Shown one piece after another: positions 1 to 39,825 of a stretch of DNA of 39,825 nt. The position numbers were made by a program, and so were the translations under genes. This stretch comes from an uncultured bacterium (GTDB taxonomy: Bacteria; Myxococcota_A; Polyangia; Polyangiales; Houyiibacteriaceae): assembly GCA_937984275.1 (NCBI GenBank), contig CALJYC010000074.1, forward strand, positions 1 through 39,825. The letters are read 5' to 3'. The notes beneath the pieces are model-generated. The model was not told where the DNA came from. It worked only from the letters and a program-made list of their open reading frames with translations, and did no database searches. Each line of letters starts with the position of its first letter. Position 1 is the stretch's first letter.

Positions 1-1
1 T

Positions 2-35
2 ACCGTCACCGGTTTCGAACCGGCTTTGTGACGGT
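2..35 (-). other. Compound hairpin at the window edge: outer stem ACCGTCA/TGACGGT, inner stem CCGG/CCGG with a TTCGAAA loop (T-arm-like on the minus strand). Identity unresolved.
   Basis: Read directly. Minus strand reads ACCGTCA-CAAAG-CCGG-TTCGAAA-CCGG-TGACGGT. No matching 5' acceptor strand or anticodon arm lies at tRNA spacing. An open minus-strand frame (possible GTG at 103) also runs through it and off the window. Confidence 0.2.
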
Positions 36-609
36 GAGCCGACGGTTATCACCCCGTCGCGCTCGCTTAGGTGGGCGCTCGCTCCGCCGAAACAGCCGAG
101 CACCGAACCTCTGACGCGCCGTCACGGTCGTCGGTCAGCCCTTATGCCAGGTGCTGCCGACGGCCCGTCTAGAACCTTCGCGGCCGCCGTGTGGTGAAAC
201 AGAGCGGCGTCCCGATTCTAGCGCGCCTTCCACCGGTACCCTTCGCGTCGACAGCCTTCGTCAAAGCTCTCGCTCGACTCGGGCCCACGCATCAGAACGC
301 CGGCTTTTGCAATCCTCACGACCCACGGACACGTTCGACGCTCTTTGCGCCTCCCGACAGCGCGACCTTGCGGCCCCGCTTCTCCCCCGTGAGAGTGAGA
401 AACAACAACTTTCGTTGCTGTCGTCAGATGGGTTGATTCAAAGAACGGTCGAACTCGCTGTCGCGATCTTCCGACCCCTTTTGTCTCCGATCCACCCAGG
501 GAGATCAACGAAATTCGGTTGTGGAAAATACGATTGTTTTTCCACAAGCGACGGACTTTTCGCCCAACTCATCCACAGCCAACAACACGCGTGAAATTGC
601 GTTTTGTTT

Positions 610-2829
610 TCAAGGAGTGGGCGTCGTGGGGACCACGGCGGTGTTCACAGGAATCGCCGCCGGCGGCGTCGTGGGCATGCCGGATTCGACCGCCGCGGGA
701 GCAATTTCCGCCGTCGCCATGGGGTCGGTGTCGGCCGTCAGCTCAGGTGCCTCGAGCGGTGCGTCGAAATCAAAGGGCTTGATGCGCGGAGTCATGATGC
801 CGTACCGGTCAACCGTCACCCAGGCGCCATCGGGCATCACGTACGCGCCTACCTCGCGGTCGAACCTCGGCAGTGCAACCTCAATCGGCTCTTTGACTTG
901 GCCGCGAACCCTGCCCGGCAGAACCTCGACGACCAACGGCTCTTCGAGCACGAAGTTGTACCCGCCTTTGTCGAACTCCATGACGTACAGCTCTTCTTCG
1001 AACTCGAACTCGCGACGGTAAACCATCGGTTGCTGGCCGTATCGCGTATGCGGACGGTGCTCGAGGACGAACGACATCAGTCGGACGGCAATGTGATTGT
1101 GCATCCGGTGACAACCGTGCGAGTGGCGGCGCATGAGGCTCATGTAGTCGACCGAGCCGTGCGTTCGAATCCCTTCGTCACCGCCGACCTGAATTTTCCC
1201 GTCGGGAGAGCGGTAGTACTTACGGTGGTACGCAGCGACCAAACCGTACGCCGACGCATAGCTAGGACCGGTCGTGTGGTAGTCGACCTCGAAGTACTCG
1301 CCGCGCCTTCGGTCGCGCCGCTTGTTGAGCATGACGCGGGGCGGTGTGCTCTCTGGCGGAACCCAGATCGGGGCGGCTGAGATGCGGCTCCACACGCGCT
1401 TGCCGACTGGCGAGCCCTTGTACTTCCACATCACCTGGCCTTCGATGAACTCGCCGCGCCAGCCTCCGACGGTCGTCCCGAACCGCGCGAGCGGGATCTT
1501 CTGGTCGTTGTAGTGAACGAGGACGGTCAGGCGCGGGCGCCGGCTGACCGGCTGGGAGCGGGCCTTACCTTCTTCGTCGTAAGGGAACTCGTACCAGACA
1601 TCTCCCCGGTCGGTCGAAATGCTGAGCTCCATCACGTCGGCGTAGTAGGGCGGAAGCTCGATGCCTTGCACGGCGACGACCTGCTGCGCAGGAATTTCTC
1701 CGAGAGACTCGAGCCATGCGAACGTCGACTCGGCCGTCTGAAGCCCAAACGCCGCAACTACGCGCTCGCGAAGCTCCGCTTCGAGGTTCGGGATCTGCAG
1801 CTCTGTGCCATCCTCGGCCTTGTAGGTGCGCGGCTCGCCGTCCCGCAAGGTCGACGTGCTACCGTCTTCGATGACCTCGGCCGCATGCACGGCGCGCTCG
1901 GTCAGCACGCGAATCACGGCCTCCTGCTCAGTCTCTTGCGGGGACGTCTGTAGGACCGCCAGCGTGTCGTCGCCGATGAAGCCCCACCCATAGACGCGAT
2001 GTCTGCGCTCGAACTCGGCCAGCGCCTCGTGGGTGCGCCAATCGAAGAGCCCTGGTGTGTACTCACCGCGGCCCGCGAAGAAGCCTTCGCACTCGAGCCG
2101 GGCTTGCGCGGCGGCAATCGCTTCGATCTCGGGCGCGAGGGTCCTGTACTCCTCGACCTTCTCCCACTCCTCGTCGTCGACGGCGTGCAGTCGGGCGACT
2201 TGATCGAGGCTTTCGACCTCGGCCCGCGCAACGATCGCAGCCATCTGCGGCTTGAGCAGCTCATAGCGAGCCAGGCGGCGAGCGGGGCGGCGACCCTTTT
2301 CATAGGCGAGGAACCCCTCGAACTCCTGCAAGGGCACGAGGTTGAGCTCCTCCGCGCATTGCAGCGCGCGCACTTCCCGGAAGCGCTCTCTCAGAAGCGT
2401 CAGCGTCGGCAAGATGCCGTACAACTCGAGATACTGATCCTTCTCGGCCCGGTACCCGTGTCGATCCTTCGGGAACTCTCCGCGCGCCAGGGCCAAGTAG
2501 GTCGAACGGTACTCGCTCGTCTTGCCCAGCTCCTGGTCAGACGTGGCCTCGGTGAGGATGTACGGAGTCCACTCCTCGCCGAGGTTGAGGAGAAGATTAC
2601 CCTCTTCATCGGCTTTGGCAGCATCGACCTGGCCCTCCAGCTTGCCCTCCTTCCAAAAGGCAACCGGTGCCTCGAGGACCACTGGAGGAGCTTCGGCAAC
2701 AGAATCGGAGGTTGGCGCAGGCCTGGCATCGCTCTGGGATGGAGCGGTCGCAGGATCCTGCTTCGGTGTGCAGCCATAGAAGACTGCACACGCCAGAATT
2801 GTCAATAATCCCCAGCGCAATTGCGTCAC
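610..2829 (-). CDS. Large lipoprotein with C-terminal YkuD-type L,D-transpeptidase catalytic domain
   Basis: 739-aa ORF with a GTG start behind an AGGTGA-like RBS. N-terminal signal with a lipobox-like LLTILACAVFYGC. C-terminal HGSVDYMSLMRRHSHGCHRMHN matches the His...Ser-x-Gly-Cys-x-Arg L,D-transpeptidase motif. Confidence 0.8.
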   Translation of the reverse strand: MTQLRWGLLTILACAVFYGCTPKQDPATAPSQSDARPAPTSDSVAEAPPVVLEAPVAFWKEGKLEGQVDAAKADEEGNLLLNLGEEWTPYILTEATSDQELGKTSEYRSTYLALARGEFPKDRHGYRAEKDQYLELYGILPTLTLLRERFREVRALQCAEELNLVPLQEFEGFLAYEKGRRPARRLARYELLKPQMAAIVARAEVESLDQVARLHAVDDEEWEKVEEYRTLAPEIEAIAAAQARLECEGFFAGRGEYTPGLFDWRTHEALAEFERRHRVYGWGFIGDDTLAVLQTSPQETEQEAVIRVLTERAVHAAEVIEDGSTSTLRDGEPRTYKAEDGTELQIPNLEAELRERVVAAFGLQTAESTFAWLESLGEIPAQQVVAVQGIELPPYYADVMELSISTDRGDVWYEFPYDEEGKARSQPVSRRPRLTVLVHYNDQKIPLARFGTTVGGWRGEFIEGQVMWKYKGSPVGKRVWSRISAAPIWVPPESTPPRVMLNKRRDRRRGEYFEVDYHTTGPSYASAYGLVAAYHRKYYRSPDGKIQVGGDEGIRTHGSVDYMSLMRRHSHGCHRMHNHIAVRLMSFVLEHRPHTRYGQQPMVYRREFEFEEELYVMEFDKGGYNFVLEEPLVVEVLPGRVRGQVKEPIEVALPRFDREVGAYVMPDGAWVTVDRYGIMTPRIKPFDFDAPLEAPELTADTDPMATAEIAPAAVESGMPTTPPAAIPVNTAVVPTTPTP

Positions 2830-2924
2830 GACTTACTCACCTTGGAGCCGAACGGGACGCAGCGCAACTTTCGAGCCGAGCAGGCTGGACGTACCGGTGG
2901 GGTGACGTGCTAGATGGCGCGTGG

Positions 2925-4331
2925 ATGGGCATTTTTGAGCGGCGCACGGTAGGTCTAGTCCTTACTCCAGCACTGTTCCTGGCGGCTTGGTTTGCTCCGC
3001 TCGGACTGGAACCGCGCCCCCAGCGGCTTGCGGCGGTTTTTGCGGCCGTGATCGTCGCCTGGGTCACGGAGGTGGTGCCGATTTCGGTGACAGCGCTGCT
3101 GATCGCACCCGCGATGATCGTGGTGGGTGTCACCGACAGTCGCGCCGCCTTCGCACCGTACGCCGATCCGCTGATCTTCCTCTTCATCGGCGGCTTCTTC
3201 ATTGCAAGGGCCATGACACGGCATGGGCTGGACCGGCGCATCGCGCGATCGCTCATGCACCTTCGGCTCGTCCGTGGTTCTCCGATTCGCCTTCGGATGG
3301 CCTTCATGATGACGGCTGTGGTGCTCTCGATGTGGATCAGCAACACCGCGACGGCGGCGATTTTGATCCCGATTCTTCTCGGAACCCTCCCCGAGGAAGA
3401 CGACGCAAATTCCGGCAGCGTACTTGCGATCGCGTACGCGGCTTCCGTCGGTGGCATGGGGACCCTGATCGGCAGCCCACCAAACTTCATCACCGTTCGG
3501 TTCCTGCAGGAACAGGCGGACGTGCAATTCGACTTCGTGCAGTGGATGGGCATCGGTCTGCCGGCTGCCTTGGTGCTGGTGGTCATCATCGGGTTCGTGC
3601 TCCAATGGCTTGCGCCCCCGCAGCCTGCGGAAACCAGCGTGACCCTAGTGGCGTCTCCTTGGTCGCGCGGCGAAAGGGTCACGGCATTTTGCTTCGGCCT
3701 GGCGGTCGTCGGATGGACCGTGCCGGGCATCATGCGGGCGGTCGGCGCGCCCCATGCCGAAGCTGTCGCGCGCGCGTTGCCCATCGGCGCGGTGGCGATT
3801 CTCGCGGCTGCCCCGTTGTTCCTCATACTCGACGAGGACCGAAAGACGCCCGTCCTCCCGTGGCACGACGCTGTGCGCATCGATTGGGGTTTGATTCTCC
3901 TCTTTGGCGGAGGGCTCTCACTCGGTGCGCAGATGTTCGAGACGGGGTTGGCCGCATCGATCAGTCAGTGGTTCTTGGGCGTGACCGGGATCAGCTCGCT
4001 GTGGGGCCTCACCGCCGCCCTCATCGTGTTCACGGTCTTCTTCACCGAAGCGTGCTCCAACACCGCATCATCGAACATGATCGTGCCGCTCGCCATTGCG
4101 GCAGCCGTCGAGCTCGGCGTCTCCCCGCTTCCACCAGCCTTGGCGGTCGGCCTTGCGGCGAGCTGTGCGTTCATGCTGCCGATTGCAACCGGACCGAACG
4201 CGGTCGCGTACGGTACCGGGCTGCTCGAGTTGCCGCAGATGATGCGCATCGGCTTCGTGCTGAACATCGTCACCGCACTGACTCTCCTCGCAGTGTTGTA
4301 TGGATTGAGCATCGTGTACGGCTGGGCGTAG
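2925..4331 (+). CDS. DASS/SLC13-family (ArsB/NhaD superfamily) anion:cation symporter
   Basis: The tracked ORF starts at 2667, but that 5' part overlaps the divergent upstream gene and is Arg-rich. ATG 2925 (MGIFERR...; GTG 2907 is an alternative) begins the hydrophobic multi-TM protein. Duplicated SNT motifs SNTATAAILIPI and SNTASSNMIVPL are typical of DASS permeases. Confidence 0.85.
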   Translation: MGIFERRTVGLVLTPALFLAAWFAPLGLEPRPQRLAAVFAAVIVAWVTEVVPISVTALLIAPAMIVVGVTDSRAAFAPYADPLIFLFIGGFFIARAMTRHGLDRRIARSLMHLRLVRGSPIRLRMAFMMTAVVLSMWISNTATAAILIPILLGTLPEEDDANSGSVLAIAYAASVGGMGTLIGSPPNFITVRFLQEQADVQFDFVQWMGIGLPAALVLVVIIGFVLQWLAPPQPAETSVTLVASPWSRGERVTAFCFGLAVVGWTVPGIMRAVGAPHAEAVARALPIGAVAILAAAPLFLILDEDRKTPVLPWHDAVRIDWGLILLFGGGLSLGAQMFETGLAASISQWFLGVTGISSLWGLTAALIVFTVFFTEACSNTASSNMIVPLAIAAAVELGVSPLPPALAVGLAASCAFMLPIATGPNAVAYGTGLLELPQMMRIGFVLNIVTALTLLAVLYGLSIVYGWA

Positions 4332-4403
4332 CCTTGTCGTTTTGTTGAGAGCAGCCGCAAGGGTGACTCATCCTTACAGTTCCCCACTTTGTGAGAGGCA
4401 ACC

Positions 4404-6686
4404 ATGGGAACTACGGGAACCGTCCCCTTTCTGCTGAATCAACTCAGGCCACCCGGCAAAGGCGGCGCCGCACTGACACAAGCGGCCGCATCGATCGCAC
4501 TGTCGCAGGGCCAGCCGCAAACGATCGTCGACGTTCTGCACGGCCGCGCGTTTCGCTACTACGCCGAAGGGCTGCGTCAGTACCTCGCGATTCGGACCGG
4601 ATCGACGAGCAGGGCGGATCACTACCTCTCCAAACTTCGCGCCTTCATTGCCAAGACGGACAGCAACGATTTGATCCAGGCGCCCGGCGTTCGGGCACGA
4701 CTCTACCGGGCTGCGCGCGGATACCTACACAACCAGAGCCGTCCGCACGACCCGCCGACAAAGGGAGACCTCGAAGAGCTCCCCTGGCGCGCGCTACCCT
4801 CGGCGCACCTCTCCGTGAGCCCGCTCAACGCGCTGCGCTTTGACCTCAGCGCTGAAGACTCGGAGCTCTTGGAGCTTCGCCATGCGCGCGAGCTGAGTAT
4901 CGACGAGCTTGCCTTTGTGTACATGAAGACCCCGCTCGAGATGGAGGAGCGAGTCGATGCGGCGATGGCACAGGCGCAGCTCATCCTCGACGAGCACGGC
5001 GTCCGCGATTTGGAACGATTCGGACGCGTGATCGTCGAAGCATTTGCCCTCGAGGCCGCGCCTCGCACACGGGGCGAAGACCACGAAGGCATCGAGCCGC
5101 TGCCGAACGGAACGATCGTCGGCGGGCGGTACTCAATCGAAGCCCGCGTAGGCTTGGGCGCATTTGGCGACGTGTATCGGGCCAAGGATACCGAGGTGCC
5201 GGGACACGTGGTGGCCCTGAAATTGCTGCATCAAGCGGCGCATTCAAAGTCGGCGAAGCAGTCCGCGCTTCGCGAATTGCGGCTCATCGCGTCCGTGTTT
5301 CACCCGTCGATCGTGCAGTTCAAGGACCACGGCTGGTTCGAAGAGCGGCTCTGGTTCGTCATGCCCTGGTACGACGGCGAGACGCTCGAATCGCGACTGC
5401 AGCGCGAACCGCTGAGCCGCGCCGAAGCGCTCGAGATCTTCCAGCCGCTCGCCCGCGCGCTGGCAGCGATGCATGCGGCGGGTGTCCGCCACCAAGACGT
5501 GAAGCCCGAGAACATCTTCCTCGCGCGCATTCCCGGATTCGGTGAGGACGAGGTCACGCCAGTCCTCCTCGATCTGGGTGTTGCGGCGACCGAGGCGGAA
5601 ATGGTGGTTGCGGGGACGCCGACCTACTTCGCGCCTGAAGTCGCAGCGCAGTTCGCGTCGGTCGAACGAAAGCCCCCGGTCAGCAACAAAGCCGATGTGT
5701 TTGCGTTGGCGCTATCGCTTCGCAACGCGCTCGAACCTGAAACGCAAGAGGACATCCCTGCAGGCGCAGTCGATACGTTCATCGAGTATCGATCCAAGGA
5801 GACGCCGAACGCGCCGACGCGCAAGGGGCTCAAGTACCTCACGCCATTCTTCGACCGCTGGATGAGCTGGGACGCAGAGCTACGGCCGACGGCCGACGAT
5901 CTCGTAGCAGAGCTCTCGGCGCTCTCGCTTCCCGAGGAGCGCCGGCAACGGGTGAAAACCATCTTGCGTTGGACGATTCCAATGGCACTCGCCCTTCTTG
6001 GAGCGTCCGGCGCTGCGGTCACCGTCTTCTATCAGAAGGCCGAGACACAGCGGGAAGTGGCTCACCGCGCCAAGCTCACGGCGTCGGACCTTCGCCGAGA
6101 CCTGGCCGACACCCGCGAGATAGCCGAACAGCTCGAGCTCCGGTACGAGCAGAGCCGGCTAACGCGAACTGACCTCGCGAAGCGGCTCGCCCGCACCGAC
6201 GGCAAGGTCGCTTCCCTGAAGACGCAGCTCAAGGACGAGGAGCGCCGGTTGATGCGTACGCGGGATAGGCTCGCACAGAACCGCCAAGAAAAAGCGACTA
6301 TCGAGCAGCACCTTTCAGAGACCGAAAGAGACCTCTCCGCGACGGAGCGCTCTCTCGCCACCACGAACCAGAAGCTTGCGACCACTGCTCAAGCGCTCGC
6401 GGCAGAGAAAGAACGCGCCATTCGCATCGAACGGAAGCTGCAGCGGGAAGGCGACCGGCGGCTCGAGCTCCAAGGTGAAATCGCTGCACTCGACGCGCGC
6501 TTGAAGGCCGAGGGTTCGAAGACCGAGGAGTTGCAGAACGCGGTTGCCCGAGCGGTGGCGGCGCGTAGTCGAGCCGAGCTCGAGCTCGAGTTTGCGGAAG
6601 AGGAGCTCGAAGCGCTGCGGAATCGGTCCGTGCCCCATCAGCCTGAGTCGGACACGTCGGTCGACGATCCGAGCCCCGACAGCTGA
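4404..6686 (+). CDS. Membrane Ser/Thr protein kinase with an N-terminal ECF-sigma-like module, one TM helix and a C-terminal coiled coil
   Basis: - Kinase motifs: GLGAFGDVY (Gly loop), VALKLL (Lys), HQDVKPENIF (catalytic loop; non-RD, Gln in place of Arg), DLG, GTPTYFAPE.
- N-terminal ~200 aa contain RARLYRAARGYL and LSAEDSELLELRHARELSIDELAFVYMKTPLEMEERV, resembling sigma-70 regions 2 and 4.
- TM segment WTIPMALALLGASGAAVTVFY, followed by ~190 aa of heptad-like charged repeats. Confidence 0.9.
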   Translation: MGTTGTVPFLLNQLRPPGKGGAALTQAAASIALSQGQPQTIVDVLHGRAFRYYAEGLRQYLAIRTGSTSRADHYLSKLRAFIAKTDSNDLIQAPGVRARLYRAARGYLHNQSRPHDPPTKGDLEELPWRALPSAHLSVSPLNALRFDLSAEDSELLELRHARELSIDELAFVYMKTPLEMEERVDAAMAQAQLILDEHGVRDLERFGRVIVEAFALEAAPRTRGEDHEGIEPLPNGTIVGGRYSIEARVGLGAFGDVYRAKDTEVPGHVVALKLLHQAAHSKSAKQSALRELRLIASVFHPSIVQFKDHGWFEERLWFVMPWYDGETLESRLQREPLSRAEALEIFQPLARALAAMHAAGVRHQDVKPENIFLARIPGFGEDEVTPVLLDLGVAATEAEMVVAGTPTYFAPEVAAQFASVERKPPVSNKADVFALALSLRNALEPETQEDIPAGAVDTFIEYRSKETPNAPTRKGLKYLTPFFDRWMSWDAELRPTADDLVAELSALSLPEERRQRVKTILRWTIPMALALLGASGAAVTVFYQKAETQREVAHRAKLTASDLRRDLADTREIAEQLELRYEQSRLTRTDLAKRLARTDGKVASLKTQLKDEERRLMRTRDRLAQNRQEKATIEQHLSETERDLSATERSLATTNQKLATTAQALAAEKERAIRIERKLQREGDRRLELQGEIAALDARLKAEGSKTEELQNAVARAVAARSRAELELEFAEEELEALRNRSVPHQPESDTSVDDPSPDS

Positions 6687-6699
6687 GGTTCGGGCACCG

Positions 6700-6876
6700 C
6701 TAACGGCGGCCTTTGTAGCCCATCATGTCCTGCATGGCGGACTCGCTCATCTCGGCGATCTCCGCTTCCTCGGCCAAGCGCTCCGCGCAGTCTTCACAGA
6801 CCTTGATGCGGCGCCCGGCCGCCTTGACGGAGACGAGCTCGTCGACCTCGTCCTTGCACGTTCTGCAAACCGGCAT
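6700..6876 (-). CDS. Small (58 aa) zinc-ribbon protein, not in the ORF track (below 60 aa)
   Basis: Hand translation: MPVCRTCKDEVDELVSVKAAGRRIKVCEDCAERLAEEAEIAEMSESAMQDMMGYKGRR. It has two CxxC pairs (C4/C7 and C27/C30) and high GC3 like neighbouring genes. The ATG lies 6 nt after the TAA of the upstream gene, with GAGG 8-10 nt upstream. Confidence 0.55.
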   Translation of the reverse strand: MPVCRTCKDEVDELVSVKAAGRRIKVCEDCAERLAEEAEIAEMSESAMQDMMGYKGRR

Positions 6877-6882
6877 GGAGCG

Positions 6883-7569
6883 TTACCTCGCGCGTGGCAG
6901 AAGGCGGCTCATCGATGGCAGCACGACGTGCTTGCGAATTGACTGCGCGGCGCCGCCAAGGCCTGTGGGCAGCGCGCGGAACGCGATGTCGAGGTGCTTC
7001 GTGTCGGTTTCAACCCCGTGCAGCGTAACGAACGAGGTGAGCAGCGACACGGCGCGACGCACGAGAGGGTTCTTTCCGATGTTCGGGTCGCGCATCAGGT
7101 CGAGCACGATTCGGTTGCCATTGGCTTCGGCCAACACTGGCGACCGGCCGGGCATGAAGTTCACCAGCGTACCTGGGTTTGAGAGGTCCAATGCGCCGGA
7201 TTTGATCAAGGCGGCGACCGGAGAATCGGACTCGCCGTTGAGCTTGAGCATCACCTCTTCGAGCCGGAGCGCGACGGTCAGCTCCTCGTCGTTGAACACC
7301 ACGCGCTCGACGAAGATGATCGCGGAGGCGCGGATTGGCGTGTTCATCGCGTCGAGATTGCCGGACAGCCGGAGGCCCGGCGGCATGGAGTCGATGTGGA
7401 AGTCTTCAACCTTCCCGCTCCGCTCGGCCTGCTGACCAAGCCACCGAAGGGCTGCAAGCGGGACACCGACCCGAAGGCCCAGCGCGCTACGTACGGCGCG
7501 CCCGAGCTCCTCGGGATGCCCGCGCAAATAGGAACGAACGGCGTCGACTGTTTCTTGGGGAGTGGGCAT
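6883..7569 (-). CDS. Hypothetical protein (228 aa), first gene of a two-gene unit with the zinc-ribbon ORF
   Basis: ATG start, protein-like composition, high GC3. The overlapping plus-strand ORFs are Ser/Arg-rich shadows. I recognise no motif. Confidence 0.65.
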   Translation of the reverse strand: MPTPQETVDAVRSYLRGHPEELGRAVRSALGLRVGVPLAALRWLGQQAERSGKVEDFHIDSMPPGLRLSGNLDAMNTPIRASAIIFVERVVFNDEELTVALRLEEVMLKLNGESDSPVAALIKSGALDLSNPGTLVNFMPGRSPVLAEANGNRIVLDLMRDPNIGKNPLVRRAVSLLTSFVTLHGVETDTKHLDIAFRALPTGLGGAAQSIRKHVVLPSMSRLLPRAR

Positions 7570-7628
7570 GACCGCTGGAGTCTAGTGTTCCGACCGGCCG
7601 GCGTAAACGGTCAATTCGCGCAGCGTCG

Positions 7629-8438
7629 CTAGGGCGGTATCGGGATGGTCGTCGGGTCGCAAAAACCGCGGCCGTCGCCGAGGTCCGTGCACTGGGCCCC
7701 CTCAAATCCGGGAATCGCAGAACACTGGCCAAGCGCTGGATCGCAGATCCGCTGACAGGTGGGGCCGCTCCTCAGCGGGTCGTCAGGATCGCAGTTCGCA
7801 CCGGGGAGACACACACAGATAAGGCCGATGTCGCAGTCGAGGCTGTAGTCGCACTGTTCGAGGAGGTCTCGAGGAACGTAGTCCGGATTCTCGAGCTGGC
7901 CGGGCAGGCACACCCAGATTTCGGGCGTGCCATCTCCACCACCGGCGCCACCTTCACCACCTTCACCGCCAGCACCGGCCGTGCCGCCAGCACCAGCCGT
8001 GCCGCCAGCACCAGCCGTGCCGCCAGCACCAGCCGTGCCGCCAGCACCAGCCGTACCGCCAGCACCAGCCGTACCGCCCGCACCCGCTGCGCCGCCCGCA
8101 CCGCCTACACCACCTGCGCCCCCTGTCCCGCCTGCGCCACCGGCACCGTCTACGCCGCCTGCGCCACCCACGCCGCCGACACCACCGGCACCGCCAGCGC
8201 CACCTGCGCCGTCAGGCAACTCCTCGGAGCGAACGCATGCCTCGTCGTTCTCGCAAATGACTACCTCGGGCCCACACTGCCTCATGCAGTACTTCCCGTA
8301 GACCGTCTCAACGCAGATCGAGCCCGAATGGCACTCGTCCGTGTCGAAGCATGCGTTGCCATTGTTCACCGGCTTCGCGCACGCGAAGAGGAGCGCCGTC
8401 ATCAAGGCAAAAGGCAAAAGGAGGGCTCGGGCGGTCAT
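7629..8438 (-). CDS. Secreted Cys-rich lipoprotein with a central Gly/Ala-rich (GGAGG-type) low-complexity region
   Basis: Internal ATG 8438 gives MTARALLLPFALMTALLFAC, a signal peptide with lipobox. Cys-rich N- and C-terminal domains flank ~95 aa of GGxGG repeats that include six AGAGGT units. Confidence 0.75.
   Translation of the reverse strand: MTARALLLPFALMTALLFACAKPVNNGNACFDTDECHSGSICVETVYGKYCMRQCGPEVVICENDEACVRSEELPDGAGGAGGAGGVGGVGGAGGVDGAGGAGGTGGAGGVGGAGGAAGAGGTAGAGGTAGAGGTAGAGGTAGAGGTAGAGGTAGAGGEGGEGGAGGGDGTPEIWVCLPGQLENPDYVPRDLLEQCDYSLDCDIGLICVCLPGANCDPDDPLRSGPTCQRICDPALGQCSAIPGFEGAQCTDLGDGRGFCDPTTIPIPP
7971..8078. repeat. Tandem 18-bp coding repeat, six near-identical copies (a degenerate 7th at 8079-8096)
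   Basis: Unit AGCACCAGCCGTGCCGCC starts at 7971, 7989, 8007, 8025, 8043 and 8061. It encodes GGTAGA on the minus strand. Copies differ only by single, mostly synonymous substitutions. Confidence 0.85.
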
Positions 8439-8530
8439 CGAGACGGTATGTAGCAAGAGAGGCGGGAGGGCGCGATTTTTGTACAGTGGGGCGGTCCCGC
8501 AAAGTCGGCGCCGAGCGCCGACCACGGGGA

Positions 8531-11482
8531 TTACGCCCCCCGGTAAAGCGCGGTTCTCTCGTCGTAGACGAGAAGCTCAGCGCCGGCGTCGAGCGGGTCG
8601 CCCTCGAGGGCCGATTTGTCGGGGCGAAAGCCGTCCGTCATGGGCATGCGTTCGACGCGCTTGACCCACGCCGGGCGTTCGCTTGGGTCCAGCCCGACCG
8701 CAAACTCATTCCAGGCCTGCAAATCGAGACCTTGGTTGCCGTGTGTGACCACCACCGCAACGGGACGATCGGCCCCCTCGTGCTCGACCCCGTACACCAC
8801 GGTGTGACGCAGCGGCGCAAAGCCGTAGAGCGAATCCTCGATCGTGCGGGTCGCGACGACGCCGGCCGCCGTTTTCAGCATTCGGCTGCTCCGATCGACG
8901 AACCAAAAGTCACCGTCGGCGTCGAGGCGCAGCACATCCCAGGTGACGAACCAGGTGTCGTTGGCCTCGAAGACGCCTTGCAACAAACGCCTGCCCGCCT
9001 CATCGCCTCCGGTGAAGCTCGCCAAGGGATGGTCGGCATCGAGTTGCGCGAGCAACACGCCCGCCTCGCCTGCTTCGCACCGAACCAGCCGTCCGTGCTC
9101 GTCGCGGCAGAACTCCTCACTCTCGAAGTCGTACCGAACGAGCGCCACGTCAGCGCTTCCGGGGAGGGGGCGCCCGAGCGCACCCACCTTTTCGCCGGAT
9201 GCGTTGGCCAAGACCGCGTTGCCTTCCGTCGCGGCGTAGAACTCGAGAATGCCGACCGGGCCGAAACGATCGACGATGCGCTGCCACACGTCTCGCCGCA
9301 GACCGCTACCGGCGAACAGACGGATCGGGTTTTCGTTATCGGCGGCGGACGGCTCTGCGCGCAGAAGCTCGCGCAACATCTCTCCCGCGTAGAAGACCAC
9401 CGTAGCGCCATATCGGCGAACATCGTCCCAGAACGCTTCAGGGTCGAAGCCGGTCGCAAGCGCCAAGCGGGAACCTCCGACCAACCCTCCTCCGACCGTC
9501 ACCAACATGCCCGCGGGATGATGAAGCGGCAGGCAGCAGTACACGGTATCCGCTGGAGACAACGTACACGCGGCTGCGGCGCCATAAGCCGAGAACGCCC
9601 AGCGTTGGTTGGTGATCTTGGCTGCGCGTGGCTTCTTGCCGCGCCCCGCGGTGAGCATGATGAGCGCCAGGTCACGCGCGCACCCGGGGTTCGGTTCGTA
9701 CCAGCCAGGAAGCTCCACCGTTTCGGGGTCGATGAGCTCCATGTCGATGACGCCCGGAGGGAGCGTTCGTTGTTCGCGCGCGCCGCCGAGCACGAGCACC
9801 TCGGCGATCAGCTCCTTGCCCAGAGCCGCACTCTCGGGGTCTGCAATGAGGAAGCGCGGAGCGGAGCCATGGAGGGCCTCTTCGAGCGTTTCGCGCGAAC
9901 GGCCCGGGCTCAGCAAGATCGGCACCGCGCCAAGTCGGCTCAAGGCGGCGGTCACCGAGAGATAGCTCGGACGCGGCCCCATCAGGACAGCGACCGGCTC
10001 GCCGCGCCGAACGCCGCAACGGATCAAGCCCCGAACGACACTATCGACTCGCCGGTCCGCTTGCGCGTAGGAAAATGCGCGCCCCTCCCAAAGAAAGAAA
10101 GTCCCCTCGGGGTTGGAAGCCGCCTGCTCGGAGAGGGCGAGACCCAGGCTCACCCGGGTGTCCGGCCGCATCTGTTGCAGAACGCTGAGGCGCGGAACCT
10201 GCCAACGTAGACTGTCGAGCTGCTCACCGAGGTCCGCCGCGGACCGTCCGAGCCGCTGCCACCAAGCGCCAACCGTGCCCACGACGGTTCGATAGAACAG
10301 CTCGATGTCAAAATCGACCTCGTCGAAGTCCGCTTCGTCGGGCTCTTCGAGCGGGGGCGGGGCTTGAAGCACTGGAGGCTCCGGGCCGACCCCTTCGCGC
10401 CAGCGAATCCAGCTCGCGACGGTTGGCCAAGTGAACGACATCGCCTGTCTCCCGACGACGAGACCGAAGTGCCCGGCACGCATGGACACCTCGAACAGCT
10501 CGGCGTTGGGCGCGGCGCCGCGGATGGCGCGGATCGCAGATTCGTTGGCGATCGTGTCCCGCTCGCCGACGAAGAACATCACCGGACAGGTGAGGTCCGC
10601 GAGCGTCACGGTGCGGCCGTCGACGACGAAGCCGCCAGAAAGCATTCGATTATGAACGACGAACTCATCGATGAACTTCTTGAGTGCTGGCCCGGGCCAG
10701 GCCACGAAGCCTTCGCCACCGAGAAACCGCCGGCGCGCTTCGCGTTTCTCGAGCGCCTGCCGGTCGTGCAGCTTCCGAACGAAGTCCATGAGCTGGCCGA
10801 CTTCCTTGTGAACCGCGAGGAGCTTGAACCCTGCGCTCGTCAGAGCCCCGGGCAGGCCTTCGAGCTTGTCTAACGGCGCATCGAGCGCGCCCTGGGCAAG
10901 CTCGAACACACGGCCGGCGATGGTATCGTCTATCTTCGGAAGGTTTCGATGGATGTCGACGGGACTCCCAAACGTCACCAATGAAGCGATGCCCTCCGAC
11001 GCGCGGTACGCAGCGGTCTGATAGGCGAACATCCCGCACTGCGAGTAACCGATGACGTGCACGTCGTGCCCTGTTTCCGCCCGAATCCAATCGATTGAAT
11101 CACTCACCGCCTTGATGTGGTCGTCGAGGGTGCGTTTCATGCCGCCCTCTTCTTGCTCGGGCGAGCCAAAGTCGATGACCCAAACGTCGAGCCCCAATTG
11201 CGTCAGCGCGGTGACACCGCTGATGTCGGGCGCGACGTCGTAGATCTCCGCGGTGACCATCAGTGGAGGAATCATGAGCAGCGGCGCTTCGACAGTCGGG
11301 CGGTGGTCGTCCCCGCCGTAGCGTCGCAGCCGTGCGATGCGCATCTGGTGGGCGACCTTGTACGGCGCATGTTCCGGCTCGGTGAAGTGTCCGAGCCTCG
11401 CCAGCTCGAGGGCGTTCTCGGTAGCCATCGCGATGCGGCGAAAAGGCGCGCGCCAACTTGGTTTTCGGCCTGTCCTTGCCAT
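8531..11482 (-). CDS. Fusion protein: N-terminal alpha/beta-hydrolase (PhaC/lipase-like) + C-terminal FATP-like AMP-forming acyl-CoA synthetase
   Basis: - N-terminus: nucleophile elbow HVIGYSQCG with hydrolase-fold spacing.
- C-terminus: FATP/FadD6-like motifs CCLPLHHPAG, VVFYAGEMLRE, FYAATEGN, FVDRSSRMLK and MPMTDGFRPDK.
- The P-loop is divergent (LTAGRGKKPRAA).
- Start may be ATG 11482 or ATG 11428 (MATENAL...). Confidence 0.85.
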   Translation of the reverse strand: MARTGRKPSWRAPFRRIAMATENALELARLGHFTEPEHAPYKVAHQMRIARLRRYGGDDHRPTVEAPLLMIPPLMVTAEIYDVAPDISGVTALTQLGLDVWVIDFGSPEQEEGGMKRTLDDHIKAVSDSIDWIRAETGHDVHVIGYSQCGMFAYQTAAYRASEGIASLVTFGSPVDIHRNLPKIDDTIAGRVFELAQGALDAPLDKLEGLPGALTSAGFKLLAVHKEVGQLMDFVRKLHDRQALEKREARRRFLGGEGFVAWPGPALKKFIDEFVVHNRMLSGGFVVDGRTVTLADLTCPVMFFVGERDTIANESAIRAIRGAAPNAELFEVSMRAGHFGLVVGRQAMSFTWPTVASWIRWREGVGPEPPVLQAPPPLEEPDEADFDEVDFDIELFYRTVVGTVGAWWQRLGRSAADLGEQLDSLRWQVPRLSVLQQMRPDTRVSLGLALSEQAASNPEGTFFLWEGRAFSYAQADRRVDSVVRGLIRCGVRRGEPVAVLMGPRPSYLSVTAALSRLGAVPILLSPGRSRETLEEALHGSAPRFLIADPESAALGKELIAEVLVLGGAREQRTLPPGVIDMELIDPETVELPGWYEPNPGCARDLALIMLTAGRGKKPRAAKITNQRWAFSAYGAAAACTLSPADTVYCCLPLHHPAGMLVTVGGGLVGGSRLALATGFDPEAFWDDVRRYGATVVFYAGEMLRELLRAEPSAADNENPIRLFAGSGLRRDVWQRIVDRFGPVGILEFYAATEGNAVLANASGEKVGALGRPLPGSADVALVRYDFESEEFCRDEHGRLVRCEAGEAGVLLAQLDADHPLASFTGGDEAGRRLLQGVFEANDTWFVTWDVLRLDADGDFWFVDRSSRMLKTAAGVVATRTIEDSLYGFAPLRHTVVYGVEHEGADRPVAVVVTHGNQGLDLQAWNEFAVGLDPSERPAWVKRVERMPMTDGFRPDKSALEGDPLDAGAELLVYDERTALYRGA

Positions 11483-11561
11483 CGGTCGAACCGTCAGCCT
11501 AGCACCAAGCGAGCGGGAGTTGGAGCCTACCCCTTCGCCGTGTCACAACCGGATTCGCCCG

Positions 11562-13427
11562 ATGACCGTGCTTGCTTCCATCACGATGCCCCCGTTCACC
11601 GACGACGAGCTCGTCGTACTCCGGCGCATCGAGGGCGTCCTCGGGCGACATCCGTACATGCGCGCAGACCTCAGTGCATTGGGCCCGATCGCCAAGGGCC
11701 TCGAGGACGTGCTGAGCACGAGGCTCGCGCTCCTGCATGTAGACGGGTCCACGGCGGGAGACGCCGACAGCGCGGGGCTCCTCGGTAAGCTCCGAGGTTG
11801 GGAAGCGCAGCTGGCGGACGCCGTCATCGACGAGGCGGGTTCGAAGGAGGCCCGTCTTCGGTACGAGACCACCCTTCTTCTGCACCCCGAGCCGCATACC
11901 GAAGAAGAGCGCAGCGCGACCGCGACCAACGTCGCGCGCGTCACAGGCGCATGGGAGCAGCTGCGCGACAACCGGCCCGCGAGGTCGCTCCTTTCCGAGC
12001 GGGTGCAGCAGAACCGCGACTTCTTTCGCCATGGCGCCATGCTGCCTTTCTACTGGGGGAGGCGTCGACGAATTCGCAGGCTCCTTCCTGACGTCGTGAT
12101 CGAAGAGCCCGCACTTCGCGACACGTTGTTTGCAATCGAGCAAATCGGTCCTCTCGTCGATAACTTCGCATTCAAGGGTTCGGGTGGAGTTCCGATCTCG
12201 ACCTCGGTCGCGCTGGCGGACATCGCGTTCCTATACATGCAGCTTGCCGACGAGTTCCTCGACGAGCTGGCGGTGGCGGCGGGTGGCCACGATGCCGCAG
12301 GGCGTCTCGTTCAATCGGTTTACTGCAACGACACCTCCGAGCGTCCGCTGTGCGACCTTTCGCTGGGTCACCTTCGGAAAATCGGCGTCGATCCGGACGC
12401 TCACACGACTAAGTTTGGAATCACGCTCTCGAAGCTGTTCGACGCCCTCGACCAGCTGGCCGTCAGCATCGATGGGCTTCTCGCCAACGCCACCGATGCC
12501 ATCGTGCACGCCACGCATCTGTTCTTGCACCATTGCTTTCAGACCTACTTGGACGAAGCCGATTTGTGCGGGATCGCCGTCGCGCGTCGCGCCGACCAGA
12601 TGCATCTGCGAGACACCGCATGGCATTTCTATCGCAAGAACAACATGGTCATGATGCTCTGGCTCGACCTGCGGGCGCGCCTGCTCGGGCTCGAGCCCGC
12701 AAAGCACGTGACCGTGATCCGCCGCTGGGGATATCTGTTGTCGGCATTCCAGATCTTCGACGACTTGAAGGACATCGCGCTCGACCTCGGAAAGCAGCCA
12801 AGTTACCCGCTCCAAATCGCGGCCAACGACTTCCCCGCGGAGTTCGCGTGGCTCGAGCAGCGCTTCAAGGCAGGGCGCCTTCCCGTCACGCGCGACGAAG
12901 TTCCGGAGGTGAACCTCCGAGCAAGCGGAACGGTGAGACAATGCATGCGATGGAGTCGGCTCATCGCGCTGGCCCACTTCGACAACGCACTGCTTTACGC
13001 ATGGGACCAACGCTGGCGCAAAAGCTGGACACGGCGTCGCAATTCCTTCAACCCGCGTGGCAGCACGACGACCACGGCGCGCGCACATGCGGTGGACCGC
13101 CTGGTCCGCGCGCTGTTGGCGATGCGCGGACCAGAACCGACCCCAGCGGTCGACGACGAACAGCTCGCGTTCGCACTCGATGCGACCGCGTACGAAGGCT
13201 CATGGCAGATCTATTTGGCGCTGTTCCCCAACGTCCGCGCGATCTATCGGTTCGCAACGCTGCGAATGTGGATGACCGCCGAAGAGAAAGCGCAGGCCGC
13301 GCGTCGACTCCTGCGCCGTTACCCCCGCGCGCGAGCGAATGCCTTAGTCGGCCTCGCCGATGGTGATGTCGACCATCAGGTCACCGGCGATCGCCTCGAG
13401 GCTTTCTCGAAGCTGATCGAGATCTAG
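11562..13427 (+). CDS. Divergent isoprenoid-synthase-fold protein (squalene/phytoene-synthase-like motifs) with long N- and C-terminal extensions
   Basis: ATG 11562 (MTVLASITMPPF...) is the first start clear of the divergent upstream gene. Two DxxxD motifs occur in family-like contexts: FLYMQLADEFLDEL, and SAFQIFDDLKDIALDLGKQPSYPL (compare A-x-Q-L-x-N-I-L-R-D-V-x-E-D of CrtB/CrtM/SQS). Coding confidence is higher than functional confidence. Confidence 0.6.
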   Translation: MTVLASITMPPFTDDELVVLRRIEGVLGRHPYMRADLSALGPIAKGLEDVLSTRLALLHVDGSTAGDADSAGLLGKLRGWEAQLADAVIDEAGSKEARLRYETTLLLHPEPHTEEERSATATNVARVTGAWEQLRDNRPARSLLSERVQQNRDFFRHGAMLPFYWGRRRRIRRLLPDVVIEEPALRDTLFAIEQIGPLVDNFAFKGSGGVPISTSVALADIAFLYMQLADEFLDELAVAAGGHDAAGRLVQSVYCNDTSERPLCDLSLGHLRKIGVDPDAHTTKFGITLSKLFDALDQLAVSIDGLLANATDAIVHATHLFLHHCFQTYLDEADLCGIAVARRADQMHLRDTAWHFYRKNNMVMMLWLDLRARLLGLEPAKHVTVIRRWGYLLSAFQIFDDLKDIALDLGKQPSYPLQIAANDFPAEFAWLEQRFKAGRLPVTRDEVPEVNLRASGTVRQCMRWSRLIALAHFDNALLYAWDQRWRKSWTRRRNSFNPRGSTTTTARAHAVDRLVRALLAMRGPEPTPAVDDEQLAFALDATAYEGSWQIYLALFPNVRAIYRFATLRMWMTAEEKAQAARRLLRRYPRARANALVGLADGDVDHQVTGDRLEAFSKLIEI

Positions 13428-13862
13428 CGTCCTCGGCGCGCGCAGCCTGGCTGTCGCCTTGAACAACGTGTCGCCGGACCAGGGCGCGCCATCGCACTCG
13501 GTATTGAGCTCATCGACGTTGACGCCGCGCGCCGCAAGCGCCTCGGAGATCTTATGAACGATGCCCGGGCGATCGCTGCCGATCAGCTCGAGCGCAATCA
13601 CGTGCCCCTCTTCGACCGCGTCTTCGAAGCCGCGTTCGACCACGACGCGAAGCCCGTCCGACCGAAGCCCTTGGAGGCCCTCGGACAAGGCATCCGCGCG
13701 GGCCGCCGGCACGCTCACTCGAAGAATCCCCGCGAACTCCCCGGCCAACCGGGACATCCGGCTCTCCACCCAGTCCCCACCGTGCTCCTCGACCACAGCC
13801 GAAACCACCTCGACCAACCCCGGCCGATCCTTCCCGATCACAGTAACAACAAGCGACTCCAT
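13344..13862 (-). CDS. Tandem ACT-domain protein (GcvR-like regulatory protein)
   Basis: Two ACT-type starts: LVVTVIGKDRPGLVEVVSAVV and VIALELIGSDRPGIVHKISEAL. ATG 13862 is preferred over GTG 13871. Confidence 0.8.
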   Translation of the reverse strand: MESLVVTVIGKDRPGLVEVVSAVVEEHGGDWVESRMSRLAGEFAGILRVSVPAARADALSEGLQGLRSDGLRVVVERGFEDAVEEGHVIALELIGSDRPGIVHKISEALAARGVNVDELNTECDGAPWSGDTLFKATARLRAPRTLDLDQLRESLEAIAGDLMVDITIGEAD

Positions 13863-13908
13863 AGGGGACACGCTCCATACCCGTAATCACCCGACATTCC
13901 AAGGCTTT

Positions 13909-13958
13909 TCAGGCAAAGATCGCAGCGCCTCCACAAGGGCGCTGCGATCTTTGCCTGA
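13909..13958. promoter_or_regulatory. Perfect 21-bp inverted repeat (8-nt spacer) centred in a divergent intergenic region; candidate operator or structured element
   Basis: TCAGGCAAAGATCGCAGCGCC (13909-13929), spacer tccacaag, GGCGCTGCGATCTTTGCCTGA (13938-13958). It lies 46 nt from ATG 13862 (minus strand) and 45 nt from ATG 14004 (plus strand). No flanking U-tract in either orientation. Confidence 0.5.
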
Positions 13959-14003
13959 GAAGCGACTAGATCTCGGGGAGTTAGGACCGTAGAGCGTGTC
14001 CCC

Positions 14004-15146
14004 ATGTTCGCGAAGCGTACGCAGGAGGTGGAGCCGTTCCTTGCGATGGAAGTCATGGAGCGGGGGATGGCGATGGCGCGAGCCGGGACGCCGATCGTTC
14101 AGCTTGGCGTGGGGGAGCCGAACTTCGATGCGCCGCCGGCCGCTGTTCAGGCTGCGGTCGACTCGTTGGTGTCGGGTGAGACCCACTATACGGACAGCCG
14201 AGGTCTGTTCGTCTTGCGCGAAGCGATCGCCCAGGACTGTGAACGGCGTCGTGGGGTCGCGGTGGATCCCGATCACGTGGTGGTCACCAGCGGAACCTCG
14301 CCGGCAATCCTGTTGTGCTTGAACCTGCTGGTCGACCCCGGCGACGAAGTGATCCTTGCGACACCGCACTACCCTTGTTACCCGAACATGATCGCCGTCT
14401 GCGGTGGCAAGCCGATTCTAGTGCCGACCGGTCCCGAGGACGGCTTCGTGATGGACGTCGCCAAGGTGCGGGCCGCGATCACTCCCAGAACGCGCGCGAT
14501 CTTCCTTGCGTCGCCCGCCAACCCAACCGGCGCGGTGCAACCCAAAGAAGTCGTCGAGGAGCTCAGCGACCTCGGCATCCCGATCCTGTCAGATGAAATC
14601 TACGACGGGCTGACCTATGACGGCGCACGCGTGACCTCCCCGCTGGGTTTCACGGAGAACTGCTACGTGCTCGACGGATTCTCGAAGCGCTATGCGATGA
14701 CGGGCTTTCGCCTGGGCTACCTCATCGCCCCCCAGATCGCGATGCGACCCTTGCAAAGCTTGATGCAGAGCTTTTTCATCTCGACGTCGCAGTTCGTTCA
14801 GCAGGCGGGCATCTCGGCGCTGGCCCACGGCGCCGAACACGTCGAGCACATGCGCGGCCAATACGCCATTCGCAGGCGCATCCTGATCGATGGCCTTCGG
14901 GACATGGGGCTCTCGATCCCCATCGACCCGCCGGGCGCATTCTACGTACTGGTCGACATGCGCCACTTCGAGCGCGACTCGCTAACGCTGTCCTTTGACA
15001 TTCTCGAGAAGGCCCACGTCGCGCTCGGCCCCGGACGCGACTTTGGAGAAGCCGCCGAAGGCTTCGTCCGCTTCAGCTTTGCAACGTCGAGCGAGGAAAT
15101 CGAAGAGGGGTTGCGCCGCTTGGCCCGCGTGATCCCCCAGCTCTGA
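14004..15146 (+). CDS. PLP-dependent aminotransferase, class I/II (aspartate/aromatic aminotransferase-like)
   Basis: 380 aa. Contains LGVGEPNFD, NPTGAV and the PLP-lysine context FSKRYAMTGFRLGY. Confidence 0.9.
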   Translation: MFAKRTQEVEPFLAMEVMERGMAMARAGTPIVQLGVGEPNFDAPPAAVQAAVDSLVSGETHYTDSRGLFVLREAIAQDCERRRGVAVDPDHVVVTSGTSPAILLCLNLLVDPGDEVILATPHYPCYPNMIAVCGGKPILVPTGPEDGFVMDVAKVRAAITPRTRAIFLASPANPTGAVQPKEVVEELSDLGIPILSDEIYDGLTYDGARVTSPLGFTENCYVLDGFSKRYAMTGFRLGYLIAPQIAMRPLQSLMQSFFISTSQFVQQAGISALAHGAEHVEHMRGQYAIRRRILIDGLRDMGLSIPIDPPGAFYVLVDMRHFERDSLTLSFDILEKAHVALGPGRDFGEAAEGFVRFSFATSSEEIEEGLRRLARVIPQL

Positions 15147-15149
15147 CGC

Positions 15150-17299
<2,150 letters not shown>

Positions 17300-17361
17300 G
17301 TCGTCTTTTTGGGTGATGTTGTGACAATTGGGTCCGGCTAAGGCAGCTTGTTAGGTTGGGG

Positions 17362-19965
17362 ATGAACGACGAAGGGCAGCGTCCCGAAAGCCTCGGGGAG
17401 GAGTCGGAGGCTCGGTACGAGCGTGAGCGCGACGAACAAACGCGCCTTCGTTCGCTCGGTGCTCTGTCGCACATGCTGCCGGTCCTGGCGTTCGTCTACG
17501 CTGCTGCAGCCGTGCTCTTTCTGGTCTCGCCGCCCTTCACCCCCAACACGCCGCACGTGTTCATCTGCGCGATGTCCTCTGCGCTCGTGCTCGTGGTGTG
17601 GGCGGGCATGCGTGTCGACGACCCCCGTTTTGACACCCCGATCTCGACGGCGACCATCTCCATCGCTGCCGGAATGGGGCTCACCATGTTTGCTGTCAGC
17701 GGCGCGATCAGCAACACGACGACGCTTGCGATCGCGATTGTGGCCGCGGGCGCCCTGCTCTACCGTTTCTCGATGTTCGCCGTGATGGTTGTCGTGGTGT
17801 TCGTCGGCTGGCTTCAACTCGCGCACGGCGAGGCGAGGGGCCCATACAGCCTCGGGATGTTCCACCTTTGGGCGGCAACCGTCGTGGGTGCCCTGGTTCT
17901 TTGGTCGCGCCGGCAACTCATGTTCCGACTCCACGAGGAAGCCCAGGAGGCCGATGCGATGCGCCGCCTCGCCACCGAGCAAGCGCTGACGCTGGGACGC
18001 GCGCGAGACGCCGCATTGGCTTCCGCACAGGCGAAGGGGCAGTTCCTGGCGAACGTGAGTCACGAAGTCCGCACGCCCCTCAACGGGATTCTCGGTCTAC
18101 TACAATTGATAGACCCGTCTGCGCTACCGAAGCCGCAAGACGACTACTTGCGCGGGGTCCACAAGTCGGGCCGCTCCCTCCTCGCGATCGTCAACGATTT
18201 GCTGGATCTCTCGAAGATCGAGGCCGGCGAGATGCGTCTCGAATCCGTCGCCTTCGACGTCATCTCGATGACCGATGAGATCGCGCTCAACTATGCATCG
18301 GCCGCGCACGCCAAGGGCCTCGAGCTCATCACCAACATCGGTCCCGACGTGCCGTCCGAGGTGTGCGGGGACCCGCTCCGCCTCCGGCAAGTGATCTCCA
18401 ACCTGGTCAACAACGCCCTGAAGTTCACCAAGGAAGGCGAGGTCATCCTCGGAGTTCGGGTGCGCAATCGAGGCCCATGGCACGTCGACCTCGAAATCCG
18501 CGTCTCCGACACTGGCCTTGGCGTGTCCGAGGACCGCGCGGAGAGCATCTTCCGAGCGTTCTCACAAGCGGACGCGTCCACGACCCGCGAGTACGGCGGT
18601 ACTGGCCTCGGGCTCCCGATCTGCCGGCAGTTCGTCGAGCTCATGGGAGGCGATCTCAAGCTGAAGAGCACCGTCGGAAAGGGCAGCACGTTCTACTTCG
18701 AAGCGCGCTTCGAGCTCGAAGAGAAGCTCAGCGAGGAGCTCCAGGCCGTCACCGAAGCGCTTGCGGGGATGAAGGTTCTAGTGCTCGAGAGTAATAATCG
18801 CGCGCGCGAGACGCTCTGTGCGCAGCTTCAGTCGTGGAACATGGAGGCGTGGGCCACGACCACCTTCGACGGCGCGCTCCGGACGTTTCGATCATCGCCA
18901 CGTCCAAACGTGGTAATGATCGACCTGCGCAGTCTCGGCAAAGACTGGCGAATCCGGGCTTTTGAGCTCAATGACGCCGCTGCGAAATGCGGCGGCTCGG
19001 TCGTTGCAATCTGCTCTCACCGGTACGAGATCAGCGAGTTGGCCGAGGCAGGAATCCGGGTACACGTAGAAAAGCCTATTCGGAGAGCAAAGATCATTGC
19101 GGCCCTCCTCGAAACGCTCAACCGAGATAGCTCTCAGCACCGCCTTCACGAGACGGTCCACCGCCCCTCCCTACCCGCGCCTCCGCCGCGGGAGCTGCAG
19201 TCCAACGGCATGAAGATCCTCGTCGCTGAAGACAACGCGATCAATCTGAAGGTCGTTCACGCGCACCTTCAGGCGCTCGGGTACGAGGTCGACGCCGTGA
19301 ACGACGGTGTCGCCGCACTCGATGCTCTGAAGGAAGGACATCGCTACGCCGCAGTCATCATGGATGGACAGATGCCGAGCATGGACGGCTATGAGACCAC
19401 CCGAGAGCAGAGAGCGCGCGAGTCCGAGTCCGGTCAAAGACGGGTTCCAATCATCGCACTCACTGCGCACGCGATGACCGGGGATCGCAGGACCGCGTTT
19501 GCTGCCGGGATGGACGACTACCTCTCGAAGCCCTTCACCCAGAAGCAGTTGCAGAAGGCGCTCATCCGCTGGGCAGCACGACCGTCCGCCAGCGCCTCGG
19601 AGTTCCCGCCCGATTCGCTCGACACCACGATCACGTCGCAGCTCTTGGAACTCGAAGAAGAAGAACCCGGGTTCATCTGCGATGTGATCGACAGCTTCTT
19701 CCGCACCGCCGAGGAGAGCATCGCCCGAATGAAGACAGCCATCGACGCGGGTGACGTCCAGACGCTGCGGGCGGCTGCCCACATGGTTCGGGGCAGCAGT
19801 CAGCAGCTAGGGGCTCGCCGATTCGGAGCGACTTGCGGCAAGCTGGAGAACATCGCGGCGACAGAGGGTGCCCGCGCGATCGTCGACGACTTGGAACGGG
19901 ACCTCGAGGGGGCACGCGAAGCACTGACAGGCCTCGCCGACCGCGCACTCGATGCGGCGTCCTAG
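17362..19965 (+). CDS. Hybrid sensor histidine kinase: multi-TM sensor, HisKA, HATPase, degenerate REC, REC and HPt
   Basis: - H-box SHEVRTPLNG; G-box GGTGLGLPICRQFV.
- Receiver-like MKVLVLESNN... lacks the acidic pair.
- Canonical REC: KILVAEDNAINLKV...IMDGQMPSMDG...SKPF.
- HPt: AAHMVRGSSQQLG.
- The tracked start 17356 is a TTG; ATG 17362 is preferred. Confidence 0.9.
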   Translation: MNDEGQRPESLGEESEARYERERDEQTRLRSLGALSHMLPVLAFVYAAAAVLFLVSPPFTPNTPHVFICAMSSALVLVVWAGMRVDDPRFDTPISTATISIAAGMGLTMFAVSGAISNTTTLAIAIVAAGALLYRFSMFAVMVVVVFVGWLQLAHGEARGPYSLGMFHLWAATVVGALVLWSRRQLMFRLHEEAQEADAMRRLATEQALTLGRARDAALASAQAKGQFLANVSHEVRTPLNGILGLLQLIDPSALPKPQDDYLRGVHKSGRSLLAIVNDLLDLSKIEAGEMRLESVAFDVISMTDEIALNYASAAHAKGLELITNIGPDVPSEVCGDPLRLRQVISNLVNNALKFTKEGEVILGVRVRNRGPWHVDLEIRVSDTGLGVSEDRAESIFRAFSQADASTTREYGGTGLGLPICRQFVELMGGDLKLKSTVGKGSTFYFEARFELEEKLSEELQAVTEALAGMKVLVLESNNRARETLCAQLQSWNMEAWATTTFDGALRTFRSSPRPNVVMIDLRSLGKDWRIRAFELNDAAAKCGGSVVAICSHRYEISELAEAGIRVHVEKPIRRAKIIAALLETLNRDSSQHRLHETVHRPSLPAPPPRELQSNGMKILVAEDNAINLKVVHAHLQALGYEVDAVNDGVAALDALKEGHRYAAVIMDGQMPSMDGYETTREQRARESESGQRRVPIIALTAHAMTGDRRTAFAAGMDDYLSKPFTQKQLQKALIRWAARPSASASEFPPDSLDTTITSQLLELEEEEPGFICDVIDSFFRTAEESIARMKTAIDAGDVQTLRAAAHMVRGSSQQLGARRFGATCGKLENIAATEGARAIVDDLERDLEGAREALTGLADRALDAAS

Positions 19966-19971
19966 CGAACG

Positions 19972-20778
19972 TCAGTTGCCCGCGATGCCGGCAAGTCGTG
20001 AGGCATCGACAATCCAGCTATCGCGAATCGTCTGCTCCGGAACACCGTGGGCGTGCTCGACGAGCCACTCGACGTCCGATGGGTCGAAGCGCGCAATCTG
20101 ATGGAAGTGGTAGATGCCCAGCCGATTCAGCGTGCGTTCGACGATCGGGTCCACGCCCTCGAGTCGCTGAAGGTCGTCGCGTGGTCCGAAAGGTTGCACC
20201 ATGACCCACGCTGGAGGCCGCGATTCGCCGCTCGTCTTCACCTCGAGCTCGCTCTCGCGAATTCGATCTTTGAGACGGTCGATGTCGTCGAGCATGCGCT
20301 CGTGAATCCCGTGAAGCACCTCGAGCTCGGCCCGCAAGCGCTCACCCCGCGTCTCGGCCTGCCGCAGTGCGGCTCTCGACTCGTCACGCTCCTCAACTGC
20401 GATACGGAGCTCACGCCGTAGATCTTCGGCGGACTCGCGTGAAGTCGGCCGCGCCTCGAGGTCGATCGCCGACAGTCGTGTGTTCGCCTCTTGCATGGTT
20501 CGGTTCCGGGCGTCCAACGTCGCGGTGAGTTGACGCTTCGCGCGTTGAAGCGCGTCGAGCTTCTCGCTCGAAACGCTGAGCTCTTTGTGGAGCCCCTCGA
20601 TCCGCTCGTTCTGAGTGATGATGTCGGCTCGCGCCTCTTCGAGCTCGTACTGAAGTGTTTTCGCGCGCACGGGCGCAACCAGGCGCCCCCACAGAAATTG
20701 CCCCAGCCACAACAACACGCCACCAAACGCAGCCGCTATCAGCAAAGCGCCGATCATCTGCAGCACCAGATACGTCAC
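19972..20778 (-). CDS. Membrane-anchored coiled-coil protein with a C-terminal helix-hairpin-helix-like module
   Basis: GTG start behind a GGAGG RBS. N-terminal TM segment IGALLIAAAFGGVLLWLGQFLW, then ~150 aa of coiled coil. The C-terminus DDLQRLEGVDPIVERTLNRLGIYHFHQIARF matches the DDLxxIxGIGPxxExxLNxxGIxxFxQIA pattern. Confidence 0.7.
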   Translation of the reverse strand: MTYLVLQMIGALLIAAAFGGVLLWLGQFLWGRLVAPVRAKTLQYELEEARADIITQNERIEGLHKELSVSSEKLDALQRAKRQLTATLDARNRTMQEANTRLSAIDLEARPTSRESAEDLRRELRIAVEERDESRAALRQAETRGERLRAELEVLHGIHERMLDDIDRLKDRIRESELEVKTSGESRPPAWVMVQPFGPRDDLQRLEGVDPIVERTLNRLGIYHFHQIARFDPSDVEWLVEHAHGVPEQTIRDSWIVDASRLAGIAGN

Positions 20779-21092
20779 GTCTCACCTCCCCCAAGGCCTT
20801 CTTCGCCGGCAACGAGCATGTTCGCGCGCACGACGCGGACCCCCCGGACCATGCTCACGATTCGCTCCGCGCGCTGCGCCTCGGAGACGGACGGCACCTC
20901 GCCACGAAGCTCGACGTCTCGCCCGTCAACGAGGGGAACGACCCCTGAAAAGCCAGTACGTTCGAGAACGGCGGTGACACGCGTGGCGACGTCCCACTCG
21001 ACTTCGTGACGAGCAGGGCTGAGCCAGGAAACCCAAACGACATAGCCAAGGAAGCTTGCCGAGACGGTTCCAAAGACTGCCTTTTTCCACAT
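20775..21092 (-). CDS. Membrane-anchored BON-domain protein
   Basis: Internal ATG 21092 (MWKKAVFGTVSASFLGYVVWVSWL, a TM segment). BON-like VPLVDGRDVELRGEVPSVSEAQRAERIVSMVRGVRVVRANMLV. Its TGA stop overlaps the GTG of the downstream gene (GTGA). Confidence 0.7.
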   Translation of the reverse strand: MWKKAVFGTVSASFLGYVVWVSWLSPARHEVEWDVATRVTAVLERTGFSGVVPLVDGRDVELRGEVPSVSEAQRAERIVSMVRGVRVVRANMLVAGEEGLGGGET

Positions 21093-21232
21093 TGAGCGGT
21101 TTGCCAACGAGCCACATTGAACTCGATTTGCCAAAAAAGATCTACGTTTTGACGCTGCTTCGGGGAACGGACCGGCGAGGCAGCGCACAAATTGCAGGGG
21201 TGCGTCGCCCGATCGGGTGCTCTACGTCCGGC

Positions 21233-21784
21233 TCAAGACCCGAAGTCGTGACGCTCGACGATCTGGAAAAGCCGCTCTTGGCGATTGTCCGCCCACGTGT
21301 AGAGGGCAACCGCGGGCGCGGCGAACGTGACGGCGCGTAGATCGATCGTGTGCGCCCATCGAAGCGCTTGCCGGCGTTCGGCTGCGTTCGCCCGGCGCTG
21401 GATGCGCGCCAACGTCATGTGCGGCAGCGGCGGACGAGTGTCCTCGGGGGCTCCAGCCGCACGCAGCAGGGTCTCTCTTGCTTCGGTGATCATCTCGGTG
21501 AGCGGCTCCCGCCCGAGGTCGACCATGGCGCAGAGCGCCGAAGGCTTGCGGGGATGGCCGAGAGGCTCGATGCCGCTGAACGACCCCGTCACCCTCCGAA
21601 ACGAAGGGTAGCCTCCGATCCGGTCCCAGGCGCGGCGCGCGTCCGACTCTTCGACGGAGCCCAGAAATCCCAATGTGACGTGAAGGTCCGAGGTGCGGAA
21701 CACACGCACACGCTCCGGCGGGGCCGGATGCAGCCGCAACCCATCCACTTGCATTGGGAACGCGATGAACCAATTAGGGGCCAC
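21233..21784 (-). CDS. 2H-phosphoesterase family protein (LigT/ThpR-like RNA 2',3'-cyclic phosphodiesterase / 2'-5' RNA ligase)
   Basis: Two H-x-T-x motifs (HVTLGFLG and HMTLARI) at family-typical spacing. GTG start. Confidence 0.8.
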   Translation of the reverse strand: MAPNWFIAFPMQVDGLRLHPAPPERVRVFRTSDLHVTLGFLGSVEESDARRAWDRIGGYPSFRRVTGSFSGIEPLGHPRKPSALCAMVDLGREPLTEMITEARETLLRAAGAPEDTRPPLPHMTLARIQRRANAAERRQALRWAHTIDLRAVTFAAPAVALYTWADNRQERLFQIVERHDFGS

Positions 21785-21825
21785 CCAGCGAGTCTAGGCC
21801 GAACCCTGACTCGCCGCGAGAGCCC

Positions 21826-22620
21826 ATGCCCATTACCGAAGCGTTCAGCGAATCCCTCCAGGCGTACCCGATCTACACGTGGACCGTGCTCGGCGTCGTC
21901 GTTCTGGGAATCGTCAGCTTCGTCCTCTTGATGTTCATCTCCGCGCCCTACGGCCGCCATCTGCGCCCGGGTTGGGGCCCGACCCTCAACGCCACCGCTC
22001 TGTGGGTCATCATGGAGGCCCCATCTCCAATCACGTTCGCGGTCGTCTACTTCACATCAGACAATGCGTTCAAGCCCGTCCCGCTGATCCTTCTCGGCAT
22101 GTACATGTTTCACTACGTGTACCGGTCGTTCATCTACCCGTTCCGGATGCGCGGCGGGCACAAGCAAAAGCCGATCGTCACCGGTCTGCTGGCGTTCTCC
22201 TTCAACACCGCCAACGGCTGGACCAACGCGTTCGCGATCACGAGGCTCTCGCCTCACTTGCTGAGCACAGACTGGCTGTCCGACCCGCGGTTCATCGTCG
22301 GAATCATCGTCTTCGCGGCTGGTTACGCCATCAACCAGCAATCCGACGCCATCCTTCTGAGCCTCCGAAAGCCTGGGGAAAGCGGCTACAAGATCCCCCA
22401 AGGCGGATTCTACCGGTGGCTCTCGAGCCCCAACTACTTCGGTGAAATCGTCGAATGGGTCGGATTTGCGCTCGCCGCATGGACCGTTCCTGCCTGGGTG
22501 TTCGCCTGGTTCACGGCCACGAACCTCGTTCCACGTGCGTTTTCCAATCATCGGTGGTACCGGGAGCACTTCCGCGACTACCCAGAAGACCGGCGCGCGA
22601 TCATCCCGTTTCTCCTCTAG
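21826..22620 (+). CDS. 3-oxo-5-alpha-steroid 4-dehydrogenase (steroid 5-alpha-reductase, SRD5A) family membrane reductase
   Basis: Multi-TM, 264 aa. Contains SAPYGRH, NQQSDAILLSLRKPGESGYKIPQGGFYRWLSSPNYFGEIVEWVGFAL and a C-terminal HRWY context typical of the family. Confidence 0.85.
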   Translation: MPITEAFSESLQAYPIYTWTVLGVVVLGIVSFVLLMFISAPYGRHLRPGWGPTLNATALWVIMEAPSPITFAVVYFTSDNAFKPVPLILLGMYMFHYVYRSFIYPFRMRGGHKQKPIVTGLLAFSFNTANGWTNAFAITRLSPHLLSTDWLSDPRFIVGIIVFAAGYAINQQSDAILLSLRKPGESGYKIPQGGFYRWLSSPNYFGEIVEWVGFALAAWTVPAWVFAWFTATNLVPRAFSNHRWYREHFRDYPEDRRAIIPFLL

Positions 22621-22698
22621 TCCGTAGACTTGCGCACCCGCCCCGATTGACGCGACAATGTGCGGCCAGGGGCGCACGTCGTCGGGGAGGGATGCACG

Positions 22699-25134
22699 GT
22701 GGCCGACAAAGATTCGAGCTCGCGTAAAGAACCGTCCGACCTGTTTCAGGTCGAGAACGCCACACCATCGATTGCACCGGTCGACAGGATCGTGCTGCCG
22801 CCAGAAGAAGCGCTCAAGCGGCGCATCCGGCGCTTCATCGCGGCGGGCATCGCAGCGCTGATCTTCTTCTTCATCGTGCACCTGGTCCTCGGATGGATCC
22901 ATTCTGCACGTTTGGCCTCGGCCCTCGATGAGGTAATCAACGACGGCAGCCCAGACACCATCGACCATGCACTGAACCTTCTTCGCGATGATCCAAACGA
23001 CTCCGTTCGGGCGCGCCTACTCGCGACGGCTGCGCTTGGGGGAGATCACCAGAAGCTGTTGGACGCCGAGGCACTTCTCTCGGAGTCCGCGCAGCAGAAC
23101 GACCCTGACCAGCGCATCGCCAGAGTCTACGCCTTCCTCGCAGAAGGAGACGCACGTGCGGCGCATGCCGAGGCCGAGAGGCCGGCAAAGTATTCAGATC
23201 AAACCGATGCGTTCCTCCATGGCCGAGCCCTAACCGCCGTTGCGCGAGGCCAGTGGACCCAAGCCCTTCCCGACGCGCAGCAAGCAGTCGAGGCACGGCC
23301 CAACGCACCGGAGCCCGCAGCCCTGCTCGCCCGCATCACAGCAGAGACCGAAAGCCCGGAAGCCGCGCTCGCCGTGCTCGACCAGGTGAGTCGACAAACC
23401 GCTGCGACGAAGATCGCCCGCGCCCGAATCGTCGGCCTTCAGCAAGGCAAGGCGGACGACGCGCTCGCGCTTGCGGGTGAAGTACGTGACGACGACAACG
23501 CATCGGTCGTGCACAGGGCATGGGCCGATTTGATCTCGGGTGTGCTCGCGTACCGACGCGGTGCCATCGGCGCCGCATACCAACACGCGCAAGCAGCAGC
23601 GAGGCCCGAGCTTCGTGTGGACGAGCCATTGCTCATCGGGACCGCGCAACTCTTTCTCGCGCTCGGACGGACGGGTGAAGCGAGGCGACTGCTCAAGCGA
23701 TTGTCGGGCGGACCATCGGCAGATTTGTTCGAGCGCGCCCACGTGATCGCGTGGTGGTACGCTCACACGGGCGACATGCGAGCGGGGCTAGCCACCTTGA
23801 GCGGGGCTGGTTTCGGCCCGGAAAAATCGGCAGATCCCGCGTTTCGCGCACTGGTGATCGCGGAATTGCTCCGGAGCTCCACGCGGGCGGGTGAGCGCGA
23901 TCGAGCGATCTCGCTCTACAAAGACGCGGCGAGTGACCCGCACTGGGGCGTCGCTGCTTCGGAGGCGCTCGCCGAAGCGTTTCTCGAAGGGGGGCGCACC
24001 GAGGACGCAATTGCCGTGCTTCAGGCAGGGCTCAGCGCGGCACCGAATCATCTTTCACTCGTGGATCTCGCAGCCCAGGCGTACATCGACGCCGATCGCC
24101 TTTCAGACTCAGAGAAGGTGACGTCTGCTGCACTCGTTGCGTTCGAAACCGAGGGGTGGGCGCATGGCAGTCATGCGCGCGTGCTGTTGGCACAGGGTGA
24201 GCCGGCGAAGGCGCTGGGCGAGCTCGACCGTGCTGTCGAGTTGAGTCCGGGCGACGCTAGCTTGTATGCACTCCGAGGCGATGCGGCACGCGAGGTTGGG
24301 TCGAGCGAACAAGCGAAGGCCAGCTACGAGAAGGCGCTGCAACTCGATCCGGGTCAGCCGCGCGCCCTGTCCGGATTCGTGGCGTTGCTGATCGACACAG
24401 GCGACTTCTCCCGCGCGGCCGAGGTGATTGCTCAGATGGACAAGGCAAAGGTCCGGGACCTGCGGGCGGATGAGCAGCGTGTGCGCTTCCTCGTGCGTAC
24501 GGGGGCGGGGCAAAGCGGCGTCACGACGATGCGGAATGCGGTCGGGCGGCACAAGAGCAACGTGGCGCTCCGGCTCGCGGGCGCGCGAGTCTACCTCCAG
24601 GCGGAAGATTACACACGGGCAGGGATCTACTTCCAACAGGCCAAACGCAATGGGGCGGACGCGCGGCTCGCCGAAACGGCCCTCGCGCTGGCGCAGATCT
24701 ATGGCCGCAGAAAGCTGGGGGCGGAGAACTCGCTCGAACGCGCAGCCGAAGCCGTGGACGCGGAAGGCAACCCGTTGAAAGCCGGGCCGCAGGTCCAGGT
24801 ATGGGAACTGATGGTCAAGGCACGGTTCGCGCTGGCGGATGAGAAGCGAGGCTTGGCCGTGCGCTACGGGAAGCAGGCTGCAGAGCTCATGCCGGACGAT
24901 GTCGACGTGCACCTCCTGAATGCCGATATCGAAGAAGACCGCGAACGCTCGCCAGAGGAGCCGCTACGACAGGCCGCCAACGCGCGCGTCCCAATGCCGG
25001 TCGCAGCTGGCCGCCTCGCCACCCTGCTCGGTCCAACCGAGGAAGGCTGCGACATGGCGGCGCGCTACTTGAAGGCGAACCGCACCGGCAGACTCGCGAA
25101 TCGCGTCCGCGATGTGAGCCGCCAGTGCAAGTGA
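22699..25134 (+). CDS. Membrane-anchored TPR-repeat protein
   Basis: GTG 22699 is preceded by GGGGAGGGA (GTG 22660 is an alternative). One TM segment (FIAAGIAALIFFFIVHLVLGWI), then many TPR-like repeats (e.g. LDRAVELSPGDASLYALRGDAAREVGSSEQAKASYEKALQLDPG). Confidence 0.8.
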   Translation: MADKDSSSRKEPSDLFQVENATPSIAPVDRIVLPPEEALKRRIRRFIAAGIAALIFFFIVHLVLGWIHSARLASALDEVINDGSPDTIDHALNLLRDDPNDSVRARLLATAALGGDHQKLLDAEALLSESAQQNDPDQRIARVYAFLAEGDARAAHAEAERPAKYSDQTDAFLHGRALTAVARGQWTQALPDAQQAVEARPNAPEPAALLARITAETESPEAALAVLDQVSRQTAATKIARARIVGLQQGKADDALALAGEVRDDDNASVVHRAWADLISGVLAYRRGAIGAAYQHAQAAARPELRVDEPLLIGTAQLFLALGRTGEARRLLKRLSGGPSADLFERAHVIAWWYAHTGDMRAGLATLSGAGFGPEKSADPAFRALVIAELLRSSTRAGERDRAISLYKDAASDPHWGVAASEALAEAFLEGGRTEDAIAVLQAGLSAAPNHLSLVDLAAQAYIDADRLSDSEKVTSAALVAFETEGWAHGSHARVLLAQGEPAKALGELDRAVELSPGDASLYALRGDAAREVGSSEQAKASYEKALQLDPGQPRALSGFVALLIDTGDFSRAAEVIAQMDKAKVRDLRADEQRVRFLVRTGAGQSGVTTMRNAVGRHKSNVALRLAGARVYLQAEDYTRAGIYFQQAKRNGADARLAETALALAQIYGRRKLGAENSLERAAEAVDAEGNPLKAGPQVQVWELMVKARFALADEKRGLAVRYGKQAAELMPDDVDVHLLNADIEEDRERSPEEPLRQAANARVPMPVAAGRLATLLGPTEEGCDMAARYLKANRTGRLANRVRDVSRQCK

Positions 25135-25144
25135 TCGCTGTGTG

Positions 25145-26278
25145 TTAGTCCGAGTCGGAGAGCAGGCCCGAGACCCGCTCGACCGCGTCGATGTACTCGC
25201 TGACCATCTCCTCGATGACCTGGCGAGCAGGCTTGCGCGTGTTCATCTGGCCAACGACCTGACCGACCGGCGTACCGAGCAGCGCATCTGAGCCCTCGGC
25301 ACCGGTCTGCGCGAACCGCGTGATGCGCTGCGTAGCCTCGGCCGTGGCCATGAACTGAAGCGGCATCGGAAGGTAGCCCGGACACTCCGGATCTTCGTCC
25401 CAGGCGCGTGTGTAGGCTGTCTTGAGCTGACGGGCAGGCTTTCCGCTAATGCAGCGCGAGCGAACCGTTTCGGTCGAATCCGCTTCGAGGAGCTTATCGA
25501 CGAGCGACGGAATCGAATCGGATTCCTCGGTCGCTAGCCAGATCGAGCCGGTCCAGACGCCTGCGGCGCCCATGGCCATCGCGGCCGCCATCTGACGGCC
25601 GGAGCCGATTCCGCCTGCGCCGAGCACCGGTGTTGGCGCGACGGCGTCGACGACCTGCGGCAAGAGAACCATTGAGCCGATCTCGCCGGTGTGACCGCCC
25701 GCCTCGTAGCCCGACGCGATGACGATATCGACGCCCGCAGTTTTCTGCTTGATCGCCTGCCTCACCGTGCCGCAAAGGGCCGCGACCATTACGCCCTTAT
25801 CGTGCGCTTGACTGATGATGTCTTCAGGGGGTGGACCGAGGGCGTTCGCGATGAGCGCGATCGGGTGATTCATCGCAACCTCGAAGTGCGCGCGGCCGCC
25901 AGATGCCGACCAGCCGAGCAGACCTTCGATTTCTTCGACATCATCGGGGAGCGGGGGTACGCCATTACGATTGAGCAGGTCGTTGATCCACTTGCGGTGA
26001 GCAGGCGTGATCATCTGGTCGAGCTGTTCTTTGGTGATGTCGCCCTGGTCCTTGCCGATGTACTTCGCGGGGATGACCGTGTCGACGCCGTACGGCTTGC
26101 CGTCGACGTGCTCGTCAATCCACTTCAGCTCGAGCTCGAGCTGCTCGGGGCTGTACGCCACCGCGCCCAACACACCGAGCCCACCAGCCCGGCTGACTGC
26201 AGCAACGACGTCGCGGCAGTGGCTAAACGCAAAGATGGGAAACTCGATCCCCAACCGCTCACAAATCTCAGTCTTCAT
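25145..26278 (-). CDS. Nitronate monooxygenase (2-nitropropane dioxygenase / FabK-like) family FMN enzyme
   Basis: N-terminal LGIEFPIFAFSH...AGGLGVLG, plus GYEAGGHTG and GAGGIGSGRQMAAAMAMGAAGVWTGS. Confidence 0.85.
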   Translation of the reverse strand: MKTEICERLGIEFPIFAFSHCRDVVAAVSRAGGLGVLGAVAYSPEQLELELKWIDEHVDGKPYGVDTVIPAKYIGKDQGDITKEQLDQMITPAHRKWINDLLNRNGVPPLPDDVEEIEGLLGWSASGGRAHFEVAMNHPIALIANALGPPPEDIISQAHDKGVMVAALCGTVRQAIKQKTAGVDIVIASGYEAGGHTGEIGSMVLLPQVVDAVAPTPVLGAGGIGSGRQMAAAMAMGAAGVWTGSIWLATEESDSIPSLVDKLLEADSTETVRSRCISGKPARQLKTAYTRAWDEDPECPGYLPMPLQFMATAEATQRITRFAQTGAEGSDALLGTPVGQVVGQMNTRKPARQVIEEMVSEYIDAVERVSGLLSDSD

Positions 26279-26292
26279 GCAAACACCCGAAA

Positions 26293-26341
26293 AATTAACC
26301 CTTTGAAAAAGGGGTCTGACCCCTTTTTCGAGGGCTTAGAA
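26293..26341. repeat. Palindromic element, copy 2 (core identical to copy 1, outer right arm degenerate)
   Basis: AATTAACCCTTTGAAAAAGGGGTCTGACCCCTTTTTCGAGGGCTTAGAA. Positions 1-12 and 15-35 are identical to copy 1. Positions 13-14 and 36-37 are changed compensatorily (CT/AG to GA/TC). Confidence 0.75.
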
Positions 26342-26393
26342 GGAGGGGTAGAACGTGTTCTAGTTTGCTTGAAGACGACTCGGGGGTCAACGC

Positions 26394-26425
26394 AAAAAAG
26401 GCGACCGTCAGCGCCTGGCTTTTTT
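26394..26425 (-). terminator. Rho-independent (bidirectional-type) terminator downstream of the esterase gene
   Basis: A6 tract, stem AGGCG/CGCCT with an 8-nt loop, then GGC + T6. On the minus strand it reads AGGCG-CTGACGGT-CGCCT-TTTTTT, starting ~6 nt after the stop at 26431. Confidence 0.6.
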
Positions 26426-26430
26426 GGGAC

Positions 26431-27642
26431 CTACTCGAGGAGGCTTGGGTCGACCAGGTCGTTCCAGACTTCGGTGCCGTCGAGCATGGCGGTGAACCAC
26501 TCGAGCACGGTGACGCCGTCGATCTCGGTCTCGAGACCGCCGATCCTGAACCCTGCCTCGGTGTCTACCGCGGGCCCCTCACGGAGGATTGCCGTGTGGG
26601 CTGTATCGACCGGAATGAAACGCTTGTATCGATCCCCAAACATCGTGGTCGTACGCTGCGTTTCGGCGAGCAGCGATGCAGTGAAGTCTTCCGCTGGAGT
26701 CATCAGAAAGATCCCAGCAATCACCTGGTCCGCGCTATAGCTCAACGCGCTCATGGTGAAGTTGTCGTCCGCGGCAAGCTGCCAGTCGATGTAGCGCGTG
26801 ATGTGCCCGTTGCTCGTGCAGTCCGGACAGGATGCGGGGATCAGCGAGCTCGCGTTCCAGCCGGCGAGCAGTGTCTCCTCGATGAACTCGGCATCGCCTT
26901 CCTTCGCCACGCCGACCCCGGAGTCGTTGAACACCAGGATCTTGGTAGCGGGATAGTAGTCCCGAACCAGCGGCATCGCGACGATCGTTCCGAACGCCCC
27001 TCCGCTCACGCCCGTCAAGAGGATCCGGCTTGGGTTCGGGAACGTCTCGCTGGCGATATCGAGCGCCGCGGTGAGGTTTTGCAGGCCGCGCTGATAGCCC
27101 ATGCTCGGCTCTCCGCCGCCCCCGGCCAGACTGCCCGGCAGCACTCGGTCCACGTCACCCGCAAAGAGTGATCCGTCACAATACGGCAGGTAGACGACAT
27201 CCCAGTCGGCCACTGGATTCGCTTCGAACGCGGGATCCAAGATCCCGTCGCTGTTGTCTCGCAGGAAGTTCGTCTTCTCGAATGCCGAACAGAAGGTATC
27301 CCAGCAAGCTCCGCCCCCTTGCAAGAAGATGACGAGCTCGTCCGAGGTGCCTTCGCGCGTGTCAACGGTGTACTCCGTGCCCCGCAAGCACAGCGGCCCC
27401 CGTGGCTCGGCCGCCGGATCGTCCGGCACCGCAAACCGGAACGTCGTGATGCCGTTCTCTTCGTCGAATGTCGGCTCGCCGTCGGGATTGAACTCATCGA
27501 CGTACTTGGTCAGCCCTTGGTCGTAGAGCTCGTCGAAACCATTCGAACCGCCTGATCCACCTGCCGCGCTGCCGCCGTCGTTCCCACAACCTGCGAGCGC
27601 GACCACCGCGCCCGAAACCAAAGCCAAGATACTCCGTCGCAT
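26431..27642 (-). CDS. Pectin-acetylesterase/Notum-like (PAE family) serine esterase lipoprotein
   Basis: Signal with lipobox LVSGAVVALAGC; GGAGG RBS. PAE-type motifs VIFLQGGGACW, YLPYCDGSLFAGD and the nucleophile elbow LLTGVSGGAFG. Confidence 0.8.
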   Translation of the reverse strand: MRRSILALVSGAVVALAGCGNDGGSAAGGSGGSNGFDELYDQGLTKYVDEFNPDGEPTFDEENGITTFRFAVPDDPAAEPRGPLCLRGTEYTVDTREGTSDELVIFLQGGGACWDTFCSAFEKTNFLRDNSDGILDPAFEANPVADWDVVYLPYCDGSLFAGDVDRVLPGSLAGGGGEPSMGYQRGLQNLTAALDIASETFPNPSRILLTGVSGGAFGTIVAMPLVRDYYPATKILVFNDSGVGVAKEGDAEFIEETLLAGWNASSLIPASCPDCTSNGHITRYIDWQLAADDNFTMSALSYSADQVIAGIFLMTPAEDFTASLLAETQRTTTMFGDRYKRFIPVDTAHTAILREGPAVDTEAGFRIGGLETEIDGVTVLEWFTAMLDGTEVWNDLVDPSLLE

Positions 27643-27736
27643 GAAAACCTCCGTGATCGCCGCATCGGTCGGCTCGGCGGCGGCTATTGGTACCTTGCTG
27701 CGTTCGCCGGGTCAACGATGCTAGCCTGCAACTCGT

Positions 27737-28732
27737 ATGAAGGGCTCCCTATGGTTTGGTTTCGTCCTCGTCCTCAGTTTGGCTGGGGCAAGCGCGCGTG
27801 CCGACGACAAACCTGTCGAGGACACGGAGCCGGTCGAGCGGGAGGCGATTATCGAGGAGACGAGCGTAGGCGAGGCTGTTGCGGAGACCGCGGCCCCCGG
27901 TTGGACGTACCCGAAGGCGTACGCGTCGCGCCCACTGACGATGAACAAGTTCATGATCCGCGGTACGTTCAGCGTCAACACCAAGCGCGCGATCATCGAC
28001 AGAAACACGGGCGCTCAGGCGAGCAGGCCGCTGGTGTCCATCGACCTCGGGGCCGCGTTCTCCATAATGGACAACTTGGAGGTGGGCGTCAGCAACTACC
28101 GCCTCGGTTCCACCCCCGCTAACGCCGCCCAGGGCATGTTCCCGATCGTCGTGTCGCCAGTAGGGGCCTTCGGCGACATGCCGCTTTACGTGCGGTACAG
28201 CTTCCTGCGGAAAAACTACGTCGAGATGGCTGCCGACTTCGTGCTTCTCGTCCCATCGTGGACGAACCTCGCCGCGACCTTCGGCCTCCCGGTGCGCATT
28301 CGAGCGCGTCGTCCCCTGACTGTAGACACCGGCACCGAGCTCGTCGTCTTGTCGAACGGCGCCGGCCTCAACGTCGAGGTGCCCGTCAAGGCCACCTTCA
28401 ACATCACTGCGGCGGGCTTCATCTTTGGAGACAGCGGGTTTTCGTTTCAGAACCTCGCTCGCAACATCACCGGCGGCAGCTACTTCGACACGAGCCTCGC
28501 GTTCCCAGTCGCCCGCAACCAGGTCTTCGTGCCGCTTGGCATCGGCGGCGGGTACACGCACGTCGTCAAGAACATAGTGATGATCGACGTGTTCGCGCGA
28601 TTCGGTTGGAATCCGTTTGTCTATCTCAATCCACCCAGTGGCGTGAACGCCCTCCCTGCCGCCGACAGCTGGGTGCTCTCCGTGGGGGCGATCATCCACA
28701 CCAGCCCGATCCTTCACGAGAGCGATCTCTAA
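27737..28732 (+). CDS. Secreted protein, possible outer-membrane beta-barrel
   Basis: Signal peptide MKGSLWFGFVLVLSLAGASARA. The remainder shows alternating hydrophobic/polar beta-strand-like patterns rich in G/S/T/N and aromatics. No motif recognised, so the function is a guess. Confidence 0.6.
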   Translation: MKGSLWFGFVLVLSLAGASARADDKPVEDTEPVEREAIIEETSVGEAVAETAAPGWTYPKAYASRPLTMNKFMIRGTFSVNTKRAIIDRNTGAQASRPLVSIDLGAAFSIMDNLEVGVSNYRLGSTPANAAQGMFPIVVSPVGAFGDMPLYVRYSFLRKNYVEMAADFVLLVPSWTNLAATFGLPVRIRARRPLTVDTGTELVVLSNGAGLNVEVPVKATFNITAAGFIFGDSGFSFQNLARNITGGSYFDTSLAFPVARNQVFVPLGIGGGYTHVVKNIVMIDVFARFGWNPFVYLNPPSGVNALPAADSWVLSVGAIIHTSPILHESDL

Positions 28733-28753
28733 GGGAGTTACACGCGGCGTGGG

Positions 28754-30085
28754 TTAGCGCAGCAGGGGCGGTGGATTGGGCAGCGAGAAATGCCGGGATT
28801 GCAGGCAATTGCCAGCGGACACGGCCCCTGCCCTGCGCCGTTCGCCCTTGAGCACTACAGAGGCCGTCATCGAATCGAGCGGCTGCTCCGCCCACGCGAT
28901 CAGCGCCTCGTCGCTTTCGGCAGCAACGACAAACACATCGTCTTGGTCTTGGAGCGCCGACCAAGCGACTTCGGTATTGTCGGCGTTGACCTGATCACGA
29001 ACGATGCTGGCGTTCAAGGGATGGGCGAAGCGGACGCGCCACGCGGCCACCACTTCGGAGCCGTCGTCGTAGATCGCAAGCTCGTCCCCGACCCAGCCGA
29101 GCGCTGTCCACCACGCCACCTGGTCGGACATCCCGCGGCGCCGCAAGAAGCCGTACACGTACCAAGCGCCAAATCGATTCTCGACTTCGGTTGCGTACCC
29201 CTCAATCGGAGATGGATGCGCTGCTTCGGGAAAATCGAACAACGGCAGTTCCGCCCCAAACCCCACCATGACCTCGATGGCGGTGGACGGCGGTGACTCG
29301 AAAGCGGCGGCACGGCCGTTCAAGCCGCCCGACAGCGTGACCGCCGTCATGAAGTCGAAGCCGTACGCATACGGAAAGCTCGAGGCGGAATCGACCAACG
29401 CCACCTCGGGGTCACCCGCACTCGCCCTTGCAATGTCGGTCCTCTCTTTGTGAATCGCATCCCAGTCGATCTCCTCGGGTAGGTATCCGAGCTGCCCGTA
29501 CACCCAGGCGAACGAGGTGTGTGTGGCATCGCCTTCGATCACGCCGCGGACCCCCATCACGCCGTCTTCGGTGTCCGCGTCGGCGCTGACCGCGTCGAGA
29601 TTGAACTGAATGTCTTGAATCGCGTGTGTGAACTCGTGCGCTAGAATCGCCTGCCCGTCGATGTCCTCGTAGTCACGGTCGATTATGGTGATGCTGCGAC
29701 TGCGGCGACTGTAGTAGGCGGCGATCGCGTTGATCCAATACTCGACCTGCGTCTCGGTGAGACTCTCGGACGCCGCAGGGATGAATCCCATCAATCGGAG
29801 GCCGCGCGTGGTCGCGTCCTCGCCGGTGAGGTCTTCGAGGTTGAGGCTGCTGCGAACCTCCTGGGCGTGTTGATCGACGGTAATCGTCCGGATCGTCGGT
29901 CGCTCGACGCCGTCCATACCCAACATCGCCGCTACCGAGTCATAGATGCGATTCTGGCACTCGGCATGGCCGATGTCGCAATGGAGCTCGTCTGTGAACC
30001 TGGTTGGAGCCTGGGTGACGTCGTCTCCGCACCCCGTCGGCCCCATGACTGCAGCGAGCCCGATCACGAAGGCAACGCGCATCAT
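28754..30085 (-). CDS. Lipoprotein with HExxH zinc-metalloprotease motif
   Basis: Signal with lipobox IGLAAVMGPTGC. HEFTHAIQD, followed by a downstream Glu/Asp-rich segment (VIEGDATH). Confidence 0.75.
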   Translation of the reverse strand: MMRVAFVIGLAAVMGPTGCGDDVTQAPTRFTDELHCDIGHAECQNRIYDSVAAMLGMDGVERPTIRTITVDQHAQEVRSSLNLEDLTGEDATTRGLRLMGFIPAASESLTETQVEYWINAIAAYYSRRSRSITIIDRDYEDIDGQAILAHEFTHAIQDIQFNLDAVSADADTEDGVMGVRGVIEGDATHTSFAWVYGQLGYLPEEIDWDAIHKERTDIARASAGDPEVALVDSASSFPYAYGFDFMTAVTLSGGLNGRAAAFESPPSTAIEVMVGFGAELPLFDFPEAAHPSPIEGYATEVENRFGAWYVYGFLRRRGMSDQVAWWTALGWVGDELAIYDDGSEVVAAWRVRFAHPLNASIVRDQVNADNTEVAWSALQDQDDVFVVAAESDEALIAWAEQPLDSMTASVVLKGERRRAGAVSAGNCLQSRHFSLPNPPPLLR

Positions 30086-30202
30086 CGTTTCATACCAAGC
30101 AACAGGCCCCCCTCACCGCTTCAATATGGGGCGAAAAAGCGAGCTGACCAAATTCGTCCGGCAAGCGGAGAGTGTGACGCAGTGAACCTGAGTGGCCAGC
30201 TT

Positions 30203-31138
30203 CTATGAAGCGCCGCATAACGCGGCGATTCGTTGCAGCCCCCTCATCCGCTCATTGGAGGGCGGGGCGAGATGACGGAGGCGATATTGCCTTCCGAGCT
30301 TGGCGTACTTGGGCTCTCCAAACCCGTGGTAAGGGAGCAGCTCGTAGGCAGAGGCGCCGCCAGCATCGTTGACGAACTCGACGATGGCCTCGATCTCGTC
30401 TTCAGAGTCGTTGACGCCTGGGATCACCGGCGTGCGCACGACGATGTTCACCTCGGGAAACTCGGCACGGAGTCGTCGGAAGTTCTGGAGGATCTTCCGG
30501 TTCGAGACCCCGGTCACCTCCGCGTGCTTCTCGGGGTCCAGACACTTGATGTCGAAGAACATCCGGTCGGTCAGGGGCGCCACGTCCCTCATCGTCTTCC
30601 AGTTGCACAGCCCAGAGGTTTCGATGGCGGTATCGATGCCACGACTTCGCGCCGCCTCGAGGAGTGCCCGAACGAAGGCACCTTGCACAAGGGGCTCGCC
30701 GCCACTGACGGTGAGCCCTCCACCGGACCTGACGTAGAACGCGTCGTCTTCTTCGACGATGCGCACCACATCGTCCACACCCACCCATTCGCCGGACTCT
30801 TCCAGCGCCCGCGATGGGCACACGAAGGAACAGTCACCACAGTCATCGCAGATGCTCCGGTCGATGCATATCTTGCCTTCAGCGTCCTTGGCGATGGCGT
30901 GCTCCAGGCACACGGTGGCGCATCGATCGCACTCCGCAGGGCCGATGCAGCGGTCTGACGTGTAGACGAGCTCGGGCGCGGTCGATTGGCTCTCGGGATT
31001 GGAACACCACATGCAGGCCAGAGGGCACCCCTTCAGAAAGACGATGGTCCGAATGCCGGGGCCGTCATGAAGTGAGAACTTCTGGATGTTGAAGACCAAT
31101 CCCTTGGGTGCGCCATTGCTTTGGTGGTTCAGAGTCAT
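30203..31138 (-). CDS. Glycyl-radical enzyme activating enzyme (radical SAM, PflA/CutD-like, with two auxiliary Fe-S motifs)
   Basis: ATG 31138 lies behind a GGAGGAG RBS. SLHDGPGIRTIVFLKGCPLACMWCSNPE contains CX3CX2C. Ferredoxin-like CDRCATVC and CDDCGDCSFVCP. The tracked start 31282 would overlap the upstream gene. Confidence 0.9.
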   Translation of the reverse strand: MTLNHQSNGAPKGLVFNIQKFSLHDGPGIRTIVFLKGCPLACMWCSNPESQSTAPELVYTSDRCIGPAECDRCATVCLEHAIAKDAEGKICIDRSICDDCGDCSFVCPSRALEESGEWVGVDDVVRIVEEDDAFYVRSGGGLTVSGGEPLVQGAFVRALLEAARSRGIDTAIETSGLCNWKTMRDVAPLTDRMFFDIKCLDPEKHAEVTGVSNRKILQNFRRLRAEFPEVNIVVRTPVIPGVNDSEDEIEAIVEFVNDAGGASAYELLPYHGFGEPKYAKLGRQYRLRHLAPPSNERMRGLQRIAALCGAS

Positions 31139-31151
31139 GTCTCCTCCCCCG

Positions 31152-33656
31152 CTAAAACTGGTGCTCCGTTCTCCGGATGATCTCGTTTTGCAGGGCCGGT
31201 GTGAGGTCGACGAAGTAGGCGCTGTAACCCGCCACTCGGACCAACAAGTTCCGGTATTTGTCCGGGTCCTGCTGGGCGGCAAGCAGCGTGTCTCGATTGA
31301 TGATGTTGAACTGGTTGTGCCACATCCGCATGTCGCAGGCGGTCCGTATCAGCGCCATCAGCTTCCGGGTTCCGGCCTCACCCACCAATGATGCAGGCGA
31401 GAGCTTCATGTTCAAAAGCCTCGCGGCCCGCTCCTTGTACTGCGCACACTTGGTGCTGCTGATCGACATGAGCGTGGCGGTCGGCCCCTTGACGTCCATC
31501 CCCTGCGAGGGGCTGATACTCTCCGAAAGCGGCTCCCTCGCCTTGCGCCCGTCCGGAGTTGCGCCGACGACGGCGCCGAGGGGAATGTGCGACGTGACCG
31601 ATACGTAGCGCAGGTCGAGCTCGCCACCGAATGCCGTCGTGTGGTGCTGGGCCAAGCGGGCGAAGCACTCCTCGATGTCGCGGCCGATTTGATCGACATC
31701 CGCGTCGTTGTTGCCGTACTTGGGCGCATTCAAACACAGCTGCCGAATCGCTTCCTGTCCTTCGAAGTTGCGGTCGAGCGCGTCGATGAGCTCACGCATC
31801 GCTAGCGTGCCCTCTTCGAAGACGAGCGTGCGAATCGCCGCCAATGAATCGATGACGGTACCAAAGCCCATCACGTCGAAAAACCCGAGGTAAAGCGCTT
31901 TGTCGATCGGACCCGCGTGAATGTCCGTGCAGCTCTCCATGCAGAGGTCGTGCAGCATGGAGAACATCGGCGAGGCGATGTGCCGCGACTTGAGAGTGTC
32001 GGATACGTACTGCTGAATGAACGTGTGTTGGACGACGTTCTCCAGTTGTAGGGTGAATGCGTCCCAGAGCTCGTCGAAGGTCGTGAAGGTCCGGGGGTCA
32101 CCCGTGCTGATCCCGACGATCCCGTCGCCGTAGCAGGTCATGCGACCGTCGCGGAGCGTCATCTCCAGGATCGCACCGAGGTTGATCCAAGCGCATCCGG
32201 TGGCGATGCCCTCTCGGTTGAGCATCTTGGTTTCAGAGCATCCCGTCACGCAGTAGTCGTTGGCCTCCTCCATGCTGCCGCCTTTCGCGACGAGCAGGGG
32301 GATGATCTCGTCGTCGCAAAACAGCTTGGGGAATCCCGAGCCATCCTTGATGGTCTCGCAGACGGCGTGGAGAAAGGCGTTGGGCGTGCGGGTATGGATG
32401 CGCGCGGCAAGGTCGGGATAATGCAGCGGGAACTCCCGCTTCGACCGTAGAATCAGATAGGAAAGCTCATTGCTTGCGTCGTGACCGTCGGGTGTGAGAC
32501 CGCCAATCGTGGTGGCCTCCCAGTGCGCAAACCCGTCGGTCAGGGAGGGCTGCCCGGGCTTGGCGTAGACGTCGGTGCTCCTGGCCATGCCGATCCAAAT
32601 CGACTCCAACAACACGAGCGCTTCGTCGTCGGTGAGCCGACCTTCGTCAATGTCTCTGCGATAGTAAGGATAGAGGTACTGGTCGATGCGGCCGTTGCCA
32701 ACGACGCCGCCTATCGCCTGTTCGAGGCGCGAGACCGTTTGGATGAACCACTGGGACTGAACCGCCTCGCGAAAGGTGCGCGCCGGATGCTCCGGGACCC
32801 GTTCGCAAATCGCGGCGATTTCGAGCAGCTCGCGGCGACGCTCTGCACGCGGCTCATCCGCCGCCTGGGACCGGGCCAGCTCGGCGTAGCGGTGCGCAAA
32901 CGCGACCATCGCATCACAAACCAAGCACACGGCTTCGAGAAATGGCTGTTGCTCGACGTAGGCGGCCGTGTCGATCGGGTCGAGCGCCTCGAGCCGCTCC
33001 CTAGCCTCCCGTCGAATCGAACCGATCCCGCGCTCGAGCACCTTCCCGTAATCATGGGCCCAGGCCAGCATCGAGCGACCCGCCGCAGTCGGCGTGACGA
33101 CGAAGATCCGTTCCATCAGCCGCCGCGTCTCTTCGGGAAGCGCGTTCATCGTGGCCGTGTGGTACGCATTGCGTTGCCAGTAAGGGAGGATGTCTTCTTT
33201 GAGCGCAGCGACGTCTTCCTCGGTGAGGACGATCGGGTCACCCGGCTTGCTGGGCACGAGCTCGTGGGGATGGGTATAGAAGCGGCCAGGCCCTACGAGC
33301 TCGCAGTAGACGACCGCGTAGCGTCCCGCCGATCCGGCGCTCCCGACGAGAAGCTCCTCATCCTCGATGTGGATCGGGTGGTGCGCGAGGATATGCGCTA
33401 GCGCTCTGCCCCAGCGGAGCACCATCGGCTGCCCTTCGGTCGCCTGCATGGACTCGGTGAGCAGGCGGGCGCGGTCGATGTTGAGACGGATCGGTTGGTC
33501 CCGAAACCCCTCGAGCATCCTCTGAATTCGCCCGCGCTTGGACTGTGCTGTGCCGCCGACCAGCCCGATCGGCTCGCCCCGCTCGATGCGGGCCTCGTGC
33601 GGTGTCAGCACCTTGGAACCAGGAGAGGCGGGCGCGGATTCGACGGCTTCGAGCAT
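31152..33656 (-). CDS. Glycyl-radical enzyme, PFL2/DhaB1-like family, substrate unknown
   Basis: ATG 33656 lies behind an AAGGAG RBS (834 aa). Glycyl-radical signature LLVRVAGYSAYFVDL (Gly codon 31227-31229). Thiyl loop CVTGCSETK (Cys codon 32238-32240, Glu two residues later). Family-typical NGRIDQYLYPYY and ISPSQGMDVKGPTA. Confidence 0.9.
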   Translation of the reverse strand: MLEAVESAPASPGSKVLTPHEARIERGEPIGLVGGTAQSKRGRIQRMLEGFRDQPIRLNIDRARLLTESMQATEGQPMVLRWGRALAHILAHHPIHIEDEELLVGSAGSAGRYAVVYCELVGPGRFYTHPHELVPSKPGDPIVLTEEDVAALKEDILPYWQRNAYHTATMNALPEETRRLMERIFVVTPTAAGRSMLAWAHDYGKVLERGIGSIRREARERLEALDPIDTAAYVEQQPFLEAVCLVCDAMVAFAHRYAELARSQAADEPRAERRRELLEIAAICERVPEHPARTFREAVQSQWFIQTVSRLEQAIGGVVGNGRIDQYLYPYYRRDIDEGRLTDDEALVLLESIWIGMARSTDVYAKPGQPSLTDGFAHWEATTIGGLTPDGHDASNELSYLILRSKREFPLHYPDLAARIHTRTPNAFLHAVCETIKDGSGFPKLFCDDEIIPLLVAKGGSMEEANDYCVTGCSETKMLNREGIATGCAWINLGAILEMTLRDGRMTCYGDGIVGISTGDPRTFTTFDELWDAFTLQLENVVQHTFIQQYVSDTLKSRHIASPMFSMLHDLCMESCTDIHAGPIDKALYLGFFDVMGFGTVIDSLAAIRTLVFEEGTLAMRELIDALDRNFEGQEAIRQLCLNAPKYGNNDADVDQIGRDIEECFARLAQHHTTAFGGELDLRYVSVTSHIPLGAVVGATPDGRKAREPLSESISPSQGMDVKGPTATLMSISSTKCAQYKERAARLLNMKLSPASLVGEAGTRKLMALIRTACDMRMWHNQFNIINRDTLLAAQQDPDKYRNLLVRVAGYSAYFVDLTPALQNEIIRRTEHQF

Positions 33657-33766
33657 GGCCTCGACTCCTTTCGATACAGCTTGCACGAATGCACCGTAAA
33701 CATGGGAACACGGGCCGAGCGCGCGCAATGGCCGAGGCTGACCTGTCGATGTATAATATTGACATC
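33657..33766. promoter_or_regulatory. Divergent control region between the glycyl-radical enzyme and the AraC regulator, with a local AT-rich island
   Basis: 110-bp spacer. TATAAT at 33752-33757 is immediately followed by TTGACA at 33759-33764, just upstream of ATG 33767. A TGCA-N4-TGCA symmetric site lies nearer the enzyme start. No promoter can be assigned with confidence. Confidence 0.3.
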
Positions 33767-34522
33767 ATGCGCGTGAGTTCCTGCATCCTGCTTCCTCGGA
33801 CGCTTCGAGTTTTCGAACGTCACGCGCACCGCAGCCACGAGGCTCACTATGTGATCGCGGGGCGTGGATCATTCGAGGTCGGGAAGCAACAGCTCGCGGT
33901 GCGCGCAGGGGATTTCTTCTACACCTGCCCCAACACGACGCACCGAATGATCGTACCGGAGGGGGAGTATCTCTTACAGTACGTTGCCTTCCTAGAGCTC
34001 GACACCGATCACGACGCAGATCTGCGCGATGACCTGGATGCACTTCTCGGCGAAGGGAGGATCCACCGCCTCGGCGACCGCTACCATGCGCTCTTTGCGC
34101 AAATGAGCCGCCAGTCTCTGTCGAACGATAGACGTCAACAACGAGCCGCCTCCGCCAGGATGACCGGATTCCTCTACGACTTGATGGTAGACACACCCAC
34201 GGCAAGCGGAATCCATCCGGCGGTCGAGCAGGGGCTGGAGTTCATGCGCTCACACGTCGGCGTGCCGTACAGCCTGCATGATCTCGTAGCGGACGTCGCC
34301 CTCGACAAGTCGTACTTCATCCGGCTCTTCAAGAAGAACATCGGGGTGCCTCCAATGAAGTACGCGATGAACCTAAAGATGAGCGCCGCTTCGGATTTGC
34401 TCCGCACCACCACCGAGCCCCTCGCCGCCGTCGCCGCGCGCGTCGGTTTCGACGACGAGTACCACTTCGCCAAACGTTTCAAGCAGTGGAGCGGAACCTC
34501 TCCAGGCGCATATCGTCGGTGA
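33767..34522 (+). CDS. AraC-family transcriptional regulator with N-terminal cupin sensor domain
   Basis: Cupin-like HAHRSHEAHYVIAGRGSFEV...GDFFYTCPNTTHRM. C-terminal AraC HTH: SYFIRLFKKNIGVPPMKYAMNLKMSAASDLL...VGFDDEYHFAKRFKQWSGTSPGAYR. ATG 33767 is preferred; earlier in-frame starts would overlap the divergent gene. Confidence 0.85.
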   Translation: MRVSSCILLPRTLRVFERHAHRSHEAHYVIAGRGSFEVGKQQLAVRAGDFFYTCPNTTHRMIVPEGEYLLQYVAFLELDTDHDADLRDDLDALLGEGRIHRLGDRYHALFAQMSRQSLSNDRRQQRAASARMTGFLYDLMVDTPTASGIHPAVEQGLEFMRSHVGVPYSLHDLVADVALDKSYFIRLFKKNIGVPPMKYAMNLKMSAASDLLRTTTEPLAAVAARVGFDDEYHFAKRFKQWSGTSPGAYRR

Positions 34523-34598
34523 GGCGGAGTTCTAGCTAGACTACGAAGTGCGAGACGTCCGGGTTGAGAACGACGGCCATTGCAGCTAACAAGAAGCT

Positions 34599-34973
34599 GT
34601 GATCGACCACGTCTCGATTCCGGTGCGCGATCTCAAACAAAGCGCGGAGTTCTATGAATCCGTGCTTTCGAAGATCGGTTTTGCGAAGCTGGTCGATGCA
34701 CGCAAGGCCGTGGGGTTCGGGCGGAAGTATCCGGAGCTCTGGCTGAATCATCGCCCTGAAATGGACGAGCACGGCATGAGCGACGGTTTCCATGTATGCC
34801 TTCGAGCACGAAGCGTCGATGACGTGCGGGAGTTCCATGATGCCGCGGTAGCGCTAGGCGCCAAGAGCGAGGGTGAGCCAGGACCCCGGCCACAATACTC
34901 CGACCGCTACTATGCCGCGTTCATTGGCGACCGAGACGGCAACCGGCTCGAGGTGGTGACGTTCGTTCCCTAG
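34599..34973 (+). CDS. VOC (glyoxalase/bleomycin-resistance/dioxygenase) family protein
   Basis: 124 aa, GTG start. IDHVSIPVRDLKQSAEFYESVL... and a C-terminal RDGNRLEVV are typical of the VOC fold. Confidence 0.8.
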   Translation: MIDHVSIPVRDLKQSAEFYESVLSKIGFAKLVDARKAVGFGRKYPELWLNHRPEMDEHGMSDGFHVCLRARSVDDVREFHDAAVALGAKSEGEPGPRPQYSDRYYAAFIGDRDGNRLEVVTFVP

Positions 34974-35133
34974 GAGCTCCGGGCGCGATGGGAGAGCACG
35001 GGCCGGGCGGAGAGCCGGGCCTGCCTTTGTGTGAGTGATTTCACAGCAAAGCGGCGCCGAAAGGGGGTACGCTCGCCGTCCGGTCGAACGCGCGCAACCG
35101 GTGGCCGGAAGCGTCGATAACCATTGCATCGAC

Positions 35134-36606
35134 ATGTCACGATCCCTGCCAACACATCCGGGGTGCATCCAGCCCCGTTCCTTTCGATTTGCCACGGTAG
35201 TCCCGGCCGTCCTGTGGTTGCTCGCCGCCTTCGGTTGCGGCGAGGTGACTTGCCCGGAGCCTCTGGGCAATGTCGACGGAACCTGCCAGGACGTGGAGCG
35301 CGTCACGACGGAGGCGCCCAAACCCGGTGTCGAGCGCTGCGACGGAAAGGACAATGACGGCGACGCGGAGGTGGATGAAGACTGGCCGGAGCTCGGCGAG
35401 GCCTGTGGCGAAGGGACGGGCGAGTGCGTCGAGGGTGAATACGTCTGCGCCGACGACGGGATGGGCATCGTGTGTGAGGGCGCGGCCGGGCCGAGCGATG
35501 AGGTTTGCGACGGAAAGGACAACGACTGCGACGGCACGGCGGACAACGGCCCCGAAGAAACGTGCGACGGCGAAGACAACGACTGCGATGGGCTTGTGGA
35601 CGAAGGCGTGCTGTCTATGAAGGAGGAGCCGGTGTTCGACGACCTCGCGAGCGTCGCGGCGGTCGATGGCGGGTTCGTGGTGACTCGGCGCGTGGGCGAG
35701 CGCATCTTCGCCGAGACGTATGACGAGCGGGGCCTCAAGACTGGGCTAGACGACCAGACCCCTTACCACGTAGCAAACCTGGATTTCCTCGAATCCGATG
35801 GCTTTGGTCGCGAGGTGTTGGTGTCGCTTGGCGTCTGGCGGGCCGACACCATGGCGATCGAGGTCGACCACTCACTCGCCCCTTTCATCATCGAGAAGCA
35901 GACGCTCCACGAGGACTGGGACAAACAGGGGATCCTCTCGTTCAGCACGCCGCCGTTCTACCCTCGGGTCGACGCTTCCGTTCGACGCGTCGTTGGCATG
36001 CTAGGGTCACTGGACTTCGGCGTAATCACCACCGGGCCGAGCAACATCCGAGGCTTCCTCAGCGCGCCAACATTGGTGCCGGGCCTGGATTTCGTTGACG
36101 GCTTCGCCAGCGACGGCCCGTACATCGTCTGGCCCGATGATGAGAACTTGCGAGCTGCCTTCTTACTCGACGACGGCCGCCTGGTGCAGGAGATCGACAT
36201 CGGCCGCGGTGCGTCTCCGAGCGTGAGCATCGCCCCTCCCGGCTTGGGGGTGGCATGGGTCTCCGGGAATGAGATTGGTCTGTCGGTGCTCCACGCCCTC
36301 TCGCTCCAATGTGCCGGCGGACCGTTGTGCAATTCGTCGGTTAGCGAGGATCAGCTGCTCGATGCTGCGCATGGTCCGACGGGGCTCGTGTACCACGAAG
36401 CCTCGAGCTCCTGGGTGGTCGTGGCCAACAGGCAGATCGTCGTCGTGGGTGCAGGCCCCTCGGGCATCGCGGTCAAGCAGGTCGAGCAACGTGGTGACGC
36501 CCCCTTCCCAAACCGCATCGACGCTGTGGTGAGCGGTCAGACCATTGCAGTGATGCAATCGTCGCTTTGGGGGGAGTCCGCCCTAACCTTTCTCGGGTGC
36601 CTCTAA
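35134..36606 (+). CDS. Lipoprotein with three CDGxDNDxDG Cys/Asp-rich repeats (myxobacterial MopE-like metal-binding-type repeat) and a ~330-aa C-terminal domain
   Basis: ATG 35134. Signal with lipobox VLWLLAAFGC. Repeats CDGKDNDGDAEVDED, CDGKDNDCDGTADNG and CDGEDNDCDGLVDEG. Confidence 0.8.
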   Translation: MSRSLPTHPGCIQPRSFRFATVVPAVLWLLAAFGCGEVTCPEPLGNVDGTCQDVERVTTEAPKPGVERCDGKDNDGDAEVDEDWPELGEACGEGTGECVEGEYVCADDGMGIVCEGAAGPSDEVCDGKDNDCDGTADNGPEETCDGEDNDCDGLVDEGVLSMKEEPVFDDLASVAAVDGGFVVTRRVGERIFAETYDERGLKTGLDDQTPYHVANLDFLESDGFGREVLVSLGVWRADTMAIEVDHSLAPFIIEKQTLHEDWDKQGILSFSTPPFYPRVDASVRRVVGMLGSLDFGVITTGPSNIRGFLSAPTLVPGLDFVDGFASDGPYIVWPDDENLRAAFLLDDGRLVQEIDIGRGASPSVSIAPPGLGVAWVSGNEIGLSVLHALSLQCAGGPLCNSSVSEDQLLDAAHGPTGLVYHEASSSWVVVANRQIVVVGAGPSGIAVKQVEQRGDAPFPNRIDAVVSGQTIAVMQSSLWGESALTFLGCL

Positions 36607-36614
36607 GAATCAGC

Positions 36615-38390
36615 ATGCGGTGGCTTGGTTGCGTCCTTGCTGCAGTGCTCGCTGCATTCACCGCCGCCCCGGCGTCGGCGGAGGGCGACCAAGCGGGCGC
36701 TTTGTCCGAATCCACGCGTTGGTTGGTGGTGCCTGCGCGTGGGGGGGCCTCCGACACCGCTGACGAGGGGGTTAGCGTCGAGGGGCTTCACAGGTCCGCG
36801 GAGGCGTTGCGCCAAGAGCTCGTAGTTCGTGGCCAATCGGTCTGGCGCGCCGATCGTGCGTCGGAGCGGTTCGAAGTCGTCGGTTCGGCACCTGCTCCGC
36901 AAATCAGCCAGAGCGACATCGATCTGTGGGTCGAGCGGTCGCGCGCGGCGGTGCGATATCTGGCGCGCGCGGACTACAAAGCGGCGAGGCGCGAGCTCAA
37001 GGCGGCGCAGCGTTTGGCCAACCGGGCAGCGGCCGAGCTCAATCGTGAAGCGGCCCGAGCACAACAGGTGCTCGACACGTGCCTGTTCATGGTGCGTGCC
37101 TACGTCGAGACCAAGAACGGCGCGGAGGCGCGTCGACAAGCGCGCGAGTGCAGGCGCTTGGTGCCGAGGGTCGAGCCTACTGCGTTCCGACACACGCCGG
37201 AGGTCAGGGAGCTCTTGGCCGAAGTCGACAAGGAGATGGCCTCGGAAGCTCCGGGGACGTTAGAGGTCCGGAGCACGCCACCAGATTGCTTGGTGCGAAT
37301 CAATGGCGTGGAGTTTGGGCGCACGCCGCTGTCGGGCATCGAGTTGCCGGTCGGGGCGTACCGACTGCAGGTCGAATGTGAGGAGGTGCATCGTGGTCGC
37401 ATCCACCGGGTCGGCATCGCAAGCGGCGAGAACGTGTTCGCGTTTGACGCGGCGCTCGAGCGTGCCGTCCACACGCGTCCGGTGCTTCACTTTGAATACG
37501 GCGCGCCGGCGGCATGGCGGAAGCGCATGGACCTCGCCCAACAGGTGGCGAGCATTCTCGGTGGCGCGAGCGTGTTGGTGGTGAGCGGTCTCAGCTCGAG
37601 CGTGGTGCGCGTCGACCTTAGCGCCGAGGGATACGAGGCCGCGTCGGCGTGGCTTGCAGTGCGTGATGGCGCGCCGGAGTCGGACGACGTGCGGCGGGCA
37701 CTCGATGCCTTGTTCGAGGGGCGCTCGGTGGATTTCACAGGCCCCCATCCGATCGCCCGTGCAAGCTGGCGAGCCGAGCTTGCACCGGGCGCGGCCGCGG
37801 GAGCGGCAACCGCAGCAGCGACGGAAGCCGAACCTGAGCCCAAGAAGGGTGTGCCGCGGCCCCGTAACCAACGAATCGCGGGGTGGTCTCTCTTCGGAGT
37901 GGGCGTGGCAAGCATCGGGGCAAGCGTTGGGCTTCACGCCTGGCGCGGTGAGCTCGGCGATCGATTCATCGAAGCGCCCGCCACCTTGAACGCGGCGCAG
38001 CGGTGGAACGATGTTCGCATCGGAGTGTGGACGACCGCCGCCTTTGGGGGAGCAGCAGCAAGCGCCGCCATGCCGCTGCTGTTGCCGGACTACGAGCGAA
38101 CGCCGTGGTGGGGGTGGACCCTCGGCGCGGTGGGCTTGGGGCTTGCCGGCTATTCGATTTACGAGGGGGTCACGATGACGAGCTGCCCCGAGCCGTACCT
38201 TGCTGACCAGGCGGCGGTTCGTGCGTGTGTCGCGCGTGGGCAGGAAGCGGGCCGGCTGGCGTTGGCGTTGGCCGGTGCCGCGCCCCTACTCACGATCCCT
38301 CTGGTGTATCTGTTTCGGCCGCTGCGAGCGGAGCCGTCGGTTTCCGTGACGGGGCAAGGCGCCGTGGTACAGGTTCGCAAAGTGTTCTGA
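36615..38390 (+). CDS. PEGA-domain membrane protein (signal peptide, helical region, PEGA, Ala-rich linker, C-terminal TM helices)
   Basis: ATG 36615 lies 9 nt after the previous stop. Signal MRWLGCVLAAVLAAFTAAPASA. PEGA-like LEVRSTPPDCLVRINGVEFGRTPLSGIELPVGAYRLQVEC. Several hydrophobic helices near the C-terminus, which ends RAEPSVSVTGQGAVVQVRKVF. Confidence 0.8.
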   Translation: MRWLGCVLAAVLAAFTAAPASAEGDQAGALSESTRWLVVPARGGASDTADEGVSVEGLHRSAEALRQELVVRGQSVWRADRASERFEVVGSAPAPQISQSDIDLWVERSRAAVRYLARADYKAARRELKAAQRLANRAAAELNREAARAQQVLDTCLFMVRAYVETKNGAEARRQARECRRLVPRVEPTAFRHTPEVRELLAEVDKEMASEAPGTLEVRSTPPDCLVRINGVEFGRTPLSGIELPVGAYRLQVECEEVHRGRIHRVGIASGENVFAFDAALERAVHTRPVLHFEYGAPAAWRKRMDLAQQVASILGGASVLVVSGLSSSVVRVDLSAEGYEAASAWLAVRDGAPESDDVRRALDALFEGRSVDFTGPHPIARASWRAELAPGAAAGAATAAATEAEPEPKKGVPRPRNQRIAGWSLFGVGVASIGASVGLHAWRGELGDRFIEAPATLNAAQRWNDVRIGVWTTAAFGGAAASAAMPLLLPDYERTPWWGWTLGAVGLGLAGYSIYEGVTMTSCPEPYLADQAAVRACVARGQEAGRLALALAGAAPLLTIPLVYLFRPLRAEPSVSVTGQGAVVQVRKVF

Positions 38391-39175
38391 TGTTCGCGTG
38401 GGGGCACAGGTTGGCGGTGGTTGCCACGTGGGTCGTCGTGATGGCGGCGGCGCCTGTCGGAGCACAGGGGTCGGTGTTGGTGGCGCCGGTGCAGGGGAGT
38501 GAGGCGGTTCGGGTGCAGCATGGGGAGCGAGCTCTGGGTGCCGTGCGGCGTGCGCTCGATGCGCGGGGTTATCGAGAATCCGTGTCGCAGGAATTGTTGG
38601 GGCAAGCGGTCGTGGCCTGTCAGACCCCGGAGTGCGCGGAGCAGGCACTCGATGCGGCCGGCGCGGCGTTTGCGATCGTGCCAGCGATGTGGTCACGGGA
38701 GAGCGGTGGCGAGGAGCTCACGCTGACGCTCGTGCAGAGGTCGGGGAGGAACCTCAATGCGAGTGGGGTGGTCGCAGATGACCTGTCGGGAACCGCCGTG
38801 GACTTGGTCGATGCGCTGTTGGCGCGAAGAGCAGCCACAATGCCAGAAGAGGCAGCAGCGAGGGTGTCAGCGCCAGTCGCAGCTCCGGGGCCAGCTCATC
38901 CTCATGCTTGGAAGGCGGGGCCGATCATCTTGATCGCGGGGGGCGCAGCTGCCGTCATTGCCGTTGGAGTGGCCGCTGGGATCAGAAACGACACCCAACA
39001 GCTCAATACGGGGGCAGTCGCTGCTTGGTCAGCGATCGGGGCCGCGGCGATCGCCGGAGGTATTGCCTGGTGGGTCGTCGGCGAGAAGCGCCGGCAGAGG
39101 GCCGAGCCCACGGGCGCCCTGGCACCCGCAATCGCTTTCCGCCCAACTGGCATTGACTTGAGGCTCCGCTTTTGA
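38390..39175 (+). CDS. Secreted/membrane protein with two C-terminal TM helices, translationally coupled to the PEGA gene
   Basis: ATG 38390 overlaps the upstream TGA (TGATG). Signal LAVVATWVVVMAAAPVGAQG. TM helices IILIAGGAAAVIAVGVAAGI and AAWSAIGAAAIAGGIAWWVV. Ends RAEPTGALAPAIAFRPTGIDLRLRF. Confidence 0.7.
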   Translation: MFAWGHRLAVVATWVVVMAAAPVGAQGSVLVAPVQGSEAVRVQHGERALGAVRRALDARGYRESVSQELLGQAVVACQTPECAEQALDAAGAAFAIVPAMWSRESGGEELTLTLVQRSGRNLNASGVVADDLSGTAVDLVDALLARRAATMPEEAAARVSAPVAAPGPAHPHAWKAGPIILIAGGAAAVIAVGVAAGIRNDTQQLNTGAVAAWSAIGAAAIAGGIAWWVVGEKRRQRAEPTGALAPAIAFRPTGIDLRLRF

Positions 39176-39189
39176 AAAAGGAAAGAGAC

Positions 39190-39825
39190 ATGAAGTGGGT
39201 CGCTTTCTTTCTTGGTGTTCTGACGCTGGCGGCCAGCTGCGTCTTGGAAGAAAAGTCGGTCATTCCTGAAGACGGCGGTGTCGAGGCGGGTGTGTGCGGC
39301 CTCTGCCCGCCAGACATGCCCGTCTGCAATGATGATTTCCAGTGCGTCGAGTGCACGGCCGAGCAGGACGCCTACTGCCAGGATGAGACACCGGTGTGCA
39401 AGACGGACGCGTTCGACTGCGTCCAATGCAACGCAAGCTCGGAGTGCGACGACCCCGACGCGGCGCGCTGCAACACGGAGACAAACGTGTGTGAGGGTTG
39501 CCAGGGCGAAAGCGATTGCATTGGCATCGACGGGCTCTCGAGATGCGAAGCCGGCACGTGCGTGGAATGCACGCCGGGCAGTGAAGGAGCCGACTGCAAC
39601 GGAACCAGTTGTGACCCAGCGACGTTCGCGTGTACGGGGACGGACGTGGGGAGTCGCGAGACCTGCGAGGAGTGCGTCGCGGATAGCGAGTGCGGTGAGA
39701 ATGGGAACGCCTCGGAAGCGCATCGGTGCGTAGAGATGTTCTATCCAGTAGGCGAGCGCTTCCCAGACGTCGAGACAGGATTCTGTTTGAAAGTCTTCGC
39801 GCCAGGTGAATGTGCGCAGCCCTAC
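39190..39825 (+). CDS. Cys-rich lipoprotein, 5' partial (runs off the window end); absent from the ORF track
   Basis: Hand translation from ATG 39190 (AAAGGAAAGAG upstream): MKWVAFFLGVLTLAASC (lipobox). At least five C-x-x-C-x(4-8)-C units follow (FQCVECTAEQDAYC, FDCVQCNASSEC, NVCEGCQGESDC, GTCVECTPGSEGADC, ETCEECVADSEC). No stop through 39825. Confidence 0.7.
   Translation, partial: MKWVAFFLGVLTLAASCVLEEKSVIPEDGGVEAGVCGLCPPDMPVCNDDFQCVECTAEQDAYCQDETPVCKTDAFDCVQCNASSECDDPDAARCNTETNVCEGCQGESDCIGIDGLSRCEAGTCVECTPGSEGADCNGTSCDPATFACTGTDVGSRETCEECVADSECGENGNASEAHRCVEMFYPVGERFPDVETGFCLKVFAPGECAQPY

Follow-up and report, generated by a model that had tools for sequence, protein, structure and literature searches.

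What substrate is acted on by a glycyl radical enzyme (GRE) that is encoded beside its own activase and a divergent AraC-family regulator, with no pathway genes linked to it? The question arose from the 39,825-nucleotide window analyzed here (i.e., the whole stretch of DNA that contains the genes in Table 1) and from a sequence-only reading of it in which the GRE was considered an orphan. The presence of an 834-residue GRE, as described in that reading, was verified from the open reading frame, from Pfam matches to PFL-like (PF02901, 573 bits) and Gly_radical (PF01228, 96 bits) domains and from both expected motifs, namely a glycyl radical motif of the RVxG[FWY] type, LLVRVAGYSAYFVDL, which includes Gly810, and a Cys loop, VTGCSETK, which includes Cys473 and Glu475. 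These domains, the Cys-x-Glu motif and the adjacent radical-SAM gene also agreed with assignment of the protein to the PFL2-type GRE eliminases that have their own activase. E-values of about 1e-172 and dN/dS ratios of 0.07–0.10 for the GRE, indicative of strong purifying selection, showed that the reported features were not due to chance.

The activase, likewise as first described, was found to carry a CX3CX2C motif, CPLACMWC (residues 38–45, with Cys38, Cys42 and Cys45), and two ferredoxin-type Cys clusters in a Cys-rich insert at residues ~63–106, and with a score of 351 bits it exceeded the TIGR02494 cut-off of 174. Between the stop codon of the GRE gene, TAG, and the ATG of the activase gene lies cgggGGAGGAGac. 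Since this gap is only 13 nt and contains GGAGGAG, co-transcription and translational coupling of the two genes are implied; in orthologous loci, the genes overlap or lie 3–40 nt apart. As judged from its sequence, this gene pair for an O2-sensitive radical enzyme and its activator is real, intact and controlled by a regulator.

That regulator, which matched Cupin_2, AraC_binding, HTH_18 and HTH_AraC, is a divergent cupin-AraC protein as had been stated, but the 110-bp spacer originally placed between it and the GRE gene was replaced by a shorter one. Thus, MAEADLSMYNIDI, the 13 residues that precede the start first assigned at 33767, was conserved at the protein level, with synonymous changes, across 27 loci, and an AraC ortholog was assigned 264 residues by a gene caller. 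The AraC gene therefore most likely starts at 33728, which leaves a control region of 71 bp. In this region, an AGGAG ribosome-binding site 6–7 nt before the ATG of the GRE gene and, about 45 nt upstream, a TAnnnT element resembling a −10 box were conserved, while no conservation was noted elsewhere among the 27 orthologous spacers. A scan for sigma-70 promoters and terminators revealed no sigma-70 consensus promoter and nothing beyond shuffled expectation. An RNA element in the 5'-UTR, considered because of short inverted repeats spotted by eye, was rejected when RNAalifold returned 0 pairs; the window was also without a match in Rfam.

Table 1. Location of the features of the GRE locus in the window and basis of each assignment
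Feature	Position	Strand	Basis
GRE-activating radical-SAM enzyme, 311 aa	30203..31138	-	Pfam Radical_SAM/Fer4_12; TIGR02494
Activase CX3CX2C motif	31004-31027		
GRE-activase gap, 13 nt, with GGAGGAG ribosome-binding site	31139..31151	-	sequence reading
GRE, 834 aa from ATG	31152..33656	-	Pfam PFL-like + Gly_radical
GRE Gly810 codon	31227-31229		sequence reading
GRE Cys473; Glu475	32238-32240; 32232-32234		
GRE pocket: Arg194; Ala198; Gly317; Lys477; Arg683	33075-33077; 33063-33065; 32706-32708; 32226-32228; 31608-31610	-	pocket mapping
GRE pocket, further residues: Trp379, Val685, Ser686, Val687			pocket mapping
Divergent control region, 71 bp	33657..33727	.	alignment of 27 orthologous spacers
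AraC/XylS-family regulator, 264 aa, cupin N-terminus, double HTH C-terminus	33728..34522	+	Pfam

The three genes were retained together, with AraC (59–91% identity) always divergent from the GRE gene, in about 30 species of Myxococcota whose flanking genes varied. In this respect, the proposed conservation of an enzyme-activase-AraC-VOC block was only partly borne out, since the VOC gene of the window was present at 0 of 55 related loci and thus lies outside the unit. This gene was also rejected as a pathway partner, for the same reason and because it is not orthologous to the VOC gene located next to Xsc at a distant locus (L052). Clustering of open reading frames from 51 loci revealed no conserved pathway neighbor; only the GRE, activase and AraC genes (TetR in distant loci) recurred, and other clusters, e.g., WS/DGAT, malic enzyme, PGA_cap and glycosyltransferases, reflected lineage synteny. 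In agreement with the sequence-only reading, no linked microcompartment shell, dehydrogenase, transporter or small-subunit genes were found in the window or in the approximately 30 orthologous Myxococcota loci, the flanking genes were of secreted or lipoprotein type (lipoprotein or signal-peptide N-termini), and no substrate could be read from the window. Genes for a sulfonate transporter, sulfite reductase, sulfite exporter or Xsc were also absent from the window and the Myxococcota loci.

The description of the GRE as an orphan was not upheld by comparisons of sequence and fold, which placed it in the superclade of sulfonate C-S lyases. Thus, its best sequence matches in the PDB were IseG (907 bits), HpsG (848) and IslA (848), compared with 528 for CutC, and an AF2 model (pLDDT 85.6; lowest in the beta1 pocket strand, residues 190–199, mean 63, and after beta8, residues 688–692, below 50) matched all three in Foldseek with TM 0.90–0.94 and rmsd 2.2–2.4 Å. 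IseG from Desulfovibrio vulgaris (5YMR) and IslA from Bilophila wadsworthia (7KQ3) are isethionate sulfite-lyases, and HpsG from B. wadsworthia (6LON) is an (S)-DHPS sulfolyase. Only three C-S-cleaving GREs have been characterized, all from sulfite- or sulfate-reducing Desulfovibrionaceae (review of June 2026). The mechanism (Gly radical, Cys thiyl, Glu base) and type of activase are also common to CutC, the glycerol and propanediol dehydratases and HypD, but these are just 30–33% identical to the window GRE and are without the Arg/Arg anion site and Trp374. HpfG from Klebsiella oxytoca, a DHPS dehydratase, provides a precedent for a GRE that acts on a sulfonate, used as a binding handle, with the C-S bond kept; it belongs to a different clade, the window GRE scoring 435 bits on the HpfG model NF048009 against a cut-off of 1000.

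One reading of these matches is that the window GRE is a plain ortholog of isethionate sulfite-lyase or DHPS sulfolyase that, in spite of a divergent pocket, uses the same sulfonate and releases sulfite with acetaldehyde or hydroxyacetone. The close match in fold is in keeping with this, as are scores of 1125 bits for the GRE on the NCBIfam equivalog NF048011 ("HpsG"; cut-off 1000) and 417.5 for the activase on the HpsH model NF048010 (slightly below the cut-off of 430), a JGI record in which one relative is labeled 'isethionate sulfite-lyase', and conservation of the Gly loop and Cys-x-Glu, of the two arginines that anchor the sulfonate, and of Trp374 and Val680 (Trp379 and Val685 in the window GRE), the latter of which is essential. 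As with the window GRE, the activases that serve IseG and IslA have two auxiliary Fe-S clusters. However, IseG (1553), HpsG (1498) and IslA (1503) scored alike, near 1500 bits, in control scans with NF048011, so this model identifies no substrate, and the window GRE fell about 400 bits below them; identification as HpsG from this score was therefore dropped. Identity of the window GRE to the three enzymes was 47–51% (47% for HpsG), compared with 61–73% among them, and the 48–51% identity to IseG and IslA puts it outside the IseG SSN cluster, which is defined by an edge of roughly 60% (PMC6453916). Its separate clade also argues against orthology, as does its neighborhood, in which genes for sulfoacetaldehyde reductase, Dsr, DHPS or taurine were not found. 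Compared with IseG and IslA, the window GRE lacks a microcompartment and has an AraC regulator and a Myxococcota host; compared with HpsG, it lacks linked genes for DHPS uptake or sulfite respiration.

Further differences were evident from alignment-based mapping of the pocket. Compared with IseG and IslA, the window GRE has Ala for Gln193, Gly for Thr312 (IseG Thr310), Gly for Phe188, Ala for Ser186, Pro for Glu184, Lys for Arg472, Ser for Pro681 and Val for Phe682 (IseG Phe680), as well as a 7-residue deletion immediately before beta1; compared with HpsG (residues from the review of June 2026 and the 6LON alignment), it has Ala for Gln187 and Lys for Arg466 (HpsG numbering). The triads Arg189/Gln193/Arg678 of IslA and Arg183/Gln187/Arg672 of HpsG are thus incomplete, both arginines (Arg194 and Arg683) being kept and Gln replaced by Ala198, while the packing residues at 312 and 682 are Gly317 and Val687. 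In IslA, the Q193A replacement leaves activity undetectable (PMC8473560). A comparison of contact residues, set beforehand, accordingly did not place the enzyme in a characterized clade with all contacts conserved, given the Ala and Gly at the positions of Gln193 and Thr312. Orthology with retention of the same sulfonate is therefore considered unlikely.

The same pocket was found in no characterized enzyme compared but marks a subfamily with 118 or more members, drawn from MAGs of Polyangiales type and from further uncultured lineages, in which the signature R/A/G/K/R was invariant (118/118). Members keep the Gly, have Cys473-Ser-Glu475, Trp379, Arg194 and Arg683 in 118/118 and Val685 in 117/118, and invariably have Ala, Gly and Lys for Gln193, Thr312 and Arg472 (IslA numbering); Phe188 is replaced by Gly or Ala and Phe682 by Val or Ile. 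The subfamily was monophyletic and a separate clade in an NJ tree calculated, without support values, with 50%-identity cluster representatives; these are too coarse for the subfamily to have a representative of its own and serve to show the pocket diversity of the superclade. As mapped by alignment, the replacements enlarge and re-line the anion pocket. Since a needed substrate-binding residue is replaced, the substrate probably differs from those of the known sulfonate lyases. At 312 and 682, HpsG (Ala/Ile), which has a C3 substrate, is smaller than the C2 enzymes, and the subfamily (Gly/Val in the window GRE) goes further in the same direction, the small or aliphatic residues suggesting a substrate larger than C2.

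We lean toward the view that the locus is a self-contained, substrate-inducible module of anaerobic catabolism and that the substrate of its GRE is a small anion with a beta-hydroxyl group. This anion would most likely be an organosulfonate, though neither isethionate nor (S)-DHPS. The cupin-AraC protein would sense a small molecule and switch on the divergent two-gene operon, and the [4Fe-4S]/SAM site of the activase would, from what is known of the family, abstract a hydrogen from Gly810. The Gly810 radical would then generate a thiyl radical on Cys473, which would abstract a hydrogen from the hydroxyl-bearing carbon of the substrate, while Glu475 would deprotonate the hydroxyl and the neighboring leaving group would depart in a 1,2-elimination that yields a carbonyl product. 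Candidate substrates include sulfolactate, an amino-hydroxy-propanesulfonate or another C3/C4 sulfonate. Direct entry of the product into central metabolism would explain the absence of linked pathway genes.

On this evidence, the GRE is probably an eliminase for a different anionic substrate and this substrate is most likely a sulfonate, an assignment that rests on homology and on a few neighborhoods outside the Myxococcota. Thus, in distant members at L047 and L052/L053, TetR-GRE-activase units are flanked by a bona fide Xsc (767–771 bits, cut-off 676), a second ThDP enzyme and an AMP-forming CoA ligase; TauE is encoded 4 kb away at L054, another distant member, and an APC-family permease follows the activase at L009. 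These Xsc, TauE and permease neighbors provide hints of sulfonates; at the Xsc-adjacent loci, desulfonation could be carried out by Xsc, and the GRE could have another role.

A tentative extension of this reading, to which we give somewhat less than even credence, is that the R/A/G/K/R subfamily carries out an undescribed radical reaction, either C-S cleavage of a sulfonate for which no GRE route is known or a sulfonate-anchored dehydration, deamination or 1,2-migration. The latter reactions would be permitted by loss of the steric block at Gln193 and Thr312, residues said to prevent migration in IslA (PMC8473560). Examples of substrates for the former are sulfolactate, cysteinolate and 3-amino-2-hydroxypropanesulfonate, as abundant marine or soil sulfonates.

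With the essential Gln lost, the bound anion could be no sulfonate at all, and the two arginines of a GRE eliminase or dehydratase may have been repurposed for a hydroxy-carboxylate, phosphate ester or phosphonate. Loss of Gln as the third member of the sulfonate triad and the smaller size of several pocket residues are consistent with this alternative, as is the absence of sulfur-metabolism genes from the window and the Myxococcota loci. The varied pocket combinations of neighboring subfamilies (R/Q/F, R/N/R and N/N/T) imply that specificity drifts fast in the superclade, and small residues at both 193 and 312 would lift the block on migration. Nevertheless, we regard a non-sulfonate anion as rather improbable, given the near-complete retention of both arginines, Trp379 and Val685 across the subfamily and the presence of Xsc and TauE beside distant members. 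[quoted passage not shown]

The preferred reading, that of an anaerobic organosulfonate module, assumes that the host, an uncultured Polyangiales-type bacterium, would meet anoxia in sediment or soil. All relatives of the window GRE came from uncultured MAGs, one of them Myxococcales SG8_38 with the contig name WOR_8-12, which we take to denote White Oak River estuary sediment at 8–12 cm. The earlier argument that a GRE would be unexpected in an aerobic host was thus weakened, as the window is silent on respiration and uncultured Myxococcota have been documented from anoxic habitats (bioRxiv 10.1101/2021.07.06.451402). That the genes are a decaying or silent remnant in an aerobic host, as the lack of linked pathway genes and the mostly aerobic habit of cultured myxobacteria might suggest, is very improbable in view of the intact reading frames with every catalytic residue present, the low dN/dS and the dedicated regulator and ribosome-binding site kept across about 30 species.

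Organosulfonates rank among the main currencies of carbon and sulfur in marine and soil systems. The window GRE represents a large and phylogenetically broad sister subfamily of the C-S-cleaving GREs, with a pocket signature that is diagnostic at the sequence level and a three-gene architecture simple enough to be cloned and tested readily. A pitfall for annotation is also apparent, in that a curated "equivalog" would pass the name HpsG to proteins without a residue that is essential in IslA. Should the substrate prove to be isethionate or DHPS, the Gln would be dispensable in another pocket context, whereas a new substrate would add a GRE reaction and an anaerobic trait for uncultured Myxococcota. 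An undescribed reaction, if confirmed, would give uncultured Polyangiales, whose phylum is viewed as one of aerobic predators, a part in the anaerobic cycling of organosulfur in sediments.

The glycyl radical enzyme (GRE) gene proposed in the sequence-only reading was present as an 834-aa minus-strand ORF starting from ATG (31152-33656), and its product matched Pfam PFL-like (573 bits) and Gly_radical (96 bits). Both motifs were found and mapped to codons, i.e., LLVRVAGYSAYFVDL with Gly810 and VTGCSETK with Cys473 and Glu475. In the sequence, the TAG stop of this gene was followed by cgggGGAGGAGac and then by the ATG of the activase gene at 31138 (30203-31138, minus strand). The 311-aa activase was, as proposed, a radical-SAM protein, with CPLACMWC (Cys38, Cys42 and Cys45), a Cys-rich ferredoxin-like insert and a score of 351 bits on TIGR02494. 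Values of dN/dS for the GRE against six orthologs were 0.066-0.098.

The description of this GRE as an orphan did not hold, since the closest PDB sequences were those of sulfonate C-S lyases, namely the isethionate sulfite-lyases IseG of Desulfovibrio vulgaris (5YMR, 907 bits) and IslA of Bilophila wadsworthia (7KQ3, 848 bits) and the (S)-DHPS sulfolyase HpsG of B. wadsworthia (6LON, 848 bits); CutC scored 528 bits. Pairwise identities of the GRE to IseG (51%), HpsG (47%) and IslA (48.5%) were below those among the three known enzymes (61-73%). An AlphaFold2 model of the GRE (pLDDT 85.6, pTM 0.89) matched the same three structures with TM-scores of 0.90-0.94 and rmsd of 2.2-2.4 Å, and the next structural matches were diol dehydratases of approximately 33% identity. 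The internal segments of lowest confidence in this model included 190-199 (the β1 pocket strand) and 688-692 (the loop past β8) and coincided with regions where the subfamily that includes the window protein, defined by an R/A/G/K/R pocket, departs from IseG, IslA and HpsG; the low confidence could reflect true structural divergence or merely a shallow alignment.

The sulfonate site of C-S lyases consists of Arg189, Gln193 and Arg678 (IslA numbering); all three, together with Glu470 and Val680, are essential in these enzymes (PMC13450708; PMC8473560; PMC6453916). Activity of IslA Q193A was undetectable, and Gln193 and Thr312 were regarded by the IslA authors as a steric bar to migration chemistry (PMC8473560). 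Both of these positions were small in the subfamily (Ala and Gly, respectively), and a 7-residue deletion was located directly before strand β1. Residues 312 (Ala) and 682 (Ile) of HpsG, which acts on a C3 substrate, are smaller than in the C2 enzymes, and the subfamily has gone further the same way.

Pocket and catalytic residues of IslA, their counterparts in the window GRE and their conservation among 118 near-full-length subfamily members, window protein included.
IslA residue	Window residue	Subfamily
Arg189	Arg194	kept 118/118
Arg678	Arg683	kept 118/118
Trp374	Trp379	kept 118/118
Val680	Val685	kept 117/118
Cys468	Cys473	kept 118/118
Glu470	Glu475	kept 118/118
Gly805	Gly810	kept 117/118
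Gln193	Ala198	Ala 118/118
Thr312	Gly317	Gly 118/118
Arg472	Lys477	Lys 118/118
Phe188	Gly193	Gly, Ala or Ser
Ser186	Ala191	Ala 113/118
Glu184	Pro189	Pro 108/118
Pro681	Ser686	Ser or Thr
Phe682	Val687	Val or Ile

An automated pipeline would label the GRE a DHPS enzyme because its score of 1125 bits passed the cut-off (1000) of NCBIfam equivalog NF048011 ("HpsG", described as (2S)-3-sulfopropanediol dehydratase); the activase, at 417.5 bits, was under the cut-off of 430 for the HpsH model. This name for the GRE was rejected since a control scan of NF048011 gave the isethionate sulfite-lyases IseG (1553) and IslA (1503) scores no lower than that of HpsG (1498), with the GRE approximately 400 bits below every characterized member. 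Thus, NF048011, which spans the entire C-S lyase group whatever the substrate, over-annotates, as the Gln-less subfamily also passes, and the GRE is a clear case of equivalog annotation misleading.

A homology search with the GRE identified 120 proteins of 64-96% identity, nearly all from uncultured MAGs labeled Polyangiales, Myxococcales (including SG8_38), Deltaproteobacteria, Abyssobacteria or Poribacteria. In GTDB, a relative was present in 40 species-level genomes (39 at 64-94% identity and one at 46%), none of them from an isolate. The subfamily formed a monophyletic branch in an NJ tree without support values, built from 50%-identity cluster representatives of 1.8 billion proteins, within a superclade that included IseG, IslA, HpsG and several other uncharacterized subfamilies, the neighboring ones with pocket combinations R/Q/F, R/N/R, R/Q/R and N/N/T; it is one of several such groups, and nothing in the module is categorically new. 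Tyr or Phe replaced the catalytic Cys in three representatives of the neighboring P0121-type subfamily (P0133, P0136 and P0141), and the RVxGY glycyl motif was missing in at least P0133 and P0136; by sequence, these proteins may be non-catalytic or non-canonical GRE relatives. A June 2026 review named only IslA, IseG and HpsG as C-S eliminases among GREs (PMC13450708), and a literature search found no paper characterizing the R/A/G/K/R subfamily.

The proposed enzyme-activase-AraC-VOC block was conserved across Myxococcota loci except for VOC. Practically all Myxococcota loci of sufficient length carried the divergent AraC-GRE-activase triad (GRE 72-94% and AraC 59-91% identical) while genes outside the triad varied by lineage, and TetR took the place of AraC in members of 64-69% identity (MAGs labeled Spirochaetales, Thermodesulfobacteriota, Abyssobacteria and others). 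The VOC-fold gene that follows AraC in the window was absent from all 55 related loci (51 searched by tblastn of window proteins and four more by gene calls) and is a local neighbor outside the unit. No conserved aldehyde/alcohol dehydrogenase, microcompartment shell or small subunit was found in any related locus. The unit is regulator, enzyme and activase, and conservation of these alone points to either direct entry of the product into central metabolism or unlinked partner genes.

The divergent cupin-AraC gene was itself present (33728-34522, plus strand, 264 aa), with a spacer of 71 bp (33657-33727) rather than 110 bp. In an alignment of 27 orthologous regions, changes in the 39 nt 5' of the first-read AraC start (33728-33766) were mostly at third codon positions, the 13 extra N-terminal residues, MAEADLSMYNIDI, were conserved in the 27 loci, and an ortholog was called as 264 aa by the gene caller. 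On this coding evidence the start most likely lies 39 nt upstream of the first-read ATG, in which case the apparent TATAAT and TTGACA of the longer spacer would be coding sequence. Within the 71 bp, conservation among the 27 regions was limited to an AGGAG ribosome-binding site and a -10-box-like TAnnnT element.

All substrate hints came from distant subfamily members. In L047 and in L052/L053, a gene for a bona fide Xsc, the sulfoacetaldehyde acetyltransferase (767-771 bits on TIGR03457, cut-off 676), flanked TetR-GRE-activase. An AMP-forming CoA ligase, an SDR, a second ThDP enzyme of PRK05858-like type and a small VOC protein, not orthologous to that of the window, were also encoded in the flanks. 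In L042, the same PRK05858-like enzyme was encoded upstream on the same strand together with a solute-binding protein and two SDRs, a TauE-family gene was 4 kb off in L054, which also carried a second GRE, and an APC-family permease immediately followed the activase in L009. These hints, although few, favor organosulfonate metabolism; where present, Xsc itself could be the desulfonating step.

The Xsc-VOC-second ThDP block (L047 3192-7440; L052 4094-8164; L053 3969-8039) was conserved and divergent from TetR-GRE-activase and the CoA ligase, the GREs being subfamily members of 64% identity. Its second ThDP enzyme resembles 2-hydroxyacyl-CoA lyase, and the arrangement looks like a candidate undescribed sulfonate pathway. 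The second GRE of L054 (16889-17449) adjoined an SDR. In L050 (8010-12549; uncultured 'delta proteobacterium' MAG), an SDR sat between a GRE with an R/N/R pocket (46% identical to that of the window) and its activase, with fragments of another GRE-activase pair upstream; the MAGs behind L050 and L054 seem rich in GREs.

Lipoprotein or signal-peptide N-termini were seen on neighboring genes in the window, as described, and the remaining genes had a myxobacterial flavor (Ser/Thr kinase, TPR, PEGA, MopE-type Cys repeats and hybrid histidine kinase). A predicted 443-aa lipoprotein (28754-30085, minus strand) without a Pfam match contained an HEFTH (HExxH) motif and is possibly an undescribed metalloprotease. 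Its gene lay 3' of the activase, directly or past a few inserted genes, only in the closest relatives (57-70% identity), and this position thus reflects lineage synteny rather than the GRE unit. Also conserved in the closest relatives only was the pair adjoining the unit, the ORFs of which share 40 nt (MopE-type Cys-rich secreted protein, 35035-36606, and PEGA-domain protein, 36567-38390, both plus strand). Unrelated to the GRE was a 983-aa fusion of unusual architecture (8531-11482, minus strand) with alpha/beta-hydrolase and AMP-binding (adenylating) domains. The host region showed approximately 10-gene synteny with MAGs named Polyangiales, including NMO at 94-98% identity, and the host is on this basis assigned to that order.

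All relatives were metagenome-derived, and the contig name of one, Myxococcales SG8_38, was WOR_8-12, which we take to denote sediment of the White Oak River estuary (8-12 cm). Uncultured Myxococcota from anoxic habitats are on record (bioRxiv 10.1101/2021.07.06.451402). The view that a GRE is unexpected in an aerobic host was not supported, because the window held no evidence on respiration, though it was not disproved for this genome.

The observation made in the sequence-only reading was thus confirmed and its interpretation partly supported: the module is that of a GRE 1,2-eliminase which belongs to the sulfonate-lyase lineage and has a re-lined pocket. Under anoxia, a small molecule sensed by AraC would induce the operon. 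From family knowledge, the activase would place the radical on Gly810, hydrogen would be taken from a carbinol carbon by the thiyl radical at Cys473, and Glu475 would deprotonate the hydroxyl group as the vicinal leaving group departs. The substrate would be a small anionic beta-hydroxy compound gripped by Arg194 and Arg683; a sulfonate is the most likely identity, at roughly an even chance, and the compound is probably neither isethionate nor (S)-DHPS. The GRE module is a good candidate for a new activity.
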